This document shows positions 1 through 64,000 of a stretch of DNA of 64,000 nucleotides, piece after piece (position 1 is the stretch's first letter; each line of letters opens with the position of its first letter). A program made the translations under genes and the position numbers. The stretch lies in sequence record NC_023688.1; one strand, 5' to 3'. Under the pieces are notes generated by a model, which was not told where the DNA came from, made no database searches, and saw only the letters and a list, made by a program, of their open reading frames with translations.

Positions 1-2
1 AA

Positions 3-356
3 GTTCCAGTTTCTTGGAACGAAGATAATCCTAACGACCCCAACTTCGGTTTGAACGTAAACGATAAAGACGTAAATGGCAACCCAAGACATTCTGCCGG
101 TAATACTGGTGGATCAACATCAAACACACTCGGTATCACTAATATTCCACCTATTAGCTCAAGCGAAAAGGCACTTATTGTTGATCCTGCTGGTGATGTT
201 TTGGTTGGTGGATGTCAATTTGATCCAGACGACGAGGGTCCTGGATTTAAGCGTTACAGAGAAGATTTGGTTAAAGCGCGTCCGAGTGAGATCGCGTTGC
301 CAGTTAATAACCTGCAACCGTTTATTACGGTTCATATGTGGATAAGGGTTCTATAA
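3..356 (+). CDS. gp10: Baseplate wedge protein gp10, C-terminal part (gene starts before window)
   Basis: Frame is open from the window edge; ends LQPFITVHMWIRVL like the T4 gp10 C-terminus; directly upstream of gp11/gp12. Confidence 0.85.
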   Translation, partial: VPVSWNEDNPNDPNFGLNVNDKDVNGNPRHSAGNTGGSTSNTLGITNIPPISSSEKALIVDPAGDVLVGGCQFDPDDEGPGFKRYREDLVKARPSEIALPVNNLQPFITVHMWIRVL

Positions 357-358
357 AA

Positions 359-1333
359 ATGATCAACATTTATCAACAACCCGCTTCGATTACATTTGCA
401 CAAGGTTCAAGATTTACATTTTCTATCGGTGCAAACACAGATATCGATGATGGTTACGTTACTTATCGCTGGGAGTGGACTGCTCCCGGCACATCAAACT
501 GGGCTGCTATTCAGCATCCCAGTGCCACTCTAATGAGTGTTATTGTTATCCCGTCTATGGCTAACGTATATGGTACAAATGACTTTCGTTGTGTTGTTAC
601 AGAATACGATGCTCTTGGGGTAAAGAAAACTGAATTGATTTCTGCCATCGCAAAAGGCATTAAGTTCGACGGAAGAACCACAGTAGCTAAAACCAAAACG
701 AGTGATGCCGTTCTGATTCGTTCTAGATTGAGTCGTCATTCTGAGTTTGAAATGCATCCGTCACTCGATAACACTTTCTTGAGTGATAATATTGGTCTTG
801 CTACATTGCAAGACTCCGAAGATAATATTACGCATCCGAACGTTCAATCTGCGATTGTTGATCTTGCTGATGGTATGACTATGCCGATTGGCGCGGTTAT
901 TATCGAAAGAAAGAATAACGATCCGAGCGGAAAAGCACAGCAAACAGTATTGCAGTTTGACGGAATCGTTGCTTCTCCTGTCGGTGGAACAGATGCGATC
1001 ATTAGTGCTTTTGGTCGTAGAATTAAAATCGCTGATAAATCAATTGCTGCTCAAGTAAAAGATCAAGTTTTGACTATTCTTGCTGATTATGAGAATGCCG
1101 GTTTATATGTTAAGAACGTTATTTCTGCTTCTGCGACTTCTATTTCATTTGAACATAGAGATCACAAGTCGCATGTTCCTCCTGCGTGGACGCAATGCGG
1201 GATTACAATGACCGGTCTTGTTGCGTCGCCAGCATCAAAGGGATATGGACAATGGCAGAAGTTCGCAGAAACAAATATCACTGGTTTAGACGCCGCCGTT
1301 TCTAAACTGTATTACTGGGAGAGAATTTCGTGA
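359..1333 (+). CDS. gp11: Baseplate wedge protein gp11 with extra N-terminal Ig-like domain
   Basis: C-terminal ~220 aa resemble T4 gp11 (PNVQSAIVD..., KGYGQW...LYYWERIS); ATG 359 follows the gp10 stop. Confidence 0.85.
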   Translation: MINIYQQPASITFAQGSRFTFSIGANTDIDDGYVTYRWEWTAPGTSNWAAIQHPSATLMSVIVIPSMANVYGTNDFRCVVTEYDALGVKKTELISAIAKGIKFDGRTTVAKTKTSDAVLIRSRLSRHSEFEMHPSLDNTFLSDNIGLATLQDSEDNITHPNVQSAIVDLADGMTMPIGAVIIERKNNDPSGKAQQTVLQFDGIVASPVGGTDAIISAFGRRIKIADKSIAAQVKDQVLTILADYENAGLYVKNVISASATSISFEHRDHKSHVPPAWTQCGITMTGLVASPASKGYGQWQKFAETNITGLDAAVSKLYYWERIS

Positions 1334-2640
1334 GAACTAATAATATCACACAACACATTAGCTCTAAAGCGGGGTCGGTTGTATTCGACCCCACTAAAGC
1401 TGCCGCATTCGATAACACAATTACCGATTTGCAAAAACTCGGAGAAAAGATTGACGCTCATGCCACAAAAGCATTGCCAAATGCAACAGAAACCGCAAGT
1501 GGTATTGCTGAATTGGCTACCGTCGATGAAGTTCTTTTGGGAAATGACAAAACAAAAATCGTTACTCCATTTGCTTTGAATCAGAAATGGATTCGTCCAA
1601 ATGCGAGCGATACAATATACGGTCTTGTTCGATATAATACCGTAGCAGAGCGAGAAGAAGCGGCTGCTAAGGTTGACGTCACTGTTAACACAACAACTCT
1701 ATGGGACGTTGTGCGCAACAAGGCCACGTCCTCTGAGTCTAAGCGTGGGTCTGTTAGTCTTTCTACTTTGGTCGCTGCCAAAGCAGGCGTAGACGACACC
1801 ACAGCGATGACACCAGCTAAAGTCAAAGCAGCAATTGACACATTCGCAGTAACTAGCGTTTCTGGAGCTACCGAGAGTGTTACCGGAACAGTTAAAAACT
1901 CGTCGGCTCTTATTACCAACGCCGCATTGCACAATGGGTATGCTGTTACTCCAAAAGGATTTATTGAGACAAGAGCCGCACAGAATCGCGTTGGTACCGT
2001 TAGAATGGCAACACAAGCTGAATCTAATGCTCGAACTGCGACCGACGTAGCTCTTGCGCCAGCGACGCTCCCAATCGCTTCTGACACACAATATGGTATC
2101 ACAGCACTATTGCACAACGCGCAATCGGGTGTAACAAATAAAGCACTGAGCGCACATGGCGCAACTCTGTTTATTAACAGAAATGGCGACACAATGGCCG
2201 GCGATCTTGTTGTTAGAAATATCTATACCGCAAATGGACAAAATGGTCGTGGTGATTCTCTAACCAGAAAGGATTATGTTGACGGGTTAATCAACTCAAG
2301 ATCACCAAATGGGCACGAACATGGAACTCCTAGAGAGACTTGGACGCATTTATGGGCAGGGCCACTCGATAGAGGTAACTTTGCAATCAATCAGCCGTGG
2401 TGGAATTTTGACGCACTCGTTATCGAAGGCTCTCGCGACGGAGGACACGTTTTCTTTACTCGCGAAATCAGTCGTTATCAAATTGAGCGTATGCAAGCCG
2501 CATATCCAAACTGGGATTTGGTAGCAAACGAGGCTTATTATTGGTACGGTAAGTTTGGTGGCGATGGTAAAACCTTCTATGTAACAACAGAAAACTGCTA
2601 TTTGTGGAACATATTCGGGGTGAATAAATATTTCAGCTAA
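1330..2640 (+). CDS. gp12: Short tail fibre gp12
   Basis: MRTNNITQHIS N-terminus, ATETASGIAELAT-type repeats, synteny between gp11 and wac. Confidence 0.9.
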   Translation: MRTNNITQHISSKAGSVVFDPTKAAAFDNTITDLQKLGEKIDAHATKALPNATETASGIAELATVDEVLLGNDKTKIVTPFALNQKWIRPNASDTIYGLVRYNTVAEREEAAAKVDVTVNTTTLWDVVRNKATSSESKRGSVSLSTLVAAKAGVDDTTAMTPAKVKAAIDTFAVTSVSGATESVTGTVKNSSALITNAALHNGYAVTPKGFIETRAAQNRVGTVRMATQAESNARTATDVALAPATLPIASDTQYGITALLHNAQSGVTNKALSAHGATLFINRNGDTMAGDLVVRNIYTANGQNGRGDSLTRKDYVDGLINSRSPNGHEHGTPRETWTHLWAGPLDRGNFAINQPWWNFDALVIEGSRDGGHVFFTREISRYQIERMQAAYPNWDLVANEAYYWYGKFGGDGKTFYVTTENCYLWNIFGVNKYFS

Positions 2641-2643
2641 TTA

Positions 2644-2650
2644 CTAAATA
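2644..2650 (+). promoter_or_regulatory. Late promoter (CTAAATA variant of T4 TATAAATA)
   Basis: Motif ~30 nt upstream of wac; same motif recurs upstream of other structural genes. Confidence 0.7.
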
Positions 2651-2682
2651 ACAGTATTAGCAAATAACTTTAAGGGTGAATA

Positions 2683-5600
2683 ATGGCTATCGAAAAACCT
2701 ACTCAGTCAGTTTTACCGTATGTTGACGGTGTTCCCGCCGTTGGACAAACAAGAATCGACTGGATTCAAAACGGTGAATATACCGACGGTGCTGTTAGTG
2801 CCACCGACAATGGTGGCGCCCTTAACCGAGCTTCGGTTAAGGTACAAAAAAACGTCGAAAAAATTAACGTTGAGTTGAATAAATCAAAAGACTCTCTGGG
2901 AAAAACCATTGATTTGGTTGAAGCTCATGATCGCATTATCAATGCACAAGGCGATGGTACCAATCTATATGATCGCGTTACCGCCGTTGAAAACATCAAT
3001 AAGACTCAACAAGATCGATTGACAAAGATTGAGCAAGATGAAATTACTCATGTTGCCGGTCACGAAGCAATCAACAAGCGTATTACTGAAACTGTCGATC
3101 CACAGATCGTTAATATCAAGAAAATGCTTGGTAACTACAAAGGGTTTAATCAAGACGGAGATCCAGATGTAAATGCACCAGGTCTTGGTGTAAAAGGACA
3201 AGTTGAGCGCAACTGGGAAAACGTAGTAAAACACGAAAATCGTTTGTCAAGTCTTGAGCAATATTGGCAAGGGGATACTCCAGATATTCTTATTCGTAAC
3301 ACAAGAGATCTGCGAGCTGAAATTGGTCCAAGCGCAGAAAAAACCGATAAGACAATTTATCAAAGAGTGAAGACTGCCGAAGATCATGTTGGCGGTGCAA
3401 ATAAACATCTTGGCGATCTGGATATTGCTACTGGCAAAATTGATTTCCCAATCAAATATGTTACTCAGAGCGGTACCGAAGTGACTGTTAATAACATCTG
3501 GGAATATACCAAAGTTGTTCGTGGTGATGTCGGTGCCAATCAGAACATTCTGAATCAAACTGTTAATGACGTAACAGCAAATAAAGCCGATATCAAGAAA
3601 TTGAAAGACGACGGTGTTACTCTTGACTCTCGTCTGGATAACATGGAAACAATTGTTGGACTTCAACCGACTGACGGTATGCGCGGTGATATCAAAGCTC
3701 TTGATCTACGTGAGACAAACAACACAACTCGTCTAGAAGGTTTGGTTAAAACTGTTACTGATACGCTGAACTTGGAAACAACTCCGGCAGTTCGAGATTT
3801 ACAAGAAGATGCCGCAAAGTTGAAACCAGATGTATATGGAACAAACGTCGAAGCTGATCCAGCAGTTACAAAACTTGGCATTAAATCAACTAACAAATCG
3901 ATGTATGAAGAAATGTATATCCCGTTTAAAACCGGTAGTGGATTTATTCTTGATACAGACGATCAAAACGTCGATGCCGCATTCGTTCGTCGCTATGTTG
4001 ATAATAAATGGATCTGGAAAAACTTATTCTCTGATGACTTGGTAATCGGGTCAAACAGAGGACTTCGTAGTTTTGACGGTCAACGCGCAGTTTCATTCAG
4101 TCTTCGTTTGGATAAACCGCCAGTTACTGTTCTTGGTCAAGAAAATACCGACGTAGAGATTCGCGGCAAAGTCAATAATGAAATTGACGTTGCTGGACTG
4201 AAATACGGAACAAAAACGGTAGCTAAGTTCGGTGACGCTCAGGATACATTTGGTAAAGGTGTTCCTGTTAAATTCCTTATCGATGATGCCGCATCATTGA
4301 CAGTTGATTACGCCGGAAAAACTGGTACAGTTGTTCACTCTCTGAATATCAAAGATTTCGTTTCTGATATCGATCCTCGCGTTGGTTTCAGATTGAATCG
4401 TGATAAGAAAATCATGGGAGAAACCGCTGTAGGTGATATCAACATCATTGGTTCTTCTTTCATTGATAAGACCGTTCGAATCTCACAAGACGGCGCGGTT
4501 ACATCAATCGACGGCGAAGTTAATAAGATTCGTCTTGCTATTGATGCGAAATATACCGGTTATACTTTCGGTAATATTCTCGTAAATCAAATCGGTGCGA
4601 CTCGTTATTCAGCTAACGATTATGTCGAGGTTGGTGATACCAAAACCAGAACCGCACTGAGAACAAACGGCGATGATCTGAAATCAATTAAAGTTGTTAG
4701 CGGGACATCAAACACACTATATACCGTGTGGCACGATGGTCTGGATGCACCAAAAGACGATGCTATGTATGCGCGTAAGAATGGTGTTTGGACTGCGTTC
4801 AACGTCGGTGGTGCGGGTGGTGGTTTAGCAGATGATGCACCTAACAATGGACTTCCTCATGTTCGTGTATCAACCAACGGCAACGCTACTTGGGAAGCAT
4901 TGGGATCGAAAGACATCGCAATGAGTTCAAACATGGGTATCAAATTCAATACAACAGATCATGGTCTGGTTTATGCATTGAATCCTATGTCAACTGGTGC
5001 TATCGCAATTGGTTACGACAACAGCAAATCTCCTATTATTTTCAAAGGTCGTTTGCAGACAATGACACTCGGTAACGAACAAGCATTGACTGGTTTGACT
5101 ACATCAGACGAAGCTAGAACAATCGTTAAAGTTGACTTCGAAAATGATATTGTTCTTGGTGACGAAAACACTGCCGTTTATTTTGGACGTCAGCCATTCG
5201 TTGATTTCAACGCGAAGTCTTATCGAGTATGGCACGACGGTATTGATGCGCCGAGTGACGGCGAATATTACGCAAGACGTCAAGGGAACTGGCAGAAAGT
5301 GTTTAATGGCGTGGACCCAGATAGCGACGTAAATACTAAAAAGGCATTTAAATCCAATGACATCAACGTTGGTAGTGCTGAGTTAGTAGGCGTCGATTAT
5401 ATTGTTCATGTCGGACAATCAAATCAATACACCAAAATTGAAGGTAAGGTTCTTGATTTTAAACTGGCACAACCAGTTCAGAACGGACAAACCGCGATTA
5501 CTGGTATGTTGAAAGGTGCCGAAGTAAACGTCATTGCAATCAAAGATAACGTCGCTGGTAACAGTCATGTTGTTTTGGGTGATGCAACAACCGAAGTTCG

Positions 5601-5790
5601 TATTAACTGCGTCGATGCATATGTTAACGGGAACAAAGTTGTTACTTCTGCGTTTGATGTTCCTAAGAATGGAACAAGATACTCACGTAGAAATGGCGCT
5701 TGGGTACAGAGTTATTACTATGGTGACTTTGCTACTAATGCTCCAGCTAACCCGATTGAAGGTGATGTATTCTTTGAGTTTGTAAACTAA
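2683..5790 (+). CDS. wac: Fibritin (neck whisker) Wac, extended form, 1035 aa
   Basis: PYVDGVP...RIDWIQNGE...GALNRASV N-domain, coiled-coil segments, four foldon-like DAP...Y.R..G.W motifs. Confidence 0.9.
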   Translation: MAIEKPTQSVLPYVDGVPAVGQTRIDWIQNGEYTDGAVSATDNGGALNRASVKVQKNVEKINVELNKSKDSLGKTIDLVEAHDRIINAQGDGTNLYDRVTAVENINKTQQDRLTKIEQDEITHVAGHEAINKRITETVDPQIVNIKKMLGNYKGFNQDGDPDVNAPGLGVKGQVERNWENVVKHENRLSSLEQYWQGDTPDILIRNTRDLRAEIGPSAEKTDKTIYQRVKTAEDHVGGANKHLGDLDIATGKIDFPIKYVTQSGTEVTVNNIWEYTKVVRGDVGANQNILNQTVNDVTANKADIKKLKDDGVTLDSRLDNMETIVGLQPTDGMRGDIKALDLRETNNTTRLEGLVKTVTDTLNLETTPAVRDLQEDAAKLKPDVYGTNVEADPAVTKLGIKSTNKSMYEEMYIPFKTGSGFILDTDDQNVDAAFVRRYVDNKWIWKNLFSDDLVIGSNRGLRSFDGQRAVSFSLRLDKPPVTVLGQENTDVEIRGKVNNEIDVAGLKYGTKTVAKFGDAQDTFGKGVPVKFLIDDAASLTVDYAGKTGTVVHSLNIKDFVSDIDPRVGFRLNRDKKIMGETAVGDINIIGSSFIDKTVRISQDGAVTSIDGEVNKIRLAIDAKYTGYTFGNILVNQIGATRYSANDYVEVGDTKTRTALRTNGDDLKSIKVVSGTSNTLYTVWHDGLDAPKDDAMYARKNGVWTAFNVGGAGGGLADDAPNNGLPHVRVSTNGNATWEALGSKDIAMSSNMGIKFNTTDHGLVYALNPMSTGAIAIGYDNSKSPIIFKGRLQTMTLGNEQALTGLTTSDEARTIVKVDFENDIVLGDENTAVYFGRQPFVDFNAKSYRVWHDGIDAPSDGEYYARRQGNWQKVFNGVDPDSDVNTKKAFKSNDINVGSAELVGVDYIVHVGQSNQYTKIEGKVLDFKLAQPVQNGQTAITGMLKGAEVNVIAIKDNVAGNSHVVLGDATTEVRINCVDAYVNGNKVVTSAFDVPKNGTRYSRRNGAWVQSYYYGDFATNAPANPIEGDVFFEFVN

Positions 5791-5799
5791 GGAACAAAC

Positions 5800-7424
5800 A
5801 TGCCAATTAGAGTTGCTGATCAAAATGGGGAGCTGCACTATGCAGCTCCCAAACTTTACAACGGGTATTGGAGAAGCGCGATAGCTTGGGTTTATTCTCA
5901 AGGTGCGTGGCGTATTCTCAAGGTGCGTGGCGTCGAACATATGACCCGAAAGACGAAAACCTTCTTATCAATAGTCGATTCTTGAACGGAACCGATTATT
6001 TCACATACGCCGATGGCAGAGTCATTGGATTTACCCCGCCGGGTTGGAGCGCTTATTCTAACGCTTCTCAAGTTGGTGGAAACGCTTATGCTTATTATTC
6101 AAATAGAGAAGATGAATATAGCAGAGCGTATACATTCAAAGCCGCAAATGGTCGTATGTTCTTTCAAACCAGAATTTATCTGAAAGCTGGCGAGACATAC
6201 AACGCAAGTGCATGGGTTCATTCTATTAATCTACAAGTTGGTAGAAAGTCATTTGACATTTACGTTGATGGTGTTCCTTCTAATAAGCAATCGGATTATA
6301 TTCAAGTCACAAAAGCGTTTCCGACTGTCCCTGAGTTGGTCGCAAATACCAGAGTACAGAGCACATTCAAAGCATTGAAAGATTGTTTGGTGCAGTTTAA
6401 TATTGGTGTCGGCGTTGATTATAATGATAGCGGTGAGATTCAAGTTAGCCAGCCTATGGTAACTAAGTCTGGTGTAATGCTTGCTTATCAGCCAACTCCG
6501 GTCGATGCTAACTATAACGCGATCATCTTGAAAGATTCCTATATGAAACTGAATAAGACTTTGCCACCAATTGCCGGTACAAATCATATCGAATCGAGTA
6601 TTCAGCTAATGGATACGGTATCAGATCGAGTTATGATTATTGGTTACAACAACGATATCTCTACATCTGGTATCGGCGTTGACATCAAGAAAAACACTCT
6701 GTTTGTGATGGCAGAAAACGTCATTACTCATGAGACACCGATTTTAAAAACAATTCCGATCAATCAAGTTTTTGGTGCTGGTATTTGGTATGATGTTTCT
6801 GGTTCTTATATCAAGAACGTCAGACTTCATGCAAACGGAGAATTGATTGCAAAGATAAGTGATACAACTTCTGTTGCTGCTGCTACTAATTTCGTGTTCG
6901 GTAGTAAGCAGTATCCTGTTAAAGGAGTCATTGTTGAGCAGTTCGGGATGTTCGTCAACAACAGAAATCACATTTTCAATATCGAGGAAGGGACTGGAAA
7001 TATTTCTAGCGAAACTCCTTCACCAGATGCGTTGACGGTTGATTTCGGGTCTGACGATACGAAATACGAATGGCTCGGCGCGCTATTGCCGAAGATTACA
7101 ACTCAGCCAGCACAAGAATATACCGGCGGTGCCGGTATGCAGGTTAAACTAACATCCGCTGGTAGTGGTTACGACGCGATAGAGTGGAGAACTCAATATG
7201 GGCCTATCGAGAACTCGAATACGAATAATATCGTTGTAGCAGTCAATGACACATACGATTATAGTCTCGTATACAATGCAGTTTATAAAAATCGATTTGG
7301 TTCAGTTAGTACAATAAAAACAAAAATCTCCGCATTCCCTACTCCTAAAAAGCTACTACAAACGGAGAAAGGAAATCAGTTGGGTACAGAGGACGAAAAA
7401 CTAATCGAAACTCAAAGCCCCTAA
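5800..7424 (+). pseudogene. Frameshifted whisker/collar-associated protein (carbohydrate-binding-like and Ig-like domains); ORFs 5800-5985 and 5868-7424 join into 534 aa if one 20-bp repeat copy is removed
   Basis: Removing 20 nt gives 1605 nt = 535 codons reading ...AWVYSQGAWRRTYDPK...; RBS AAGGA before ATG 5800. Confidence 0.8.
5893..5932 (+). repeat. Perfect 20-bp tandem duplication TATTCTCAAGGTGCGTGGCG x2
   Basis: Seen directly at 5893-5912 and 5913-5932. Confidence 0.98.
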
Positions 7425-7433
7425 GGAGGCTGT

Positions 7434-8039
7434 ATGCCTACAATAAAAATATCTGATCTGCCGAAGACAGACGAATTTACCGGAAATGAGTTCGGCCAAG
7501 TGATACAAAACGGCGAAAATAGAAAAGCTGTGCTGTTGTTTGCCGACTCAAATAATAAGTTCGTCATACCAAAGGGTTATACTGTTCATGCAGAGAATAA
7601 CGATCATCTTGATAACGTTCTTGAGATCGCACCAGATGGAAAATCATTCTTTTTGGGACCAAAATCTGATATGCCTATTATTCAAGCCGATGTTTCTGGT
7701 ATGGTAGTGAAAAACATTACTGTGCCTAATGACACCGGCTATTATGGGATGTCAACTGAGGGACAAAGAAAGAAACTAATTTCTATCGGAAGCGATAATA
7801 GAGTAATGCTTGGTGACGAAAAATCATCTTTGGTATTCACACAAGGGTCCAATCATGAAATTAGTGTTCGTCGTGAATCTCTGCCTGGAAAAGGTGACTG
7901 GTCAGACTATCGTTTGATTGATACCGGTGTTTTTAAAGATTATTTCGAGTTGCACATAGATTCTGTTTATACATCAGGTACTACAGAACCAAATGACGAC
8001 GACGGATATCCAGACGGACATCTTTACATCAAATATTAA
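7434..8039 (+). CDS. Putative fibre/collar accessory protein
   Basis: AGGAGG RBS; N-terminal KISDLP and C-terminal SGTTEP...DGHLYIKY motifs typical of phage fibre proteins. Confidence 0.6.
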   Translation: MPTIKISDLPKTDEFTGNEFGQVIQNGENRKAVLLFADSNNKFVIPKGYTVHAENNDHLDNVLEIAPDGKSFFLGPKSDMPIIQADVSGMVVKNITVPNDTGYYGMSTEGQRKKLISIGSDNRVMLGDEKSSLVFTQGSNHEISVRRESLPGKGDWSDYRLIDTGVFKDYFELHIDSVYTSGTTEPNDDDGYPDGHLYIKY

Positions 8040-8042
8040 TAA

Positions 8043-8060
8043 CGGCGGGGAAACCCGCCG
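8043..8060 (+). terminator. GC hairpin CGGCGGG-GAAA-CCCGCCG
   Basis: 7-bp stem with GNRA loop right after the stop at 8039; weak U tail. Confidence 0.55.
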
Positions 8061-8078
8061 ATTTGGAGGGCGACAAAC

Positions 8079-8228
8079 TTGTTCATCAAGATAAATAACA
8101 AACAGACACCTTGCGAGGTTCGTCTTAAAGTAAATAGGGCTTATAAGCAAGGAATAGCTTATATCAAGATAAATGGGAAGTATCAGCCGGTTAGCTCCGC
8201 TAACACGGATATAAAAATCAAACCATAA
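8079..8228 (+). CDS. Small 49-aa protein MFIKINNKQ...YIKINGKYQPV..., not in ORF track
   Basis: TTG start with GGAGG RBS; fills the gap between neighbours; repeated xKING/KVN motif like fibre-tip accessory proteins. Confidence 0.7.
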   Translation: MFIKINNKQTPCEVRLKVNRAYKQGIAYIKINGKYQPVSSANTDIKIKP

Positions 8229-8238
8229 GGATTTAAAA

Positions 8239-8436
8239 ATGCAAGCAATTATTTTGTTCATGCTTAAAAGAATCGGGACCGAAGTTTTGATGCAAATGTT
8301 GAAACAGTTGGTGAAAATTCTGGAAAAACGTATTGACAACAACTTCGGTTCAGAGGACGTTGATGCAATCGAGAAACGTGTTGACGTCGCAAAAGATCCT
8401 TTTGCTGCACCAATTTCACACCCCGGTAAAGAGTAA
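8239..8436 (+). CDS. Hypothetical 65-aa protein
   Basis: AAGGA RBS; co-oriented and fills the gap before gp13. Confidence 0.7.
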   Translation: MQAIILFMLKRIGTEVLMQMLKQLVKILEKRIDNNFGSEDVDAIEKRVDVAKDPFAAPISHPGKE

Positions 8437-8450
8437 GGAGAGACACCAAG

Positions 8451-9374
8451 ATGATGTCAAATAACTTTGTTAGAAATCCAAGAGAGTTGAAAGATCTTAT
8501 TCTGCGTCGTCTTGGTGCGCCTGTTATTCAAGTTGAAGTAACCGAGGATCAGATTTATGATTGCATCGGTCGCGCACTTGAACTATATAAAGAATATCAC
8601 TATGATGGCTTGAATAAAGCTTACATCACGGTTAAACTAACAGCAGAACAAGCAGCAACTGGATATATTGATGTATCTGCTTATCCTATTTTCGCTATTA
8701 CCAAGATCATTCGTCAAAAGTCTATGCTTTGGGGTGGACTCGGTGGTGGCGCAACTTTGAACTTTTTCACCGACTTTCTAACTACCTTAGGCGGTGGACC
8801 ACAAGGGATTAGTTATCATGGCCCATTCGGGGCTCTTGGTAATATTGGGTTCTTTGCACAGTTTCAAAGTTATCAAAACTTGATGATGGACCAGCTTGAC
8901 CCGCTGCCTGACTACTGGCTAGACCCAGTTAATGGGATTGTTCAGATCACTGGTAAGAATTTCATGGAGAACGATTTAATCATCATGGAAGTTCATGTTC
9001 AGAACTTTGTCGAGATTGAACGTTCTGTTCGTGGTATTGCGGGTGCTGGAATCGTCGCTGGCGGTTCAACAACTGCGAACGATAAAGACAAATGGCTTAA
9101 CCCATACGCTAGAATGCCGGCAAACGTCGCAGGGCAGGCTAGGAGCGAGTTCCCAGATCAGGGCGTATACAACATCAGATGGACTAAGGACTACGCCACA
9201 ACTCTTACCAAAGAGATTTGGGGAGAGATATTGGCTAAACATCAAGGGATGCAATTGCCGGGTGGTGTTACTGTTGATGGCACCAGACTGATCGAAGAAG
9301 CAAGACAAGAAAAAGAAGTATTGAGACAGGAGCTTATGCTTTTGGAAGAGCCACTTGGCGTATATATGGGTTAA
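8451..9374 (+). CDS. gp13: Neck protein gp13
   Basis: NPRELKDLILRRLGAPVIQVEVTEDQIYDCI and KHQGMQLPGGVTVDG motifs. Confidence 0.95.
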   Translation: MMSNNFVRNPRELKDLILRRLGAPVIQVEVTEDQIYDCIGRALELYKEYHYDGLNKAYITVKLTAEQAATGYIDVSAYPIFAITKIIRQKSMLWGGLGGGATLNFFTDFLTTLGGGPQGISYHGPFGALGNIGFFAQFQSYQNLMMDQLDPLPDYWLDPVNGIVQITGKNFMENDLIIMEVHVQNFVEIERSVRGIAGAGIVAGGSTTANDKDKWLNPYARMPANVAGQARSEFPDQGVYNIRWTKDYATTLTKEIWGEILAKHQGMQLPGGVTVDGTRLIEEARQEKEVLRQELMLLEEPLGVYMG

Positions 9375-9378
9375 TCAA

Positions 9379-10062
9379 ATGAATCATTATTTGTATGAAA
9401 TAAAAAACGTAATAAACAACATGATCTATGTGGGCATTCGCACTTGCAAGTGCCCAATAGAAAATGACCCGTATATGGGTAGTGGTGTCAGAATAAAATA
9501 TGCTATTTCAAAATATGGCATAGAAAACTTTGAGAAGCGTGTTATTGCGACATATGACACACGAAATGATCTGGAGTGTGCAGAACGAGAATATGTTAAC
9601 TTGAAGTTCGTTCTAAGAGAAGATACTTATAATATCGCCGTTGGAGGAAAGGGTGGTGATATGTGGTCCGGGCAGACCTCTTTGAAGATAAGAGAAAAAC
9701 ATAAACAGGCTTGTATATTGACTAATACTTCGGAAGAATTTAGAAAGAAAGTATCGGATGGAGCAAAAAGAAGATTTTCAAATGATGAACAAAGAGCGCA
9801 TCTATCGAAAATGGCAAAACTACAATTTTCCGATCCAGAAAAGAGAGCTAGATACGACGCTGAGTTGAAGAACAGAAAATTCACAGATAGTTGGATAGAG
9901 AACGTCGTGGCAGTAAAGCAGACGCCAGAATATAAACAAAAGAGATCTGAAATTGCTACAAATTGGCCAGTATTAGAGTGTCCCGTTTGTGGAAAAATGA
10001 TAAAGAGTCAAGGAAATTATACTCAACATATCAACAAACACAAACGAAACGGAGAGTTATGA
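9379..10062 (+). mobile_element. Free-standing GIY-YIG (Seg-like) homing endonuclease
   Basis: YLYEIKNVINNMIYVG...YMGSG...YGIENFEK...YNIAVGG, basic helical repeats, C-terminal C2H2-like finger; lies between gp13 and gp14. Confidence 0.88.
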
Positions 10063-10853
10063 TGTTCGCTAGAAATAAAAGCATGTTCGCCCAGCTCGAA
10101 ACGGGAGCTGGGTACAATAAGACTTATCAAGACAGTGTGCTTAACCCTTATGTGAATAAGCATGAATATGGTCCGACTTTATCATTGCAAGAAATGTTGG
10201 TGGCAGAATCGGTACAAATGAATGGGGTTGAGGTTTATTATATTCGTCGTGAATTTGTGAACTTTGATCGAATATTTGGCGAAGATATGCAGTCCAAATT
10301 TAAGAAAGCTTATAAAGTTGCTATGTATCTCGAAAGTTTCGATGAATATAGTGGGCAGCGAGATTTCTTTTCCAAGTTTGGTATGCAAGTAAATGATGAG
10401 GTTAGCTTTACAGTTAGCCCTATGTTGTTTGAGCATCAAACAGATGGACAGCGAGCTAAAGAAGGTGACTTGATTTATTTCCCACTGAATAACAGCTTGT
10501 TTGAAGTTACATGGGTTGAGCCGATATCGCCTATGGTCAAGCGTGAACGTTTGGCAAAATATCGTATCACAGCACAGAAATTCATTTATAGCGGCGAAGA
10601 GATCAAACCAGAGTTTGACCCTAATCGTTATATTCTTGGCGATGATGATCCATTAGCACAGATCAAGGCTCTTGATCATAGAGTTGATGTTAGTCTTGAC
10701 GAATTTGCCGAAGACGATGCATTCAACGAAGAGTCCGAGACTTTTGTTGAGGAGTTCGAAAACATTATCGGAACAGGTTCTCCGATTGCAACACATCAGA
10801 AACCGGACGCGAATGACGCATCCGATCCCTTTGATGATATGGAGTCGTTTTAA
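10059..10853 (+). CDS. gp14: Neck protein gp14
   Basis: VLNPYVN, LVAESVQMNGVEVYYIRRE, FFSKFGMQVNDE, EGDLIYFP; GGAG RBS before ATG 10059. Confidence 0.95.
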   Translation: MMFARNKSMFAQLETGAGYNKTYQDSVLNPYVNKHEYGPTLSLQEMLVAESVQMNGVEVYYIRREFVNFDRIFGEDMQSKFKKAYKVAMYLESFDEYSGQRDFFSKFGMQVNDEVSFTVSPMLFEHQTDGQRAKEGDLIYFPLNNSLFEVTWVEPISPMVKRERLAKYRITAQKFIYSGEEIKPEFDPNRYILGDDDPLAQIKALDHRVDVSLDEFAEDDAFNEESETFVEEFENIIGTGSPIATHQKPDANDASDPFDDMESF

Positions 10854-10854
10854 A

Positions 10855-11469
10855 TCAGAGCCCTGCGGGGCTCTTTTCGTATGAGCTACAAATTTCGCAT
10901 CTGGTATTACTCTTGATGCGAGTCAACGATAGATCAAAAGAGCCATGTTGTTTGCAAGTCACTTGGTATTGTGTGCTGTTACCAGCCCAGCCAGAAACTT
11001 GTTTGACTGCATAGCCGTTTGATTTAGCATAATCGGAAACGATCTTAACTGCAAGATGCTTCGGCTTTTTCTTTTCGATGCCGATACAGACATCACATTT
11101 TGGTTGATCGAACATCACTTTACCAACTTTTGTAAATGTAGTGTGACCGTGCTCGCACTGCAAAGCTATCTGACTCTCGCGGTGCCACTCCTCCTTAATC
11201 GAAGGCGCTGTAAATAGTGTGAACTTAGTCTTGCTCAAGTTTTGCATCACAAGCTTCTGGCGCTGTTTGTCGTTGAAGTGATACTTGCGATCACACCAGC
11301 AACGCATACGACTGATATCTTGGAACTTAGCGGGAAATACTGGCAGACCCAGACCTTTTCGCTTAGTGCATTTATCACAGACACAAGCATACACCTTGTT
11401 ACCACTGGTGTCAATACCATAAATGTCAATAATAGTGAATTGTCTAATTTTAGTACCGATTCTGTTCAT
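10855..11469 (-). CDS. Hef-like Zn-ribbon repeat protein lacking the C-terminal nuclease domain
   Basis: Multiple CxxC/CxH motifs; N-terminus homologous to ORF 46182-47171; ends at CEICSSYEKSPAGL. Confidence 0.7.
   Translation of the reverse strand: MNRIGTKIRQFTIIDIYGIDTSGNKVYACVCDKCTKRKGLGLPVFPAKFQDISRMRCWCDRKYHFNDKQRQKLVMQNLSKTKFTLFTAPSIKEEWHRESQIALQCEHGHTTFTKVGKVMFDQPKCDVCIGIEKKKPKHLAVKIVSDYAKSNGYAVKQVSGWAGNSTQYQVTCKQHGSFDLSLTRIKSNTRCEICSSYEKSPAGL
10857..10877 (+). terminator. Rho-independent terminator after gp14
   Basis: AGAGCCC-TGCG-GGGCTCT followed by TTT. Confidence 0.75.
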
Positions 11470-11590
11470 ATAGTATACTCACCTAGAAAGTCGCGTCAGC
11501 GACTGCGTAGCTAACCTATTGTAATTAAAGGAGAAGAGAAGATAGATCTTCATTAAAGATATATAAGAGAATTTATCTTCTCTTCTTCTC
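11470..11590. repeat. Dispersed ~120-bp palindrome-rich element, copy 1
   Basis: Highly similar to 51471-51590; contains AGTCGC-GTCA-GCGACT and GAAGAGAAGATA...TATCTTCTCTTC inverted repeats. Confidence 0.9.
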
Positions 11591-11623
11591 ACGATTGAGC
11601 GGCTTTGCCGCAGTGCTAAAGCA

Positions 11624-11630
11624 CTAAATA
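11624..11630 (+). promoter_or_regulatory. Late promoter CTAAATA (gp15)
   Basis: ~20 nt upstream of gp15 ATG. Confidence 0.7.
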
Positions 11631-11651
11631 ACGATAAAGAGGAGTCTAACA

Positions 11652-12472
11652 ATGTTTGGATATTTTTACAACAGCGTATCAAGAAGATACATCGTCTTGA
11701 TGGGACAGCTATTCAACGGCGTTCAAGTCGCTCGCGAACGAGACGGGAAAGTTTCTTATCAGAAAGTACCCATCACCTATGCTAGTAAAGAGCGGTTCGC
11801 AATGAAACTCAATAGCATTAACAGCAACATCGATGAACATGGAATTGCAAGAATCGAAACGATTCTACCGAGAATGAATCTACAAATGCTTGACATGGTA
11901 TACAATCCTATGTTCAAGACTGGAGTCAATGTTCGCTCTCAGTCGCTTGGTGCTGGAACCGTATCTCGTAATAACCCGGTACCATACAAGTATCTTTTTG
12001 AGTTGTCAATCGCTACTCGCTTTGAAGATGACATGTTTCAGATTGTTGAGCAAATATTGCCATACTTTCAACCAAACTTTACCACAAAAATAACTGAGTT
12101 GCACGACTCGTTGACACCCGTTGATCGTGATATTCAGATCACTATTCAAGGCGTTTCTATTTCGGAAGAATTGGAGGGGCCAGCAACCGAGAGACGTCGA
12201 ATTCAATGGGATATTACATTTGAACTTGATGGCTGGTTGTATCCGCCGGTAAATAACTTGAAAGGCGAAATCAAGACAATCTATCTCGATTTCTTCTCTA
12301 ATAAGACTGAGTTGAAAACTGGCGAAGATAATTTCGAGTCTGTTGACTTTGAAGTTGATCCTCGCACGGCGACTAAAGAAAATTGGGATGGTAAATATAA
12401 AGAGACAATGAGCGAGAATATTCCTATTCCAACCGCTCCGGATGGACCGGGACCAAGAGGATTAAAACACAC

Positions 12473-12476
<4 letters not shown>
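11652..12476 (+). CDS. gp15: Tail sheath stabiliser/terminator gp15
   Basis: MFGYFYNS.SRRYIVLMG.LF, KVPITYASKERF, EQILPYFQP.F. Confidence 0.95.
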
Positions 12477-15973
<3,497 letters not shown>

Positions 15974-15983
15974 GGAAAAACAA

Positions 15984-18023
15984 ATGACATTACTTTCTCC
16001 GGGTGTAGAGACTAAAGAAATTAATTTGCAGACAACTATTGCAAGATCTTCAACTGGACGCGCTGCTCTGGTTGGGAAATTCAACTGGGGCCCAGCTTAT
16101 CAAATTTCTCAGACAGTCTCCGAAGTTGACTTAGTAGATAAATTTGGTCGCCCCGACGACCAAACCGCTGACAGTTTCTTCAGTGGGGTTAACTTCTTGA
16201 ATTACGGCAACGATCTACGTGTTGTTCGTGTTCTAAACGAAACTAAGAGCCGAAATTCATCTGCTCTGTTCGAATCTCTGAGTTACAATATTACTTCTCC
16301 CGGCGTGGATTATAAAGTCGGTGATGTTGTGAACGTACTTCAAGGCGGCAACGTAATTGCATCTGGTAAAATCACCGTTGTTAACGCATCTGGTGGTATC
16401 GTTGCATTCTATGTGCCTACAAACGCAATCATTTCTAAAGCGAAAGCATTGAATGATTATCCAGCATTGGACAACGCTTGGCAAATTCAGTTTGCTGCCG
16501 GCGGCCCTGGTTCTGGTCAAGCTGCAACTGCAACCGTTGTTGGTATCAATCTGGACTCAAGCATTTATGTTCCAAACGACGAATATGCAATGTCTGCTAT
16601 TTCCGAGCGTAGCGAATTGAAGCGTACCTTCATCGATATCTGCGAAGAAATGAAAGTCCCAGCTATTGCGGCTCGTTATGCTGGTACATTCGGTGATAAT
16701 CTGAACGTTCTGATTATTGCGTACAAAGATTATTACAAGTTCAACGAAGCTGGTAAGATCGTTGGTGTTAATACAATCAACCCAAAAGTTTTCCCGTCTG
16801 GACTAGATTACGGCAACGTTACTCCAAGTTCTTATTTGGAATTCGGACCTCAGAGTGAAAGTCAATTCGCTTTCATCGTTTTCAATAACGGTGTTGCTGT
16901 TGAATCAAAAGTTCTGAGTGTTAAGCCGGGTGAGCGTGATATCTACGGCTCAAGCATTCATATTAACGAATACTTCGGCAACGGATATAGTGCATTTGTT
17001 CAAGGTGTTGCTGAAAGCTGGCCAGTTGGATATACCGGTGTTCTGAATTTCGGTGGTGGTCAATCTGCTAACGCTGATATTACCGCTGGCGAATGGATGA
17101 AAGGCTGGGATATGTTTGCTGACCGTGAGCATACAGATGTTAACTTGCTGATTGCTGGCTCTGTAGCTGGCGAAGGTGCTAAGATTGCATCTACCGTACA
17201 AAAAGCAGTTGTTGCTATTTCCGACGAACGTCGTGATTGTCTGGTTCTTATTTCTCCGCCGCGTGAATATATGATTAATCAGCCTGCTGCTACAGTCGTT
17301 CGTAAATTGGTTGACTGGCGTCGCGGTGTTACTCAAGCCGGTGTTGCACTTGATGACAACATGAATATTGGTACCACTTATGCGTCAATTGACGGTAACT
17401 ATAAATACCAATATGACAAATATAACGATGTAAATCGTTGGGTTCCTCTTGCTGCTGATATCGCTGGTCTGTGTGCTCGTACCGATACAATCGGTCAACC
17501 ATGGCAATCCCCAGCTGGTTTCAACCGTGGTCAGATTGTAAACGTCATTAAACTGGCTGTAGATACTCGCCAAGCTCACCGCGATGAAATGTATACCAAT
17601 GGTATTAACCCAGTCGTAGGATTTGCTGGTCAAGGTTACACACTGTATGGTGATAAGACTGCGAGCCAAGCACCAACACCGTTCGACCGTATCAACGTTC
17701 GTCGTTTGTTCAACCTGTTGAAGAAATCGATTAGCGAAAGTGCGAAATACAAACTGTTTGAACTAAACGATGCTTTCACCCGTGCAAGCTTCCGTTCTGA
17801 GGTTGGTTCTTATCTGGACACCATTCGTTCATTGGGTGGCATTTATGATTTCCGTGTTGTCTGTGACGAAAGTAACAACACCGCTGGAGTTATTGATCGC
17901 AATGAATTTGTGGCAACAATTCTGATTAAACCAGCTCGCTCTATCAATTATATAACGCTTAATTTCGTAGCAACATCAACTGGTGCTGATTTTGACGAAT
18001 TGGTTGGTAGTTTTCAACAGTAA
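15984..18023 (+). CDS. gp18: Tail sheath protein gp18
   Basis: MTLLSPGVETKE, GKFNWGP, YDKYNDVNRWVPLAADIAGLCARTD, FDRINVRRLF. Confidence 0.98.
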   Translation: MTLLSPGVETKEINLQTTIARSSTGRAALVGKFNWGPAYQISQTVSEVDLVDKFGRPDDQTADSFFSGVNFLNYGNDLRVVRVLNETKSRNSSALFESLSYNITSPGVDYKVGDVVNVLQGGNVIASGKITVVNASGGIVAFYVPTNAIISKAKALNDYPALDNAWQIQFAAGGPGSGQAATATVVGINLDSSIYVPNDEYAMSAISERSELKRTFIDICEEMKVPAIAARYAGTFGDNLNVLIIAYKDYYKFNEAGKIVGVNTINPKVFPSGLDYGNVTPSSYLEFGPQSESQFAFIVFNNGVAVESKVLSVKPGERDIYGSSIHINEYFGNGYSAFVQGVAESWPVGYTGVLNFGGGQSANADITAGEWMKGWDMFADREHTDVNLLIAGSVAGEGAKIASTVQKAVVAISDERRDCLVLISPPREYMINQPAATVVRKLVDWRRGVTQAGVALDDNMNIGTTYASIDGNYKYQYDKYNDVNRWVPLAADIAGLCARTDTIGQPWQSPAGFNRGQIVNVIKLAVDTRQAHRDEMYTNGINPVVGFAGQGYTLYGDKTASQAPTPFDRINVRRLFNLLKKSISESAKYKLFELNDAFTRASFRSEVGSYLDTIRSLGGIYDFRVVCDESNNTAGVIDRNEFVATILIKPARSINYITLNFVATSTGADFDELVGSFQQ

Positions 18024-18051
18024 TTAATAAAGGGGTCTGAAAATGACCCCT

Positions 18052-18058
18052 CTAAATA
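18052..18058 (+). promoter_or_regulatory. Late promoter CTAAATA (gp19), preceded by hairpin 18031-18051
   Basis: Motif upstream of gp19 RBS. Confidence 0.7.
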
Positions 18059-18085
18059 TTTCATGTATAACAAGAGGAACACAAA

Positions 18086-18574
18086 ATGGAACTCACGGAT
18101 ATTTCCCGTGCATTCAGTAATGGTGATTTCGCTCGTCCGAACCTATTTGAAGTTGAAATTCCATTCTTGGGTAAAGATTTCAAATTCAAATGTAAAGGCG
18201 CATCTATGCCTCCCGGCGTAGTTGAACCAGTTCCTGTAAGCTATCAGAATAAAAAAATGAAGCTTGCTGGAGATCGTACTTTCGAAGATTGGACAATCAC
18301 CGTTTACAACGACGAAGCACATAATACTCGCCAGCAATTTATTGAATGGCAAAACCTTGCACAAGCTCTCGACCGCAATATTCTTGGCGAAGCACCTGCT
18401 TCATATAAGAAAGAAGCTACAGTCCGTCAGCTTGACCGTAAGGGTAAGCAAACTCGTCAATATACCGCATATGGTATTTGGCCAACCAACATCGCAGAAA
18501 TCGCGTTGTCTTGGGATCAGAATAACGAAGTCGAAACCTTCGAGGTCACTCTGTCTCTGGACTGGTGGCAATAA
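18086..18574 (+). CDS. gp19: Tail tube protein gp19
   Basis: DFARPNLFEVEIP, KLAGDRTFEDWTITVYND, WDQNNEVETFEVT. Confidence 0.98.
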   Translation: MELTDISRAFSNGDFARPNLFEVEIPFLGKDFKFKCKGASMPPGVVEPVPVSYQNKKMKLAGDRTFEDWTITVYNDEAHNTRQQFIEWQNLAQALDRNILGEAPASYKKEATVRQLDRKGKQTRQYTAYGIWPTNIAEIALSWDQNNEVETFEVTLSLDWWQ

Positions 18575-18622
18575 TAAGAATGGGGAGAAATCCCCGTTCA
18601 TTAATGTCTCTTTTCGAGACAA

Positions 18623-18629
18623 CTAAATA
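18623..18629 (+). promoter_or_regulatory. Late promoter CTAAATA (gp20)
   Basis: Motif upstream of portal gene. Confidence 0.7.
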
Positions 18630-18647
18630 ATATGAGAGGAGATATTA

Positions 18648-20213
18648 ATGAACGAACTTTTTCTTAAACTTTTAAGTCCGTGGACGAAAGATGATCAAAA
18701 GCGTGTAGAAACCGACATTTCAGATCGCATTGACTCGTTCGCGGTACCGGATAACGCCGATGGCGCTATCGAATTTGACAGACAGATTGATACAACTGCG
18801 CCAAAAATGGCACTCGTTCAATCCGTAATCGGGTATGCCCCGAAAATTCAGAATACAAAAGAGCTTATTAACCAATATCGTAGCTTGTCTAAATATCACG
18901 AGGTTGATAATGCGATTGACGAAATTATTAATGACGCCGTTGTTCAAGAGGACAATCGCGACACCGTTTATCTCGATCTGGATAAGACTGAGTGGACGGA
19001 AGCTGTAAAAGAAATGGTTCGCGAAGAATTTCGTACCATTTTGAAGTTGTTGAAGTTCGAGCGCGAAGGTAAGCGTCACTTTAGACGTTGGTATGTGGAT
19101 AGTCGAATCTATTTTCATAAAATGATCGACCCCGAAAAGCCGAAAGATGGTATTAAAGAACTTCGATTGCTCGATCCTCGCAACGTAGAATATTACAGAG
19201 TCAATCTGAAATCCAATGAGAAAGGACATGATGTTTATAAAGGCGTAAAAGAGTTCTTTACATATGGCGCATCCGAAGATGCTCGATATAATATTCAAGG
19301 CAGCACAAACTCACTGGTAAACATCCCACTGAATGCGATTGTGTATGCTCATAGCGGTAAAGTTGATATCGATGGTAAAACAATCGTCGGATATCTGCAT
19401 AACGTAATTAAGCCAGCGAACCAGCTTAAAATGCTGGAAGATGCGATGGTAATTTATCGTATTACTCGCGCTCCTGAGCGTCGTGTGTTTTATATCGATG
19501 TAGGCACCATGCCAAACAAGAAAGCCACACAACATCTAAATAACGTTATGCAGGGGCTAAAGAATCGCGTTGTTTATGACAGTGCTACAGGTAAGGTCAA
19601 AAACAGCTCTAACAACTTGGCCATGACAGAAGACTACTGGTTGATGCGTCGAGACGGCAAAGCGACCACAGAGGTTTCTACGCTGCCTGGTGCGCAATCT
19701 ATGGGTGAAATGGATGACGTTCGTTGGTTTAATCGCAAACTGTACGAATCGATGAAAATCCCACTTAGTCGTTTGCCACAAGAAGGTGCCGGCATGACGT
19801 TTGGCGCTGGTAGTGATATTACTCGCGACGAATTACAGTTCACTAAATATGTTCGTGGACTACAACAACAGTTTGAACCTATTTTCCTGAACCCATTAAA
19901 AACAAATCTATTGCTGAAAGGCAAAATGAGTGAAATGGAATGGGACGATGAGGCAGAAAACATCAGAGTTATTTTCTCTAAAGATTCGTATTACGAAGAA
20001 ATTAAAGACGTTGAAATTCTGGAGCGTCGTGTCAACTTGGTACAAACTCTGGCGTCTGCCGAAGTAACCGGTAAATATCTGTCGCATGAATACGTGATGA
20101 AAAATATTCTGCGTATGAGTGACGAAGATATTAAGACTGAGCGTGAAAAGATCGACGTTGAGAAAGATGATTCGGTTTATAAAAACCCAGAAGATCCGAT
20201 GGAGGAATTTTAA
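18648..20213 (+). CDS. gp20: Portal protein gp20
   Basis: RRWYVDSRIYFHK, KPANQLKMLEDAMVIYRITRAPERRVFYIDVG, EDYWLMRRDGK. Confidence 0.98.
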   Translation: MNELFLKLLSPWTKDDQKRVETDISDRIDSFAVPDNADGAIEFDRQIDTTAPKMALVQSVIGYAPKIQNTKELINQYRSLSKYHEVDNAIDEIINDAVVQEDNRDTVYLDLDKTEWTEAVKEMVREEFRTILKLLKFEREGKRHFRRWYVDSRIYFHKMIDPEKPKDGIKELRLLDPRNVEYYRVNLKSNEKGHDVYKGVKEFFTYGASEDARYNIQGSTNSLVNIPLNAIVYAHSGKVDIDGKTIVGYLHNVIKPANQLKMLEDAMVIYRITRAPERRVFYIDVGTMPNKKATQHLNNVMQGLKNRVVYDSATGKVKNSSNNLAMTEDYWLMRRDGKATTEVSTLPGAQSMGEMDDVRWFNRKLYESMKIPLSRLPQEGAGMTFGAGSDITRDELQFTKYVRGLQQQFEPIFLNPLKTNLLLKGKMSEMEWDDEAENIRVIFSKDSYYEEIKDVEILERRVNLVQTLASAEVTGKYLSHEYVMKNILRMSDEDIKTEREKIDVEKDDSVYKNPEDPMEEF

Positions 20214-20375
20214 GTGAATGAGTTTATGAAAGCCGTAGAAAGCGGCGACTTTGTAGCTGCTAAAGCTGCATTTGGTGATGAAATGTCGGCAAGAACCGCA
20301 CTAGCAGTTCAGCAACGCCGCAATGAAATTGCCGCACAAACTGCGCCTATGTCCGATTACAACGGCGACGAATAA
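20214..20375 (+). CDS. gp67: Prohead core protein gp67 (53 aa, not in ORF track)
   Basis: GTG start with GGAGG RBS; MNEFMKAVESGDFVAAKAAF...RRNEIA; lies between gp20 and gp68. Confidence 0.8.
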   Translation: MNEFMKAVESGDFVAAKAAFGDEMSARTALAVQQRRNEIAAQTAPMSDYNGDE

Positions 20376-20417
20376 AATGAGCGGGGTTTTCCCGCTCAAA
20401 ACAAAAGAGGTGAACCA

Positions 20418-20894
20418 ATGTCAATAGAACAAGTGACAGCAAAATGGAAAGCTTCCTTGCAAGGTCGAATTATTGAATCGGACGAGGAGCTTGATATTCT
20501 TGCAAGTTTGGTTGAGGCACATAAGCCACATTTAGCCACTAAACTTGCCGAAATGAAAAACATTCTAGGCGATTCCGTCGAAATTGTTTTGGAAAACATG
20601 CTAAATACAGATGAAGCAATTGATGCTCTGGCTATGCTTTCTATTAATGAAGCAGAAGAAGATATTCAAGAGACAATCGTTAAGCGCGTAAATGCTCTTG
20701 GTATCGTATCACGTATTAAGGATCGTCAAACTCGCGAACGTCAAGCAACTCAAACCACTGGTTTGTCAAAGTCTGCTCGTCGTCAAATTGCCAGAAAAGC
20801 TGCGAAAACAAAACGCTCACACCCAAGTATTACTCGAAAAGCTGTTCGTAAGCAGAAAAAGGCAATGAAAAAACGCGATCAAATGGGACTATAA
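20418..20894 (+). CDS. gp68: Prohead core protein gp68
   Basis: EDIQETIVKRVNALG...KDRQTRERQATQTTGLSKSARRQIARKA. Confidence 0.92.
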   Translation: MSIEQVTAKWKASLQGRIIESDEELDILASLVEAHKPHLATKLAEMKNILGDSVEIVLENMLNTDEAIDALAMLSINEAEEDIQETIVKRVNALGIVSRIKDRQTRERQATQTTGLSKSARRQIARKAAKTKRSHPSITRKAVRKQKKAMKKRDQMGL

Positions 20895-20897
20895 ATA
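20890..20897 (+). promoter_or_regulatory. Canonical T4 late promoter TATAAATA
   Basis: Exact match, but only 2 nt before the ATG at 20900, so gp21 may start further downstream. Confidence 0.5.
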
Positions 20898-20899
20898 TT

Positions 20900-21550
20900 A
20901 TGGGACCACAAGATATCTTAGTTGAAAATGGCGGTAGCTTGCTAGTTGAAAACTGGGGTTGCGTTGGCAATCTCGGCGAGCCCAACATTGTAGCAGAATC
21001 AATTGAACGTGACGGCAAACTTTATATCGAAGGGACTTTTATGCAGGCAGAAGTTATTAATGGTAACAAGCGCCTATATCCAAAAAAAGTTCTACAGGAA
21101 GCCGTCGCTAAATATATCAAAGAACAAGTTAATACCAAGCAAGCGTTGGGCGAACTTAATCACCCAGCTCGCGCAAACGTAGACCCGCTACATGCTGCGA
21201 TTATTATCGAGAAGCTTGAAATGCGCGGTAATGACGTTTGGGGACGCGCTCGCATTATTGAGGGTGACTTTGCTGAGGGAGATAAAACTGCCGCTCTAAT
21301 TCGAGCTGGTTGGATTCCCGGCGTAAGTTCTCGCGGTTTGGGTTCTGTCAAAGCGAATGCTTATGGGATTAATGAAGTTCAAGAGGGATTTAGATTAACT
21401 GTTGGCGTTGACGTTGTTTGGGGCCCAAGTGCGCCGAATGCTTATGTTAAGCCAGTTGTGGAATCTGTTTCGGTTCAACCAGAGGAAAAGAAAATTGACA
21501 ACAATACTTCTTTCTTGGCGTTGGCGGAAGCGTTAAAAAACCTTAACTAA
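20900..21550 (+). CDS. gp21: Prohead protease gp21
   Basis: LYIEGTFMQAEVINGNKRLYP, GELNHP, GVSSRGLGS, VDVVWGPSAP. Confidence 0.97.
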   Translation: MGPQDILVENGGSLLVENWGCVGNLGEPNIVAESIERDGKLYIEGTFMQAEVINGNKRLYPKKVLQEAVAKYIKEQVNTKQALGELNHPARANVDPLHAAIIIEKLEMRGNDVWGRARIIEGDFAEGDKTAALIRAGWIPGVSSRGLGSVKANAYGINEVQEGFRLTVGVDVVWGPSAPNAYVKPVVESVSVQPEEKKIDNNTSFLALAEALKNLN

Positions 21551-21579
21551 ATATATGTATAACAACAAGAGGAATTAAA

Positions 21580-22374
21580 ATGTCTATCAAAGACCAACTG
21601 CTTTCCGAAGCAAAGACTATTACCCTTGGTGTTGAACTGGACAGCATTTTCGAGTCTGTTGAACTGGCACCCGAAGTTAAGGCCAAGTTCAGCACTGTTT
21701 TCGAATCGGTTGTAAAGGAAAACGCCGTAAAACTGGCTGAATCACATGTTGCGCAAATCGCGGAAGAAGCTGATCGTCTGGTTGAAGAAAAATCTGCTGA
21801 GAAAGTCGAAAAGCTTTCCGAGCAAGTAACTAAATATTTCGATCATCTGGTTGAATCTTGGATGGAAGAAAACAAAATTGCTATTGATAACGGCATTAAG
21901 GTTCAAATGTTTGAATCTCTGCTGGGTTCAATGAAAGCTGTATTCGTTGAGCATAACGTAACTGTTCCAGAAGAATCTGTTGACGTTGTTGCAGAAATGG
22001 AAGAAGAACTCCGTGAAGCTCGTCAAGAACTGAATGGTGCGCTGGATAAAGTATCTGAGCTGAAAGAAAGCATTGTTACTATTAAGCGCGATCAAATCGT
22101 TGCTGAGGCCACTAAAGATCTGACCGAGATTCAAAAAGGTAAAGTAATGTCACTGTCTGAAGGTATCGCATTTGGCGACACTTTTGCCGATAAGCTGACT
22201 GCCATTGTTGAGATGGTAAGCGCGGTCAAACCGCAAGAACAACCTGCTGCTCAAATTGACGAAAATCTTAATTTCGTTGAGCCGGAAACCACTGTTGAGC
22301 CGATTGTAGAAAATAAACAAACTACCGCTCCGCAAGTTGACCCGAAAGTTGCTGGTTATCTGAATTTCATCTGA
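21580..22374 (+). CDS. gp22: Prohead scaffold protein gp22
   Basis: LDSIFESVEL, KYFDHLVESWMEENKIAI, FVEHNVTVPEESVDVVAEMEEEL; CTAAATA at 21547-21553. Confidence 0.95.
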   Translation: MSIKDQLLSEAKTITLGVELDSIFESVELAPEVKAKFSTVFESVVKENAVKLAESHVAQIAEEADRLVEEKSAEKVEKLSEQVTKYFDHLVESWMEENKIAIDNGIKVQMFESLLGSMKAVFVEHNVTVPEESVDVVAEMEEELREARQELNGALDKVSELKESIVTIKRDQIVAEATKDLTEIQKGKVMSLSEGIAFGDTFADKLTAIVEMVSAVKPQEQPAAQIDENLNFVEPETTVEPIVENKQTTAPQVDPKVAGYLNFI

Positions 22375-22443
22375 TACTAAATATTATCAGATGACAAATG
22401 ATTGTCTTTAATACAAAAAACTTTTTCATAAGGAAACAAAAGA

Positions 22444-24051
22444 ATGTCTAAGAAATCTCTCCTGAAAAAATGGCAGCCGCTGGTAGAAAGTGAAGGTATG
22501 CCTGCTATTGCTTCTATGCAACGCAAAGATATCGTCGCTCGTATCTTCGAAAACCAAGATGAAGATATTGCACATAACGAAGGTGGTGTGTATACTGATC
22601 AGGTAGTTGTTAACTCCATGGTTGACGTTAAGGGTCGTCTGGAAGAAGCTAAAGCTCTGCAAGAAGCAAACATCGGTGGTGATCACGGTTACGATGCTAC
22701 CAAAATCGCTTCTGGCGAAATGTCTGGTTCTATCACCAACGTCGGTCCTGCTGTTATGGGTCTGGTACGTCGCGCTATTCCGCAACTGATTGCGTTTGAT
22801 ATCTGCGGTGTTCAGCCAATGACCAGCTCTACCGGTCAAGTGTTTACTCTGCGCGCCATCTACGGCGGCGACTCACAAGACGCTAACGCTCGCGAAGCTT
22901 TCCACCCAGCATTCAGCCCTGACGCTGATTTCTCTGGTCGTGGTGCTCAAGTCAAGATCGCCGAATTCGCTCGCGGTACTGCATTCGCTAACGGTGCATT
23001 TGCTCACCTGTTCATCGAAGCTGCTACTGGTGTTCAAGCTGGTACCAAGACTGTTCAGTTCATCAAGGACTATGCAATCGACGCTCTGCCTGCTGAACAA
23101 GTTGAAGCTGGTCTGGCTTACAAATGGCTGCTGGCTCAAGGCTACGCTGTAGAAACTAGCTCTGCAATGGCTACCGCTTTTGCCGAATTGCAACAAGGTT
23201 TCAACGGTTCTACCGGTAACGAGTGGAATGAAATGTCTTTCCGTATTGACAAACAAGTTGTTGAAGCTAAATCTCGTCAACTGAAAGCTCAATACTCTAT
23301 CGAAATGGCACAAGATCTTCGCGCTGTTCACGGTCTGGACGCTGATAGCGAACTGTCTAGCATTCTGGCTAACGAAATCATGCACGAAATCAACCGTGAA
23401 ATGGTTCTGTGGATTAACGCTACTGCTAAAGTAGGTAAGACTGGCTGGACCAACATGCACGGCGGCAAATCTGGTGTGTTTGACTTCCAAGACACCAAAG
23501 ACATCCGTGGCGCTCGTTGGGCTGGTGAAAGCTACAAAGCTCTGGTAGTTCAGATTGACAAAGAAGCGAACGAAATCGCTCGTCAAACTGGTCGTGGACA
23601 AGGTAACTTCATTATCTGTTCTCGTAACGTTGCCGCTGCTCTGGGTCACACCGACATGATGGTTACTCCGGCTGCTCAAGGTGCTAATACCACTATGAAT
23701 ACCGACACCACTTCAAGTCTGTTCGCTGGTGTTCTGGCTGGTAAGTATCGTGTGTATATCGACCAATACGCTGTTGAAGATTACTTCACCGTTGGTTACA
23801 AAGGTAGCTCTGAAATGGACGCTGGTCTGTTCTACTGCCCATACGTTGCTCTGACCCCACTGCGCGGTACTGATCCTAAGAACTTCCAACCAGTTCTGGG
23901 CTTCAAGACTCGTTATGGTGTTAAACTGCACCCAATGGCTGATTCTATGCAGAACAAAGGCTTTGCTAAGATCACCAACGGTATGCCGCAACACACCAAC
24001 ATGTTCGGTAAGAACGCATTCTTCCGTCGTGTTCTGGTTGCTGGTGTATAA
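22444..24051 (+). CDS. gp23: Major capsid protein gp23
   Basis: EANIGGDHGY, GLVRRAIPQLIAFDICGVQPM, AKSRQLKAQYSIEMAQDL, YCPYVAL...FKTRYG; CTAAATA at 22377-22383. Confidence 0.99.
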   Translation: MSKKSLLKKWQPLVESEGMPAIASMQRKDIVARIFENQDEDIAHNEGGVYTDQVVVNSMVDVKGRLEEAKALQEANIGGDHGYDATKIASGEMSGSITNVGPAVMGLVRRAIPQLIAFDICGVQPMTSSTGQVFTLRAIYGGDSQDANAREAFHPAFSPDADFSGRGAQVKIAEFARGTAFANGAFAHLFIEAATGVQAGTKTVQFIKDYAIDALPAEQVEAGLAYKWLLAQGYAVETSSAMATAFAELQQGFNGSTGNEWNEMSFRIDKQVVEAKSRQLKAQYSIEMAQDLRAVHGLDADSELSSILANEIMHEINREMVLWINATAKVGKTGWTNMHGGKSGVFDFQDTKDIRGARWAGESYKALVVQIDKEANEIARQTGRGQGNFIICSRNVAAALGHTDMMVTPAAQGANTTMNTDTTSSLFAGVLAGKYRVYIDQYAVEDYFTVGYKGSSEMDAGLFYCPYVALTPLRGTDPKNFQPVLGFKTRYGVKLHPMADSMQNKGFAKITNGMPQHTNMFGKNAFFRRVLVAGV

Positions 24052-24070
24052 TAGCTAATCTAGCACATAA

Positions 24071-24099
24071 GAAGGGAGGGCGCAAGCTCTCCCTTTTTT
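24071..24099 (+). terminator. Terminator after gp23
   Basis: AAGGGAG...CTCCCTT hairpin followed by T-run; CTAAATA at 24103-24109 follows. Confidence 0.8.
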
Positions 24100-24136
24100 C
24101 GTCTAAATATACAGAGAAAACCCAAAGGGAGTTAAA

Positions 24137-25315
24137 ATGCTAAAAGATCTTATTATGGAGTCTAGTGGTGCATCAAGCATTGAATCTGGACGTCCTACTC
24201 TGGTCGCATTGACTAGAAAAACACAAGAAAAGATTTACAAAGAATTGGTATCGATCCAGCCAACAAAACAACCACTTGCTACTGTATATGGGATGCGTTT
24301 GGACTACGTTGCGAAAGATGGATCATTATATGATACTCAACTGGATCACCGTACACATGGCGGTATCTATAAAATTGGATATTCAAGTCTACCGGATCCA
24401 TCAAATGTTCAAAATGTTGGAGATCAATTTCAATTTAATGGTTATGCGTTTGAAGTATTGCAGGCTGGTGATTATGTTACTGGTTTCACAATAGAAGAAG
24501 ATTATCATCGTGCGATGATTCGCGGTAAATTGCGTTTGCTTGCTGATGGAATTGATTATGCAAACGAACAAGATGGACAAGAAGTTGTCCCAGAAGTCAG
24601 ATTTACTTTGAATCGTTGGTCTGCTCTGGTTCGCGCTAGAAAGATGAAATGTCCGATTACCATTGAATTGCTGCAAGATATGGAGCGTGAGCATCTTAAT
24701 TCTAATGATGCAATCGAAGATCTATTAGCAACAGCAATCTCAGAAGAAGTGAATAGCGACATCGTTTCTAAACTGATTTGTGTTAGTAGCAAAGAGAAAG
24801 AATTGAACCTTATCAACTATGAGACAACATATTTCCAAGGTCGTGAGATCATTAGCAAAGCTTGTCGTATGGCTGCCGAAGTTGAATGGTGGACATCATT
24901 TGAAGCAACTTATTTGGTTGCGAGTTTCAAAGTTGCCGGTATTATTCGTGGCAGTGGTCAAGTTGACGATTCTGGTTTTATTAAAGGTACCAAAATGAAA
25001 TTGATCATGGATGGTAACGCTATTGTCGATTATTTCATGGTTGGTACAAAAGTAGATGGTGGCTCAGATAGTATGGATAATGCGAGTGGAGTATTCTATT
25101 CCCCTTATCAAGAAGAAGATGAAGCTGGTACTTTCTTGGTGACATCAGAACCGGGTGCAATTCAGCCAGTTGTTGGTGTTATTAGTCGTTATGCTTTGAG
25201 CTGCTTCCCAGATTATGCTGATGTTGCTCAAGGTGCAAAACCGAATGGCGAGGACTGGCAGAAAGCGGCTAATCGCAGTGTGTTTGTACGACTAACCCCA
25301 GTCGTTGTAGAATAA
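24137..25315 (+). CDS. gp24: Capsid vertex protein gp24
   Basis: GRPTLVALTR...IYKELVSIQPTKQPLATVYG, ITIELLQDME, GVFYSPY. Confidence 0.92.
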   Translation: MLKDLIMESSGASSIESGRPTLVALTRKTQEKIYKELVSIQPTKQPLATVYGMRLDYVAKDGSLYDTQLDHRTHGGIYKIGYSSLPDPSNVQNVGDQFQFNGYAFEVLQAGDYVTGFTIEEDYHRAMIRGKLRLLADGIDYANEQDGQEVVPEVRFTLNRWSALVRARKMKCPITIELLQDMEREHLNSNDAIEDLLATAISEEVNSDIVSKLICVSSKEKELNLINYETTYFQGREIISKACRMAAEVEWWTSFEATYLVASFKVAGIIRGSGQVDDSGFIKGTKMKLIMDGNAIVDYFMVGTKVDGGSDSMDNASGVFYSPYQEEDEAGTFLVTSEPGAIQPVVGVISRYALSCFPDYADVAQGAKPNGEDWQKAANRSVFVRLTPVVVE

Positions 25316-25326
25316 GGAAAACAAAA

Positions 25327-25533
25327 ATGTCAATGTATAACACCGATCATATCACGACTCTGATCTCTGAGCGTATTCTTAACAAGAGTCCAGAACAGAA
25401 AGAGAAAGAGCGTCTAGAAGAAGCTCGTATGCTGCGTGAATCGCGCTTGGTTGATGGTATCTCCAAGACCCGTGCGTTCCTATCGACTCTCGATGAAAGT
25501 CAGCGTGTGCGCTTCCTACAGAGTATTAGATAA
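25327..25533 (+). CDS. Small late protein (68 aa)
   Basis: AAGGA RBS; last gene before a bidirectional terminator. Confidence 0.7.
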   Translation: MSMYNTDHITTLISERILNKSPEQKEKERLEEARMLRESRLVDGISKTRAFLSTLDESQRVRFLQSIR

Positions 25534-25566
25534 CAAAAAGGCCACTCGATTGAGTGGCCTTTCTTT
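25534..25566. terminator. Bidirectional terminator
   Basis: AAAAGGCCACTC-GATT-GAGTGGCCTTT between convergent genes. Confidence 0.85.
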
Positions 25567-25908
25567 TTACATAAGAGAAGTGACGATAGATACAAACAAT
25601 TCATCTTTGATGCGTTGTTCCATCGGGAGTTCATCATATTCAACTACACACGGGTGTGTTTTTAAAACAGAATCTTTAATCTCACCGTATTTCCATCCAT
25701 CAGCTCGTTTAACAGCTAACCATCCGTTGTGTGACTCTTCCGGAGTCATATCTGGGTTTTGCAAAATTGATTTTACGCCAATAATGCACGACTCTTTTTG
25801 CCAGTCTTCGGATTCGCTCCAAGATCTTAGACTATCATCACCCAATAACAGATTATAGCAACGGCAAGTTTCATGACAGACTTTGGCAATTTGTTCAACG
25901 GTTAACAT
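25567..25908 (-). CDS. RyR (ryanodine receptor repeat)-like domain protein
   Basis: SHNGWLAVKRADGWKYG..KD...KTHPCVVEYDELP.EQRIKD. Confidence 0.75.
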   Translation of the reverse strand: MLTVEQIAKVCHETCRCYNLLLGDDSLRSWSESEDWQKESCIIGVKSILQNPDMTPEESHNGWLAVKRADGWKYGEIKDSVLKTHPCVVEYDELPMEQRIKDELFVSIVTSLM

Positions 25909-25943
25909 TTCAAGATTCCTTCTTTAATTAATACTAAACGTAT

Positions 25944-26489
25944 TTATTCGAGAAAGGAAAGATCTATTTGTTTGTTTGATGAAACCTCTACTTCTATCTG
26001 GAATTTATCGCACCACTTTTTAAGATGTTCTGGATCATACAGATTATAAACCGGTATTCCGTTTCGTCTTGCCAGAACAAACGCGGTTCTAGTCCCACCT
26101 TGTACGACTTTATTTCTCACCGGCGCATAGCACAATAAGAAATCTGATGGTGTATTCAGATCTCTACCTAAAACTTGATAAGCGTTTCTTGTGTGTAGCC
26201 ATTGAGAATAAAAATCCAGATATTCAAAGTGCGGGATAATACGCTTGACCATTTCTTCCGCTTCAAAGAAGTTATCGAAGTTCAGAACGTTTATTCCCTT
26301 GTCGTCCGGTCGATAGATCTCGCATAGACTAGGATCGTAGTCTGATAACCACGCCTGATCCATGCCAATCGCACCACCTGAGCGTCCGATAAATCCCTTA
26401 TCTGACAGATTGCGCCCGATTTTGGACGCAATGCCAGCGATTTGAGACGGTGGGAAACGAGTTCCCACCAGTGTCGCTATCTTTTTCAT
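25944..26489 (-). CDS. SLOG/DprA-like Rossmann-fold protein
   Basis: LVGTR, SGGAIGMDQA, RNAYQVLG, GGTRTAFVLA...IPVYNL. Confidence 0.75.
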   Translation of the reverse strand: MKKIATLVGTRFPPSQIAGIASKIGRNLSDKGFIGRSGGAIGMDQAWLSDYDPSLCEIYRPDDKGINVLNFDNFFEAEEMVKRIIPHFEYLDFYSQWLHTRNAYQVLGRDLNTPSDFLLCYAPVRNKVVQGGTRTAFVLARRNGIPVYNLYDPEHLKKWCDKFQIEVEVSSNKQIDLSFLE

Positions 26490-26495
26490 TAGTCC

Positions 26496-27632
26496 TTATT
26501 CGAATTTGCAGCGAGTCAGAACAGTTTGTTTTGTGCCATTATACTCGCGATGTTCTTTTACTGTACCAGCAATCTGAATTTCTTCGTTTTTGTCGAACTC
26601 GCGATATCCAGACGCAAACCAAACAAAGATGTTCCCGCTAGTATCAATCATGTTAACGATAGTGGTAGTGCCGTACATTGTTTCGAATGCTTTGGTACCA
26701 ATCACAGTCAGTTGCAACCCGCGCAAACGTTCAGCAACATTACCGATGTGATTTGAATTTTGTCCCACTTTTTCCTTGATTTTGCGCTCGTTTTCCTTAT
26801 CGAGATCTCGGAGATAGCAGGCCACCGCAGATACAGCATATCCCATTGCCTTGCTGGAAACATGACCATTCTTTGCGATTTGCTTTACGTTTTCGCTGTA
26901 AGAGCCATCACCAAATGGTTTCATGTTCATCATGAATTGAGAGCACGGAATAACATGACTTTCAAACTCTTTGATGTCTTCCATAGTAATGACAGACTTC
27001 GGAGAATTAAGAATGTTATCAACTACACAGCGAGTCGGAACGTTATCTTCGCTACCGTGTTCTGCTTTCACATAACCAAAGCGTTTGATTGCCGTGACGG
27101 CAGCACAAATCACTTTATCCAGCTCGGTATATGCGATGCGATGAATAGTTGAACCATAGCTTTCTTCGTTATCGAGATCTTTCATTTCCTCGAAGAATGC
27201 GATCATGCTGGACGGATTAACGTGACCCATGTAATGTTTCAGACAAGAGCCGCCAACCTGCATGAACTTTTCATCGTCGGTAATGATGAAAGTGTTTGCG
27301 CGATAACGATTGGTATTGCAATGATCACAACTGCATTTGAGTTCGGAAACATTACGATACTTTTGAGAAATTTCGCGAACACCATAAGTCAGATTTTCCT
27401 CATGATTGATCTTAGCAACGAAAGTCCAGCCACCAGGCATCTTAGGAGCTTCGCCAGTAATCTCAATGATGAAACGCTTATAGTATGCGTCGATCTTATC
27501 ATCACGAACATATTCAGTATCGACAATCTCGAATGTCGGAGCAGCAATTCCCATTTTGGCAGCGATACGCGCCAATTTGTTCATACGTTCTTTAAACTTT
27601 TCAAGAAACAGTTCGTCGATTTTGATTTTCAT
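26496..27632 (-). CDS. Conserved hypothetical protein with Zn-binding (CDHC...C) and C-terminal OB-fold-like region
   Basis: GAGG RBS; sigma70-like promoter TTGACT-17-TATAAT at 27665-27693. Confidence 0.7.
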   Translation of the reverse strand: MKIKIDELFLEKFKERMNKLARIAAKMGIAAPTFEIVDTEYVRDDKIDAYYKRFIIEITGEAPKMPGGWTFVAKINHEENLTYGVREISQKYRNVSELKCSCDHCNTNRYRANTFIITDDEKFMQVGGSCLKHYMGHVNPSSMIAFFEEMKDLDNEESYGSTIHRIAYTELDKVICAAVTAIKRFGYVKAEHGSEDNVPTRCVVDNILNSPKSVITMEDIKEFESHVIPCSQFMMNMKPFGDGSYSENVKQIAKNGHVSSKAMGYAVSAVACYLRDLDKENERKIKEKVGQNSNHIGNVAERLRGLQLTVIGTKAFETMYGTTTIVNMIDTSGNIFVWFASGYREFDKNEEIQIAGTVKEHREYNGTKQTVLTRCKFE

Positions 27633-27696
27633 GATGTATTCCTCTCGTTTGTTGATGTGAGCCATTATACAGGCTCACGAACACAAGTCAACTACT

Positions 27697-28044
27697 TTAG
27701 CCTGCCATTACTGCTTTTTCGAAAGCCATGGTCATTGCGGTTTGCGGCATCGCTTTCTTCTGTTGTTCGCGTTTTTCGATGCGCTGTTTGCGCTCGACTT
27801 TGGTCGGAGTGAAAGTCCAGATCTTGCGGCGTTGAACAACAGGAGGAACGATTTCGACTTGATCCTGTTCTACACTCGGGACATCCATAACAACAAACGA
27901 TTTTGATTGAATACGCGCTTGCTCAACTTCTTTGATCCAGCGACTAACGGTAGAAGCAGATACTTCCAGTTGTCGTGCGATTTCTGCTTTAGCAACACCA
28001 TTTTCGTTCATGAAGTGTGCTTTGATTTTGATAGCGTTTGACAT
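27697..28044 (-). CDS. HTH protein (paralog 2)
   Basis: AKAEIARQLEVSASTVSRWI helix-turn-helix. Confidence 0.75.
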   Translation of the reverse strand: MSNAIKIKAHFMNENGVAKAEIARQLEVSASTVSRWIKEVEQARIQSKSFVVMDVPSVEQDQVEIVPPVVQRRKIWTFTPTKVERKQRIEKREQQKKAMPQTAMTMAFEKAVMAG

Positions 28045-28054
28045 TGTATTATCC

Positions 28055-28282
28055 TTAGGCTGCTTTTTTCGGGTTGTTGTAAACATACTTGGCACGACGC
28101 TGAACTTTACCAGCAAACTGAGATTCCAGCTTTGCAACTACTTGTTCACGACGCATATCATTTACTTTGTCGATGTAACGACCAACGGTGCGAGGTGATA
28201 CATTCAGTTCGCGGGCAACTTGAGCTTTGGTTTTGTTGGCGGAGTTAACGGCAAAGTAAGCTTTGATTTCTACGTTTTTCAT
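28055..28282 (-). CDS. HTH protein (paralog 1)
   Basis: TKAQVARELNVSPRTVGRYI helix-turn-helix. Confidence 0.75.
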   Translation of the reverse strand: MKNVEIKAYFAVNSANKTKAQVARELNVSPRTVGRYIDKVNDMRREQVVAKLESQFAGKVQRRAKYVYNNPKKAA

Positions 28283-28317
28283 GGTGTATTCCTCAGTTGT
28301 TTGTGAATCGCGTCTCG

Positions 28318-28379
28318 CGTTTCGATGTAGCTATAATAACAGAGTCAGATTTCGATGCAAGCACTTTTTCGAAAAAGAA
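28318..28379 (-). promoter_or_regulatory. Extended early promoter element, copy A
   Basis: Minus strand: A-tract, TTGCAT, spacer, TATTATAGC, then ATCGAAACG; near-duplicate at 60083-60144. Confidence 0.75.
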
Positions 28380-28404
28380 AGAAAAATACCACCCGAAGGT
28401 GGAT

Positions 28405-28878
28405 TTATAGATAGATCACAGTTGATTCTTGAATTCCGTCTTTGGAAACATGAACAAACATGCTGTTGCGCGGCTCGCGAACAACTACAGGCATACCAGA
28501 TTCTTTCATCAACTTAGCAACGAACTTCTTGAAGTCGCTATCAGCATCAGATTTCAACTCGGCATGTTGACTAGCGTCGATACAGCTAAACCAATACTTG
28601 CCGCTAACGTTGCTCATGTTCCACGCCCATGGATAATCCTCGCCTACCACATCAAATGCAGTCAACTTAGTTGTTTTGGCAACAATGTCCTCAACGATTG
28701 CTTTGTTGAATTCCTCGACAAGTTCTTTTTTGAACTCGACGTCGATTTCATCTTTGATTTCATCGATAACCGGGGTCGGAACTTCATCTTCAATCACAAT
28801 CTTTTCGACAACTTCGGGCATTTCTTGCTTGACTTCATCGACCGGCGCGATCGGCTGCACTTTCTCTTTCTTCGCCAT
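28405..28878 (-). CDS. Inh-like paralog (acidic N-terminus)
   Basis: C-terminal VVVREPRNSMF matches inh VRVRESRNSEY; CTAAATA upstream on minus strand (28923-28929). Confidence 0.6.
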   Translation of the reverse strand: MAKKEKVQPIAPVDEVKQEMPEVVEKIVIEDEVPTPVIDEIKDEIDVEFKKELVEEFNKAIVEDIVAKTTKLTAFDVVGEDYPWAWNMSNVSGKYWFSCIDASQHAELKSDADSDFKKFVAKLMKESGMPVVVREPRNSMFVHVSKDGIQESTVIYL

Positions 28879-28925
28879 TATTCTCTCCTTTATAAGAAAG
28901 CCCGATTTACGGGCTATATCTGTAT

Positions 28926-29627
28926 TTAGAAGAAGTGATGATACTCACTGTTGCGAGACTCACGAACTCGAACTTTACCGTTTACCTGAATGTAATACAG
29001 CATATCGATCAGAAAATCTTTGTCGTGTCCTGTGTAGTTCATGACATTGATCTTCCAATCTCTCGGTTGCTCAAGAATCCAATCCAAAACCCAGTATGGC
29101 AGATTTAGATATGCATCCTTCCCGTAACCAATAAGTTCCGATTTCGGACGATAGTCGTTTCCTATATGAACAATGTGATGACCACTAGAAGGAACGTCAC
29201 CATTTCCAATGGATTTCAGAATTCCCATTGCTTCCATCTGCGTGAAGTTCACTTTCGGAGTAGATACGTCAATCACTTGATCTTTCAGAAAGTCAGCAAC
29301 GGTATAAGTACCGGTTGGTTTCACTTCTTCGATATCAGTTCCAAGATCGATTGGACACGCGCCATCACACTCAGTCACTTCTGTAACCGGAGTAACATCG
29401 ACTTTGATTTCTTCGTCAATCTCTGGCGGACCAAAAGACGGAACATCCGATACGCCATTAGCCATGGCATCGAGTTTGTCCATGATCAGATTAATCTGAT
29501 CTTTAACGCTAATGCCAGTCTTCGGCACTTTTACGCCGTGTTCTTTGCAATACTTCTGAATTGCGGCTTTTGCATCTGCCGCTGGTAGTTCATCTTTGAA
29601 CTTATAGATTTGTTCGATATCAATCAA
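28926..29627 (-). CDS. inh: Inhibitor of prohead protease Inh
   Basis: AKAAIQKYCKEHGVKV, LPYWVLDWI...DWK, YYIQVNGKVRVRESRNS. Confidence 0.88.
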   Translation of the reverse strand: MIDIEQIYKFKDELPAADAKAAIQKYCKEHGVKVPKTGISVKDQINLIMDKLDAMANGVSDVPSFGPPEIDEEIKVDVTPVTEVTECDGACPIDLGTDIEEVKPTGTYTVADFLKDQVIDVSTPKVNFTQMEAMGILKSIGNGDVPSSGHHIVHIGNDYRPKSELIGYGKDAYLNLPYWVLDWILEQPRDWKINVMNYTGHDKDFLIDMLYYIQVNGKVRVRESRNSEYHHFF

Positions 29628-30052
29628 GCGTTTAGTGCTCCATGTTTAGCCACGAGTTTATCAATCGTGTCTGTTTGTGTAAGACGTAGTTTAGCAAGAT
29701 CCATCATGTCAGTAAACACACGAATCTCGTTTTCAATAAATCGATCGGTGTCGATAATAAACAGTTCGTGAAACCCACGTTCGGTAACTCGCTTGCGAGG
29801 TCCGTTATCCGAACTCTCGCGTTCTGGACACTGAATTAACTGAACAAAAGCTTTATTGCTCATGTAAGTGCGACCATATTGAGTTACCGGCACAACTTTG
29901 GTAGCTCGAATCACGTAGAACTTGAATCCTTCGTTACCACGATGAATTGCAATCGCACCCGGCTGATGATGTGCATAGTTATTATCGGAATCTGATTTCA
30001 GAATCGGATAGTTTTTGAACCAATCCTGACGATCATTCTTATACTCGGCCAT
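29624..30052 (-). CDS. Hypothetical protein
   Basis: Coupled ORF in minus-strand run. Confidence 0.7.
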   Translation of the reverse strand: MAEYKNDRQDWFKNYPILKSDSDNNYAHHQPGAIAIHRGNEGFKFYVIRATKVVPVTQYGRTYMSNKAFVQLIQCPERESSDNGPRKRVTERGFHELFIIDTDRFIENEIRVFTDMMDLAKLRLTQTDTIDKLVAKHGALNA

Positions 30053-30266
30053 TGTATTTTGTCTCTAATAGATGTTTTGCGTAGTAACCAGCACCACAAA
30101 TCGGGCCGGCAATGAGTACCATAATTGTGTAACAAGTCCTCAAAACCGGGATTTCTTGATTATACAGTGAAACGCAAATGATTGCAAATATATATCCCAG
30201 CATGGAAGCAATCATGCCGTTTGCTCCCATACAGTATTTCTTAATGAATTTAAGAAAGTTTACCAT
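30039..30266 (-). CDS. Small two-TM membrane protein
   Basis: Two hydrophobic segments; overlaps neighbours. Confidence 0.65.
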   Translation of the reverse strand: MVNFLKFIKKYCMGANGMIASMLGYIFAIICVSLYNQEIPVLRTCYTIMVLIAGPICGAGYYAKHLLETKYNGRV

Positions 30267-30529
30267 TTGATTTCCAAATACGATTGGTCCAATTGATTCA
30301 TCCCGTTGTGCATTTTTGCGGTGAACCCAGCATTCAAAAGCTCACGAAGAATCAACTCGCGTACTTCATAGCGCGGTACTGCGGTAATGCTACATTGACG
30401 AAGACCACGTTTGGCAGCAGCCTTGATCGCCGGTTCCACAGTAGTTGTCATGTAATCACCGATGATAGCAACGCTATTTTCTTCGGTCATTTTGATTGCG
30501 TCTTTTGCTGTAATCATTTTTATCTCCAC
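30260..30529 (-). CDS. Hypothetical protein
   Basis: GGAG RBS; co-oriented. Confidence 0.7.
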   Translation of the reverse strand: MEIKMITAKDAIKMTEENSVAIIGDYMTTTVEPAIKAAAKRGLRQCSITAVPRYEVRELILRELLNAGFTAKMHNGMNQLDQSYLEIKW

Positions 30530-30560
30530 AAAGAGGGCCGAAGCACTCAGTTAATTTTTT

Positions 30561-31586
30561 TTACCAATCACCGTCACAGATAGAAACCCAATTCGGACGA
30601 ATCAGATTGCCGATTTCGGTGTTGATCAGTCGCATAACTCGTCCAGCTTCATCTGCCGCTTCTTTGACAGATACGCCGTCCAGTTCATCGCGCTCATAGT
30701 CTTTTTGTACGTCTTTTGACATCAGACCCAGAACTTTACCGAACTCGCTGGTTTTCGGAGTATCCATTTTGGACAACACATTCTTGAGGCGATTATCAGT
30801 GATATAGCGAGTGATGTCAAGAACAAGTGCATTGTCTTTTTCTGACAGCTCTTTTACCACAGCTTGAACAGCGCGACCTTTACCGGTTTCACTCCATTTC
30901 TCGTTTTTGCACTTGATCGCAACACGATTTCCATTCTTGAAACGAGCTGGCACGTTCGGCTTAGCCACGTAACCTTCTGCGATATTATCAGTGCCAACTC
31001 GAATGTCAATAGCTTTGCCAGCATTAACTTCCATGACAACAGATTGCAGATCGACCGGGATTTTCATGATCTCAGCGAAAGTACCGACTTTCAACAGCGG
31101 AGCGGTTTTCAGACCCAGTGCCTTGCACAGTTCTTCTACTTGCAGATCTTCCAGCATGAATTGACTGCCGTCTTTCTCTTGAATCAGAACGTCAAACACA
31201 TAGAAATCTTGCGGACCGTACTCAATACCAGTCTGAATCCATTTGCCGTGAGTCATGATGCCAGCATATTCACCGAATACACCAACAGCAGCACCTTCAC
31301 CACACAGTTCAAGATGAATCATTGCTTTTCGCAGTTCTTTGATCTTGCTCTCATATCGGGCAACAATTACTTGATGATCATAGAAACCGGATGCTTCACC
31401 GATGAATTGTGAACGTTTCGCACAGGTAAATCGTTCAGCATCACTCCACATAGAGAAGTTGGTGCCGTGAATCTTTTCCCGAGCGGTCCATACCACATTC
31501 GGCCCACCAAAGCCTTGCTCTTGTACCGCAAAGATCAGCTTTTGCTTGGTGTGATTTTCCATTTCTGGATAGCCTTGAAATTTCAT
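30561..31586 (-). CDS. rnlB: RNA ligase 2
   Basis: AREKIHGTNFS motif I, FGEY, FYVFDV, AEGYV, AIKCKNEKWSE; GAGG RBS before ATG 31586. Confidence 0.95.
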   Translation of the reverse strand: MKFQGYPEMENHTKQKLIFAVQEQGFGGPNVVWTAREKIHGTNFSMWSDAERFTCAKRSQFIGEASGFYDHQVIVARYESKIKELRKAMIHLELCGEGAAVGVFGEYAGIMTHGKWIQTGIEYGPQDFYVFDVLIQEKDGSQFMLEDLQVEELCKALGLKTAPLLKVGTFAEIMKIPVDLQSVVMEVNAGKAIDIRVGTDNIAEGYVAKPNVPARFKNGNRVAIKCKNEKWSETGKGRAVQAVVKELSEKDNALVLDITRYITDNRLKNVLSKMDTPKTSEFGKVLGLMSKDVQKDYERDELDGVSVKEAADEAGRVMRLINTEIGNLIRPNWVSICDGDW

Positions 31587-31587
31587 C

Positions 31588-31899
31588 TTATTTCCTCTTA
31601 TTACGCTTTTTGTTTTTGTTTGAGTTGATTTCGCCATTCGGAATTGTGTCGTTTGCAACCCCAAATCCCTTAGGTTTTACTTTTTTGCCCTTGCCACCTA
31701 GTCGGTGACTGATGCAATTTCGATGTTGAAAGTTTCGATTGAGATTTGATGCTCGCAGTTCGCGAATCGTATCTGCCATCGTCTTTTTATTATCGTCTGT
31801 ATCGAATGCGCCGTCAACACCTTTTTTCAAAAGATAAAAGACACCGATTATGGTACCGAGCACGGCGATACCACCAAATTCGTTCATATCAAAAAACAT
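31588..31899 (-). CDS. Hypothetical protein, N-terminal TM and basic tail
   Basis: GGAG RBS before ATG 31899. Confidence 0.6.
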   Translation of the reverse strand: MFFDMNEFGGIAVLGTIIGVFYLLKKGVDGAFDTDDNKKTMADTIRELRASNLNRNFQHRNCISHRLGGKGKKVKPKGFGVANDTIPNGEINSNKNKKRNKRK

Positions 31900-32035
31900 A
31901 TCGTCTCCTGTTTCAATGCAATCATTCTTACACATCAAAAATCTTGAGTCAAGAAAAATTTGCCAAAAAGAGGAGAGTTCCCGTGCAAGAAACTCTCCTC
32001 TTTTACATTCCATTGTAGATACACTATTTTTATTG

Positions 32036-32428
32036 TTATTGTCTATCTGTATTTTGCCAGCGATCCGTGACTGGCGCTACCTCACCCGGTCTGCGTTGAT
32101 TTTCTCCAACTCTCCTAGATAGATCATCTATTTTAGCTTGCATCGTCTTGAGTATTTCTTTCTCCTCAGACGATTTCGCGTCAGTTACATCCTTTGCATA
32201 TAGCATGGATTTCAACTGCGCGTTTTCAACGTCGGTGTGTGTTGGTAGCTTTGAAATGTCGTCCTTTAACGTTGACACTGATTGGTCAAAGTGAGCCGTG
32301 ATTTCCTCTTTTAACTTGAAATCACGCTGATCTCCGATAAACGAATTATAAGAGAATACAGCACCCCAAATTGTAACAAACAGAGTCAACGTAGAAACTA
32401 CGTTTTCCTTTATGTTCACTACAAACAC
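32036..32428 (-). CDS. Single-TM coiled-coil protein
   Basis: AAGGAG RBS; ATAAATA upstream on minus strand; ends at bidirectional terminator ~31966-32005. Confidence 0.65.
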   Translation of the reverse strand: MFVVNIKENVVSTLTLFVTIWGAVFSYNSFIGDQRDFKLKEEITAHFDQSVSTLKDDISKLPTHTDVENAQLKSMLYAKDVTDAKSSEEKEILKTMQAKIDDLSRRVGENQRRPGEVAPVTDRWQNTDRQ

Positions 32429-32545
32429 TCCTTACAGCAACTCGTAATTAAGTTACATCTGTATTTATTGTTTATGAAATAAGCGATTTGTGTTAAAATC
32501 ACCTTCTAAACGTCGCTAAATAAAACAAAACTGTTAGGAAACTGT

Positions 32546-34057
32546 ATGCAAGTAAACGTAAAATTCAGAGACTATAGTAACGCATTCATCGACTGTGATA
32601 ACACAATCTTCATGGAACTGCGTGACTATTTCACATTTGACGTTGACGGTGCCAAGTTTAACCCGAAATTCCGTTATGGAACATGGGATGGCAAAATCCG
32701 TTTACTGTCAAATGAAGGACTTCTACCCATTGGTCTGGTAGGCACCCTTGTTCGCTACTGTAAAGAAAACGATTTGGTGTGTAATGTCGATTCGGAATTC
32801 ACCCCACAAACCGAAATGTCTCGCGAAGAATTCGATAAGTGGCTGTCCGATCTCGAAATCTATTCCGGCGAAAACAAGATTAATCCTCACTGGTATCAAG
32901 CTGATACAGTGTTCAACGCAATCAATCAAAACCGTATGATCGGCAACTTGCCAACATCAGCCGGTAAATCACTGATTGCTTGCTTGCTCACATATTGGTA
33001 TCTCGAAAGATACGAAGGTAAGGTTCTTGTTTTGGTACCAACAACTGCACTTGTTGAGCAGATGATTGGAGACTTCGCCGATTACCGTTTGATTCCGCGC
33101 AATGCTTGTCTCGGTGTTATGGCCGGCACAAGAAAGAACGGAAGCGAGCCAATTGTTGTATCTACATGGCAAAGCGCCTGCAAAATGAATTCTGACTGGT
33201 TCAAACAGTTCGGGATGATTATAGTCGATGAATGCCACTTGTCAACAGCAAAAGAGCTTACAACCATTATTAAAGGCATGGATAATTGTCGTTTCAAGAT
33301 CGGTATGTCTGGTTCTTTGCGTGACGGTAAAGCAAACGTTTTGCAATATATCGGTATGTTCGGTGATGTATTCCGACCCGTAACAACCAAGCAACTTATG
33401 GATGATGGACAAGTTACAGACTTGGATATCAATGCTGTGTTCTTGCGATACCCAGATCACGAAACGATTTTACACAAAGGCAAAGCTTATGCTGATGAAA
33501 TCAAAGTGATCAACAATCACACGAAACGAAACGCTTGGATTTGTCGTCTTGCTCTCAAGCTTGCACAATCAAGAAACGAAAACGTTCTGATCATGTTCAA
33601 GCATGTTGCGCACGGCAAATGGCTGTACGAAGCACTGAAGAAAAAGTACGGTGAGAAAGTGCATTTCGTCTCTGGTGAGACAAAAACAGATCAACGAGTC
33701 AAGTTAAAAGGCGATGCCGAAAACGAAGATGGCTTGATCATTGTCGCGTCTCTGGGTGTGTTCTCAACTGGTATCAGCATCAAGAAATTGCATCATGTTA
33801 TCTTCGCCGCGCCCACCAAGTCGAAGGTGCTGGTCTTGCAGGCTTTGGGTAGAGTGTTGAGAAAACATCATTCAAAAGATATCGCAACTCTATGGGACAT
33901 CATCGATGACTTGTGTGTTAAGCCTAAGAGCGCCACAGCCAAGAAAAAGTACGTTCACAAAAACTATGCATATGAGCATGGTTTGGAGCGCATACAGCGA
34001 TACAGTTCTGAAAACTTTAATTACAGAGTCAAAGAGGTGATGATTGAAAACACTTAA
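32546..34057 (+). CDS. uvsW: UvsW SF2 helicase
   Basis: LPTSAGKS Walker A, IVDECH, LQALGRVLR; CTAAATA at 32516-32522. Confidence 0.97.
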   Translation: MQVNVKFRDYSNAFIDCDNTIFMELRDYFTFDVDGAKFNPKFRYGTWDGKIRLLSNEGLLPIGLVGTLVRYCKENDLVCNVDSEFTPQTEMSREEFDKWLSDLEIYSGENKINPHWYQADTVFNAINQNRMIGNLPTSAGKSLIACLLTYWYLERYEGKVLVLVPTTALVEQMIGDFADYRLIPRNACLGVMAGTRKNGSEPIVVSTWQSACKMNSDWFKQFGMIIVDECHLSTAKELTTIIKGMDNCRFKIGMSGSLRDGKANVLQYIGMFGDVFRPVTTKQLMDDGQVTDLDINAVFLRYPDHETILHKGKAYADEIKVINNHTKRNAWICRLALKLAQSRNENVLIMFKHVAHGKWLYEALKKKYGEKVHFVSGETKTDQRVKLKGDAENEDGLIIVASLGVFSTGISIKKLHHVIFAAPTKSKVLVLQALGRVLRKHHSKDIATLWDIIDDLCVKPKSATAKKKYVHKNYAYEHGLERIQRYSSENFNYRVKEVMIENT

Positions 34058-34295
34058 TAGCTTTCTCATGGAAGCAGAGGAGAAAGCCCGTGTAGCAATC
34101 GAGGGCTTTCTCGATAAAATTTACAACTGCAAAACTTGCTCGGGCGTTGACGAACTAGAAAAGTTCTACAGCAAGCGGAAAAAGGAAGTCAATATTAGCG
34201 ATTCAGAAGACATTCAAATTCGCGATGCGTTGAGCGGTCGAAAGAAAGAAATCGAAGCTGCCGACGTTGCGGATGCAGAAGATGTCGATCTATAA
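34044..34295 (+). CDS. uvsW.1: UvsW.1 (start codon uncertain)
   Basis: FLDKIYNCKTCSGVDELEKFY.KRKKE...SEDIQIRDALSGRK. Confidence 0.85.
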   Translation: MKTLNSFLMEAEEKARVAIEGFLDKIYNCKTCSGVDELEKFYSKRKKEVNISDSEDIQIRDALSGRKKEIEAADVADAEDVDL

Positions 34296-34296
34296 T

Positions 34297-34325
34297 AAAA
34301 GGGAGCCATTGGCTCCCTTTTATTT
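34297..34325. terminator. Bidirectional terminator
   Basis: AAAAGGGAGCC-ATT-GGCTCCCTTT. Confidence 0.85.
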
Positions 34326-34735
34326 TATTCACCTGCTTCCAGTTTACGACAATCGATAATAGCTCGCAACGAGAATCCACGTTGTCGAATAGCTTCCATT
34401 GCTTGACGACAGAAGTCGGCTTTGGTCTGACACATTTCAACCGCAGCGTTGATTTTAACCACATCTTCGTCACCGGCAATCACAGTCTTTAGTTCCGTTG
34501 GACTGAATACGTCAAGACAAACATCGTCCTCACTTCGTCCAGTGTAGAACATCAATCGCGCTCGTAACGTCTTTTTGCGTTCTGCATCTTGACGCATAAT
34601 TTCGCGATTGATGTCAGCGAGATACCGGTTCCATTTTCCATACAGAACCGGATTCTCGGCAACCTCAGTCTGAACCGCAGTCAACTTAATCGGGAGATCC
34701 GATGTAAGTTCTTCCTTTAGTTCATCTAGAGTCAC
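34325..34735 (-). CDS. uvsY: Recombination mediator UvsY
   Basis: LDELKEEL..D, NPVLYGKW, YTGR, TELKTVIAGD, RGFSLRAII..RKLEAGE. Confidence 0.95.
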   Translation of the reverse strand: MTLDELKEELTSDLPIKLTAVQTEVAENPVLYGKWNRYLADINREIMRQDAERKKTLRARLMFYTGRSEDDVCLDVFSPTELKTVIAGDEDVVKINAAVEMCQTKADFCRQAMEAIRQRGFSLRAIIDCRKLEAGE

Positions 34736-34902
34736 AGAAGTTCGACCTCATCCAGATCAAAGCTATCGGTACTCTCGGAAACACGGGACTCGGATTCTTG
34801 CAAATAACTAGCGCATTGACCTTGATGTACCAATTTCCCGCCTACTCTAACATATCGATCATTAGGGCCGATCGGCTGTTTACAAACCGCACACTTTTCC
34901 AT
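34732..34902 (-). CDS. uvsY.-2: UvsY.-2-like small protein (56 aa, not in ORF track)
   Basis: MEKCAVCKQPI...VHQGQCASYLQE...ELL resembles T4 uvsY.-2; stop overlaps uvsY start. Confidence 0.8.
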   Translation of the reverse strand: MEKCAVCKQPIGPNDRYVRVGGKLVHQGQCASYLQESESRVSESTDSFDLDEVELL

Positions 34903-35385
34903 TTAAACTCCCATTTCTTTGCGAACAAGAGCGCCATCAAACATCTTGCCTTGTTCTTGAGCAGCTTTCTTACAAGCTCCCATAACTTGACCGATGTTGG
35001 CACCACTCATATTTACAATGATAGCACGAATGTCGGCAGAGTCAAACACTTGCGGCAGATACGCGGTATAAAGCTCACGTTCGATCAACGCATTGGTATA
35101 ACGGATGTCCTGTTTCAGAATATCCATTACTTCCTGATTGGTCAGATCGTTTGAAATTTGCTTGGTGCGCTTATGCAGTTCTGCGATTGCTTCGTCCAAG
35201 TTCTTCACGAACTTACGAATAACAGCTTGTACCTGTTCATCGGTAACAGTTGCATTACCAGCAGGAGACGCTTCACCAATAAGAGTAGTCAGCGCGTTGA
35301 TTTTCAGTTTACCGACTTCGGTACTACGTTCGGTAGATTTCCGCAGTGCGATTTGATCTTGTTTCAGTTGTTCTAGCAGAGACAT
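34903..35385 (-). CDS. GatB/YqeY-like protein
   Basis: LKQDQIALRK...LTTLIGE...QVQAVIRKFVK, YLPQ, NIGQVMGACK. Confidence 0.75.
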   Translation of the reverse strand: MSLLEQLKQDQIALRKSTERSTEVGKLKINALTTLIGEASPAGNATVTDEQVQAVIRKFVKNLDEAIAELHKRTKQISNDLTNQEVMDILKQDIRYTNALIERELYTAYLPQVFDSADIRAIIVNMSGANIGQVMGACKKAAQEQGKMFDGALVRKEMGV

Positions 35386-35414
35386 TTTATTTTCCTTATT
35401 GGGGCCGAAGCCCC

Positions 35415-36776
35415 TTAGCAATACATTACCCATTTCTGAGCGCGTGTGCAACCGACATAGCCTAGTTGCGTTTGAATTTCGAACTGAGCAAAGTTCATAT
35501 CACCGGTATAAACACATACACCGATAACAGTCGTTCCCTGACTCTTATGGAAAGTAGAGGCACCAAGACTCTTGGTATTAGTAAACATCCCCTTTACTTG
35601 CCAGAAACTTTCCCACAAACGCGATGTAGCTTTACCACTTCCCATTTGTTTGTACTGACTAGCAGCATATGACAAAGCTTCATCAAGTTGAACTTGACCA
35701 TCAGCATCCCAAACCACAGACAGCTCGACTTCCAGATCACCGTCAATCTCAGTCAAATCGACCTCGTTGCGGATAACCGTCATTGTTGCTATCTCGATTT
35801 GAATCGGGTCAACATACGGCAGACTGATGTATTTCATCTGACGCTTGATTGAACCTTCTTTGATCTTAACAGTTTCACCGTTGTTTAGCAAGGTTTCGGT
35901 GAAGGTTTCGCCACCAATTTCAGATTCTTTCATAACTGGTTCTTGCATCACCAGATATTCGTTGTCAACGAACGGCTCGGTGGTGTTGTAAACCTGCTTT
36001 CGAATAGCTTTGTTGAAGCGATTCACTACGTCATTAGTATAAGCTAACATACGATAGTTTAGCAAGTCATCCGGCGTTTTTACCTTAGAAAGATAAATCT
36101 TCATAAGATTTGCCACGCTCTTGACATCAAGAACACCGGTACCAGATTCTTTGTCCCAGTTCGTTTCGAACCAACCGCCATTTCGGATTTTGGTAGCAAC
36201 CTGAATGATCGGGTTACCTGCTTGTTGACGAACGATAGTTTTCAACTCAGCAAGACGGAAACGCTTGTCGGTAAAGAACGGGCTAATCTCACCGGGCGCA
36301 TGACGAACCGGTTGAATTTGATGCTTATCACCAATCGCGATGATCTGACAATAAGGATGCACGGATTTTAACAGAATCTCAAAGAGATCGTTATCGACCA
36401 TACTACCTTCGTCAACAAGCAGATAACGAACCTCTTTGAGGTCTTCTTTTGCTTTATCGCTTTTTGATTGCTTGAATTCTCGAACATCTTCATATGTATC
36501 CGGGTGAATTTTCAAGATACTATGAATTGTTGCAGCAGTCATTCCGCTCATTTTACTAAGCACAATCTTTGCTTGGTGTGTTGGCGCACAAGCAACGACA
36601 CTACCGTTATTCAGTTCAAGCAGTTTCTTGATCAAGATCTTTGTCAAGAATGACTTACCGCTACCAGCAGGACCGGAAATGGTGATGTGTGATTTATCAG
36701 ACAACACCATACCAATTGCGTTTTTCTGACAGTCGGTAAGAACGATCTTAGCTAATAGGCTTTCAGCCTCGCTCAT
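35415..36776 (-). CDS. dda: Dda DNA helicase
   Basis: GPAGSGKS, APTHQAK, VDEGSM, GDKHQIQPV, TFHKSQGTT, YVGCTRA. Confidence 0.95.
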   Translation of the reverse strand: MSEAESLLAKIVLTDCQKNAIGMVLSDKSHITISGPAGSGKSFLTKILIKKLLELNNGSVVACAPTHQAKIVLSKMSGMTAATIHSILKIHPDTYEDVREFKQSKSDKAKEDLKEVRYLLVDEGSMVDNDLFEILLKSVHPYCQIIAIGDKHQIQPVRHAPGEISPFFTDKRFRLAELKTIVRQQAGNPIIQVATKIRNGGWFETNWDKESGTGVLDVKSVANLMKIYLSKVKTPDDLLNYRMLAYTNDVVNRFNKAIRKQVYNTTEPFVDNEYLVMQEPVMKESEIGGETFTETLLNNGETVKIKEGSIKRQMKYISLPYVDPIQIEIATMTVIRNEVDLTEIDGDLEVELSVVWDADGQVQLDEALSYAASQYKQMGSGKATSRLWESFWQVKGMFTNTKSLGASTFHKSQGTTVIGVCVYTGDMNFAQFEIQTQLGYVGCTRAQKWVMYC

Positions 36777-36778
36777 GT

Positions 36779-37096
36779 TTACTCCTGTGTGAATTTTTCA
36801 AACGCATCCTCTTTCATGTTTTGAACACAAAAATACGTTTTGCCGTTGATATCAAATGTGTATGGGTTGAAATCGTTCTCGATGTGTGTTACCCACACTT
36901 CATCGATCCCGAGAAGTTTCTTACCATGCACAGCTTCTAAAGCATCTTTCATACCATCGATGATAGTATTCAGTTGCATCATACCATCTTCCGCTTCTTC
37001 TTCGGTCACAGACACGATAATCGGAAAGCTGCCAACATCTTCTACCTTGGTATTTTCGAGTTGACGACGAAGATTGTAGATAAACATCAGTTCCAT
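36779..37096 (-). CDS. Hypothetical protein (105 aa)
   Basis: GAGG RBS before ATG 37096; the ORF-track extension to 37300 overlaps alt antisense. Confidence 0.7.
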   Translation of the reverse strand: MELMFIYNLRRQLENTKVEDVGSFPIIVSVTEEEAEDGMMQLNTIIDGMKDALEAVHGKKLLGIDEVWVTHIENDFNPYTFDINGKTYFCVQNMKEDAFEKFTQE

Positions 37097-37139
37097 GATC
37101 AGTTCCTCTAAATAGTATAAACAATAACGGAGATTTTCA

Positions 37140-39101
37140 ATGAGCATTAAAGATATGCTTCTGAGTGAAGCAACTATACTGGATTTCTTTGGTGTAAAAA
37201 CCACCAAATATTCCAAATCCGACGACGCTTGGTACATCCCAGTTGATGGTCGTACTATCGCAGTTAAAGCGGCGTCACTTCGTGTTACATCAGCTGCCAC
37301 AAGTGTAGCAGCTTATAAGCGTTCAAGTCAACCCTCAATTTTCAATTTAATTGAGATTTTTGACGACGGAAAGGTTTCGAAAGTCATCAAGACTATTCCA
37401 AAGCCACTAAACGTCATCGCGACCGTTGCAGAGATTATATCAAACGAAACCAAGGATAACAAGCTAAATGATGTCGTTATGATTCGTTTGCCTGCTTCTA
37501 TGGGAACACCGACTTCGGTAATCAGTCTGATCGACCGTTTCTTGAAGAAAAACGGGGTTCCATTTGTTCAGTATGGCACAATCAACGTCGGAGATAAAGG
37601 CACCAACTACGTTTTCTTGGCTCGCAAGGGAAAATCTCCAATCGTATCTGATGTTTTTGGCATCAAAGACGAAGACGTTAAGAATCTACATCTAAATGAT
37701 CTGAGCGATAAGCCGGAGGTCATTAAGAAGATTGTAGCCGATATCGAACCAAAAATCAAGAAAGCAATGCCAACTCTGATCAAACTAAACACCGTTGTCG
37801 GCGGAACAGCAACATCTGAGTACGCAAGAGAATTCATCAAGAATAATCCTCCTGTTAGTCGGGATGTTGATCCCGAAACTAGACCAGAGTTTAAGTTTAA
37901 AGACATTTTTCAGTATGGTCAACTAGAAGATGATAGCGTTTATCTAAAAAGTGATAATCCTACAATGGAACACACCGCCAGTAATATTTTGAACTTGTCA
38001 GTTGCTATTCAGCAATTTTCAATCGCAGATGGCGAAGAGTCAAAAGCCATTGCAATTGAGATTCTGAGACTGAAACCAACAATGAAAGATTTTGTTGAGC
38101 AAACCGAGAAGTTTGCACAGGTCAAGGAAATGATCGTTGATGCAACCGGCGATGATCGACAAGCGAGTCGCGTTATGGCATCGTTGTTTGCTAACTGTTT
38201 GATCGAACAAATGGACATACAGATCAGCAACGCATACGAGGACTATCGCCCCGAGATCGATAAGAAAGATGTGGCCGCAATCTCTCGTTATTGTGGTTCT
38301 GGCTATTCTGCTATGAACTTGATGTTGGTTGGAAACAACGACAACCCAGAACAAGAACAACACGTTCTGGCACTGGACGAGGCATTCAAGACGTCTAGCG
38401 TTAGAGTTAGCCCTAATCTGACAGTGTATCGTGGTTCGCGCATGAATGACGTTGATACTTACGGGATTGCGATTAGCAAGCTGTTCCACTTTAGAACTTT
38501 CGTTAGTACCTCGATGAACCCTCGTGTTGGTTTCACATTCGGCGGAAACGAGAAAGACAAGATCGGTTATGTTCTTGCTAAGTCAACCAAGCTTGACAAA
38601 CTGGATGGTTCTTTCCCAGTAGATCCACAAGCTAGTATCGCATTCATGATTAAAGGACTTGACAAAATCCCGGTTATTATCCCAGGAACTTATAGCCCGT
38701 ATCCGAGAGAATGTGAAGTTATTCTGCCTCGTGGCACCACAATTCGCATCGAGAAACTTGCAGCGGGTAACGGCGTCGCGACCCCGACTTTCAACAAAGT
38801 ATCCAATGTTATCATGGATTGTACTATTGTTCCAAATTCGGAGATTTCTGTTAACGAAGTCGTTTATGATGGCGACGAGTTTATGAACACAGGTCGTCTT
38901 GTTGAATTCCGAGATTTCATCGATCAAATCGATGTCATCGAAGAAGCTAAAAAGAAAGCAAAGACTGGCGATAGAAAAATGGACATCGCGGCTAATATGT
39001 TGGTTGGCGTAAATGCTCTAAACTCCAAGAAAAATCTCACCGCAAAGGAGAGAGCGGAGATCGAGCGCATGGCAGCTAAGTTTAGTTCGAATCTGTTTTA
39101 A
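37140..39101 (+). CDS. alt: Alt-like ADP-ribosyltransferase
   Basis: YCGSGYSAMN, VYRG, FVSTS, ECEVILPRG (R-S-E clade); next to gp30; CTAAATA at 37106-37112. Confidence 0.9.
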   Translation: MSIKDMLLSEATILDFFGVKTTKYSKSDDAWYIPVDGRTIAVKAASLRVTSAATSVAAYKRSSQPSIFNLIEIFDDGKVSKVIKTIPKPLNVIATVAEIISNETKDNKLNDVVMIRLPASMGTPTSVISLIDRFLKKNGVPFVQYGTINVGDKGTNYVFLARKGKSPIVSDVFGIKDEDVKNLHLNDLSDKPEVIKKIVADIEPKIKKAMPTLIKLNTVVGGTATSEYAREFIKNNPPVSRDVDPETRPEFKFKDIFQYGQLEDDSVYLKSDNPTMEHTASNILNLSVAIQQFSIADGEESKAIAIEILRLKPTMKDFVEQTEKFAQVKEMIVDATGDDRQASRVMASLFANCLIEQMDIQISNAYEDYRPEIDKKDVAAISRYCGSGYSAMNLMLVGNNDNPEQEQHVLALDEAFKTSSVRVSPNLTVYRGSRMNDVDTYGIAISKLFHFRTFVSTSMNPRVGFTFGGNEKDKIGYVLAKSTKLDKLDGSFPVDPQASIAFMIKGLDKIPVIIPGTYSPYPRECEVILPRGTTIRIEKLAAGNGVATPTFNKVSNVIMDCTIVPNSEISVNEVVYDGDEFMNTGRLVEFRDFIDQIDVIEEAKKKAKTGDRKMDIAANMLVGVNALNSKKNLTAKERAEIERMAAKFSSNLF

Positions 39102-39105
39102 AAAC

Positions 39106-39133
39106 AAAAAGGGAGCTTAGGCTCCCTTTTTTT
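39106..39133. terminator. Bidirectional terminator
   Basis: AAAAAGGGAGC-TTAG-GCTCCCTTTTT. Confidence 0.85.
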
Positions 39134-40620
39134 TATCCGAAAAACTTCTTGATTGTCTTTTCATCGAATGCGTGTTCGACATTATTCGCTTCGTCTTTGT
39201 CGATGCGACGAAGTTTGATGATCGGCAAGAAGAAACAAACCTCTTTGTTCTTTTTCTTTTTGTCTCTGGTCAAACCGTTACACTCGATTTCCCAGATTGT
39301 ACCAATCAACTGATCTTTGATAGACATCAGATATTCACGATCAAGTTCATCGCGTTTGTCAATCGGAATCGGAATCCACAGCTTAGTCTTTTTGTCTTTG
39401 ATCTGAGTTGTATCTGTAAAACCAGAACCGCAGTTACAGCGAACTTTTCCATCAGCGGTTTCAATAGTAAAACCACCAACTTTATTTGGATCTTTTTCGT
39501 GCTCGTATACGGCAACAACGCGAACATCAACCCGAACCTTCTCTTTGAATTTCACCTGATCTTTGCTTCGAGTGTTCTTCCAGAGGTTCAGACCACACTT
39601 CAGAATAATACCTTCGTACCCCATATCGCGATAACGCTGGTAAACCTCTTTAGCCTCTACCAGAGACGTTACCGGGGTCTGTTCGATGATCTCCACTCGG
39701 AAACTATTACAACGCGCCACAAACGTTTCCAGCATCTTACGACGAGCTTCAAAACGGAAGTCATTTGGACAATCACGAAGTCCATAATAAACGTCACGCG
39801 GAATGATGTCCCATACCTGATAGACAACACAATCAGCTTCATCTTCGCTGATAGAGTTTTTCAAGCTCTTGCCAACGATCCCGTTACCTTCTTCGCGATC
39901 CGATACATCTTCTGATTTTTCGAATTCATCATCGTCATCCAGCAGAGCAGACAACCCAGTTGCTTGCTTACGCTTGCGATAAACCAATTCGCCATCGATA
40001 ACCCAGTTTTGCATACCAGATTGACGAATAGCTTCTTTCAGCTTATCCAGACTCATATACTCGTTTCCATTGCGCGAGTTCATGGAAATGGTATCAGTCT
40101 CGGCGTCGATATCAGTAAAGCAACGAGCGCCATCGGCTTTCAGTTCGGCATATGCATGACCACGATTGATAATGGCGTTAGCCAGATCAGCGCACTCTGG
40201 TTGTGCCAGCATTTGCGGCTGTTTTGGACACAGATTGTCCCATACTTTGTTAGCGATTGTCGCACCAATGCCGATCTCCAGATCTCGGAACATCACGCGA
40301 CGAATGACTTCGTAATCGTGAGCCGTACCCATAGACAGTGCTTTAGCCAGTTCTGTGATTGCAGCGGTACCAGTCAGAGCGCGAGTTACCAGATGCGTAT
40401 TCATAAACGCCAAAGACGCACACAAGTCGGTTGCATTTTTGAAATCGACAACTACCGGGAAAGTCTTTTTGTTGATGCCAAAGTTTACTTGCTTGTTGTA
40501 AGCAAAGTAAAAGCATTGTTTCAAACCGGGAACATCTTTGTGAAATTCCACAAGTTCTTGTTTGCGATTGGTCGAATCTTCCGCAGCGATAGCTTTCAGA
40601 ATATCAAATACAGTTAGCAT
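39133..40620 (-). CDS. gp30: ATP-dependent DNA ligase gp30
   Basis: AELKADGARC, VIDGEL, VWDII, EGIILK, VKFKE, EIECNG, FLPI. Confidence 0.97.
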   Translation of the reverse strand: MLTVFDILKAIAAEDSTNRKQELVEFHKDVPGLKQCFYFAYNKQVNFGINKKTFPVVVDFKNATDLCASLAFMNTHLVTRALTGTAAITELAKALSMGTAHDYEVIRRVMFRDLEIGIGATIANKVWDNLCPKQPQMLAQPECADLANAIINRGHAYAELKADGARCFTDIDAETDTISMNSRNGNEYMSLDKLKEAIRQSGMQNWVIDGELVYRKRKQATGLSALLDDDDEFEKSEDVSDREEGNGIVGKSLKNSISEDEADCVVYQVWDIIPRDVYYGLRDCPNDFRFEARRKMLETFVARCNSFRVEIIEQTPVTSLVEAKEVYQRYRDMGYEGIILKCGLNLWKNTRSKDQVKFKEKVRVDVRVVAVYEHEKDPNKVGGFTIETADGKVRCNCGSGFTDTTQIKDKKTKLWIPIPIDKRDELDREYLMSIKDQLIGTIWEIECNGLTRDKKKKNKEVCFFLPIIKLRRIDKDEANNVEHAFDEKTIKKFFG

Positions 40621-40672
40621 TTTATACCTCTATTGAATGAGACACCATAGTATCATAGTGTCTCACTCGTTG

Positions 40673-41041
40673 TCAATGAACAATCAGATCGCCACAAACG
40701 ACATTAGATTTGCCGCTTTTGCCACCGACTCGAACGTCACCACACTCTACAGTGAGACGACCAACATCACCTTTGATAACAACGTCGCCAGCATCAATCT
40801 CGGCATTAACTACGTTACCAGAAATCTCAACATCACCGGCACCAACTTCCAGTTTGTCAACATCACCGACAATCTGAATCACCAGCTTAGAGCTGTTTTC
40901 GACCTCTTGACCATCTACCATAACGCGACCACCAACGATGTCAACGTTTTTTCCGTTCAGAACTTTTCCGTTCACAGTAATATTCACGCTGTTTTTGGCA
41001 AACATTCTCGCTTTGTTGCGAAACACATCCATCAGTCCCAT
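40673..41041 (-). CDS. Beta-solenoid-like (adhesin/DUF4097-type) small protein
   Basis: Repeated GDVxI/V motifs. Confidence 0.55.
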   Translation of the reverse strand: MGLMDVFRNKARMFAKNSVNITVNGKVLNGKNVDIVGGRVMVDGQEVENSSKLVIQIVGDVDKLEVGAGDVEISGNVVNAEIDAGDVVIKGDVGRLTVECGDVRVGGKSGKSNVVCGDLIVH

Positions 41042-41043
41042 TT

Positions 41044-41442
41044 TTAACTCCTAAAACTTCGAGCGGTTGCAATTTTATGACAGATGATTTCCAGATCACC
41101 TTCCGGATAAACAATCTGACCGTTTTTGATTGCGGCTTTGAACTGATCAATCGTCTCTTCCATCTTAGCAGTCGGCACAGTAGCGACAGCGGTCAGAGCG
41201 TGATTCAATCCCGGCTCGCTAAAGCTACGCATACCGTTACCGAACATGCCATACTTGATAACGAGAGATTTTAGATCATCATGATCACCGCCGTCAAGCA
41301 AAACAAGAGTCTCATGATCTCTTGCCCACATAACAACATCAAACTCGGGTTTGATCATCATTCGCGTGATAGCGTGTGCCGCTTGAATACCAGCTTGCTT
41401 ATCGCCTAAGTAGCGATTGATAAAGACATAACACTTTTTCAT
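41044..41442 (-). CDS. Peptidyl-tRNA hydrolase II-like protein
   Basis: QAGIQAAHA...W...TLVLL...FSEPGLNHALTAVA pattern. Confidence 0.55.
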   Translation of the reverse strand: MKKCYVFINRYLGDKQAGIQAAHAITRMMIKPEFDVVMWARDHETLVLLDGGDHDDLKSLVIKYGMFGNGMRSFSEPGLNHALTAVATVPTAKMEETIDQFKAAIKNGQIVYPEGDLEIICHKIATARSFRS

Positions 41443-41834
41443 TGAAAATCTTTTTCCTTATACTGCCAGTTCATCTTGGCATAAAACTTCATGCCGTCTT
41501 GTAGAGTATATTCGACAACAAAGTCCTGATTTGGAAGAGTCTCAACAATACGACGAGTGCAATTCATACACTTGACAACCTTAGAGTCACTCCAAGCCGG
41601 CATTTTCCAGCGAGGTGCTTCTTTCACAAATTGAACTTCATATTCTTTATCGAGTTCGATGTTTGGAATTTCGAACACCCGAACCGATACGTCACACACT
41701 TTAACGACAATACCGAATCCGTTGTCACTATGGACAACCAGATCTCCGGTTTTCATTTCGTTGCCGAAAATATCGGTATGACTCCCGAACGCACAAACAC
41801 GACGACCATTTTCCACTTTCATCACACTAGGCAT
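41439..41834 (-). CDS. Hypothetical protein
   Basis: Coupled ORF with GAGG RBS; shares D.FG(N/S)....G..V start with next ORF. Confidence 0.65.
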   Translation of the reverse strand: MPSVMKVENGRRVCAFGSHTDIFGNEMKTGDLVVHSDNGFGIVVKVCDVSVRVFEIPNIELDKEYEVQFVKEAPRWKMPAWSDSKVVKCMNCTRRIVETLPNQDFVVEYTLQDGMKFYAKMNWQYKEKDFQ

Positions 41835-42130
41835 TTGATGTATTCCTCTTTGATATTAATATTCTTGATTTCTTTCGTCAGCGTATTAACCAAACGACAA
41901 GAGTCGTCATTCGATTTATAAAGAATATAGTTGGTAGTCACAAAAACGTCGTCGCTGCCGTGCTCCATGCCGTTGGACAACATGTCCATAACAACAACGT
42001 GCCCGTGCTCGTTCTTCATGAACGGAACAACGCGACATTTGTCATTAGCAATAGAAACAACCAGACCAATCTTGTTGCCACAAAGAACAACAGACCCGCG
42101 ACCAAATTGACTACCAAACATATCTTTCAT
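41822..42130 (-). CDS. Hypothetical protein
   Basis: Coupled ORF. Confidence 0.65.
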   Translation of the reverse strand: MKDMFGSQFGRGSVVLCGNKIGLVVSIANDKCRVVPFMKNEHGHVVVMDMLSNGMEHGSDDVFVTTNYILYKSNDDSCRLVNTLTKEIKNINIKEEYIKCLV

Positions 42131-42133
42131 GAT

Positions 42134-42844
42134 TTAAGCCTCAGAGTTATAGATGGCGTTGGCGATTTGTTCCCAACTACCAACATTATGCTTGTTTCTC
42201 ATAGGCGCGTCAAGCTTTTTGTTTGAGCCACGCAAGATATGAAATTTCAGCTTGTCGGAGTGAAACACTCGATGAAACGATTCCAGATGATGATGCAGAT
42301 CGTCCACATAGCCGACAACGTTTTCCTCGCCATATTTCTCTTTTACATGACGAAACATCTTGCTTTTCGATTCGTGATGATCACAAGTCAAGATCTCTTT
42401 AAACGCATTAGGGAACAACACGTTGAGATTTGACATACGATTCACGCTAACCTGAAAATCAGCACCAATCGCAGTGGTAGCGACGAAATCATAATCCTTT
42501 TTCAGACGATTGATCCACAACAGAGCATCGTCATAAGCTTTAAGACCACGGAACCATTTGGAGTTGTTATACATCCGAATCAGATTTTCGCCATGCTCTT
42601 GATTGCATTGGAAGATCTCGCCTGCTTTGCGGAATCGTTCATCGATAATCAAGTCAATAACGACATCGGTCGGGATATTGTATTCTGCGCAAAAGAACGG
42701 CAGATTGGACGCCCAAGACAGCAACACGCCATCAACGTCGGTAACGATGATCTTTTTCTTAGATTGCAAGATCGTGTCGAGGTTTAAGGAACCTGACATC
42801 TTGACCAGTGGTTGAGTTTGAAATGGGATTGCCTTGTCTGTCAT
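42134..42844 (-). CDS. 30.2: gp30.2 HAD-family protein
   Basis: IVTDVDGVLLSWASNLPFF...YVDDL. Confidence 0.9.
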   Translation of the reverse strand: MTDKAIPFQTQPLVKMSGSLNLDTILQSKKKIIVTDVDGVLLSWASNLPFFCAEYNIPTDVVIDLIIDERFRKAGEIFQCNQEHGENLIRMYNNSKWFRGLKAYDDALLWINRLKKDYDFVATTAIGADFQVSVNRMSNLNVLFPNAFKEILTCDHHESKSKMFRHVKEKYGEENVVGYVDDLHHHLESFHRVFHSDKLKFHILRGSNKKLDAPMRNKHNVGSWEQIANAIYNSEA

Positions 42845-43013
42845 AAGTAACTACCATTGTTGATTGTAAAGTGAAATAAGTGACGATAATGTAATCAGTC
42901 ATATAGAGCGCGGTTTCTCCGCACTCATGTTTACCGGTATGAAATGAGTAGTATTCAAACGAACTAACCCAGTTTCCATTTACGCGAAAGTGAGACTCTA
43001 TCTTTTGTGACAT
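42759..43013 (-). CDS. Hypothetical protein (overlaps 30.2 start; uncertain)
   Basis: ORF track; fills gap. Confidence 0.5.
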   Translation of the reverse strand: MSQKIESHFRVNGNWVSSFEYYSFHTGKHECGETALYMTDYIIVTYFTLQSTMVVTYDRQGNPISNSTTGQDVRFLKPRHDLAI

Positions 43014-43327
43014 TTGTAAACGCTCCGCTTGTTACCGTGCATTGCCCAGAACGGAACTTCTGGAACAAGTTTGCAACTGAATTCCCGAGCTGGCTCATAC
43101 ATCAGACGGTCCAGATTTGCAAGCGATTGTGAAATCACGATCACTTTGTCTTCCTCGGCAAGTCGAATTTCGTCAACTCGATCCAGAATTTCATCCTCAC
43201 TGATTTCAAGATTAACAAAAGCAACTCTCAGATCTTCGTTTTCTTCGAGGATACGAACCAACTCGGCTCGCATTCCTATCCGTTCACCGCCACCAATAAT
43301 AGCGACCTTAATCGGTTCAGACGACAT
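42998..43327 (-). CDS. Hypothetical protein
   Basis: GAGG RBS; co-oriented. Confidence 0.65.
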   Translation of the reverse strand: MSSEPIKVAIIGGGERIGMRAELVRILEENEDLRVAFVNLEISEDEILDRVDEIRLAEEDKVIVISQSLANLDRLMYEPAREFSCKLVPEVPFWAMHGNKRSVYKCHKR

Positions 43328-43740
43328 AAAAATTCCTCTACAGTTAATATTGTTCGAAACGGGTCAGTGTGCCCGATAGAGTGAGATAATACAGCGTTTT
43401 TGGATTCTGTCAACGCTTTTCTGAAACTTTCGTTCTGCACGAACATTTCATCATAAGCGTTATCAAGCAAATTCTGGTAAGCTTCTGAGTGACGACTAAA
43501 CGGAACACCTTTCCAGTATAGCGTTTGATCGTTGTACCATTTCTTTTTAGCACCACGAAACTTAGCAGCAGTGCCACTCATAGCCGCAACTCGAATCTGT
43601 TTGTCCAGTTCTTGAAACTTGAGAGACTGCAACAGCCCCTCAATTCCACCACATTGAACATCATCAAACACAAACGAGTTATGAGCAAGATTCGACAACG
43701 CATTGCCAGGATATGGCGAGCTGATATGAATGTCTAGCAT
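43276..43740 (-). CDS. 30.3: gp30.3 NADAR-family protein
   Basis: YPGNALSNLA..FVFDDVQCGGIEGLLQSLK, LYWKGVPFSRHS, QNESFRKAL, TILTVEEF. Confidence 0.9.
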   Translation of the reverse strand: MLDIHISSPYPGNALSNLAHNSFVFDDVQCGGIEGLLQSLKFQELDKQIRVAAMSGTAAKFRGAKKKWYNDQTLYWKGVPFSRHSEAYQNLLDNAYDEMFVQNESFRKALTESKNAVLSHSIGHTDPFRTILTVEEFLCRLNRLRSLLLVAVNG

Positions 43741-43890
43741 GTTAACTCACTGTATAACAGCTTGGTCCGCGTCTTGGCTTGATTCAGAAGTGTTATTAAT
43801 GCATCTGTGCTCATTCGCGGCTGAATAACGCCAGAACGTCTCTGGCGTCGTCTGGCATGACGTTCAAGATCTTTGATCAGTCTAGCTAAC

Positions 43891-44466
43891 TTAGCCGTGT
43901 CGTTCATTGCCCGAGATCTCGATAATTTCGACTGGCTTACGATCTCGACCTAGACGTCCTAGTGCCTGTTGAACACTCATAACGCGACCATTCTCGACAT
44001 CATCGCGTGACATCTTGATCAGCTCAACGAGTGCTTTTTCTTCTCGTTCGGCATGAAGCTTTTCTACCAGTTCTTCGAAACCGATTCGTTCTTCACCAAC
44101 GCAGATTACCGCTGTTCCTTTAACAACACCATAATCAACGCCGATTGCCGGACTCAGAACCATTTCGTAATCATCGCTTTCGATATCGCCATCATACTCG
44201 CAGGTATACACCGGAACATCTGGGTATTTCAGCAGCATTTGAGCGAATTCGTGTGTGGTCATTTGCTTCTCAATCGGAGCGATGATCTCATAAACGGTAT
44301 TACGTGTGCGGAACCACATATCGCCGATTTCTTGAACGGTAGATGTCATGACATCGGTACCATTGGAAAAACGACCAGCTTTATCAGCGTAGATTTTACC
44401 GGTAGCACGATAACCGACTTTCGGGATAGAGCTGAGTACAATTTTAGCGTCAAAATTCATTTTCAT
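43891..44466 (-). CDS. Hypothetical protein
   Basis: GAGG RBS before ATG 44466. Confidence 0.7.
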   Translation of the reverse strand: MKMNFDAKIVLSSIPKVGYRATGKIYADKAGRFSNGTDVMTSTVQEIGDMWFRTRNTVYEIIAPIEKQMTTHEFAQMLLKYPDVPVYTCEYDGDIESDDYEMVLSPAIGVDYGVVKGTAVICVGEERIGFEELVEKLHAEREEKALVELIKMSRDDVENGRVMSVQQALGRLGRDRKPVEIIEISGNERHG

Positions 44467-44672
44467 TACCTCATTATCTTGTGGTACTTCATCAAATGCG
44501 TACCGAACGTATCTTGAATCCCTATGTAACAAACAAGTCCATAGAAGATCATGCCATACCCGAGAAAGAAACAAGTTTCATAATCGAGCTGTTTATAATA
44601 ACTGATACCAATCATAGCATTCACCAGAGCAAAGTCAATAGCAAATGCAAAAATAATTGTCAACGCTTTCAT
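44466..44672 (-). CDS. Small two-TM protein
   Basis: Hydrophobic segments; coupled to next gene. Confidence 0.6.
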   Translation of the reverse strand: MKALTIIFAFAIDFALVNAMIGISYYKQLDYETCFFLGYGMIFYGLVCYIGIQDTFGTHLMKYHKIMR

Positions 44673-44743
44673 ATTTTCACCATAAAAAATGGGGACAATC
44701 TTTCGACTGTCCCCATTTTACTAAACTTGATTCAGAGAGTCAA

Positions 44744-45172
44744 TCACTTACCGCGACGAACTTTCTTCTTTTCTACCGGTGCTGTAGTTGCTGCGCCAGT
44801 CGGGCGCGGTGCATGACGCTTGAACTTGAATTCAACGCGCTGAGTTTCGGCATCGACAATGCGATTTTGCTTACCGAGAACAACGGCATCGGCGTCTTTC
44901 ACGAACTTGTATACACGTTCGGCTTTACGAACAGCGCGAGTCAGAGCGACGTCCAGACGAGAATCCTTAGCGCCTTTCTTCGGGTTAACCGGACCAGTGT
45001 AGCCCCAACGAGAAGATTTGGCGGGGATCTTGGTCAGTGCAACTTTAGCGACTTCATCAGTCGGGTTAGCGGCAACATGACGCTCGATATCGCGAGCTTT
45101 GTTCTTAGCGAACAGACCAGTTGCTTTGTAGATTGCGAAGTGACCTTTACCGCGACGAGATTTCTTAGCCAT
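44744..45172 (-). CDS. Highly basic protein at the T4 30.9 position
   Basis: K/R-rich termini; AAGGA RBS; terminator 44689-44720 downstream. Confidence 0.75.
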   Translation of the reverse strand: MAKKSRRGKGHFAIYKATGLFAKNKARDIERHVAANPTDEVAKVALTKIPAKSSRWGYTGPVNPKKGAKDSRLDVALTRAVRKAERVYKFVKDADAVVLGKQNRIVDAETQRVEFKFKRHAPRPTGAATTAPVEKKKVRRGK

Positions 45173-45332
45173 TTTGAATTTCCTTTTGTATAGATTCGAT
45201 TAGTTGTTTAACAACGTCATCACCGAATTCAGTTTCGATGTTTTCGACGTCGAATGTCCAACGAGTCGTAAGCTTTCTAGGTTTAGCTTTAACAACGACT
45301 CGTTCGACTTTAAATGTCAGTGCTTGATCAGT
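45165..45332 (-). other. 55-codon start-less frame directly after and in frame with the rIII UGA (candidate readthrough extension); gp23-like peptide
   Basis: TGA ACT GAT CAA... gives TDQALTFKVERVVVKAKPRKLTTRWTFDVENIETEFGDDVVKQLIESIQKEIQNG*; no ATG/GTG/TTG; stop overlaps next start. Confidence 0.65.
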
Positions 45333-45617
45333 TCAGGACTTGAAGTAGTCTTTCAGTTCAGCGGTGATGCCGCGAACAACAGAGCTATCCAGTTCTTTAG
45401 CGAAACGCAGACCGTAGCCTTGTTCCATGTCCCACTGATTGATATACTCAACCATTTCTACCGCTTTTTTGTTTTTCGGCAGAGCGGACGCTTGTTCCAT
45501 AGCGATTGCCAGAACGTCAATAGATGCGCCTTGGTTTTCGTGACCGGCGTTCCACGCTTGACGTTGAGCAACAACAGAACCACGAACCAGAGTTTCTACA
45601 AAGTTTTTTACAGACAT
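45333..45617 (-). CDS. rIII: Lysis-inhibition accessory protein RIII
   Basis: QRQAWNAGHENQGASIDV resembles T4 rIII QRNAWNNGHENYGASIDV; follows gp31. Confidence 0.92.
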   Translation of the reverse strand: MSVKNFVETLVRGSVVAQRQAWNAGHENQGASIDVLAIAMEQASALPKNKKAVEMVEYINQWDMEQGYGLRFAKELDSSVVRGITAELKDYFKS

Positions 45618-45626
45618 TTTATTTCC

Positions 45627-46094
45627 TTACTTGCTTAGAAGTGTCAAAGATGATTTAAACGGTACTTCACTTTCTGCGACTGGCTTGCCGGCTGGGCAAC
45701 CATCATAGATCGTGCGGATTGCTTTATAATGCATAGTCACGAAGATTCGTGCATCTGTGCTATTACGTGGGATTAACCCGTATGCCATACGCGGATCAGG
45801 TACATTACTGTAAATGCTACCGCCTTGTGGCAATGCAACGTCTTTTCCCATTAACTCTTTGACGTTATCTGGACAAGCATCACCAATCGAAACAATCGTT
45901 CCATACAAAGGAATATCGCCTTGATTTCGTACACCCAAAATCAGACCAGCGTCAGATTTTAACTCCTCACCCTTTCTCGCAGCCGAACACTCAAGAACAA
46001 CTTGTTCATCGAATGCCTTAAACCCGAGTGTTGGGTCTTGACTATAAATCGAAACACGTCTTTTTTGTTCCGATGCGTTTTCAGTTTCACTCAT
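45627..46094 (-). CDS. gp31: Capsid co-chaperonin gp31 (GroES analogue)
   Basis: FKAFDEQVVL...GEELKSDAGLILG..QGDIPLYGTIVSIG...VPDP...HYKAI. Confidence 0.92.
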   Translation of the reverse strand: MSETENASEQKRRVSIYSQDPTLGFKAFDEQVVLECSAARKGEELKSDAGLILGVRNQGDIPLYGTIVSIGDACPDNVKELMGKDVALPQGGSIYSNVPDPRMAYGLIPRNSTDARIFVTMHYKAIRTIYDGCPAGKPVAESEVPFKSSLTLLSK

Positions 46095-46181
46095 TTATTC
46101 AATCTCTTATGAGACCAAACACACGTTGTTTCTAAGAACAACTCCCTGTTGTCTTCGTCTCGACAACAAATACATAATACA

Positions 46182-47171
46182 TCAATCTTGAACGATAGTA
46201 AACATGTTTTCGCACAATCTTACTTTTGTTTTAGAAAACATTATATCGAAGCAATCATTTAGACAATCGATGGGCAACGTCTCAGTAAATGACTTGAATG
46301 CGGTTTTGCTCACCACGCCTTTCTTACCGACGATTGAGTTTCGCATTTTATTGAATTCATTTTCGATTTCTAAAGGAAGATTTCCATCATTACAGTTCAA
46401 GTGATAGTGTGAGATCAGGTCGCACAATTTGGAAGATCTATGTTGTCTCAATCTAGAATCAAAATTGGCACAGATTCCATACTTGATGAATTTATTTTCT
46501 TCGTGTTTCCAAATCGTTATGTAGAAACAACCCGGCTTGGATTTATTGTATCCAGTATCAGCACACGCAGGACATCCATTCTTAGCGTTGATAAAATTCT
46601 CATACGCTACGTCCCATTTATATCCGCACACACAAGATAAAACAATCCTAGATCGTTTGTTCTTGTATTCTCCGCCTTCTATAGAAATAAACTTTAGATT
46701 TGATTCCTTACATCGGTCATGTATTTTACTCATGTAATCGGAACATCTATCCCGATTCGCATTATCTCTAATGCCGCACAATTTACAACCAGATTTCATA
46801 TAACCAATTAGACTATGAGTGGAAGTTTCCCATTCATATTCATCTACACAACATTTAAGGCGTATCTTTTGATCCGTATGCTCAATTGCATCATTTGAGA
46901 TTATTTTATATCGACCATTGGAAACTCTATTGATTAGGATTCTATACTGTTCGTTCGTGTATCTATGCGACTTGGCACATCCACACGGAATTTTATTCCG
47001 AATTATGTCAGACTTCAACTGTTCGAACACAGCATCACCAAATAACTCCGGATCTTGCGAGCATACGGAACACTTAACCAAATACAACTTATTTCTATGT
47101 TGTTTTCTTTCTGAAATGCCAACGACGGTTAGATTACCGTCGTTGAACTTTTGACCTATTAGTGGATCCAT
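46182..47171 (-). mobile_element. Hef-like homing endonuclease (Zn-ribbon repeats plus C-terminal GIY-YIG-like domain)
   Basis: Several CxxC; CPAC..GYNKSKPG.FYI....KYGI....SRLRQH...IENEF...TET; lies between 31.1 and 31. Confidence 0.75.
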
Positions 47172-47500
47172 TAAATTCGAATCAGATCTTCGATTTTCAG
47201 AGAACCGATAGAGATCAGTTTCTTGAGTTGGAAGCTACGCCACTCTTTGGTACCGACTTCATAGAATCGGCAGCTTTCGAAGCTTTCGCGACGAACTACA
47301 GATGGCTTTGTTTCTTTCTCGAACAGCTCTTTGCTGAGTTCGGCGGAGATCAGTCGCTCGTTCAGTGATGCTTGAGCAACACGAATAGAGCCGTCTACTT
47401 TTTCGAACACCACTTGATGTTCACCCAGACGCAGAATTGCTTCTACGCAACGTTTTACGATTACTTTTTCGTTTTCGGTCAGGTCTTCCCATTTTCTCAT
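47171..47500 (-). CDS. 31.1: gp31.1-like SH3-fold protein
   Basis: ILRLGEHQVVFEKVDGSIR...FYEVGTKEWRSFQLKKLISI. Confidence 0.85.
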   Translation of the reverse strand: MRKWEDLTENEKVIVKRCVEAILRLGEHQVVFEKVDGSIRVAQASLNERLISAELSKELFEKETKPSVVRRESFESCRFYEVGTKEWRSFQLKKLISIGSLKIEDLIRI

Positions 47501-47781
47501 TTTTTCAGTTCCTTACAGGTTTTGTCAGTTGTTTCGGTTTCTTTCATCCAGCCGGCATCGTCAGAATAGAAGAACGTTGCATTCGTCGGTGACGGTGCGA
47601 ACTGTGATTTCTCAATATGAACAACCTGGCCCTTATAGGTGACGTTGCAATCAACATCAGTAACAACCACATTGCTCATGTATTCGGATGCGGCAGGCAT
47701 CGCCATAGCGACTACGGCAACAGCGAACATGATCTTCTTAGTACGCTTGCTAAATTCAAATTCAATCTTAGGCAGAATCAT
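47497..47781 (-). CDS. Hypothetical protein with N-terminal hydrophobic segment
   Basis: Coupled ORF. Confidence 0.65.
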   Translation of the reverse strand: MILPKIEFEFSKRTKKIMFAVAVVAMAMPAASEYMSNVVVTDVDCNVTYKGQVVHIEKSQFAPSPTNATFFYSDDAGWMKETETTDKTCKELKK

Positions 47782-48326
47782 TCTATACGTTTCCTTTTGG
47801 ATAAAACTTTTTCCCAGTTTAGCATGTTCAGATACTTCTTGTCAATCTTAATCACTTTGACACCGCATCGAGTTAAGATTTCTGCCCAATCGGCATTTGA
47901 CCCGTTGTAATCTTCGCAGTAAACCAGCGTTTTGATTTTTGCTTGTGCGATAGTCTTTGCACACTCAGGACAGGGAGCCATAGTGCAATACATAGTAGCA
48001 CCTTCGATTGGCTTGCCGCTGTTTGCTGCAAATAGAATCGCGTTCATTTCGGCATGAATAACGTTTGACTTTGCCCAAGCGGAGTATTCGTCCGACTTGT
48101 CTTGTCTCAGTCGCAATTCAGTACCAACTCCGGGGACATTTACATACTCGGCCCAACCATTTTCTTCTGCGACTTCATCACAGTTAGGTTGACCAGAGAT
48201 TGTCCCGTTGTAACCGCTACTGATAGGACGATCATCTTTGGAAATAATCGCACCGACTCGATAGCTTACACATTTGCTCTCTTGTGCGACAAGAAAAGCT
48301 TTTTGCAAAAAAGTAGTTGTCTTCAT
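47778..48326 (-). CDS. cd: dCMP deaminase
   Basis: SKCVSYRVGAII, GYNGT, IHAEMNAI, PCPECAK. Confidence 0.97.
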   Translation of the reverse strand: MKTTTFLQKAFLVAQESKCVSYRVGAIISKDDRPISSGYNGTISGQPNCDEVAEENGWAEYVNVPGVGTELRLRQDKSDEYSAWAKSNVIHAEMNAILFAANSGKPIEGATMYCTMAPCPECAKTIAQAKIKTLVYCEDYNGSNADWAEILTRCGVKVIKIDKKYLNMLNWEKVLSKRKRIE

Positions 48327-48697
48327 TTTACAGGGTTCGGATCAATAATGATAGAGTCTACCGCAACTTTAATCACGATGTTTTGATCTTTGAATAACAG
48401 TTTACTCATTCGTTCAAACAAAGGCATGTTGTCTCTGAGGATAGCCTCATGCTTGATAACGTGCCAATGAGCATTTCGACATTGATAATCAGACCATGCT
48501 TCACGAGCAATGTCAAGACACACGCCGAGTTCTTTGGCAACAATTCGCTGCTTCAACTCAATCCAGAAACCAGTGTTATATAGTTTGAGCGTAGGATTAC
48601 CACCCTTGCCAAATGTAATACCACCGCCAACTGCAATCAGTTTCTTGTGTTCGGTATCATAAAAAGCATAGTTGCCCTTTAAATCAATCGTTTCCAT
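48323..48697 (-). CDS. Hypothetical protein
   Basis: Coupled ORF. Confidence 0.65.
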   Translation of the reverse strand: METIDLKGNYAFYDTEHKKLIAVGGGITFGKGGNPTLKLYNTGFWIELKQRIVAKELGVCLDIAREAWSDYQCRNAHWHVIKHEAILRDNMPLFERMSKLLFKDQNIVIKVAVDSIIIDPNPVK

Positions 48698-48954
48698 TAA
48701 ATGTCCTTCGGTGGAAATTGTGGTAGATCACCAATACACCAATCGATTTTATCGCCAACATACCAGACGGTATAAATGACAGATTGATATCCAACCATGC
48801 CGTTATGCATTGGCATCGGAACTCTCACCTGAAATGAATATTCATCCGGTCTAGTTTTAGAGTAACCAAACTGAATCCCGCGACTACCGTATTCGGAAGC
48901 AAGAACTGGGATCAGTTTCGTCTCAATTTCAGTCTCGAACTGTGTAGGAGTCAT
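48697..48954 (-). CDS. Hypothetical protein
   Basis: Coupled ORF. Confidence 0.65.
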   Translation of the reverse strand: MTPTQFETEIETKLIPVLASEYGSRGIQFGYSKTRPDEYSFQVRVPMPMHNGMVGYQSVIYTVWYVGDKIDWCIGDLPQFPPKDI

Positions 48955-49238
48955 CTAGTTTTTCCAAATGTCAGTTTAGTAACACTCTCGATCATCATAG
49001 TATCAAGCATTCGTTTGATACGTCTGGAATCATCGAGTGAAATTGGTTTATGCTTTTCTTTCCCAAAGAAAGATTTGCCTTGAAACTCGCCTTTCTCGAT
49101 CAACTCGATTAGCTTAGGTACAAGTATAGCACCTTCATAAGTTTTTGCAAGCTCTTTCGTCTTAAAAATGCAAGCTCGTCCATCTTGCAAGACAACCGAG
49201 CGGCGCTGATTGTCATCAAAATATGTTATAGCGTACAT
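48951..49238 (-). CDS. Hypothetical protein
   Basis: AAGGAG RBS. Confidence 0.65.
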   Translation of the reverse strand: MYAITYFDDNQRRSVVLQDGRACIFKTKELAKTYEGAILVPKLIELIEKGEFQGKSFFGKEKHKPISLDDSRRIKRMLDTMMIESVTKLTFGKTR

Positions 49239-49311
49239 AAATTCTCCTTGTTTCTTTCTATGTTATCACACGAATAGCACAGAAGAAACAAGGGGATTTC
49301 TCCCCTTGCTA

Positions 49312-50229
49312 TTAGAAGTTGGACTCTTGAACTTCCCAGCACTCCAGACCCAGCGAGCGCCACATATCAACTACCTTTTTGCGATCATCTACGGCATACA
49401 GCACGTTGAATTTCGGTGCGATGTCTCGGAAGAAGATTTCTTTCTTGATAACATCATCGGGACGTTGATCTCCTGCTTCACGCTGGAAGTGAAAATCACA
49501 CGGCATACCGACTTTCTTGTACCACTCTGCGGTGGCATCTTTACAACAGCCATCACGACCACTCAGGTTGATGATAGTTACACCACGCGCTTTCAGATCT
49601 TTAGCGTGATTGATTACGTTATACTTCGGCAGATCTTGACCGACTTTATCCCACTCAAACGGACCACGACCTACCATATGAGCGGTAGTGCCATCAGTGT
49701 CAAACATCACGGCGTTAGGCAGCGAGGTAGACGGTTGATAGATCTCAGAATCAGCACTAAAATCCGGGATATACGAAGTATGAACTTCGGCATTAAACTG
49801 ATCAACGAATTGATCATGCATTACTTTGACGCGATCAGCATCGAGTTTCCACGGACCGCGAGTCTTGTTACGAGTCAGCAGTTCATCCAGTTCAACGTTG
49901 AACCAGAGTTCGCGGTACTCATAACCAACGCTCTCAGCGTAATCCTGCCACATCTTACGATAGACCGGACTGAGGTTAGTATCAGAGATAATAACGTCTT
50001 TCTTGACATCAACAGCAGCTTGCACAGCGGCTTTGTTCACAGTGGTGACCAGATTTTCGCGATCATTGTTGAACTTGTATTCACCCCAGCTTGCAGCAGC
50101 AAACAGAGCTTTACGAGTGTTGTCGCGATTGACTTCAACCAGCATACCACGAGATTTCTTTACTTCACTTTTAGCGTAGGTACTTTTCCCAGAAGAGGAT
50201 GCACCCACGGTCAGTTCGATATACGGCAT
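49312..50229 (-). CDS. pseT: Polynucleotide 5'-kinase/3'-phosphatase
   Basis: GASSSGKST, VNRDNTR, ISDTNL, FDTDGT, LSGRDG, VDDRKKVVDMWR..G. Confidence 0.97.
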   Translation of the reverse strand: MPYIELTVGASSSGKSTYAKSEVKKSRGMLVEVNRDNTRKALFAAASWGEYKFNNDRENLVTTVNKAAVQAAVDVKKDVIISDTNLSPVYRKMWQDYAESVGYEYRELWFNVELDELLTRNKTRGPWKLDADRVKVMHDQFVDQFNAEVHTSYIPDFSADSEIYQPSTSLPNAVMFDTDGTTAHMVGRGPFEWDKVGQDLPKYNVINHAKDLKARGVTIINLSGRDGCCKDATAEWYKKVGMPCDFHFQREAGDQRPDDVIKKEIFFRDIAPKFNVLYAVDDRKKVVDMWRSLGLECWEVQESNF

Positions 50230-50231
50230 TT

Positions 50232-50726
50232 TTAACCCTTATTTATCAGTTCTACCAGATAAGGCACGATTTCATCATGCTTTACGTTTTTGCTATGTTT
50301 ACCATGCATTCCGAACATCCGATTATACGGAGTTTGATCGTTCAGGTAAACCACTTTTTCATTTTCTTTATAGACGACATAGAATTGATAGCATCCAACT
50401 CGGATATAAAGATTGTTGATTCTAACTTCCACAGAGTTTTCACCGAATGCGTCGCGAACATCTTTTGCGATCTGCATCTTATCGGTGATTTCGTCAAACT
50501 CTTGTGCGCCGTCATTACTAAAGATTCGTTCACAGTAATAATCCTTGCCGTCTTGAACCTCTAGTTCAATGCAGTGAGAATCATAATACCCATGTTCGTC
50601 ATCTTCTAACTCTTGTTCGAGTTTGTCAATTGCTTTCAAAACTGTATCACGCTCGAATTCGATCTCAACGTCTGTGATGTCGAATCTAGCCTGATCTTCC
50701 TCAAAAGCGTTCAGTGTGGCTTTCAT
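50232..50726 (-). CDS. Hypothetical protein
   Basis: AAGGAG RBS before ATG 50726. Confidence 0.65.
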   Translation of the reverse strand: MKATLNAFEEDQARFDITDVEIEFERDTVLKAIDKLEQELEDDEHGYYDSHCIELEVQDGKDYYCERIFSNDGAQEFDEITDKMQIAKDVRDAFGENSVEVRINNLYIRVGCYQFYVVYKENEKVVYLNDQTPYNRMFGMHGKHSKNVKHDEIVPYLVELINKG

Positions 50727-50805
50727 TATACAGTCTCCTTTTGACTTTGCAAGACAACTTAACAAATTATATTGAAAAGTCAGGCAGTTTCCTGCCTGAA
50801 ACTTC

Positions 50806-51327
50806 TTACTCAGCGATACAATCACAATTCTGCAACTTGCGCATGTTCGCCTTTACTTTGGCTAAGTACGTTTGACCGTCTTTGCCTCGGTAGTTAAAAC
50901 CGGCGTTATATGAAGCAATGATCTTGCTCCAAGCTTTCTTACCGTGAACTTCTTGCCAATACTTGAGGTTCATTTCGGTCATGGATGCAGACAATTCCAT
51001 GTTTTCAATCAGACCCTTTTTCAAGTCTCTGATCTGCTTGGCAGACATCTTGTAACCAAGCTTTTTCTCCAGTCCTCGAACGGTGTAATGAAGATTATTC
51101 TGAAACACCCCGTAGTCACCCGAAACATTGTTTACGAGATCTTCGCCTGCTTGGCTTTCGGTTAAAGCGATGGCAGCAAATGTCATGCCGTAATCCATAC
51201 TCTGACCTAGTTCATATGCACGATTAACAACATAACGTTGGTTATCGTTGAGATCCAGCTTTGTTGATGCGCTGGCATTTGCGAAACCACAAACGAGTAG
51301 TAACGCGATACAGATTTTCTTTAACAT
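50806..51327 (-). CDS. Secreted lytic transglycosylase (SLT)-like protein, T4 vs.1 type
   Basis: Signal peptide; AIALTESQAG, DYGVFQNN, IASYNAG. Confidence 0.8.
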   Translation of the reverse strand: MLKKICIALLLVCGFANASASTKLDLNDNQRYVVNRAYELGQSMDYGMTFAAIALTESQAGEDLVNNVSGDYGVFQNNLHYTVRGLEKKLGYKMSAKQIRDLKKGLIENMELSASMTEMNLKYWQEVHGKKAWSKIIASYNAGFNYRGKDGQTYLAKVKANMRKLQNCDCIAE

Positions 51328-51470
51328 TTTCTTCCTCTATTTGTTTGGAATAGAAAGATACCTTTTTCTATGCACTTCCTTTGTTGATTGTTGACGACGA
51401 TTTATGAGTAGTATACTCGGGTAAAATCAGATTGCAAGAAGTTTTTCGCCAAATGTTCAAGATGGTACAA

Positions 51471-51590
51471 ATAGTAAACTCTCCTAGGAAGTCGCGTCAG
51501 CGACTGCGGAGCTAACTCGTTGATATCATTAAAGAAGAGAAGATAGATCTTCATTAAAGGTATATAAGGAACTTTATCTTCTCTTCTTTT
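51471..51590. repeat. Dispersed ~120-bp palindrome-rich element, copy 2
   Basis: Near-duplicate of 11470-11590, same orientation, intergenic. Confidence 0.9.
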
Positions 51591-51623
51591 AACATTTAGC
51601 TCGCTACGCTCGCAGTCTACGAC

Positions 51624-51911
51624 TTACTTCTGACAATTTTCTTCTTTCAGATCTTTTCTATAATGACAAATCATTTCGTTTTGCTTCTGAATGTAGTTGA
51701 ACACTTTCTCCAACCAGATTCGGTATCTCACTGAGTCGTCATAGCTCATTGCCACATACGATTTGCCATCATCAATAATTACTCGCCATTCGGGTCGATA
51801 CGTTTCGACTACTTCTGGACGAGGTGGGTGATAGACTACTGGCTTAATCTCTTGCTGATGTTGAGCACAACCACCAAGCAACAGCGTTAACCCTAGTACA
51901 GCATACTTCAT
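51624..51911 (-). CDS. Outer-membrane spanin (Rz1-like, pseT.2)
   Basis: Lipobox LLGGC; ...RIWLEKVFNYIQKQNEMICHYRKDLKE..C. Confidence 0.85.
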   Translation of the reverse strand: MKYAVLGLTLLLGGCAQHQQEIKPVVYHPPRPEVVETYRPEWRVIIDDGKSYVAMSYDDSVRYRIWLEKVFNYIQKQNEMICHYRKDLKEENCQK

Positions 51912-52294
51912 TTGCATTTCTTTGCTCCCATTATACAATCGACGTTTTGACTAAAACCCTCATAACTGGTATTGATCTTTTTCTCTACCAATTTCGGTTT
52001 CTTAGCAACAACATCACCGCGACCGATCATTTTCTCAAGACCAGATACTTTGTTATCAAGCTTGGTATTAAGCTCGCCAATGCGTTTACCAAAGCTCTGG
52101 CTCTGAGTCGATAGCTCTGCTATGTTTGCTTTCAACTCTGCGGCCAATCGCACCTGGTTGTCTACCTGAGTTGATAAACTCGATATCTCTTTCTTCTGAT
52201 CTTCTATCGTGTCACTCATATACCAGAAAACGCCACCAAGCAACGCAATTCCGATTACACCAGTGGTCCACTTATTAGCTAATAAGCTCAACAT
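51908..52294 (-). CDS. Inner-membrane spanin (Rz-like, pseT.3)
   Basis: N-terminal TM, coiled coil, VVAKKPKLVEKKIN. Confidence 0.85.
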   Translation of the reverse strand: MLSLLANKWTTGVIGIALLGGVFWYMSDTIEDQKKEISSLSTQVDNQVRLAAELKANIAELSTQSQSFGKRIGELNTKLDNKVSGLEKMIGRGDVVAKKPKLVEKKINTSYEGFSQNVDCIMGAKKCK

Positions 52295-52328
52295 ATTTCC
52301 TCCTGTGTTGTTTATTATTTACGCCAAC

Positions 52329-52354
52329 GAAAAAGGCACCCGAAGGTGCCCTTG
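52329..52354 (-). terminator. C(UUCG)G terminator; similar hairpins at ~28386-28405, 57257-57282, 60146-60171
   Basis: Minus strand GGCACC-TTCG-GGTGCC followed by T-run, a T-even hallmark. Confidence 0.85.
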
Positions 52355-52355
52355 A

Positions 52356-52964
52356 TTAATCTTGCTCAACATCTTCAATCATGTAACGAGATACGTCATG
52401 ATCATCATGATATTGATTTCTCCAGCTACTAACGATAACAGTCGGCTTGTAATCGTAAATCATGAAATCGGCCGCGCCTTGATATTGCTCAATGATTTTC
52501 GAGATTTCTTCCCATTTGCCACCACCGATCCCGGCTCCAATTCGCGGCATGAGAACGAGCGCATTTACCTCGTCGGTCTCAACTGCTTCCTCAATCGTCA
52601 GCATCATTTCATCGAATGCGCGTTCGAATGCTTCTAAACGAAAATCCGGACCACCGTACAACTGAGAATAGAGATTGAACATAACAACACCGCCGCCGAT
52701 ATGCGCAACGCTATAAGTCCCGAGTTGATTCTTCTCTTTGTCTTCCGGAGTTACGAAATACTTTGCATAATTTTCATCTACAGCGGCTGCCATTGGATAA
52801 TTTCTTGCTACTTGTGCAGCAAATCCAGCTCCCATTGCAGCAAAGCAGTTGCAACCTTGTGCGACGTAGACCTTACCATTCTGATAGCCAGTGTTTGATT
52901 GACGCTTTGCGATGATCATGTTAATGACTTCGATCAAGTTTGCTTCGACGTATGTAATACTCAT
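52356..52964 (-). CDS. Macrodomain (ADP-ribose processing) protein
   Basis: QGCNCFAAMGAGFAAQVA, GTYSVA, NLYSQ, MPRIGAGIGGGKW. Confidence 0.88.
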   Translation of the reverse strand: MSITYVEANLIEVINMIIAKRQSNTGYQNGKVYVAQGCNCFAAMGAGFAAQVARNYPMAAAVDENYAKYFVTPEDKEKNQLGTYSVAHIGGGVVMFNLYSQLYGGPDFRLEAFERAFDEMMLTIEEAVETDEVNALVLMPRIGAGIGGGKWEEISKIIEQYQGAADFMIYDYKPTVIVSSWRNQYHDDHDVSRYMIEDVEQD

Positions 52965-53034
52965 TTTTGTTTCCTTTGATTAGAGATCTGTATCTTACTT
53001 GAGTTGAATTATAAAGTCAAACAAAAAAGCCTCC

Positions 53035-53139
53035 CTAGGGAGGCTCCATATCGTCGTTGCCACAGAATGGACAACTACCATCAGACACATCGGCGTGAAA
53101 CAGACTAGCCGAACAACGGTTGCATATATGTACTAACAT
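53035..53139 (-). CDS. 34-aa zinc-ribbon microprotein MLVHICNRCSASLFHADVSDGSCPFCGNDDMEPP (not in ORF track)
   Basis: GAGG RBS; CxxC...CxxC; stop lies inside palindromic terminator 53023-53047. Confidence 0.75.
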   Translation of the reverse strand: MLVHICNRCSASLFHADVSDGSCPFCGNDDMEPP

Positions 53140-53220
53140 TTTCTTTCCTCTTAGATAATGAATGTAACTCAAACGTCACCCGGCTACTGCTATAATGCCG
53201 GTTGTCTATAAAATAGACGA

Positions 53221-53706
53221 TTAATCTTGCTTATTTATGTGCTCACTATCTGAGCCATACTGATAGAATGCGTGTTCTGTGAAAAGACAACGATTCTTTT
53301 TGTCAACTAGAATGTCACGACATTCTAAAAACGATCTCTTTGTGCGCACCGCATTGTTCCACACCGCTTTTGGAAACTTATACTCTCGGTTCTTGCCTGT
53401 CAATGTCATTTCGTTAATGATAACGAGATTCGGAGTTTGACTAGCGAAACGATAGATACAGGAGCCGTCAATACAAGCGAAATCCATCATGTTCTTTGCA
53501 ATGTAGAAACTGATTTGCTGATTACCGCGCTTGAACCCACGCCACGGTTGACCATTTGCGACATCAAATCCAAGTGCATTCATGAATTCAACTAGAGATT
53601 CAAGCCGACATTTGATCGCATCCTCTTGATGCTCTCTGTTCTGCATTGCCGGCGTAGGCTCTTTCCATGTGTGTCGATGTTTCCAAGGGACATACTTGTA
53701 TTCCAT
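53221..53706 (-). CDS. Hypothetical protein
   Basis: Coupled to upstream ORF. Confidence 0.7.
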   Translation of the reverse strand: MEYKYVPWKHRHTWKEPTPAMQNREHQEDAIKCRLESLVEFMNALGFDVANGQPWRGFKRGNQQISFYIAKNMMDFACIDGSCIYRFASQTPNLVIINEMTLTGKNREYKFPKAVWNNAVRTKRSFLECRDILVDKKNRCLFTEHAFYQYGSDSEHINKQD

Positions 53707-54485
53707 TAGTTGCCCAACTGTTTCAGTTTGTTCTTGATAATGTTAACTCCATTAACAAGCATTTGCATGTTGCGCTTGGACATTTCCAGTTGTTCGCTGA
53801 TCTTGTTCATATGCTGTTCTTCTTGCTGAATGCGTTGATCGGCAGTCTTGAGTTCTTCTTGCAGCTTTTTACGCTCGATCTCAAAGCTATCATAGTGCGC
53901 AAGAATACGACGCATTGTGGCATCCATTACCTTAGCACCAAAATCACGCTGATACAACTCAATTGCGCGTTTGGCTTTGTCCATATCAATTCGAACTACC
54001 TCTTTGAAAAGATGCACCTCAGACGGCAGAATGATCGGATATTTCGGGCTATACTTGGATTTATTAGCACCAATCAGAACTTCAACAACGGCACCGAGTG
54101 CGTTATGATTCACGATTTCAAACACTTCATCGCCGACGATGTTCACAAAATCAGTATTCTCAGAACACTTGATCTTGTATGCATTCTTGGATGCTTCATC
54201 TTTGAATCCATAAGTTTTGCCAACACTCAACACTGTATCTACCTCTCGCTTTGTGGTAAATTGTTTTACTGCTTTAACAGAGATCCAACCGCGAGACGCA
54301 TACAGCCGCTTTCTTCCGTCAGCACTAGCGATAGTCATATAAACACCGTCTTTCTCGTCCAACAGACGGAATTCAAACTCTCGATTTTCTTGTGTCCACT
54401 TGATCAGCTCGAAGTGACGTTTAACGTCTGTGAACTTTTCCAACTGCTTTGGATGCATGGACTTGATGCGATATAGTGTAGCCAT
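53706..54485 (-). CDS. Paralog-array member 5 (extra N-terminal region)
   Basis: VGKTYGFKDEASKNAY...F...ILPSEVHLFKE. Confidence 0.7.
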   Translation of the reverse strand: MATLYRIKSMHPKQLEKFTDVKRHFELIKWTQENREFEFRLLDEKDGVYMTIASADGRKRLYASRGWISVKAVKQFTTKREVDTVLSVGKTYGFKDEASKNAYKIKCSENTDFVNIVGDEVFEIVNHNALGAVVEVLIGANKSKYSPKYPIILPSEVHLFKEVVRIDMDKAKRAIELYQRDFGAKVMDATMRRILAHYDSFEIERKKLQEELKTADQRIQQEEQHMNKISEQLEMSKRNMQMLVNGVNIIKNKLKQLGN

Positions 54486-54494
54486 TTTGTTCCC

Positions 54495-55004
54495 CTACTT
54501 GGTCAGAGAGATCAGTTGTTCCAGATCTGCCTTCATCTGTTCAAACTCAGATTGCTTTTTCTTGACGTTCTCGCTGTGATGAATCCAGCACTTGCGCAGA
54601 GAAGACATGGTGATCTTGGATTCAGCGGCATTCGGATGATAATGCAGATAGATATTCACCAGAGTTTCGAAGCGCATCGATTTGAACTCTTTATCGATAC
54701 GTTCTTTCGTGGAAATGTATTCCATGAAATAGCGCAGTTCTGAATTACCAATCGCGGTAACTTGAGATCCGGTATTAACCATTGTACCATTAACAGATAT
54801 TGTTTCTGCATTTTGAACGGTAGTGTCAATCACATCGGTAACGCTGCTTTTATCGGTGTATACCAGACGACCGGAAACAACCGTAAACACATCGCCATCC
54901 ATTTGTGCGGCAATTCTCGCATTGATGCTATGTGACTTGATGAATTCATTCTTTGCGCTTTCATCAATGAAAGTGTACTTCTTACCAACAACAACATTTT
55001 GCAT
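54495..55004 (-). CDS. Paralog-array member 4
   Basis: VGKKYTFIDESAKNEF..SH.IN; IY..YHPNAAESKIT; promoter TTGACA-17-GATAAT at 55035-55063. Confidence 0.75.
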   Translation of the reverse strand: MQNVVVGKKYTFIDESAKNEFIKSHSINARIAAQMDGDVFTVVSGRLVYTDKSSVTDVIDTTVQNAETISVNGTMVNTGSQVTAIGNSELRYFMEYISTKERIDKEFKSMRFETLVNIYLHYHPNAAESKITMSSLRKCWIHHSENVKKKQSEFEQMKADLEQLISLTK

Positions 55005-55067
55005 TTTGCATTTCCTCGTTTGTTTGTGTAGTGCGATTATCTCGCACAATCGCTCTTGTGTCAATAC

Positions 55068-55583
55068 TTACAGCATTTCTTTTCGCTGTGCCAGTGTCTT
55101 GGTAAGAATCTCGATCTTTTCTTCCAGCTCTCGAATGTTCTGGTTATGCATATCCCAAGCTTTACGAATACCAACCACGGTAATCTTGGAGTCGGGCGCA
55201 TCCGGATGATATGACTTATAAATCGCCATCAGTTTGTCAAACGGAGTTTTGGTAAATCGAACATTCGGATCGAGTTCTGGTTTTTCTGCCTCAACTTGAA
55301 AATACTGCATTTCGTGCTCATTGATCAGAGTTTTACCATTGTCGGTGTGAATAACTTTACCGTTACGATCTGCCAGATATGTCATGACGTCATCAACTAC
55401 CTCGCCTTTAGTGTTGACGAAATCGCCGTTCAAATCGCCACTGACGATCTGGAACACACCACCGATCGCTTCGATTGCTTTAGTAACTCGACGATTGATG
55501 TCGTGAGAGGTACGATAGTTCTCTTTTGCGTTGTCGTTCTTGAACTCATAGTTCACACCGATTTTCATAACAGCCATTTTCAT
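55068..55583 (-). CDS. Paralog-array member 3
   Basis: IGVNYEFKNDNAKENY..SH.IN; IYKSYHPDAPDSKIT; promoter TTGACA-17-GATAAT at 55607-55635. Confidence 0.75.
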   Translation of the reverse strand: MKMAVMKIGVNYEFKNDNAKENYRTSHDINRRVTKAIEAIGGVFQIVSGDLNGDFVNTKGEVVDDVMTYLADRNGKVIHTDNGKTLINEHEMQYFQVEAEKPELDPNVRFTKTPFDKLMAIYKSYHPDAPDSKITVVGIRKAWDMHNQNIRELEEKIEILTKTLAQRKEML

Positions 55584-55621
55584 TTCCTCATTTGTTTGTG
55601 TAAGATGATTATCGCTTTATA

Positions 55622-56149
55622 TCAGGCTAGTGTCAATACACTTTTCATCGCAGAACGACGTTTTTCTAGCTTTTCCATCTTTTCTTCGATGTAAGCCAAA
55701 TCACCGTTATATTTTTCAACAGCAGCAATCAGCTTTTCGACCGTTGCGTTTCTCGGATTCGATTGTGGATACATCAGCTTATAGATCGCCATTGCATCTT
55801 TAAGAGAAAGACCGATGATAGGATCTATTGGATTTACTTCTACAACTGGCTTTTGTTCCAGCTTTTCACACTCAACGAAGAATTGAAACTCTGGACAACT
55901 AACGACTACCATGCCACCGGCATCTATAGTCATGCCGTTTACGATATGACCTTCACTGGTTTTAATCGTCTGTGCTCGACCATCGCCGTCGATCTGTGTT
56001 ACTTCAAACGGTTCTGTTCCAATAAACTTGGCAAATTTCCGATTAGAACCATGCCGAGTCGCATAAGATTCCATATCACGTTCTGACTTAAATTTGTAGT
56101 AACGACCTTCGCGCATTTGATAAATCTCTTTAGGTATTGTATTAGTCAT
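55622..56149 (-). CDS. Paralog-array member 2
   Basis: EGRYYKFKSE...RH.SN; MAIYKLMYP. Confidence 0.75.
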   Translation of the reverse strand: MTNTIPKEIYQMREGRYYKFKSERDMESYATRHGSNRKFAKFIGTEPFEVTQIDGDGRAQTIKTSEGHIVNGMTIDAGGMVVVSCPEFQFFVECEKLEQKPVVEVNPIDPIIGLSLKDAMAIYKLMYPQSNPRNATVEKLIAAVEKYNGDLAYIEEKMEKLEKRRSAMKSVLTLA

Positions 56150-56495
56150 GTTTCAAAATCTCATTAAGTGTGAGTTCCATGATCTCAGATTCCATACCAG
56201 TTTGATATGCTTTCTTGATCTTGTCAAGAAGTTTATTCAAAGTGGATTGCTCTGCTTCCTCAAAATAAACGTAATCGGATTGAAGAATCGGATTATACGT
56301 CATTGTAACACCATTCAGCTTGTCAACGCAACCCTCAATCACAGAATCAACATGAATAACAGGCTGATTCATTACGTTGTGGATCTTGCGGTACGCGCTT
56401 GTTCCACTCGCTAGTCCCAGATTTTCGAAATACTGCTTTTTGTGATCTTCGCTGATGAATCGGATCTGTTGTCCGTCATACACTTTGTCTATCAT
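56142..56495 (-). CDS. Paralog-array member 1 (divergent)
   Basis: DGQQIRFISEDHKKQYF...ILQSDYVYFEE. Confidence 0.6.
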   Translation of the reverse strand: MIDKVYDGQQIRFISEDHKKQYFENLGLASGTSAYRKIHNVMNQPVIHVDSVIEGCVDKLNGVTMTYNPILQSDYVYFEEAEQSTLNKLLDKIKKAYQTGMESEIMELTLNEILKHD

Positions 56496-56685
56496 TACAT
56501 TTCCTCACGAAATCTTGTTCGTTGCCATAAACGACTTTTCTTATCTTTCTGTTCTGATAGTAGAACTCGATAAGTGCCGCATTTTCTTTAAGATATGGCA
56601 TCTTAGTGAATACCATATCTTCAATCAAGGAATTCTTCATCACGCCGTTGACGTTCTGAATCAGTCGGTGCTTGCTTGTTACCAT
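56476..56685 (-). CDS. Hypothetical protein
   Basis: Co-oriented; start uncertain. Confidence 0.55.
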   Translation of the reverse strand: MVTSKHRLIQNVNGVMKNSLIEDMVFTKMPYLKENAALIEFYYQNRKIRKVVYGNEQDFVRKCNDRQSV

Positions 56686-57098
56686 CGTTGATCTTCTCTT
56701 GATGATTGACAAGCGATCAAGCCGATCAAGCCGATAATCATGAGAGCAATACCACCCATCATAGAAATCGCACCCTTTTTCGACAAGCTCTTTTTATCCA
56801 TTGACTCGGTAGTGACAATGAATTTCTTACCAACTGGATACTGATCCATTGTTCTGTAAGCCAGCGGGTGATAGTTGATTTCAACTTTCTCGTTTGTGCG
56901 CGGGTCTGTGAATTGACACAGATTTTCCTGATAAACGCTATGTTTTGATCCAGTCATTCGCTGATAACAGCCATCGATTGGCATAGAAACATCGACATCA
57001 TCATAAAAACCGGTACAGATCAACATACCAGCGCCAATAACGAAACCAGCAGCACCACCAATACCGATAACTTCAAACATTTTAGATACAGACATCAC
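56679..57098 (-). CDS. Two-TM membrane protein
   Basis: Hydrophobic N- and C-terminal segments. Confidence 0.7.
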   Translation of the reverse strand: MMSVSKMFEVIGIGGAAGFVIGAGMLICTGFYDDVDVSMPIDGCYQRMTGSKHSVYQENLCQFTDPRTNEKVEINYHPLAYRTMDQYPVGKKFIVTTESMDKKSLSKKGAISMMGGIALMIIGLIGLIACQSSREDQRW

Positions 57099-57247
57099 GA
57101 TTTACTCATTAGTTTTGGTACGAACAATATAGCACCGGCTAAAAACATTGTCAACGCTACGGCCAATAAAAGTCCATATTTTCCGAAATAATGTAGAGCA
57201 GCGAAACATCCACCGTTTGCTGCAACACAAGTGATTAATCTTGTCAT
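57095..57247 (-). CDS. 50-aa hydrophobic protein (not in ORF track)
   Basis: GAGG RBS; MTRLITCVAANGG...KLMSKS; stop overlaps next start. Confidence 0.65.
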   Translation of the reverse strand: MTRLITCVAANGGCFAALHYFGKYGLLLAVALTMFLAGAILFVPKLMSKS

Positions 57248-57287
57248 AAAACCTCTATAAAAAACCCCACCGAAGTGGGGTTAACGA

Positions 57288-58370
57288 TTAGATCCCAGTA
57301 AAGTAGGAAATTATTTCATAATGATCGTCAAAGAAGTTATGACGATTGCGGCGAACCATGTGCATCGGCATCCAGAACACATCGCGAATTTCATCGCGAG
57401 GACTAACTTTAGGCAGTTTGCCATTGTTGTCTGGTTGCAATTCGATATACAGTGCCAAAGTCGGCTTGCAAATCGGATAACTACGACCCGGATAATCAAA
57501 AATCTTTTCTTTGCGAACAGATCCACGAATCACTGGCTCGGGCACTTTCAGACGAACTTCTTCGCGGAGTTCACGAATCGCACACTCTTTATAAGTCTCG
57601 TCTTCGTCTTTGTGACCACCCGGCAGAGCATACGCACCAAGTCCGGGGAGATTACCACGAATAGTCACCAGCAAATGACCATTACAAGTCACCACGGCGT
57701 CACCGGTTGAACAGTTCAGAGACTGACGATATGGATATGCTTCCATTTTCTTGAGTTCTTTCTTGTTGTGCTGGTGCTCTTTGGCGAGACGATCATATTC
57801 TTCGACTTTCTTGACCTTGTAGCCTTTCAGCCATTCAATCACACCCGGAGTAATAATCTCGCTATGCAGATCGCTAAAATCAAACTCTGGTTCAAAGAAA
57901 GAATCACGAATGAAAGTAGCACTGATCGGTTTCCCGTTATGCATCTGACATTCAATTTCAGTCAGTTCCCAGCCGAAAGTCTCAAGCCACCAACTGTTTT
58001 TGTCTTTCTTGTTACCAACCATGGTAATCTTGTCACCAAGTTGTTCGTCCACTGCATCGCGAATATCAGCTTGCCAGCGTTCATTGGTATAGTTGCTATC
58101 GTCAACATAACGGAAGTAAACTTGATTCGGATTCAGTCCGTAATCCTTCATGCCAACACGAAGCATTGCTTCACGTTCAGCCGGACGGAACGGGTTTTTC
58201 ATGTTCGGATATGCATTCGCAGAACCCAAGATAATGTATACCTTTTGCGCAACGCTCATTGCAACGCGAATCATTTCCAGATGGCCAACGTGATTAATTT
58301 GGAATCTACCGTTGACGACTGCGCGATCATACATTTTGTTCATTTCCCAAAACTCCTTTGGTAATGCCAC
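57288..58370 (-). CDS. Bifunctional NMN adenylyltransferase / Nudix ADP-ribose pyrophosphatase (NadM-Nudix type)
   Basis: GRFQINHVGH, GSAN...NPF...ER, ISATFIR, Nudix box GGHKDEDETYKECAIRELREEVRL, FFDDHYEII. Confidence 0.93.
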   Translation of the reverse strand: MALPKEFWEMNKMYDRAVVNGRFQINHVGHLEMIRVAMSVAQKVYIILGSANAYPNMKNPFRPAEREAMLRVGMKDYGLNPNQVYFRYVDDSNYTNERWQADIRDAVDEQLGDKITMVGNKKDKNSWWLETFGWELTEIECQMHNGKPISATFIRDSFFEPEFDFSDLHSEIITPGVIEWLKGYKVKKVEEYDRLAKEHQHNKKELKKMEAYPYRQSLNCSTGDAVVTCNGHLLVTIRGNLPGLGAYALPGGHKDEDETYKECAIRELREEVRLKVPEPVIRGSVRKEKIFDYPGRSYPICKPTLALYIELQPDNNGKLPKVSPRDEIRDVFWMPMHMVRRNRHNFFDDHYEIISYFTGI

Positions 58371-58402
58371 ACTCGGATCGGTGGCTTAACTCTATAAACA
58401 CA

Positions 58403-58627
58403 TTATACACGACTTGCGACATTCATCAAGAGATTTATCGCATCTTTTCTAAAACTATCTGGCAGATTGAAACAACAGATATCCCAGATGTTATTCCGCA
58501 AGATAGTGGTAGTCAAGTTTCGTGACTCCAGTTTAACAATGTGGCTTTCACCACACTGCTTCACATACTTACCAAGATACATCACACCGTCATAAAGTGC
58601 AAGAACAATTTCGTTTTCTTCAAACAT
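58403..58627 (-). CDS. Hypothetical SH3-like small protein
   Basis: Coupled ORF. Confidence 0.6.
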   Translation of the reverse strand: MFEENEIVLALYDGVMYLGKYVKQCGESHIVKLESRNLTTTILRNNIWDICCFNLPDSFRKDAINLLMNVASRV

Positions 58628-58830
58628 TATTTCACTTCCAGCCAGTAATAGCTAGATGCGAACGTGTTTGACTTAGGCACAATGCTAACACCAAGTCGAG
58701 TCTTCACCTCGATGCTATCTCCCAAATCGCGCTGTATAACGGCCAGATAGCTATAGCCGTTGATTAGAACGTGGCACGGGTGACCAACAACGTAATACAG
58801 TAACCCATATCTCAGTCCCATTATTTCCAC
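58627..58830 (-). CDS. Hypothetical small protein
   Basis: Coupled ORF. Confidence 0.6.
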   Translation of the reverse strand: MEIMGLRYGLLYYVVGHPCHVLINGYSYLAVIQRDLGDSIEVKTRLGVSIVPKSNTFASSYYWLEVK

Positions 58831-59084
58831 CTCATTTTCTTACAAACGGCGTTTGCCTCGTTGAACTTAGTATAATCTCGAAACGGATTTGAAATCAAGT
58901 AGATTGCTACCAATCCAGTTCGACTATGAAGCTCACACGGTTTTGTCTTGTTGTCTTGCAGAATACTGATTTCAATCCGATTCATCAGACTTTCAACGTC
59001 GGTTCTTAGCATCAGCGCAGACACAACCGCACTTGACAAGAAAGCAAGGATTACTAACAGAATACCGCGTGTTAGATCGTTCAT
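58821..59084 (-). CDS. Single-TM protein
   Basis: N-terminal TM; coupled. Confidence 0.6.
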   Translation of the reverse strand: MNDLTRGILLVILAFLSSAVVSALMLRTDVESLMNRIEISILQDNKTKPCELHSRTGLVAIYLISNPFRDYTKFNEANAVCKKMRWK

Positions 59085-59449
59085 TTTATTACTCCTACCA
59101 TGTCTTTACAGTAATCATACAGTTCCATATCTCGTTTCATCTTAAATGCAACGCTATCCCGCAATGACAATTTATAACAGGCATTTCTCAGATAAACACG
59201 GTATTGACCGCGAGCTTCGGACAAAGCCATCGTGTTTCTATCATAAATGTCTTGTTGCTCTTGATAAGTGATTTGTTCGTCGGCATGATTGAAAGCGTCT
59301 CTGTTTCGAATAACATCACCTTCTAGTTTGATCAGTTCTGTCAGAAATACTTTGTCCATCTGCTTGTCCATTTGAAACAACAGAACACCAACAACAACTA
59401 TAATGGCAGAGATAACAACACATCTAACCGCAGCGGCTTGACTATTCAT
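59081..59449 (-). CDS. Single-TM protein
   Basis: N-terminal TM after ATG 59449. Confidence 0.6.
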   Translation of the reverse strand: MNSQAAAVRCVVISAIIVVVGVLLFQMDKQMDKVFLTELIKLEGDVIRNRDAFNHADEQITYQEQQDIYDRNTMALSEARGQYRVYLRNACYKLSLRDSVAFKMKRDMELYDYCKDMVGVIK

Positions 59450-59849
59450 AAACTTTAACTCCAAAACCATTGCAGATGTTAGACGCAACAACAGAAACTT
59501 CTCGATTTGAGTCATACACTAAGCCACGCATTTGCACAACTCGATTTAGATGCCAACAATCTAACTTTATGTTTTGCTCGCTGTTTCGAAGAATCTCGGA
59601 ATTCACCATCTTGATTGTTTTAATGACGCTACTATCTGCCATTTCAATCTCTTCGATAGCAAACTCTTGTTTGGTTTCGAAATGCTTCTCGAATGACTCG
59701 AATACTAACTCGGCAGCTTTTTGTTCTTCTTGTAAGTCTTCTTGGTGCCATTTTTCTGAGTAAGTCTGATATTCATTGTAGATCTGACCACACGTAAAAG
59801 ACAGAACACCAAACCCAAGAAGTAATGTAAGTGCTTGATACCGTTTCAT
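59442..59849 (-). CDS. Single-TM protein
   Basis: N-terminal TM; coupled. Confidence 0.6.
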   Translation of the reverse strand: MKRYQALTLLLGFGVLSFTCGQIYNEYQTYSEKWHQEDLQEEQKAAELVFESFEKHFETKQEFAIEEIEMADSSVIKTIKMVNSEILRNSEQNIKLDCWHLNRVVQMRGLVYDSNREVSVVASNICNGFGVKVYE

Positions 59850-60061
59850 TTTACCAGCTCCATTTTGACGGAAGAGAATACTGCCAGCGCACCTTGACCA
59901 CCAACATCACAATACACAACATTAGCCAGTTTCAAATACATTGGGAAATCTTCTGGAGCATAAATCTCGTATTCATCATAACGATTTGTCAACAGATAAT
60001 TGGTATATTGCTCGATGCTGTCGAACAGAGTGTAACCGATTTTGATCATAAAGTCGTTCAT
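59846..60061 (-). CDS. Hypothetical early protein
   Basis: First gene after promoter copy B; GAGG RBS. Confidence 0.65.
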   Translation of the reverse strand: MNDFMIKIGYTLFDSIEQYTNYLLTNRYDEYEIYAPEDFPMYLKLANVVYCDVGGQGALAVFSSVKMELVK

Positions 60062-60082
60062 GATGTTTTCCTCAGCGCGTTT

Positions 60083-60144
60083 CGTTTCGATAGAGCTATA
60101 TTAACAGAACCACATTTCGTTGCAAGCTCTTTTTTCAAAAAGAA
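60083..60144 (-). promoter_or_regulatory. Extended early promoter element, copy B
   Basis: Near-duplicate of 28318-28379. Confidence 0.75.
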
Positions 60145-60176
60145 GCAAAAAGTCCACTCGAAGGTGGACTCTTATA

Positions 60177-60740
60177 TTAGCGCAGCTTGATAGTCTTAGC
60201 TTCGCCGGATTCGAAAGCTTCGTTGGTCTCTTTGTCAAGAACAATCTTACACAGAGTATCGACGTCTTTCTTCGGGAAACCAGCCATGTTAGAGAAGAAA
60301 CCAGACATCACAAAGTTACGTTGGTTTTCATAACCAGCACAGACGTCCAGCTTTTTGTCTTGACTCAGCTTGAACTCATTACGACCAGCTTCCATCGCAA
60401 CTTGCAGGCTCTTATACATGCTAGAATCAAACGGCAGATTATTTTCGGTCATGAACTGAGTAACAGCTTTGGAACCTTCTTTACCGTATCGACCTTGGAA
60501 AGTAGAGTCGATCACTTTTTTCAAGTCAGCGGTATACATTTCCGGGATTTGAGCCATGTCACGAATTTTCAGAGTGTACGCGCTCAAAGTGTTCTGACTT
60601 GCTTTGTGGAACTTCTCGATGTTCGATTCGAATCGAGTGTTAGTGTTTGAGGTACTGACATACATGCCAATGAACCCGGCAACCGGAACAACAACCAGAC
60701 CCAGAACAACAACAGCCAACAGAGTTTTATTCATTTTCAT
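60177..60740 (-). CDS. LemA-like membrane-anchored protein
   Basis: N-terminal TM followed by helical domain (IEKF...KIRDMAQIPEMYTADL). Confidence 0.65.
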   Translation of the reverse strand: MKMNKTLLAVVVLGLVVVPVAGFIGMYVSTSNTNTRFESNIEKFHKASQNTLSAYTLKIRDMAQIPEMYTADLKKVIDSTFQGRYGKEGSKAVTQFMTENNLPFDSSMYKSLQVAMEAGRNEFKLSQDKKLDVCAGYENQRNFVMSGFFSNMAGFPKKDVDTLCKIVLDKETNEAFESGEAKTIKLR

Positions 60741-60795
60741 TTCCTTTATAAACATTGTGAGTAGAACTATAAACCAACCAAATTTGTCGATCATA

Positions 60796-61851
60796 TCAGT
60801 TTTTCGTGAAAAAGTAACCAACAGCAACAGACGACCCGATACCAATGACCAGAGCAAGAATCACAACCCACATAGGCGGCTCGCTTTGATCTTTCAGATA
60901 TTCAAACTGTTCCATAGGCAATCTGTTATACTTGTTGGCGATAATATTAACTTGTTTTTTCAGCAAGTCAAGCGTTATTTCTTTATCAATCGATTCATTT
61001 CGCAAAGTTACATGAAGTTCCTGATTTCCCATGCCATTGCCTAAGCTAGTGCTTTGAAACCAAGTTACTTTGTTACCATCGACGCCATAAATCATGACAA
61101 CATCGTTTTTCTTACCACCTGACCAATTGTAAACCAGTGCATCAGCAAAGTCAATCGGATTTTTGGTCATTACCACAATAATGTTGATCTGTTTCTCTTT
61201 ACCAAGAGATTTCAACACGGTTTCGAGATACATGTTCCAATCTTTAGTATCCGCACCTGTAAAGTTCAGAACTCGATTTATATTATAGTAATCATAGACT
61301 TCCGGGTATTTCGGAATCTCGTTCTTGTATTTCTCAATCAGCTTCGGATCATGAGCAAACAGAGAATCTGGTGCTGCTTTGATGTAGTTGGTATAACCGT
61401 GTTCAGCAGCAGCGGGATCACCAATTTGAACTTTGGTGAAGCGCGGAGGCTCAAGAGTACCACGACGATCAATACGATCAATTTCGAAGTTACCAACGGT
61501 CGTTTTTACATCCCAGTCCCAGTCGTTCGAATGTTCATAGCATGTATCACACTCTCTGGTAGTTGAGCAAGAACGAGACTTACCGGAACCAGAACAAGAA
61601 CGAACTTGACGACACCGACATTCATAGCTATGTGAGCAACTAACATAAGTTTGTTGTTTGGACGTCACGTAACCACTCAGGATCTCGGTATCGTACATCG
61701 CACGATAAGCACCAAGTCCGTACACCATGCCAGTCAATGCCACAGCAATGGCAGCGTTTGCCGCCATTTCACCATAGGTATACTCACGCTTAAACCAGAA
61801 CTTGTATACGAATGGTATAAGCAGTGGTACGATCAGAATCAAATAAAACAT
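60796..61851 (-). CDS. Multi-TM protein with Cys-rich periplasmic loop (TPM-like), partner of LemA-like gene
   Basis: TMs at both ends; CSHSYECRC...C..C..C; KKNDVV. Confidence 0.65.
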   Translation of the reverse strand: MFYLILIVPLLIPFVYKFWFKREYTYGEMAANAAIAVALTGMVYGLGAYRAMYDTEILSGYVTSKQQTYVSCSHSYECRCRQVRSCSGSGKSRSCSTTRECDTCYEHSNDWDWDVKTTVGNFEIDRIDRRGTLEPPRFTKVQIGDPAAAEHGYTNYIKAAPDSLFAHDPKLIEKYKNEIPKYPEVYDYYNINRVLNFTGADTKDWNMYLETVLKSLGKEKQINIIVVMTKNPIDFADALVYNWSGGKKNDVVMIYGVDGNKVTWFQSTSLGNGMGNQELHVTLRNESIDKEITLDLLKKQVNIIANKYNRLPMEQFEYLKDQSEPPMWVVILALVIGIGSSVAVGYFFTKN

Positions 61852-61872
61852 TATGTTATCCTCACACTTGAT

Positions 61873-62073
61873 TTATTTTTTGACGAAACCCATTGATTCG
61901 AGCTTTTCGCCATGCCACTTGTTGAATTGAATTCCATAGTACACATTCAGAGACAGAATTGCAACTGTAGAAATCAACTTTATGATAAGTTGTTCAGTGC
62001 TGATGATTGGACCAGCAGCAACACCGGAGCAAATCAACAGTGCTAGAGCGTATACGCCAGCATAATTCCACAT
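61873..62073 (-). CDS. Small two-TM protein
   Basis: Hydrophobic ORF. Confidence 0.6.
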   Translation of the reverse strand: MWNYAGVYALALLICSGVAAGPIISTEQLIIKLISTVAILSLNVYYGIQFNKWHGEKLESMGFVKK

Positions 62074-62182
62074 CTTGTTATAATCAGCTCAGAACCAAGT
62101 GCCGAAGAATGCAGCTCAAGAAAACCCGTCTTTCACTCGCACAGATTCGCCTGTGCTTGATGATACTCAATAAATTTTTTCA

Positions 62183-63226
62183 TCACTTCACCAATACGTC
62201 TGCGATTTTGTTGATTCGGTCACACATCATCGCGTTACCGAGTTCTTTACCTTTGAGATAGTAATTGATAGCACTCACGCTATCAAATGCTTTTTCGGCA
62301 GCTTCGAACTTTTCTTTGCTGACTTCATTTTCATCAACAAAGTAGTTCTTGATCTCTTCGCGGAACTTATTCCGAGTTGAGTTCAAAGCTGTATACAGTC
62401 TAACGTTCAACGCGCTATCTTGCAAGCTATTTCGAACGATATCAACAAACTTTTTGAATTCACATGGAACCTTCACAATCGAATAGAAATGATCGCGAGC
62501 TTTCATGTCCATATGATTGATCATTGCCGCAAATTGTTCAACTGGTGAACTGTTTTTGTGACCGTGATCCATCCACAACGTATTGATTTTTACGTCATTA
62601 ACGAAACGACCGCCGATGTCCAATGCCTTGACTGCACCGGATAAAGTCAGATGCGCAAGGAAATCGTCAAACTTAGAACCAAACGACTTTTCGAATTCAA
62701 GCCAGATTCGCTCCGAAGTAAGATGTTCCATTCGTCCGTCTTTGATGCATCGAAGAATGCATTCCATTGTGAGTGTAGAAAGACGGAAATCATAACGCGC
62801 TGCAAATCGACAAGCACGAAGAACACGAACTGGATCTTCATGAAACGCTTGTGGATTTACTACGTTCACCACACGATCTTTGATGTCTTGTTGTCCATTG
62901 TACGGATCAACGACCACACCGTTAAGTCCAAGCGCCATTGCATTCATAGTGAAATCGCGACGTTTCAGATCTTGTTCGAGTGTGACATTCGGATTAAAGT
63001 CGGTAACGAAATCGTTATACCCTTTGCCGGTAGAACGTTCGGTACGTGCCAGCGCATATTCCTGACCCAAATGATCAAGATAAACTGGGAAATCAGCGCC
63101 GACTTGCTTGTAACCTTTTGCGATCATTTCGTCATGAGTAGAACCAACCACAACATAATCGCGATCTTTCGGTTCACGATTCATTACCATATCGCGAACT
63201 GCACCACCAACCAAATAAATGTTCAA
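62183..63226 (-). CDS. cca: tRNA nucleotidyltransferase (CCA-adding enzyme family)
   Basis: YLVGGAVRD, DRDYVV, EYALARTE, DLKRRDFTMNAMA, FHEDPVRVLRACRFAAR. Confidence 0.93.
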   Translation of the reverse strand: MNIYLVGGAVRDMVMNREPKDRDYVVVGSTHDEMIAKGYKQVGADFPVYLDHLGQEYALARTERSTGKGYNDFVTDFNPNVTLEQDLKRRDFTMNAMALGLNGVVVDPYNGQQDIKDRVVNVVNPQAFHEDPVRVLRACRFAARYDFRLSTLTMECILRCIKDGRMEHLTSERIWLEFEKSFGSKFDDFLAHLTLSGAVKALDIGGRFVNDVKINTLWMDHGHKNSSPVEQFAAMINHMDMKARDHFYSIVKVPCEFKKFVDIVRNSLQDSALNVRLYTALNSTRNKFREEIKNYFVDENEVSKEKFEAAEKAFDSVSAINYYLKGKELGNAMMCDRINKIADVLVK

Positions 63227-63462
63227 TATTGTATCCTCACTCGATAGAATTCGGTTAGGTAACGAGCCCAGTTATCATGAACAGACAACGTGGGATTACC
63301 ATTACCACGAGGGATAGTTTGACACATCATGATGTAGTCGTCAAGCTTGGCAAACGTTTCCACTGCTAGTAATTTGACGGCAGGATCGTTTTTTGTCATC
63401 GACTCGTTAATGTCATAACGAAGTTTGTACGCTTGATCGTATGTAAAGTTAATCATTACCAA
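63223..63462 (-). CDS. Hypothetical protein
   Basis: Coupled ORF. Confidence 0.6.
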   Translation of the reverse strand: MVMINFTYDQAYKLRYDINESMTKNDPAVKLLAVETFAKLDDYIMMCQTIPRGNGNPTLSVHDNWARYLTEFYRVRIQY

Positions 63463-63713
63463 TCCTTACTTGCTTGTACCAGGTGTTTGATTGCATCGAA
63501 CGAACGAGCGTCCATTGTCAACGTAGTGCCGCCAACTGATGATTCCAGAGTTTCAACAACATAGACCAGATTGTCGATTTTGCGACCGATACTTTCGAGA
63601 ATCGAGGAATCAACACTGCCAATAATACGCCATTTTTCTCGATCATTCAACATGATTTCGATCAGTTCGTTAACTTTTTTCGCGGCATTATACCCGAGTG
63701 TATAACCAAACAT
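63456..63713 (-). CDS. Hypothetical protein
   Basis: AAGGA RBS. Confidence 0.6.
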   Translation of the reverse strand: MFGYTLGYNAAKKVNELIEIMLNDREKWRIIGSVDSSILESIGRKIDNLVYVVETLESSVGGTTLTMDARSFDAIKHLVQASKDW

Positions 63714-63722
63714 AAATGGTCC

Positions 63723-63872
63723 TTAGAGCTTGTGATGAACGTAAAACAATGCCATAGATGCAACCAACTCGCCAGCAATAATCCAGTTGAGTTCGTATCC
63801 GTTTTGTGCAATAGTCATGCCAGCAAGCATACCCAACATCATAGCCAGAGTTTGTGTCATTGATTTCAACAT
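63723..63872 (-). CDS. 49-aa hydrophobic protein (not in ORF track)
   Basis: GAGAGG RBS; MLKSMTQTLAMMLGMLAG...HHKL. Confidence 0.6.
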   Translation of the reverse strand: MLKSMTQTLAMMLGMLAGMTIAQNGYELNWIIAGELVASMALFYVHHKL

Positions 63873-64000
63873 CTTAATTCCTCTCTTGATTTTTAACATT
63901 TATCATAGCGTGAACAATGAACGGAATATAACGCGCTTCAATGTCAAGGCGATTTTCGGTTTTGTTCATCAGTGTGGTACCGATAAGCTCACACAACTTA

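What the first reader, a model, noticed from the sequence alone, without database searches (positions are those of the whole stretch)
45165..45335. Hidden capsid-mimic peptide fused behind the rIII UGA stop (candidate readthrough)
Seen: the whole rIII-to-next-gene gap is a 55-codon frame in phase with rIII (TCC TGA ACT GAT...). It has no ATG/GTG/TTG, and its TAA overlaps the next start (ATGGCTAA). It reads LTFKVERVVVKAKPRKLTTRWTFD...DVVKQLIESIQKEI, aligning with this phage's gp23 residues ~264-315 (MSFRIDKQVVEAKSRQLKAQYSIE...SELSSILANEI). rIII itself aligns full-length with T4 rIII. Known: UGA-A is a leaky stop context, and gp31 two genes upstream folds gp23. Inference: a minor RIII-extended protein bears a capsid-like segment that could decoy capsid-sensing immunity or link lysis inhibition to capsid/GroEL status.
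Basis: partly seen in the sequence, partly recalled or inferred. Interest (0 to 1): 0.75.

Follow-up and report, generated by a model that had tools for sequence, protein, structure and literature searches.

The report
Capsid-like gene remnant behind rIII stop
Behind the stop codon of the lysis-timing gene rIII of Aeromonas phage PX29 lies the start-less front half of a small phage gene copied long ago from the capsid protein; it still evolves like a translated sequence, so it may be made in trace amounts as a tail on RIII, but this is unproven.

Summary
The window is Aeromonas phage PX29. After the rIII TGA, 55 codons stay open in the rIII phase, contain no ATG/GTG/TTG, and end in a TAA that overlaps the next gene's ATG. 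Seven genomes with four distinct sequences share this layout. Three relatives without the insert end rIII with TAA.

The capsid likeness is real homology: hhalign gives 94% probability against gp23 residues 263-320, equivalent to T4 gp23 249-306. It is indirect, though. The nearest relatives are the N-terminal halves of uncharacterised small phage proteins of about 110 aa that have their own ATG and a C-terminal domain. The PX29 piece lacks both, so it is a truncated gene remnant.

The two sequence types differ mostly at third codon positions and by conservative replacements (simulation P = 0.0002). A 10-bp RNA hairpin with two compensatory pairs lies inside the stretch.

How it is translated is unresolved:
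- UGA read-through from rIII: about 0.4
- Re-start at a CTG at the family's Met position: about 0.25
- Untranslated relic plus RNA hairpin: about 0.3

The decoy and GroEL ideas are untested. Moderately interesting.

The parts
45333..45617 (-). rIII gene (94 aa), ending in TGA at 45335-45333 followed by A
   Evidence: ORF list and translation. Matches phrog_1457 'lysis inhibition accessory protein' at E 2.9e-27 over 3-89. Annotated as rIII in GU396103.
45168..45332 (-). 55-codon open frame in phase with rIII, with no ATG/GTG/TTG; its stop TAA lies at 45167-45165
   Evidence: Conserved open and in phase in four sequence variants.
45318..45320 (-). CTG (codon 5 of the frame), at or next to the position of the start Met in the homologous small-protein family
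   Evidence: In alignment A8, the Aeh1 CTG-encoded Leu aligns with the Met of P0006-P0009, and the PX29 one lies one column later. No Shine-Dalgarno sequence lies upstream.
45177..45320 (-). Capsid-derived module (codons 5-52): a strand motif (VKAKPRKLTxRWT) plus the start of an amphipathic helix (VVKQLIESIQKEI)
   Evidence: Pfam Gp23 positions 134-186. hhalign 94% against gp23 263-320. The extension-only profile finds P0002-P0006 at E 6e-5 to 4e-4 across the whole library, and three of these pass the Pfam Gp23 cut-off. The module aligns almost without gaps (one single-residue gap) to the N-terminal 53 aa of the small-protein family.
45256..45308 (-). RNA hairpin 1; main 10-bp stem arms at 45304-45295 and 45269-45260
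   Evidence: -24.2 kcal/mol, z = -5.3 in PX29; -19.2 kcal/mol, z = -3.8 in Aeh1. Across the variants, two adjacent pairs change while staying paired and one becomes a wobble pair; Ah1 breaks one pair.
45215..45249 (-). Predicted hairpin 2 (weaker, no compensatory changes)
45173..45190 (-). Translation initiation region of PX29p254 (Shine-Dalgarno AAGGA at 45185-45181). It encodes the last residues (KEIQNG) of the open frame and is older than the insert.
   Evidence: The same AAAGGAAATTnAAAATGGCT precedes the homologous gene in Cronobacter phage S13, and a close version precedes it in phiAS5; both lack the insert.
44744..45172 (-). PX29p254, a 142-aa basic protein of unknown function (downstream neighbour)
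   Evidence: phrog_18475 at E 3e-79. In Ahp1_CNU-2021, S13 and phiAS5 it follows rIII after only 11, 78 and 82 nt.
45627..46094 (-). gp31 co-chaperonin gene (upstream neighbour of rIII)
   Evidence: Annotation of GU396103.
23230..23403 (+). Segment of the phage's own gp23 (residues 263-320) that the module is homologous to; equivalent to T4 gp23 249-306
   Evidence: hhalign. Mapping to T4 gp23 chains, where PX29 residue N corresponds to T4 residue N-14. The T4 spine helix includes residues 292, 306 and 307 (PMC9546572).

Best explanation
The 165 bases are the front half of a small phage gene. That gene came to lie between rIII and PX29p254 in an ancestor of the Angelvirus/Cinqassovirus Aeromonas phages. 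Its family carries, at its N-terminus, a piece derived from the gp23-type major capsid protein: the strand that leads from the insertion domain into the P domain, plus the start of the spine helix.

The PX29 copy has lost its ATG, which is now CTG, and its whole C-terminal domain. It ends in the old ribosome-binding region of the next gene.

It is still under selection as protein in the rIII phase, and it also holds a conserved RNA hairpin.

No canonical start exists, and the frame is exactly that of rIII behind a leaky UGA-A. The most likely route is therefore that a small share of ribosomes read the UGA with Trp-tRNA, which the phage also encodes, and make an RIII isoform with a tail of about 55 residues resembling the capsid protein.

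Shown: the anatomy, the homology, the conservation, the coding-like substitution pattern and the hairpin.

Inferred: that translation occurs, and that it occurs by read-through.

Speculative: the tail's role. A strand plus a helix cannot fold alone, so it would act by docking onto whatever binds that segment of unassembled capsid protein. Candidates are the chaperonin, the capsid protein itself, or a host sensor.
For: - Anatomy and phase.
- Stop codon: TGA-A in all seven insert-bearing genomes, TAA in the three relatives without the insert.
- Frame conservation: open in four variants, with both indels multiples of three.
- Substitution pattern, PX29 versus Aeh1: 35 differences, distributed 13/4/18 over codon positions (7/2/15 in codons 10-48). 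In the KAKPRK motif there are three silent changes and no replacements. dN/dS is 0.35-0.43. In the simulation, P(BLOSUM score at least as high) = 0.0002 and P(as few amino-acid changes) = 0.014.
- Long-term maintenance: the Aeh1 block was imported from a third lineage with the same layout, so the piece has been kept in divergent lineages.
- Homology.
- No relative in 1.84 billion cluster representatives of about 15 billion proteins has a sense codon in place of the stop, or a separately called gene for this piece.
- The phage encodes tRNA-Trp(CCA). UGA read-through depends on competition between Trp-tRNA and RF2 and rises with more tRNA-Trp (PMC10570021).
Against: - There is no direct evidence of translation.
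- Read-through in bacteria is usually a percent or less.
- No suppressor tRNA was found, and the hairpin starts about 27 nt (main stem about 31 nt) after the stop, too far to act on a ribosome sitting at it.
- In all homologues the module is N-terminal with its own Met, and a CTG sits at that spot.
- The piece is truncated at both ends, like a pseudogene.
- Recent changes among PX29, Ah1 and avDM12 look neutral (about 9 replacements to 2 silent). Ah1 has hit motif residues (K15N, R24S) and broken one hairpin pair.
- Only two independent sequence types exist, so the selection test rests on one pairwise comparison.
- The AlphaFold model of the piece is of low confidence (pLDDT 50).
Confidence: 0.4

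Rival explanations
1. The piece is made as a separate micro-protein of about 51 residues. Ribosomes that finish rIII at the UGA re-start 6-12 nt downstream at the CUG that replaced the gene's original AUG. Being in phase with rIII is then a coincidence.
For: - The family's start Met aligns with the CTG-encoded Leu, exactly in Aeh1 and one residue off in PX29.
- The CTG is kept in both sequence types, although the codons around it are the most diverged part of the stretch.
- In all homologues the module is the N-terminus of a free-standing protein.
- Coding-like evolution fits this route as well as read-through.
- The hairpin begins 13-20 nt after the CUG. It could hold a ribosome over the CUG; this point is an inference.
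Against: - There is no Shine-Dalgarno sequence.
- To my knowledge, CUG is a very poor initiator in bacteria.
- This model does not explain the phase with rIII (1 in 3 by chance).
- It does not explain TGA versus TAA in the relatives without the insert (TGA is 29% of stops in the window).
- It does not explain why the length difference, which lies near the stop-to-CTG linker (placement ambiguous), is a multiple of three.
Confidence: 0.25
2. The piece is not translated. It is a dead remnant of a small gene, with start and C-terminal half lost. What selection now keeps is an intercistronic RNA hairpin (for mRNA stability, processing or attenuation between rIII and PX29p254) and the ribosome-binding region of the next gene. 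The open frame and its phase are leftovers and luck.
For: - Truncation at both ends.
- A strong hairpin with two compensatory pairs.
- Relatives without the insert also have a hairpin in this gap: terminator-like in S13 and an 8-bp stem in phiAS5.
- The last ~18 nt are the old ribosome-binding region.
- Recent changes look neutral.
- The chance of no new stop arising is 0.38 in the simulation.
- Frequent patchy recombination occurs here.
Against: - The third-position bias and the conservative replacements remain after the hairpin arms are removed (12/3/15 overall; 6/1/12 in codons 10-48).
- The simulation gives P = 0.0002.
- The hairpin loop, which is not structurally conserved, shows three silent changes and no replacements in the capsid motif.
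- The residues that are nearly invariant in the family are kept.
Confidence: 0.3

Closest known systems
Read-through protein A1 of RNA phage Qbeta (coat protein extended past a leaky UGA)
   Same: A leaky UGA sits at the end of a complete gene. An in-phase open frame without its own start follows it. A minor extended isoform would be made by near-cognate Trp-tRNA. (This comparison is from my own knowledge.)
   Different: Qbeta is an ssRNA phage, and its product is proven and essential. Here the phage is a T4-like dsDNA phage, the product is undetected, the extension is only 55 residues, and it is a truncated remnant of another gene.
gp23-type major capsid protein (Pfam PF07068), segment T4 gp23 249-306
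   Same: Homologous strand-plus-helix segment with the AK-R-L-A-W-T motif and the helix pattern.
   Different: Only about 50 of about 520 residues are present. The piece has a loop 9-11 residues shorter than in true capsid proteins, and no A domain or P-domain sheet. It cannot be a capsid protein.
Uncharacterised family of 85-114-aa small proteins in large-phage metagenomic contigs (P0002, P0004, P0006-P0013, P0016)
   Same: The same N-terminal module with the same shortened loop. Identity is 26-36% (up to 43% by local BLASTP) over about 53 residues, and the alignment is almost gap-free.
   Different: Most of those proteins (P0004 excepted) have their own ATG and a conserved C-terminal domain (GW..V... 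W.F...DA..F.L.W), and they sit in arrays of paralogous small genes. The PX29 piece has neither ATG nor C-terminal domain and sits behind rIII.
T4 RIII antiholin-accessory protein
   Same: The upstream gene is a full-length RIII homologue next to gp31, as in T4.
   Different: To my knowledge no RIII with a C-terminal extension is known, and none turned up here. Relatives without the insert stop with TAA.

Membership tests
gp23-type major capsid protein (Pfam PF07068) | Profile match above the family's curated score | tested here: not met
   17.3, 12.4, 16.3 and 17.1 bits against a cut-off of 24.4. Homology is supported only by profile-profile comparison (94%) and transitively through P0003, P0005 and P0006, which do pass the cut-off.
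gp23-type major capsid protein (Pfam PF07068) | Complete HK97-type fold (P domain, A domain, insertion domain) | tested here: not met
   Only model positions 134-186 of 376 are covered. The frame is 55 codons long.
Leaky-stop read-through extension (Qbeta A1 type) | UGA in a weak context, followed by an in-phase open frame without its own start, conserved among relatives | tested here: met
   TGA-A and an open in-phase frame in seven genomes with four variants.
Leaky-stop read-through extension (Qbeta A1 type) | Extension evolves under protein-level constraint | tested here: inconclusive
   The PX29-Aeh1 comparison is clearly coding-like (P 0.0002-0.014). Changes within the PX29/Ah1/avDM12 type look neutral. 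There are only two independent types.
Leaky-stop read-through extension (Qbeta A1 type) | Extended protein actually made | not testable with these tools
   This needs ribosome profiling, mass spectrometry or a reporter assay.
Suppressor-tRNA or recoded stop (phage code change) | A phage tRNA with anticodon UCA | tested here: not met
   ARAGORN finds 21 tRNAs in the cluster stretch scanned (record 83-98.5 kb). tRNA-Trp has anticodon CCA and none has UCA. There are no tRNAs in the window. Record 100-124 kb and 188-222 kb were not scanned.
Small capsid-piece protein family (P0006-like) | N-terminal strand-helix module with the shortened loop | tested here: met
   The extension-only profile finds P0002, P0004 and P0006 at E 6e-5 to 4e-4 against 1.84 billion proteins. 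Alignments.
Small capsid-piece protein family (P0006-like) | Own start codon and the C-terminal domain ending ...DA..F.L.W | tested here: not met
   There is no ATG/GTG/TTG. The frame ends after the first half of the helix.
Intrinsic transcription terminator | GC-rich hairpin followed by a run of U | tested here: not met
   The hairpin is present, but no U run follows it and the scan reports no terminator in the gap.
RIII lysis-inhibition accessory protein | Full-length match to the family profile and a position next to gp31 | tested here: met
   phrog_1457 at E 2.9e-27, residues 3-89 on profile positions 1-86 of 86. Gene order.

The most novel reading that the evidence does not exclude
A T4-like dsDNA phage uses leaky UGA read-through to hang a capsid-protein look-alike (the gp23 strand plus spine-helix segment, where T4 gp31-bypass mutations map) onto a fraction of the antiholin partner RIII. 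This would be one instance of a wider, unrecognised class: large phages carry small proteins built from pieces of the major capsid protein. Such proteins might act as capsid mimics that titrate chaperonin, blunt or bait capsid-sensing host defences, or poison the assembly of rival phages.
Probability: 0.15. Interest if true: 0.8.

Novelty: new variant of a known kind. Interest (0 to 1): 0.5.

Why it matters
If the tail is made, it would be a rare case of functional stop-codon read-through in a dsDNA phage. It would also be the first RIII isoform, linking a lysis-timing protein to a capsid-derived peptide encoded next to the capsid chaperonin gene.

Independently of that, the search turned up an unannotated family of small proteins in large phages whose N-termini are pieces of the major capsid protein. 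At least two different pieces occur, and they are conserved in synteny. This suggests that capsid fragments are reused as functional modules. That idea can be tested directly against capsid-sensing defence systems and capsid assembly.

If the piece is dead, it is still a clear example of how a gene remnant can be kept as an RNA hairpin.

Tried and rejected
- **More relatives.** IMG/VR scans with RIII and with the piece returned only PX29, Aeh1 and Ah1. The one metagenome scan gave only a chance coiled-coil hit, L016. IMG/VR scans with P0002 and P0006 found nothing.
- **Own gp23 or gp24 as the direct source.** BLASTP gave E = 22 against gp23 and no hit against gp24.
- **Solved structures.** A profile search of the piece found no capsid protein.
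- **Structure prediction.** gp23 folded without an alignment was useless (pLDDT 31). The piece alone reached pLDDT 50, with only a helix at residues 38-54.
- **Known RNA family.** No match in the gap.
- **Repeated mobile element (promoter-stem-loop or MITE type).** The sequence is single-copy in the window and in each phage record.
- **Promoter or terminator in the gap.** None found by the scan. By eye there is no T4-type late promoter; TATACAAA is not kept in Aeh1.
- **Suppressor tRNA.** None found.
- **Selenocysteine.** The hairpin is too far from the UGA.
- **Gene-60-type bypass** from TCC to the TCT/TCC at codon 47. This would skip the very part that shows coding constraint.
- **+1 shift into PX29p254 at GGC-TAA.** No plausible re-pairing.
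- **Opposite-strand gene.** Those frames carry stops in most genomes.
- **Names for the small-protein family.** None on record.
- **The count of structure pairs** was not run, because it would have needed a long typed structure string.

Full report
**Identity and anatomy**

The window is Aeromonas phage PX29 (GU396103). Window position = record position minus 124000.

All genes discussed here lie on the minus strand:
- gp31: 46094-45627
- rIII: 45617-45333, 94 aa
- PX29p254: 45172-44744, a 142-aa basic protein of unknown function

rIII ends in TCC TGA A. The 55 codons from 45332 to 45168 are open in the rIII phase and contain no ATG, GTG or TTG. They stop at a TAA (45167-45165) inside ATGGCTAA, the start of PX29p254.

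**Is it more than chance?**

I defined 84 putative genes in the window. Their stop codons are TAA 54, TGA 24 and TAG 6; eight end in TGA-A.

Thirteen genes have an in-phase open stretch of at least 55 codons after the stop. In twelve of them that stretch is simply the next gene, with a canonical start. rIII is the only one without a start.

The same layout occurs in PX29, AsFcp_1/2/4, Ah1, avDM12-TAAL and Aeh1, which give four distinct sequences. Both length differences are multiples of three: a codon missing in Aeh1 and a codon added at the end in Ah1 and avDM12. The other five frames carry stops in most genomes.

**The stretch is a clade-specific insert**

The homologous downstream gene follows rIII closely in other phages:
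- after 11 nt in Aeromonas phage Ahp1_CNU-2021
- after 78 nt in Cronobacter phage S13
- after 82 nt of unrelated sequence in phiAS5

In all three, rIII ends in TAA. In all insert-bearing genomes it ends in TGA-A.

The last ~18 nt of the open frame (AAAGGAAATTnAAAATGGCT) are the old ribosome-binding region of the downstream gene. S13 has the same sequence. The residues KEIQNG are therefore encoded by that region, not by the insert.

**The capsid likeness is real but indirect**

Direct BLASTP against the phage's own gp23 (22444-24051) is not significant (E = 22), and nothing is found against gp24. Other evidence supports homology:
- Pfam Gp23 (PF07068, positions 134-186 of 376) is the top hit for three of the four variants and second for Aeh1. 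E is 0.003-0.1, below the gathering score.
- The PHROG major head protein family is the top hit for all four variants.
- tblastn against 50,697 phage records finds, beyond the close relatives, only the major capsid proteins of Atu_ph07 (E 0.006) and pf16 (E 0.1).
- A profile of the four variants against an alignment of five gp23/gp24 proteins gives 94% probability, E 1.3e-7. It pairs residues 4-52 with PX29 gp23 263-320, with a 9-residue gap.

PX29 gp23 residue N corresponds to T4 gp23 residue N-14, so the segment is T4 gp23 249-306. [quoted passage not shown] That paper also reports that G292S/V306I/V307I removes the need for gp31 (PMC9546572). I checked that the T4 chain has G, V and V at those positions.

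The piece therefore corresponds to the strand coming back from the insertion domain plus the first half of the spine helix.

**The nearest relatives are small proteins, not capsid proteins**

A profile made only from the extension was run against 1.84 billion cluster representatives. It found six proteins at E <= 0.001.

Three of them (P0003, P0005, P0006) pass the Pfam Gp23 cut-off at the same model positions. This closes the homology chain.

P0002, P0004 and P0006 are complete small proteins that begin with Met a few residues before the strand motif. A second search recovered a coherent family of 85-114-aa proteins, P0007-P0017 and others. Their layout is:
- the strand-helix module
- ...ILQEEID(K/W)EIM...
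- a C-terminal domain ending ...W.F...DA..F.L.W

These proteins and the PX29 piece share a loop 9-11 residues shorter than in true capsid proteins. The piece aligns almost without gaps (one single-residue gap) to their first ~53 residues.

The PX29 piece lacks the family's Met and the whole C-terminal domain. It is therefore the truncated front half of such a gene. The family Met aligns with the CTG-encoded Leu of the piece, exactly in Aeh1 and one residue off in PX29.

**Signs of translation**

PX29 and Aeh1 differ at 35 of 162 aligned bases. By codon position the counts are 13/4/18, and 7/2/15 in codons 10-48. Without the five differences in the hairpin arms the counts are 12/3/15 and 6/1/12.

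In the motif KAKPRK there are three silent changes and no replacements. dN/dS is 0.35-0.43, against 0.10-0.17 for rIII and 0.17-0.27 for PX29p254.

I ran 20,000 simulations that placed the same base changes at random. The results:
- as few amino-acid changes as observed: P = 0.014
- as high a BLOSUM score as observed: P = 0.0002
- no new stop codon: P = 0.38

Against this, the roughly 11 changes among PX29, Ah1 and avDM12 are about 9 replacements to 2 silent, which looks neutral. Ah1 has changed motif residues K15N and R24S. The test therefore rests on a single deep comparison.

**Mosaic history**

Aeh1 and Ah1 are 93-100% identical across gp31, rIII and the 3' part of PX29p254. They are only 65-80% identical from about 45375 to 45020. 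PX29 and Ah1 are 90-93% identical in the piece, against about 80% in the flanks.

The piece together with the start of the next gene has therefore been exchanged between lineages that all had this layout. This means it has been kept in lineages more divergent than those sampled.

**An RNA element as well**

A hairpin spans 45308-45256. Its 10-bp stem arms lie at 45304-45295 and 45269-45260.
- PX29: -24.2 kcal/mol, z = -5.3
- Aeh1: -19.2 kcal/mol, z = -3.8
- Ah1: -16.2 kcal/mol, z = -1.7

Between PX29 and Aeh1, two adjacent pairs changed on both sides and stayed paired, and one became a wobble pair. Ah1 breaks one pair.

S13 and phiAS5 also have a hairpin in this gap. Some RNA function between rIII and the next gene seems to be general, and it explains part of the conservation.

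No Rfam family, promoter or terminator was found in the gap.

**Route of translation**

The frame is the rIII frame and is closed by the TGA. Ribosomes can therefore enter it only by reading through the stop or by starting at a non-canonical codon.

For read-through:
- The phase with rIII.
- TGA-A here versus TAA in the relatives without the insert.
- Indels in multiples of three.
- A phage tRNA-Trp(CCA). Read-through of UGA is a competition between Trp-tRNA and RF2 and rises when tRNA-Trp is raised (PMC10570021).

Against read-through:
- No suppressor tRNA.
- No nearby stimulator.
- Low expected yield.

For a CUG re-start:
- The CTG lies at the ancestral Met position.
- It is kept in both types within the most diverged part of the stretch.

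Against a CUG re-start:
- No Shine-Dalgarno sequence.
- CUG is a poor initiator.

My weights are read-through 0.4, CUG re-start 0.25, and untranslated relic plus hairpin 0.3.

**Function**

Nothing here tests the decoy or GroEL ideas.

The piece is predicted to be mostly disordered, with one helix (pLDDT 50). That fits a fragment that needs a partner.

Two points are suggestive only: the equivalent gp23 helix carries the T4 gp31-bypass mutations, and the piece lies next to gp31-rIII.

**Verdict**

The feature is a conserved, truncated, capsid-derived gene remnant behind a leaky stop, with moderate evidence that it is still translated and no evidence yet for what it does.

Noticed in passing
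L018 1436-1831 and 2287-2619; L019 1813-2139 and 5001-5336; L024 9210-9545 and 10001-10330; L025 2014-2349 and 2805-3134: Metagenomic large-phage contigs carry arrays of paralogous small genes (60-130 aa) that share a C-terminal motif (...DA..F.L.W). In each contig two members carry different pieces of the gp23-type capsid protein at their N-terminus. One piece is the N-terminal 'IIPLIRR..P.IIA.DIVGVQPM' motif. The other is the strand plus spine-helix segment. The pair is conserved in synteny. No Pfam or PHROG family covers the C-terminal domain, and no source names these proteins.
   Followed up: partly
window 46182-47171 (-): A 329-aa ORF lies between gene 31.1 and gp31. RefSeq labels it 'endonuclease'. 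It is present in PX29 but absent from AsFcp_1/2/4, Ah1 and Aeh1, whose matches stop just upstream of gp31. It is probably a mobile homing-endonuclease gene.
   Followed up: partly
window 45975-46094 (-): The first ~60-90 bases of PX29 gp31 are unrelated to those of Aeh1 and Ah1 (13-30% identity). The PX29 gene is longer (468 versus 411 nt). This may be a consequence of the neighbouring insertion.
   Followed up: no
window 45020-45435: A recombination hot spot. Over about 400 nt, identity between PX29 and Aeh1 swings from 100% to 70% to 95% to 60%. Aeh1 and Ah1, near-identical on both sides, drop to 65-80% here.
   Followed up: partly
window 11464-11592 and 51465-51593: A 129-nt direct repeat with 83% identity, 40 kb apart.
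   Followed up: no
L015 34087-34161 and 44799-44873 (record GU396103 84087-84161 and 94799-94873): Two tRNAs annotated 'tRNA-OTHER' in GenBank are read by ARAGORN as tRNA-Ala(CGC) and a second tRNA-Met(CAT). Neither is a suppressor.
   Followed up: yes
L013 1393-1470 and L004 2432-2513: The rIII-to-next-gene gaps of Cronobacter phage S13 and Aeromonas phage phiAS5 each hold a stable hairpin. The S13 hairpin is followed by AUUUU. An intercistronic stem-loop at this position therefore seems general in these phages.
   Followed up: partly
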